NCBI GenBank assembly: GCA_017609745.1
Contig: JAFCDK010000038.1
Location: 1 to 6,473 of the forward strand
Direction of reading: 5' to 3'
Origin: Candidatus Pacearchaeota archaeon
Lineage (GTDB): Archaea; Nanobdellota; Nanobdellia; Pacearchaeales; GW2011-AR1
Length of the DNA stretch: 6,473 nt
Made by a program: the position numbers and the translations under genes. Positions 1 to 6,473 of this stretch are shown here, piece by piece (within the stretch, counting starts at the first letter, position 1; each line of letters opens with the position of its first letter). A model generated the notes under the pieces. The model searched no databases. It had not been told where the DNA came from and worked only from the letters and a program-made list of their open reading frames with translations.

Positions 1-91
1 ACAATTGGCTGTCTTATTTTCATATGTTTTTAAATATAGATTTGTTTTTAAAGGTTAAGATGTTGGAAAATAAGTAAGAATTAATGTTGGT

Positions 92-516
92 GTGAGGAGA
101 GGTTATGTTTATTGTCCTAGAGATAAAGAGATAGAGATTCCAGAAGATTATGCGCGTATTGATATTGGAATTAATGATTGGGCCCGAGCAATTGCACGAC
201 TTAGAAATGCCTTACAAGAAAAAGGAGAAACAAAAAAAGAGCTTTTTTAAGGAAATCTCCTAATGAAATTCAATATGAAATTGAATTACTTTTTCCAGCC
301 GGGCATAGTGTTAGTTATTTAAGGATAACTACTTTTAATAAGGATTTACCTGATTATGATATTAATAAATATCAACCCAAGAGGCAAATTTTAAGTTGGT
401 CTCCGACAAAGAAAATAGCTGATATAACTGCTAAAAAATTATTCGGATGGGATTCTCAAAAATTAGAAAAAATTGTTGATACTTCTGAAACAGAAATTCT
501 TATTGCTGGAAGTTAA
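92..516 (+). pseudogene. Two-frame (frameshifted) ORF of unknown function. An upstream segment (GTG 92..stop 248-250) and a downstream open frame (205..stop 514-516) overlap at an A7 run.
   Basis: Manual translation. The frame containing nt 113 reads ..RRGYVYCPRDKEIEIPEDYARIDIGINDWARAIARLRNALQEKGETKKELF*. The -1 frame is open from 205 and reads ..KKRAFLRKSPNEIQYEIELLFPAGHSVSYLRITTFNKDLPDYDINKYQPKRQILSWSPTKKIADITAKKLFGWDSQKLEKIVDTSETEILIAGS*, with no ATG/GTG/TTG of its own. That explains its absence from the ORF track. The frames join at A AAA AAA (232-238). I recognised no family. Confidence 0.35.
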
Positions 517-519
517 TTT

Positions 520-789
520 CTATTTTATATCAGCACCCTCTTCTCTCAGCAATCTTCTTTTTATTTTTGAATTCATCTTTCCTTTGTATCCTCCAAGAGA
601 CCCATCACTTTTAATGACTCTATGACATGGAATTTTTATTGGATAAGGATTTTTCTTTAATGCTTGTCCTATTGCTCTTGGGGATGTTTTTAATTTTTCT
701 GCGATTGCTTTATATGTCGTTGTTTTTCCTTTTGGAACTTTTCTAACTTCTGCAAAAACTCTCTTTTGAAATTTTGTAATCTTTATCAT
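520..789 (-). CDS. ogt: Methylated-DNA--protein-cysteine methyltransferase (O6-alkylguanine-DNA alkyltransferase), minimal single-domain form
   Basis: The 89-aa product carries the canonical MGMT C-terminal domain pattern: TKFQKRVF..VPKGKTTTY..IA..L..SPRAIGQALKKNP.PI.IPCHRVI.SDGSLGGY. This includes the PCHRV active-site cysteine motif. The N-terminal Ogt/Ada domain is absent. Confidence 0.9.
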   Translation of the reverse strand: MIKITKFQKRVFAEVRKVPKGKTTTYKAIAEKLKTSPRAIGQALKKNPYPIKIPCHRVIKSDGSLGGYKGKMNSKIKRRLLREEGADIK

Positions 790-806
790 ATATCTTAAAA
801 GATAAG

Positions 807-823
807 AATATTTTTAAATATTT
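807..823. promoter_or_regulatory. Palindromic TATA-like element in the divergent ogt / ORF839 intergenic region (candidate bidirectional archaeal promoter)
   Basis: AATATTT-TT-AAATATT (807-822) is an inverted repeat. TTTTTAAATATTT (811-823) lies 22-34 nt from the ogt ATG (789). An identical copy with identical spacing lies upstream of the PC4-like gene (5450-5462 vs ATG 5428). The element is also 16-32 nt upstream of ATG 839. Confidence 0.4.
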
Positions 824-838
824 AATATAAATTATTTT

Positions 839-1183
839 ATGAACTTAGAAGAATATTTTAAAAAAGGGTTTGAGATAGTCGCAGGAAAACCTTCTGATGA
901 TGAGAGATTTCCTTATTTTGTTTTTGGCAGTAGCAGTCTTGTGTCTTTTTGTTTTAATGAGAATGGAGAGATTTCCATACCCAAGGATTATCTAGAGGAT
1001 GGAGAAAAAGGAGTTGAAAAAATTGAATCCATAATAAGAACTTATCTTAAGAGTCATTATAATTCGCTTGAAGACACTTCTAATAAACCTTTAAAGATTT
1101 TTATTGAAAGTGATAGATTTAATTCCATTGTGGAGGGATTAGTTAAAAAATATCCTCCAGAAATATTTAAAAATAGTTTTTGA
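839..1183 (+). CDS. Hypothetical protein (114 aa, soluble, acidic)
   Basis: ATG-initiated ORF with a TATA-like box upstream. It is tightly packed against the next gene, and I recognised no family motif. Confidence 0.6.
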   Translation: MNLEEYFKKGFEIVAGKPSDDERFPYFVFGSSSLVSFCFNENGEISIPKDYLEDGEKGVEKIESIIRTYLKSHYNSLEDTSNKPLKIFIESDRFNSIVEGLVKKYPPEIFKNSF

Positions 1184-1194
1184 TTCTTTTGTTC

Positions 1195-1581
1195 ATGAAA
1201 AAGAGCTGGATTAAGGAATTTGCAAGAGATTTTATCGCCTTAGGAAGCATTCCTTTTTTTATTTTAGTTCTTGTAAGAGTTTCAATACTTTCAAAGCCTT
1301 ATTTTTTGAGCCAATTTATGATTTCAGGTGTTTTGTTCATTTTGTTAATTAAACTTTTCAAGGCAAATCTTTATTCTGGGTTTGGATTGGTTATGCTAAT
1401 TTTCACAAGTTTGTATTATAATGACCTCCAATTTGCTATCTTCGCTATTCTTGCTTATATTTGTTTAATTGTCTCACTAATTTATTTAGATAATGATAAA
1501 AAAGAAATACTTAAAGGAGTTTTGTTTGGGATTTTAAGTAGTTTAATTAGTTATTATGCTGTTCAAATGATTTTCTTTTGA
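1195..1581 (+). CDS. Hypothetical integral membrane protein (about 4 predicted TM helices)
   Basis: The track ORF begins at TTG 1180, which overlaps the upstream TGA (1181-1183). The first ATG is at 1195 (MKKSWIKEF...). There are four long hydrophobic stretches and no catalytic motifs that I recognise. Confidence 0.6.
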   Translation: MKKSWIKEFARDFIALGSIPFFILVLVRVSILSKPYFLSQFMISGVLFILLIKLFKANLYSGFGLVMLIFTSLYYNDLQFAIFAILAYICLIVSLIYLDNDKKEILKGVLFGILSSLISYYAVQMIFF

Positions 1582-1599
1582 TTTTTTAGATATAGAAAA

Positions 1600-1608
1600 T
1601 TTTAAAAA
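1600..1608 (+). promoter_or_regulatory. TATA-like box upstream of ORF 1630
   Basis: TTTTAAAAA lies 22-30 nt upstream of ATG 1630. It is preceded by a T-run (1582-1587) just after the upstream stop, which could act as an oligo-T terminator. Confidence 0.3.
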
Positions 1609-1629
1609 CTGTTGTTTTTGAATATTTTA

Positions 1630-1992
1630 ATGACAAAAGCATATAATTATATAAATGAATCAATAAAATTAACTGAAAGCGTAGGATATTTAATTAACGA
1701 ACATTTTCGAGATGATGTTAGGCGTACTGTGATATCTGAAAATATATATGAGTGGGGGATGCAGCAATTAAGAAAAAAACAGTTAAATAGTTTAATGGAG
1801 GAAGGAATTGATTCTTTTGATTTTGTTAGAGATAATGATTTTGAGCGGTATTGCAGATTACAGTATGAACAAGCTGAAGCTGGTTATGATTTAGCTAGAC
1901 TGTATATTTTAGGAGATTTTATACCAGAAGAGCTGAGGGGAATAGTTGATAATCCTAATAATCATTTTGATAGATCTGGATATCATGAATAA
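1630..1992 (+). CDS. Hypothetical protein (120 aa from ATG 1630; the track extends it to TTG 1612)
   Basis: Open frame with ATG at 1630, placed about 22-30 nt downstream of a TATA-like box. No family recognised. Confidence 0.55.
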   Translation: MTKAYNYINESIKLTESVGYLINEHFRDDVRRTVISENIYEWGMQQLRKKQLNSLMEEGIDSFDFVRDNDFERYCRLQYEQAEAGYDLARLYILGDFIPEELRGIVDNPNNHFDRSGYHE

Positions 1993-2022
1993 TTATAAAA
2001 ACTATTCTTAATTTTATAAATA

Positions 2023-2310
2023 ATGAAAACAATTAAAGATTTGGAAGATAAATATGATTTAGAATTAAAGAGAATTATTTCTAAGATTAAAAAAAATAAG
2101 TCAAAATTAGTTTTATTACAATTTCCAGACGGACTTAAACCTTATGCAACTGCTGTTGTTGATTATCTTGAGGAAAAAACAGATTCTAATTTTTTAATCT
2201 GGTTTGGAGATTGTTTTGGTGCATGTGATACCCCTGTTGGTTTAGAAAATATAAAACCTAAAATAGATTTGGTTGTTCAATTTGGACATTCAGAAATGAT
2301 GCCAAAGTAA
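2023..2310 (+). CDS. dph2: Dph2 (2-(3-amino-3-carboxypropyl)histidine synthase, diphthamide biosynthesis) N-terminal fragment only; probable truncated remnant or pseudogene
   Basis: The 95-aa product matches the archaeal Dph2 N-terminus: L.LQFPDGL...A..V..YLEE......I.GD.CFGACD......I..DLVVQFGHSEM. Compare Pyrococcus Dph2 ..LIQSPEGL..YGACD..LIHLGHSYM. Full-length archaeal Dph2 is about 330-340 aa. Here the frame stops right after the GHS.M motif, and no continuation is visible in any frame before the next gene. Confidence 0.8.
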   Translation: MKTIKDLEDKYDLELKRIISKIKKNKSKLVLLQFPDGLKPYATAVVDYLEEKTDSNFLIWFGDCFGACDTPVGLENIKPKIDLVVQFGHSEMMPK

Positions 2311-2361
2311 TGTGTTTGATTATAATAATCTTTAAAAAGACTATTTTAGAGCATATAAATG

Positions 2362-2372
2362 TTTAAAAAAAA
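2362..2372 (+). promoter_or_regulatory. TATA-like box upstream of the PagL-like gene
   Basis: TTTAAAAAAAA lies 20-30 nt upstream of ATG 2392. This is the same architecture as other genes in the window, and there is no SD sequence. Confidence 0.3.
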
Positions 2373-2391
2373 GAATTTGTCCTTTTATTAG

Positions 2392-3114
2392 ATGAGAAAA
2401 GGTATTTTTAGGGATGGATTATCCCTTCTTGCAAGTTTAATCTTTTTTGCTGGATGCACGACTTTTTCTAATCCTGTAACAAATACTCATAATCGTGTTT
2501 ATTTTAATGAAGGCAACAGACAAAATATTTGTGAAAGTTTTAAGAGAGAAAGAGCACCTGATGATAAAAAAACAAGAGAAAGCATTTTTAATGAGGATGA
2601 GTTTTCACTTCAAGCTATGGTAGGATATTTTTCTTCTTCAGCTTGTAGTATTGGTACAGATACTTCTGATTTCAGATATACACAATTAAATCTTCGTCTT
2701 GGAAGAATGATGGGGGATCCAATAAAAATAGGAGTTCTCCCCAAAGGTAATTTGGAAACATTAATTCAGGTTTCTAGTTCAAATTTTTCTAGAAACCCTG
2801 GAAATGATTCTATGGGAGTGGCTGTTTTACTTCGTTATAATATTGTTCAAGATAACTGGAAAATTGTTCCTTATATTCAAACTGGAGTAGGTATTATTCA
2901 TACAAATGTGCACAAAGATTATTCTCAACGTGCTATTGGACAATCAATAGAGTTTACTCCTCAAGTTAGTTTAGGTTTTCGTTACTTACTCAGTGAAAAT
3001 TGGTCCATTGATGCAGAGGGAATGTTTCATCATATTTCTAATGCTGGATTAGATGAAAGAAATGATGGTGTTAATTCTGTGGGGGTATTTGCTGGATTTA
3101 CTTATAATTTTTAG
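2392..3114 (+). CDS. Lipoprotein with an outer-membrane-type beta-barrel, PagL / acyloxyacyl hydrolase (lipid A deacylase)-like
   Basis: The N-terminus MRKGIFRDGLSLLASLIFFAG|C is a signal peptide plus lipobox. The body shows the alternating amphipathic pattern typical of beta-strands. HHISNAG...NDGVN near the C-terminus resembles the PagL-family His-x-Ser catalytic motif followed by N.G.N. The C-terminus ends ..GFTYNF, and a terminal aromatic Phe is the classic Gram-negative OMP signature. Confidence 0.65.
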   Translation: MRKGIFRDGLSLLASLIFFAGCTTFSNPVTNTHNRVYFNEGNRQNICESFKRERAPDDKKTRESIFNEDEFSLQAMVGYFSSSACSIGTDTSDFRYTQLNLRLGRMMGDPIKIGVLPKGNLETLIQVSSSNFSRNPGNDSMGVAVLLRYNIVQDNWKIVPYIQTGVGIIHTNVHKDYSQRAIGQSIEFTPQVSLGFRYLLSENWSIDAEGMFHHISNAGLDERNDGVNSVGVFAGFTYNF

Positions 3115-3120
3115 AATTTG

Positions 3121-3291
3121 TTATATCTTAATCAATCTAAATGTTGAAGTTGCAATTAACAAAAGCCCTATGATTCCTATTGTAATTCTTGTAGCTAATG
3201 GAAAAATTCCTAAAAACATAAAAACTACAGAAGTTAAAGTTAAAATAAGTCCTACTATGAACTGAATTAAGCTTAGTGTTTTTTTATTCAT
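3121..3291 (-). CDS. Small hydrophobic protein, 56 aa, two predicted TM helices (not in the supplied ORF track)
   Basis: Manual translation of the minus strand from ATG (3291..3289) to TAA (3123..3121) gives MNKKTLSLIQFIVGLILTLTSVVFMFLGIFPLATRITIGIIGLLLIATSTFRLIKI. It lies 43 nt downstream of ccdA on the same strand and fills an otherwise 220-nt gap. The hydrophobicity could partly be a composition artefact, because this strand is T-rich. Confidence 0.4.
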   Translation of the reverse strand: MNKKTLSLIQFIVGLILTLTSVVFMFLGIFPLATRITIGIIGLLLIATSTFRLIKI

Positions 3292-3334
3292 AATCTTAAT
3301 ATAAAATATAAGTTTATAATTCTTTATTTTTTGA

Positions 3335-4039
3335 TTAAATCCAACCCATTAACAAAGCAAGTCCAACTAAGAACAATAAAATACCTGCGATTAAATGAAG
3401 CCTTCTGATATTTTTTTCTTTCCATCCTGAAACTTCGTCGACTTTTGCAAATCCATAATAAACTAATCCAATAATAATTAACATTGGCAAAATAAATAAC
3501 ATATTATAATATAAGAGCCAAGGAAGTGCTCCTAAAGTTCCTAATTCAGATAATAATCCTGAAGCGACTATATAAGGGCCAATAGTACATGGTAGTAAAA
3601 ATATAGTTACTAAAAAACCAATGATAAATGCCCCTGAAGGAGAGGTTATTTTTTGAATTATTCTTTTTACTTTTGGTCTCATAAACATAGGCATTTCTGT
3701 TACAAGCCCCCCTGGTTTGTATGTGAAATAATCTTTTAAATTTAATGCCCCAAGAATCATTGCTAAAATTGCTAATCCGTTATAGATAATTCCTGAATTT
3801 TCTCTTAATAATTCTGCAAATGTTTTGAAAAACTGTATTATAACAACCCCGTAAAATAAATACCCCAGATAAACAGATGCACTAAATGCTATACCTGCGT
3901 ATAGAACTTTTTTTCTTTTATCTGGATTTTGAATTAAAATAGCCATTAAAACCATTGTTAGAACTGCGATAGCACACGGATTAACAGAATCTGCTAATGC
4001 AAGTGTTGTTATTCTCCAAAAGTTTAATGTGTTTATCAT
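3335..4039 (-). CDS. ccdA: CcdA / DsbD_2-family transmembrane thiol-disulfide electron transporter
   Basis: Polytopic membrane protein of 234 aa. It has the two hallmark membrane-embedded cysteine motifs of the family: ADSVNPCAIAVL in TM1 and LLPCTIGPY in a later TM. Confidence 0.8.
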   Translation of the reverse strand: MINTLNFWRITTLALADSVNPCAIAVLTMVLMAILIQNPDKRKKVLYAGIAFSASVYLGYLFYGVVIIQFFKTFAELLRENSGIIYNGLAILAMILGALNLKDYFTYKPGGLVTEMPMFMRPKVKRIIQKITSPSGAFIIGFLVTIFLLPCTIGPYIVASGLLSELGTLGALPWLLYYNMLFILPMLIIIGLVYYGFAKVDEVSGWKEKNIRRLHLIAGILLFLVGLALLMGWI

Positions 4040-4050
4040 TTTTTATTTTT

Positions 4051-4070
4051 GTCTCGCGCTGACGCGCTCG
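4051..4070 (-). promoter_or_regulatory. GC-rich tandem direct repeat (CGCGCT x2 with 8-nt period) between a TATA-like box and the ccdA start codon; candidate operator or 5'-leader element
   Basis: gtctCGCGCTgaCGCGCTcg is the only markedly GC-rich stretch I saw in any intergenic region here. It lies 12-31 nt upstream of the ccdA ATG (4039) and downstream of TAAATATTTTA (4095-4105, minus sense). Confidence 0.3.
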
Positions 4071-4108
4071 TAATAGTTGATTTTTGTGTTAATGTAAAAT
4101 ATTTAGTA

Positions 4109-4321
4109 TTAATTATTTTTATTCTTCCAATTTTTTATTTGATTGTAAATATTTTCAAAAACTTCTTTTGGGTTTTTTCCTTCTGCTTGAAAAGCTCTTT
4201 CTTTATCCTTACTTAAAACAACACAGTAGAGATAACGTTTTCCATTGATAGAGTAATGATTCATAGCCACTATTCCATAATCTTCTTCAAAAATCTTTTT
4301 CTCAAACTCTTCGAAATCCAT
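4109..4321 (-). CDS. Hypothetical small cytoplasmic protein (70 aa)
   Basis: ATG ORF starting 4 nt after the stop of the Trx-like gene on the same strand, a spacing consistent with co-transcription. No family recognised. Confidence 0.55.
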   Translation of the reverse strand: MDFEEFEKKIFEEDYGIVAMNHYSINGKRYLYCVVLSKDKERAFQAEGKNPKEVFENIYNQIKNWKNKNN

Positions 4322-4325
4322 TTCT

Positions 4326-4658
4326 TCAACACCCTGTAAGCTCTTTTAATTTTTCAATACTATAAACACCCACATGTTTTTCTCCATTTATAATCCATGT
4401 TGGGGTGTACTCAATCCCAGAGCATTTTTCTCTTTCAAACCAACAATCAATTATATTTAAATATTTTTTATTTTCTCCGAATTTTTCTTCTTGAGCTTGA
4501 CATGCTCTGCACCCAAGCTGACCATATAATTCTGAGTTTTGTCCAATACATTTCGCAGTCTCTTCTGAAGTTTCTGGATGTGGTTTGACTAGAACTATTA
4601 CAGATATTATTATCACTATTAAAATTACTAAAATTGTTATTAGGCTTCTTTTTTTCAT
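4326..4658 (-). CDS. Membrane-anchored thioredoxin-like protein (CxxC) resembling the Trx-like domain found fused to bacterial VKOR
   Basis: From ATG 4658 (the track starts at TTG 4676): MKKRSLITILVILIVIIISVIVLV is an N-terminal TM anchor. Then comes YGQLGCRACQAQEEKFG....IDC......KCSGIEYTPTWIINGEKHVGVYSIEKLKELTGC. This parallels the cyanobacterial VKOR Trx-like domain pattern YGA.WCPHCQ.QKELFG...VEC....C...GI.SYPTWIING..Y.GV.SLE.L. Confidence 0.75.
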   Translation of the reverse strand: MKKRSLITILVILIVIIISVIVLVKPHPETSEETAKCIGQNSELYGQLGCRACQAQEEKFGENKKYLNIIDCWFEREKCSGIEYTPTWIINGEKHVGVYSIEKLKELTGC

Positions 4659-4748
4659 AAAAAGAAAAATTAACAAATAGTTTTAAATGTTTTGATATAA
4701 TGATTGATGAATATAAAAACTTAAATAGTATTTATTATCTAAAATTTT

Positions 4749-5057
4749 ATGACTGAAAGATACCCCGAATTAGCGACTATTTTTCCTCAAGAATTACCAT
4801 ACTCACTTTTAGCTATTATTAATAATGGTATTAAGAGTGTTGGAGATGGTGAAAAAGTTGAGAGAAAATTTCTTGAAACTATACTAATATATGAATGTTA
4901 TAAGAAAAATGCTGAACAAGTAACAAGAGATCAAGCTTCTAATTTTATACAAATCCTTCTTTGTAGAGGATATTTAGATATGTCTGATGATAATCCTAAT
5001 CCAAAAACTGAATTATATCTTGAATTATCAAAAAAAGGAAAAGAACTTTTGAAATAA
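4749..5057 (+). CDS. Hypothetical protein, possible winged-helix DNA-binding fold
   Basis: 102-aa ORF divergent from the Trx-like/ccdA cluster. The C-terminal half (..QVTRDQASNFIQILLCRGYLDM..TELYLELSKKGKELL) resembles a recognition helix plus wing of MarR-like wHTH proteins. The functional call is weak. Confidence 0.5.
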   Translation: MTERYPELATIFPQELPYSLLAIINNGIKSVGDGEKVERKFLETILIYECYKKNAEQVTRDQASNFIQILLCRGYLDMSDDNPNPKTELYLELSKKGKELLK

Positions 5058-5083
5058 TCTTTATTTTATCTTAAGAAATTATT

Positions 5084-5428
5084 TTAATAATCAGGTAAAT
5101 CTTGTTTTGGCTCTCCTGGTTTTTCTGTTTCAATTTCTTCTTCTTGTTTTTCTTCAGGTTTATCTTTTGTTAAAGTTTCTTGTCCAGGTTCTGGTTGTGT
5201 TTCTTGAACTTCTTCTTTCATATCTTCATCTGATATAGAATTAATCATCTCTTTGAATTTTTGAAAATCTTTTGCAGCTATTTTTACACCAGATTTTGTA
5301 AATCCTGTGTACCTATCACTTGTTATGAATTCTCTTATTGTAAGTCCTAATCTTCCGCCAAAATCGTCGATTCTGATTACAATATCTGCCATATCATTCT
5401 TATTTATTTTTCCAATGTCTTTTTCCAT
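5084..5428 (-). CDS. PC4/Sub1 (transcriptional coactivator p15)-like ssDNA-binding protein with an acidic, Pro/Glu/Lys-rich C-terminal tail
   Basis: IGKINKNDMADIVIRIDDFGGRLGLTIREFI......TKSGVKIAAKDFQKFKEMINSIS aligns by eye with the human PC4 core [24 protein letters not shown]......[22 protein letters not shown]. The last roughly 45 aa are low complexity (EEVQETQPEPGQET..KPEEKQEEEIETEKPGEPKQDLPDY). Confidence 0.7.
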   Translation of the reverse strand: MEKDIGKINKNDMADIVIRIDDFGGRLGLTIREFITSDRYTGFTKSGVKIAAKDFQKFKEMINSISDEDMKEEVQETQPEPGQETLTKDKPEEKQEEEIETEKPGEPKQDLPDY

Positions 5429-5449
5429 TATTGAATTAAATAATATGGT

Positions 5450-5462
5450 TTTTTAAATATTT
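5450..5462 (-). promoter_or_regulatory. TATA-like promoter element for the PC4-like gene
   Basis: TTTTTAAATATTT (minus sense AAATATTTAAAAA) lies 22-34 nt from ATG 5428. Sequence and spacing are identical to the element upstream of ogt (811-823). Confidence 0.4.
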
Positions 5463-5511
5463 GTGTTTTTGAGAATTTGTTATTTATTTATCTATTTTAA
5501 ACCTGTTCCTC

Positions 5512-5745
5512 CTATGTATCAACTTCTTCCTCTAAAAATAATTCTGATAAGACAGATAATCTAATATAGTTTGGGGATTTTTCTAAAGTTAGTTGTACTA
5601 ATTCAGGATGCCATGTTGGGTTGTCCTTTTCTAATTCTTTTTTCACTTTTTCTACTCTTTCTGCATATTCTTTTAATTTTCTTTTTAATTTATTTACTCT
5701 ATCCTTATCTTCTGGCAATCTTAATTTTAATCCTTCTAAACTCAT
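5512..5745 (-). CDS. Hypothetical protein (77 aa, charged, probably coiled-coil/helical)
   Basis: ATG ORF between rps10 and the PC4-like gene on the same strand. It has K/E-rich heptad-like sequence (KLKRKLKEYAERVEKVKKELEK). No family recognised. Confidence 0.5.
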   Translation of the reverse strand: MSLEGLKLRLPEDKDRVNKLKRKLKEYAERVEKVKKELEKDNPTWHPELVQLTLEKSPNYIRLSVLSELFLEEEVDT

Positions 5746-5804
5746 ATAGTAATGAATTATAATTTCTTTTTAAATAAATATATCTTAGAAAATATATTTC
5801 AGAA

Positions 5805-6113
5805 CTAATCCTTCATTTCAATTTTTATATTGACATTTTTTGGAATCTGCAGACGCATTATATTATGGAGAATTTTTTCATTTGCTGGCAAGTCAATAAG
5901 TCTTTTATGAATTCTCATTTCATATCTGTCAAATGTTGCTGTTCCGTCACCACAGGGAGATTTTCTTGTTGTTATTTTAAGTTTTTTTGTAGGTAGGGGT
6001 ACAGGCCCACCAATGACTATCCCTGATTTCTTGGCTATATTTTTAATAGTATCACAAATATCATTAAGCATTTTTATATTCGTGCTGTTTAATTTGATTC
6101 TTACTTTCGGCAT
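5805..6113 (-). CDS. rps10: 30S ribosomal protein uS10 (archaeal S10 / eukaryotic S20 type)
   Basis: MPKVRIKL.S.N...L......I...A...G....GP.PLPTKKLKITTRKSPCGDGTATFDRYEMRIHKRLIDL is the archaeal/eukaryotic uS10 pattern, including the RKSP.G.G..T.DR.E.R.HKRLID block. Bacterial S10 lacks this block. The track begins at TTG 6122. ATG 6113 gives the usual length of about 102 aa. Confidence 0.92.
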   Translation of the reverse strand: MPKVRIKLNSTNIKMLNDICDTIKNIAKKSGIVIGGPVPLPTKKLKITTRKSPCGDGTATFDRYEMRIHKRLIDLPANEKILHNIMRLQIPKNVNIKIEMKD

Positions 6114-6139
6114 GGCATACAAGATTATATCTGAATTGG

Positions 6140-6148
6140 TTTAAAAAG
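6140..6148 (-). promoter_or_regulatory. TATA-like box for rps10
   Basis: Minus sense CTTTTTAAA lies 27-35 nt upstream of ATG 6113. Confidence 0.3.
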
Positions 6149-6218
6149 TTTGTTGTGAGGTTGGTTGTAATATATATTTAATTATAATAATTATAAACAA
6201 CTCAATTTTTTTAAATTA

Positions 6219-6473
6219 ATGATAAGACTAACTAATGAATATATTAGAGAATTTTGTGGATGTTGCGATAATTTTATAGAAGAAGGTTATGGGTGCAGTG
6301 TTTTAAATGATGATCATAGGAGAAAATATCTAAAAGAAGGGGGTTGTGGGCATGCTATTCTTGATAAGGTTTCTGTAATATCCCTTACTTACGATAGGGT
6401 TTTTATTAGTGGCAAATGGTATGATAGAAGTGATGGAGAAGGAATAAATTATTCTTTAGAACAGAAGGAAAAA
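6219..6473 (+). CDS. Cys-rich hypothetical protein, 5' partial (runs off the right edge)
   Basis: Manual translation from ATG 6219 stays open to the window end (85 codons): MIRLTNEYIREFCGCCDNFIEEGYGCSVLNDDHRRKYLKEGGCGHAILDKVSVISLTYDRVFISGKWYDRSDGEGINYSLEQKEK. A/T-rich TATA-like sequence lies at 6180-6198. It is not in the ORF track, presumably because it has no stop. Confidence 0.5.
   Translation, partial: MIRLTNEYIREFCGCCDNFIEEGYGCSVLNDDHRRKYLKEGGCGHAILDKVSVISLTYDRVFISGKWYDRSDGEGINYSLEQKEK

What the first reader, a model, noticed from the sequence alone, without database searches (positions are those of the whole stretch)
2392..3114. Gram-negative-style outer-membrane beta-barrel lipoprotein (PagL / lipid A deacylase-like) in an apparently archaeal genome
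The ORF combines four features that belong to diderm bacterial envelope biology:
- a signal peptide with lipobox (LIFFAG|C);
- beta-barrel-like alternating sequence;
- a PagL-family-like HHISNAG...N.G.N motif;
- a C-terminal ..TYNF aromatic terminus, as recognised by the BAM machinery.

Its neighbours are archaeal-type genes (uS10 of the S20e type, Dph2). The gene carries the same TATA-box-at-about-minus-25, SD-less architecture and the same AT-rich composition as those neighbours, so it looks resident rather than a mis-binned fragment. Archaea are not known to have LPS, lipid A or BAM.

I see three possible explanations:
- an inter-domain transfer repurposed as a lipid or acyl esterase on the archaeal surface;
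- a protein aimed at a bacterial partner or prey envelope;
- a barrel inserted into an unusual envelope.

Any of these would be new biology.
Basis: partly seen in the sequence, partly recalled or inferred. Interest (0 to 1): 0.7.

Follow-up and report, generated by a model that had tools for sequence, protein, structure and literature searches.

The report
Bacterial outer-membrane PagL barrel in DPANN archaea
A small group of tiny symbiotic (DPANN) archaea, which are not known to have an outer membrane, carry and maintain a bacterial outer-membrane lipid A deacylase-type gene (PagL family), which suggests, but does not prove, that they act on the envelope of Gram-negative bacteria.

Summary
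ORF 2392-3114 encodes a 240-aa PagL-family protein: Pfam PF09411 scores 64 bits (cutoff 23), the AlphaFold model is a confident 8-stranded barrel, and the best PDB fold match is PagL 2ERV. His214 and Ser216 align with the catalytic His/Ser.

The contig is archaeal (archaeal-type uS10; nearest named relatives are Nanoarchaeota/Pacearchaeota). It is not a chimera. The same gene neighbourhood recurs in about seven independent assemblies at 48-100% protein identity, some of which also carry aIF5B and S6e. A second DPANN lineage has the gene next to GatE and type III RuBisCO.

The gene has host composition (GC3 0.16, against 0.53-0.69 in bacterial homologues) and the host's TATA-box, SD-less promoter layout. 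The archaeal copies form one clade inside a Desulfobacterota-dominated family, so one old bacteria-to-archaea transfer is likely.

It is the fastest-evolving gene in its cluster (dN/dS 0.4-1.4, against 0.1-0.2 for the adjacent DsbD-like gene), yet it stays open. One copy is a pseudogene.

The function is inferred only. The most likely role is an exported, in this lineage possibly lipid-tethered, esterase barrel acting on a bacterial partner's outer membrane. The lipobox is lineage-specific, and "Dph2" is only a conserved 95-aa fragment.

The parts
2353..2372 (+). Promoter region: ATATAAA (2353-2359) plus a TTTAAAAAAAA box (2362-2372) starting 30 nt before the ATG. No Shine-Dalgarno motif.
   Evidence: The same box at the same distance is found in 23 of 29 genes of the window, L005 and L090. 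It is conserved upstream of the PagL orthologues in L001, L002, L074 and L003.
2392..3114 (+). PagL-family outer-membrane-type beta-barrel gene, 240 aa plus stop.
   Evidence: Identical protein P0001 is on record from NCBI and JGI on a 6473-bp contig.
2392..2457 (+). Signal peptide, residues 1-22, ending in the lipobox-like FAG|C (Cys22, codon 2455-2457).
   Evidence: Basic n-region plus a 12-residue hydrophobic core. AF2 predicts a helix at residues 4-25. The Cys is conserved only in P0001 and P0002.
2458..2598 (+). Charged, low-confidence linker, residues 23-69.
   Evidence: pLDDT is 45-61 and below 50 for residues 26-39. It aligns only with archaeal-clade members and is longer than in bacterial homologues.
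2599..3111 (+). Eight-stranded beta-barrel, residues 70-240. Strands: 71-81, 95-106, 116-132, 139-151, 158-171, 191-199, 204-216, 227-239.
   Evidence: AF2 pLDDT is mostly above 90. Foldseek top hit is 2ERV. The alternating hydrophobic face is retained, with r=0.91 against bacterial homologues.
2644..2646 (+). Cys85, in the loop between strands 1 and 2. Invariant in the archaeal clade and absent from the bacterial homologues aligned.
3031..3039 (+). Catalytic motif His214-Ile215-Ser216 at the end of strand 7.
   Evidence: Aligns to H126/S128 of 2ERV. H214 and S216 are invariant in 85 homologues. His and Ser are essential in Salmonella PagL (PMC4958258).
3073..3075 (+). Asn228, at the position of the third triad residue (Glu140) of P. 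aeruginosa PagL.
   Evidence: Pairwise alignment. Asn is invariant or nearly so in this subfamily, bacterial members included.
2023..2310 (+). Conserved upstream partner: a stand-alone 95-aa Dph2 N-terminal-domain gene ('Dph2N').
   Evidence: It covers TIGR00322 positions 1-84 of 320. It lies directly upstream of PagL in L005, L001, L074 and L090. dN/dS is 0.2-0.33.
3335..4039 (-). Syntenic neighbour: a DsbD/CcdA-like (SfLAP/DsbD_2) membrane protein.
   Evidence: The Pfam hits are weak. It lies beside or near PagL in L005, L001, L028, L072, L074, L097 and L090.
4326..4676 (-). Syntenic neighbour: a membrane-anchored thioredoxin-like protein with a CxxC motif.
5805..6113 (-). Host marker: archaeal-type ribosomal protein uS10 on the same contig.
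   Evidence: TIGR01046 scores 142.7 bits. The best named relatives are Nanoarchaeota at 86-90% and Ca. Pacearchaeota at 85%.

Best explanation
SHOWN. The ORF is an intact PagL-family 8-stranded outer-membrane-type beta-barrel esterase. It retains the catalytic His-x-Ser and a lipid-facing hydrophobic surface. It is encoded in the chromosome of an AT-rich DPANN archaeon of the Nanoarchaeota/Pacearchaeota radiation. It is a xenologue. The archaeal copies form one clade nested in a family otherwise found in Desulfobacterota, Verrucomicrobiota and other diderm bacteria. Since the transfer the gene has been inherited within the archaeal clade with conserved neighbours, fully ameliorated in composition, and fitted with a native archaeal promoter and an N-terminal export signal.

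INFERRED. The protein is exported through Sec. In the window's lineage it is possibly lipid-anchored at Cys22 and held on a roughly 45-residue flexible linker. In sister lineages it is probably released by signal peptidase I. The archaeon has no known outer membrane, BAM or lipid A, and archaeal ether lipids offer no ester bond. The barrel therefore most plausibly inserts spontaneously into the outer membrane of a neighbouring or host diderm bacterium, as small 8-stranded barrels can do in vitro. There it would hydrolyse ester-linked acyl chains of lipid A or a related glycolipid. In Salmonella, PagL-mediated lipid A deacylation increases outer-membrane vesicle production, and the authors propose that it destabilises and bends the membrane. 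An attached archaeon could exploit such an effect for adhesion, access or scavenging.

The rapid amino-acid evolution with a maintained open frame and an occasional loss fits an accessory, partner-facing surface effector.
For: Identity:
- Pfam PagL 64.4 bits.
- 2ERV is the best PDB match by sequence and by fold.
- The AF2 barrel has pLDDT 86.
- H214 and S216 are invariant in 85 homologues.
- The hydrophobic alternation is retained.

Archaeal residence:
- Archaeal uS10, with Nanoarchaeota/Pacearchaeota as the nearest named relatives.
- Synteny in L005, L001/L002/L072, L028, L074, L097 and L090.
- S6e and aIF5B on L090.
- GatE and type III RuBisCO next to the homologue in Nanoarchaeota MAG L006.
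- GC3 of 0.158 matches the neighbours.
- Shared TATA-like box and no SD.

Single origin:
- The archaeal clade has NJ bootstrap 68, with subclades at 98 and 83, among Desulfobacterota and Verrucomicrobiota sequences.

Selection:
- dN/dS is 0.36-1.36, against 0.09-0.20 for the adjacent DsbD-like gene (Fisher p=4e-11).
- The frame has only about a 0.001 chance of staying open under neutral drift.

Context from the literature:
- Woesearchaeota and Pacearchaeota carry bacterial-type murein transglycosylases, and bacterial hosts are an open question (PMC8204110; PMC9723730).
- PagL-mediated deacylation increases OMV production; the authors propose it bends and destabilises the outer membrane (PMC4958258).
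Against: - No activity, localisation or partner has been observed. The target is pure inference.
- dN/dS near 1 for the window-L001 pair is statistically indistinguishable from neutrality (binomial p=0.25; by region).
- One orthologue is a pseudogene (L090) and one carries a frameshift (L006), so the gene is dispensable.
- The third triad residue of P. aeruginosa PagL (Glu140) is Asn here, so the chemistry or substrate may differ, although the same holds for the bacterial subfamily members.
- Known DPANN hosts are archaea (my own knowledge).
- Spontaneous insertion of a barrel into a foreign LPS-containing outer membrane in vivo is not established.
- Only about 6.5-38 kb of each genome was visible, so a BamA-like gene or an unusual envelope cannot be excluded.
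Confidence: 0.5

Rival explanations
1. Functionless relic. The gene was acquired from bacteria and is drifting neutrally towards loss; it is not used.
For: dN/dS is 1.36 for window against L001 and is not distinguishable from neutrality. There is a pseudogene in L090 and a frameshift in L006. dN/dS is elevated in all pairs.
Against: The frame would remain stop-free in only about 0.1% of neutral simulations. Intact copies exist in at least eight diverged lineages at 44-64% identity. The catalytic His/Ser and about 50 other positions are invariant within the clade. The lipid-facing pattern is retained. The promoter box is conserved. Deeper pairs give dN/dS of 0.36-0.68, below 1.
Confidence: 0.17
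2. Own-envelope protein. These archaea have an unrecognised second membrane or diderm-like envelope, and the barrel sits there.
For: The barrel keeps a membrane-embedded surface and a C-terminal aromatic residue. It is consistently linked to an extracytoplasmic thiol-redox pair, DsbD-like plus Trx-like, which would suit a periplasm-like compartment.
Against: No Omp85/BamA, Lpt, Lol or other outer-membrane protein gene appears in any of the roughly 60 kb of archaeal contigs examined, though this is far from whole genomes. The gene is patchy and dispensable. One barrel family alone does not make an outer membrane.
Confidence: 0.1
3. Lipid scavenging or remodelling. The esterase acts on ester-linked lipids that the lipid-auxotrophic archaeon takes from its surroundings or host, not specifically on lipid A in a living partner's outer membrane.
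For: The catalytic pair is conserved. Asn replaces the Glu of the classical triad, hinting at an altered substrate. In L097 an alpha/beta serine hydrolase lies in the same-strand cluster. DPANN generally lack lipid biosynthesis (my own knowledge).
Against: The Asn is shared with the bacterial subfamily, so it is not an archaeal adaptation. A membrane-embedded barrel needs a bilayer to sit in. No supporting transport or beta-oxidation genes were seen nearby.
Confidence: 0.15
4. Artefact. A bacterial fragment was mis-assembled or mis-binned into an archaeal contig.
For: The upstream Dph2 gene is truncated exactly before the PagL gene, which at first sight looks like a breakpoint.
Against: The same truncated Dph2N-to-PagL junction and the same downstream junction occur in independent assemblies from different samples and at different divergence. 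GC3 and codon usage equal those of the neighbours. The promoter architecture is native.
Confidence: 0.02

Closest known systems
PagL, lipid A 3-O-deacylase of Pseudomonas aeruginosa (PDB 2ERV) and Salmonella
   Same: Same Pfam family (PF09411). It is the best PDB match by both sequence and fold. Both are 8-stranded barrels with a His-x-Ser catalytic pair at the end of a strand next to the last loop.
   Different: Only about 20% identity. There is an extra N-terminal linker of about 45 residues. Asn sits at the position of Glu140. The lipobox-like Cys22 and a clade-specific Cys85 are not PagL features. The host is an archaeon without known lipid A or an outer membrane.
PagL-family 'acyloxyacyl hydrolase' proteins of Desulfobacterota (Desulfobacteraceae, Ca. 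Desulfacyla, Desulfatiglandales) and Verrucomicrobiota
   Same: These are the closest sequences outside the archaeal clade, at 44-53% identity over the whole barrel. They have the same invariant residues, including Asn228, and the same strand pattern.
   Different: They come from diderm bacteria with GC3 of 0.53-0.69. They have shorter N-termini, no Cys85, and many carry a few residues after the terminal Phe. None has been characterised biochemically as far as I know.
Bacterial-type lytic murein transglycosylases of Woesearchaeota and Pacearchaeota (Castelle et al. 2021, PMC8204110; Vigneron et al. 2022, PMC9723730)
   Same: They follow the same logic: enzymes whose only known substrate is a bacterial envelope polymer, acquired by DPANN archaea and read as tools for attaching to or attacking bacteria.
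   Different: They are a different fold, target and location: large soluble or anchored glycosidases acting on peptidoglycan. Neither paper mentions PagL, lipid A or outer-membrane barrels.
Small 8-stranded outer-membrane barrels OmpW, OmpA-TM, OmpX, NspA and PorG
   Same: Same architecture; Foldseek probability 1.0. There are weak HMM hits to OMP_b-brl and T9SS PorG.
   Different: These lack the His-x-Ser esterase motif. All HMM scores to them are below the curated cutoffs.

Membership tests
PagL / lipid A 3-O-deacylase family (Pfam PF09411) | Significant match to the family HMM above the curated threshold | tested here: met
   64.4 bits against a cutoff of 23, E=1.5e-17, residues 119-236 on profile positions 24-135 of 136.
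PagL / lipid A 3-O-deacylase family (Pfam PF09411) | Eight-stranded antiparallel beta-barrel | tested here: met
   Predicted, not solved. The AF2 model has pLDDT 86.1 and 8 strands. 2ERV is the top Foldseek hit, E=7.5e-7, TM 0.66 on the target.
PagL / lipid A 3-O-deacylase family (Pfam PF09411) | Catalytic His and Ser (H126/S128 in P. aeruginosa; H163/S165 in Salmonella, essential per PMC4958258) | tested here: met
   H214 and S216 align to H126 and S128 and are invariant in 85 homologues.
PagL / lipid A 3-O-deacylase family (Pfam PF09411) | Acidic third member of the triad (Glu140 in P. aeruginosa PagL; from my own knowledge of Rutten et al. 2006, a paper not held here) | tested here: not met
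   Asn228 aligns with E140. Asn is invariant or nearly so across this subfamily, including its bacterial members. This is therefore a subfamily trait, not an archaeal one.
PagL / lipid A 3-O-deacylase family (Pfam PF09411) | Removes the 3-O-linked acyl chain of lipid A | not testable with these tools
   This needs recombinant enzyme and lipid A mass spectrometry.
PagL / lipid A 3-O-deacylase family (Pfam PF09411) | Encoded by a diderm bacterium that makes lipid A, and located in its outer membrane | tested here: not met
   The host contigs carry archaeal uS10, S6e, aIF5B and GatE. No Lpx, Lpt or Bam genes were seen on the contigs available.
BAM-dependent outer-membrane beta-barrel proteins | C-terminal beta-signal ending in an aromatic residue, and a lipid-facing hydrophobic belt | tested here: met
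   The protein ends ...GFTYNF. The archaeal AT-rich clade mostly ends exactly at Phe. The alternating hydrophobic face is retained. The last strand is structural anyway, so this is not evidence for BAM.
BAM-dependent outer-membrane beta-barrel proteins | Omp85/BamA insertase present in the same genome | not testable with these tools
   Only 6.5-38 kb contigs were available.
Lipobox lipoproteins | [LVI][ASTVI][GAS]C lipobox directly after the hydrophobic core of a signal peptide | tested here: inconclusive
   The sequence is F-A-G-C (Phe at -3 is atypical) after a good h-region. The Cys is present only in P0001/P0089 and P0002. Other clade members have Ser, Tyr or Val there and a ...PVYA| site instead.
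Lipobox lipoproteins | Lipoprotein-processing enzymes (Lgt/Lsp or archaeal equivalents) in the genome | not testable with these tools
   The genome is not available.
DPANN archaea (GTDB Nanoarchaeota: Pacearchaeota/Woesearchaeota radiation) as host | Archaeal information-processing genes on the same or syntenic contigs, with nearest relatives in that group | tested here: met
   uS10_euk_arch scores 142.7 bits. The best named uS10 relatives are Nanoarchaeota archaeon (86-90%) and Ca. Pacearchaeota (85%). S6e and aIF5B are on L090. L006 is deposited as a Nanoarchaeota MAG carrying GatE_arch.

The most novel reading that the evidence does not exclude
A clade of Pacearchaeota/Woesearchaeota-like DPANN archaea deploys a BAM-independent, self-inserting outer-membrane barrel enzyme, tethered to the archaeal cell in some lineages and released in others, into the outer membrane of diderm bacteria such as the Desulfobacterota it was taken from. 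There it deacylates lipid A to loosen or vesiculate the host envelope. This would be the first molecular handle on archaea that parasitise or prey on Gram-negative bacteria, and the first trans-kingdom outer-membrane barrel effector. The rapid amino-acid turnover of the gene would then reflect an arms race with the partner's surface.
Probability: 0.3. Interest if true: 0.85.

Novelty: new variant of a known kind. Interest (0 to 1): 0.65.

Why it matters
Transmembrane beta-barrels of the outer-membrane type are treated as a signature of diderm bacteria and their organelle descendants, and lipid A has no counterpart in archaea. This gene is a stably inherited, promoter-adapted, open PagL-family barrel in archaea with no known outer membrane. 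That is hard to explain unless the protein works on someone else's membrane, or unless these archaea have an unrecognised envelope.

Whether DPANN archaea have bacterial hosts is an explicitly open question (PMC8204110). This gene gives a concrete, clonable probe for it. Three experiments follow directly:
- test the activity on LPS;
- test insertion into LPS membranes;
- look for co-localisation with Desulfobacterota-like bacteria.

The gene also adds an outer-membrane-directed activity to the peptidoglycan-directed enzymes already known from the same archaeal groups.

Tried and rejected
- Exact look-up of the window's own protein found no gene record. Context came instead from the cluster member P0089.
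- There are no tRNAs and no Rfam families in the window.
- Metagenome hits L088/L089, with 65% identity in the best segment, looked like close archaeal relatives. They are bacterial (47% GC, OmpA-family neighbour) and have a broken ORF.
- I tested for positive selection by region (signal plus linker, barrel, conserved blocks). Omega is 1.1-1.5 everywhere and never significantly above neutral, so I do not claim positive selection.
- I looked for a sharp recombination tract to explain the low dS of PagL between the window and L001. There is only a diffuse island of higher identity, about 0.83 against 0.75. Recent exchange remains a hypothesis.
- I considered a diversity-generating retroelement as the source of the amino-acid turnover. 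I rejected it because the differences are spread over the whole gene rather than confined to a short C-terminal variable region (inference).
- The Rutten et al. 2006 PagL structure paper is not held, and no held paper states Glu140 for PagL. The triad's third residue therefore rests on my own knowledge plus the 2ERV alignment.
- Literature searches for PagL, lipid A deacylase or outer-membrane barrels in archaea or DPANN found no prior report. The library does not cover subscription journals.
Full report
**1. The observation**

The window contains a 240-aa ATG ORF at 2392-3114 on the + strand. Its product is on record, identical, from NCBI and JGI on a contig of exactly 6473 bases, so the window is a whole contig.

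Four lines of evidence identify the protein:
- Pfam assigns it to PagL (PF09411) with 64.4 bits against a gathering score of 23. Sub-threshold hits to OMP_b-brl and other barrel families follow.
- NCBIfam gives only weak barrel hits, to PorG and OmpW.
- A sequence search of the PDB finds a single entry, the PagL crystal structure 2ERV (E=2.6e-5). The window's HHISNAG aligns on H126-Y-S128.
- AlphaFold2 with an 85-sequence alignment gives a confident model: mean pLDDT 86, above 90 through residues 70-240, with eight strands. The model also has an N-terminal helix (residues 4-25) and a low-confidence linker (residues 26-69). Foldseek against the PDB ranks 2ERV first, then OmpW, OmpA, NspA and OmpX.

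H214 and S216 are invariant in all 85 homologues. These two residues are the ones shown to be essential in Salmonella PagL (PMC4958258). The position of the third triad residue of P. aeruginosa PagL (Glu140, from my own knowledge) is Asn228 here. That Asn is shared by the bacterial members of this subfamily.

The strands keep the alternating hydrophobic and polar pattern of a membrane-embedded barrel. Per-column hydropathy of archaeal against bacterial members correlates at r=0.91.

**2. Is the host archaeal, and is the gene resident?**

The window's uS10 matches the archaeal/eukaryotic equivalog (142.7 bits, cutoff 96). Its closest named relatives are 'Nanoarchaeota archaeon' (86-90% identity) and 'Candidatus Pacearchaeota archaeon' (85%).

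The upstream 'Dph2' is only 95 aa and covers positions 1-84 of the 320-position Dph1/Dph2 domain model. That looked like a possible chimera breakpoint, but the arrangement is reproduced in independent assemblies:
- L005 (JGI 3300033148, a 38-kb contig) is 98.6% identical in DNA and collinear.
- L001/L002 (two Logan runs) and L072 carry a 63-64% identical protein. L001 has the order Dph2N → PagL → DsbD-like(-) → Trx-like(-). L072 has PagL → DsbD-like(-) → Trx-like(-). L002 shows PagL plus one uncharacterised minus-strand gene.
- L028 and L074 show the same order with 48-52% and 44% identical proteins.
- L097 has the same genes rearranged on one strand.
- L090 (a 37-kb contig, 30% GC) has Dph2N → PagL next to aIF5B and ribosomal protein S6e, both archaeal markers, plus homologues of three other window genes.

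A compositionally different DPANN lineage (L006, 43% GC) is deposited as a Nanoarchaeota MAG. It has a homologue beside archaeal GatE (425 bits), type III RuBisCO and ribose-1,5-bisphosphate isomerase.

Composition and expression signals match the host:
- PagL GC3 is 0.158, within its neighbours' range of 0.11-0.26, against 0.53-0.69 for bacterial homologues. Its codon usage is as typical of the window as that of any neighbour.
- A TTTAAA-type box starts 30 nt upstream of the ATG (2362-2372).
- Such boxes are enriched in the -30..-21 bin (37 against 5-9 in other bins). They are present in 23 of 29 genes of the window, L005 and L090, and are conserved upstream of the PagL orthologues.
- Shine-Dalgarno-like motifs are rare, in 4 of 29 genes.

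Chimera and mis-binning are therefore rejected.

**3. Origin**

Among 88 database homologues and 21 GTDB-genome loci, every named carrier other than L006 is a diderm bacterium. Most are Desulfobacteraceae, Ca. Desulfacyla and Desulfatiglandales, with some Verrucomicrobiota and one Blastochloris.

In a neighbour-joining tree of the barrel region, the archaeal-type sequences form one clade with bootstrap 68. Its two subclades have support of 98 (the AT-rich group including the window) and 83 (the L006 group). The clade is nested among the bacterial sequences, and its sister group is unresolved.

One ancient bacteria-to-DPANN transfer followed by vertical descent is the simplest reading. The donor was probably a Desulfobacterota-like organism, but this is not resolved. 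Not every member of the clade has independent archaeal markers on its contig. L003 and L098 are assigned by phylogeny and composition only.

**4. How it evolves**

This was unexpected. Between the window and L001, 87 codons differ in amino acid and only 10 differ synonymously.
- For PagL, dS=0.148, dN=0.201 and dN/dS=1.36.
- The three flanking genes have dS of 0.8-1.3 and dN/dS of 0.13-0.33.
- The Fisher test for PagL against DsbD-like gives p=4e-11.
- In all other pairs PagL has dN/dS of 0.36-0.68, against 0.09-0.20 for the adjacent DsbD-like gene and 0.20-0.33 for Dph2N.

The ratio is not significantly above the neutral expectation, either overall (p=0.25) or in any region. I therefore do not claim positive selection. 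However, only 0.12% of simulated neutral histories with that many substitutions leave the frame open. The catalytic blocks also stay conserved.

The low dS of this pair relative to the flanks suggests a recent exchange of the PagL allele between lineages, but there is no sharp tract boundary.

The gene is dispensable. The L090 copy has an in-frame stop and a frameshift, although the near-identical P0004/L028 version is intact. The L006 copy has a frameshift at a G-run, while P0005 is intact.

Taken together, this is an accessory, fast-evolving, but maintained surface protein.

**5. Export signals**

The N-terminus has a basic n-region, a 12-residue hydrophobic core and FAG|C. That Cys exists only in the window/L005 and L001/L002 lineages. 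The other clade members have Ser, Tyr or Val at that position and a ...PVYA| motif typical of signal peptidase I.

'Lipoprotein' is therefore at best a recent, lineage-specific switch from a released form to a tethered form.

All archaeal-clade members share a Cys (Cys85) in the first loop that the bacterial homologues lack. PagL lies beside or near a DsbD/CcdA-like membrane protein and a membrane-anchored thioredoxin-like protein in most of these lineages. A functional link is possible but untested.

**6. Mechanism (inferred)**

Archaea make ether lipids and are not known to have lipid A, an outer membrane or BAM (established knowledge). The protein keeps both a membrane-embedded surface and an esterase centre. 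The most economical model is an exported barrel that inserts into the outer membrane of a diderm bacterium in contact with the archaeon and removes ester-linked acyl chains from lipid A or a similar lipid.

In Salmonella, PagL expression increases outer-membrane vesicle production and enriches deacylated lipid A in the vesicles. The authors propose that deacylated lipid A destabilises and bends the membrane (PMC4958258).

The same archaeal groups are already known to carry bacterial-type murein transglycosylases, which have been read as tools for attaching to or lysing bacteria. Whether DPANN have bacterial hosts is stated to be an open question (PMC8204110; PMC9723730).

I put about 0.5 on this model. 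Smaller weights go to a drifting relic (0.17), scavenged-lipid remodelling (0.15), an unrecognised own outer membrane (0.10) and artefact (0.02).

**7. Comparison and novelty**

By HMM, fold and catalytic pair this is a PagL-family member. It fails two of the family's usual attributes: the acidic triad residue, which is a subfamily trait, and a lipid A-making diderm host.

I found no report of PagL, lipid A deacylases or outer-membrane-type barrels in archaea in the held literature. That library omits most subscription journals.

I classify it as a new variant of a known kind: a known enzyme family established in a host where its canonical substrate and membrane do not exist. Interest is 0.65. 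The finding would surprise envelope and DPANN specialists and offers a testable handle on archaeon-bacterium interactions. Its function is still entirely inferred, and the gene may be only weakly constrained.

Noticed in passing
window 2023-2310 (+); also L005 1888-2175, L001 629-964, L074 341-634, L090 9694-9990: This is a stand-alone gene of 95-111 aa encoding only the first domain of Dph2, with the GDCFGACD cysteine motif and ending just after QFGH. It is conserved directly upstream of PagL in five lineages with dN/dS of 0.2-0.33, so it is a maintained mini-protein and not a truncation artefact. Whether the rest of Dph2 is encoded elsewhere (a split gene) is unknown.
   Followed up: partly
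window 2392-3114 vs L001 1064-1795: Synonymous divergence of PagL (dS 0.15) is 5-9 times lower than that of the flanking genes (0.8-1.3), although amino-acid divergence is similar. The DNA identity profile shows only a diffuse island. Recent allele exchange between lineages is a possible cause but is unproven.
   Followed up: partly
window 2644-2646 (Cys85), 3335-4039 (-), 4326-4676 (-): A single loop cysteine is invariant in the archaeal PagL clade and absent from the bacterial homologues. The gene is persistently linked to a DsbD/CcdA-like membrane protein and a membrane-anchored CxxC thioredoxin-like protein, through several rearrangements (L028, L072, L074, L090, L097).
   Followed up: partly
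L090 9995-10704: The PagL orthologue in this 37-kb archaeal contig is a pseudogene, with a stop after about residue 55 and a frameshift near 10468. The near-identical allele (P0004 / L028) is intact elsewhere.
   Followed up: yes
L006 6247-6918 and 6905-6950: The PagL homologue of the Nanoarchaeota MAG is cut short by a frameshift at a GGGG run. The next frame encodes the missing GFIGFTYFFDKPKK, identical to the intact P0005. It could be a sequencing error or a real inactivation.
   Followed up: partly
window 4053-4069 (-): The GC-rich 17-mer GAGCGCGTCAGCGCGAG (a mirror-like repeat around TCA) lies just upstream of the DsbD-like start codon in a 28% GC contig. None of 200 shuffles contained it. 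It is present only in the window and in the same-species L005, not in the other syntenic loci.
   Followed up: partly
window 520-789 (-): The O6-methylguanine-DNA methyltransferase gene is only 89 aa. It consists of the C-terminal PF01035 domain with the PCHRV active site and has no N-terminal domain.
   Followed up: no
window 3121-3291 (-) and 3053-3265 (+): The PagL/DsbD-like intergenic space holds a 56-aa two-helix membrane ORF on the minus strand. It overlaps a 70-aa plus-strand ORF that the JGI gene caller chose in L005. This stretch is largely absent from L001 (alignment gaps at 3161-3280).
   Followed up: no
L090 2365-3456 (-): A secreted cysteine-rich 363-aa protein with a thrombospondin type 1 repeat (Pfam TSP_1, 40.8 bits) is encoded in the archaeal contig. 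This is an adhesion-type domain that is unusual for archaea.
   Followed up: no
window 5084-5428 (-); L090 6057-6395; L097 1-294: A conserved protein of about 112 aa (MEKDIGKI...IRIDDFGGR..., acidic tail ending in PDY) has only a weak DUF3276 hit. It travels with the PagL/Trx/DsbD neighbourhood in several lineages.
   Followed up: no
protein P0217 (uS10 homologue): An archaeal-type uS10 that is 85% identical to the window's is deposited as 'Minisyncoccales bacterium', a CPR lineage. The most likely cause is a mis-binned DPANN contig in a CPR MAG.
   Followed up: no
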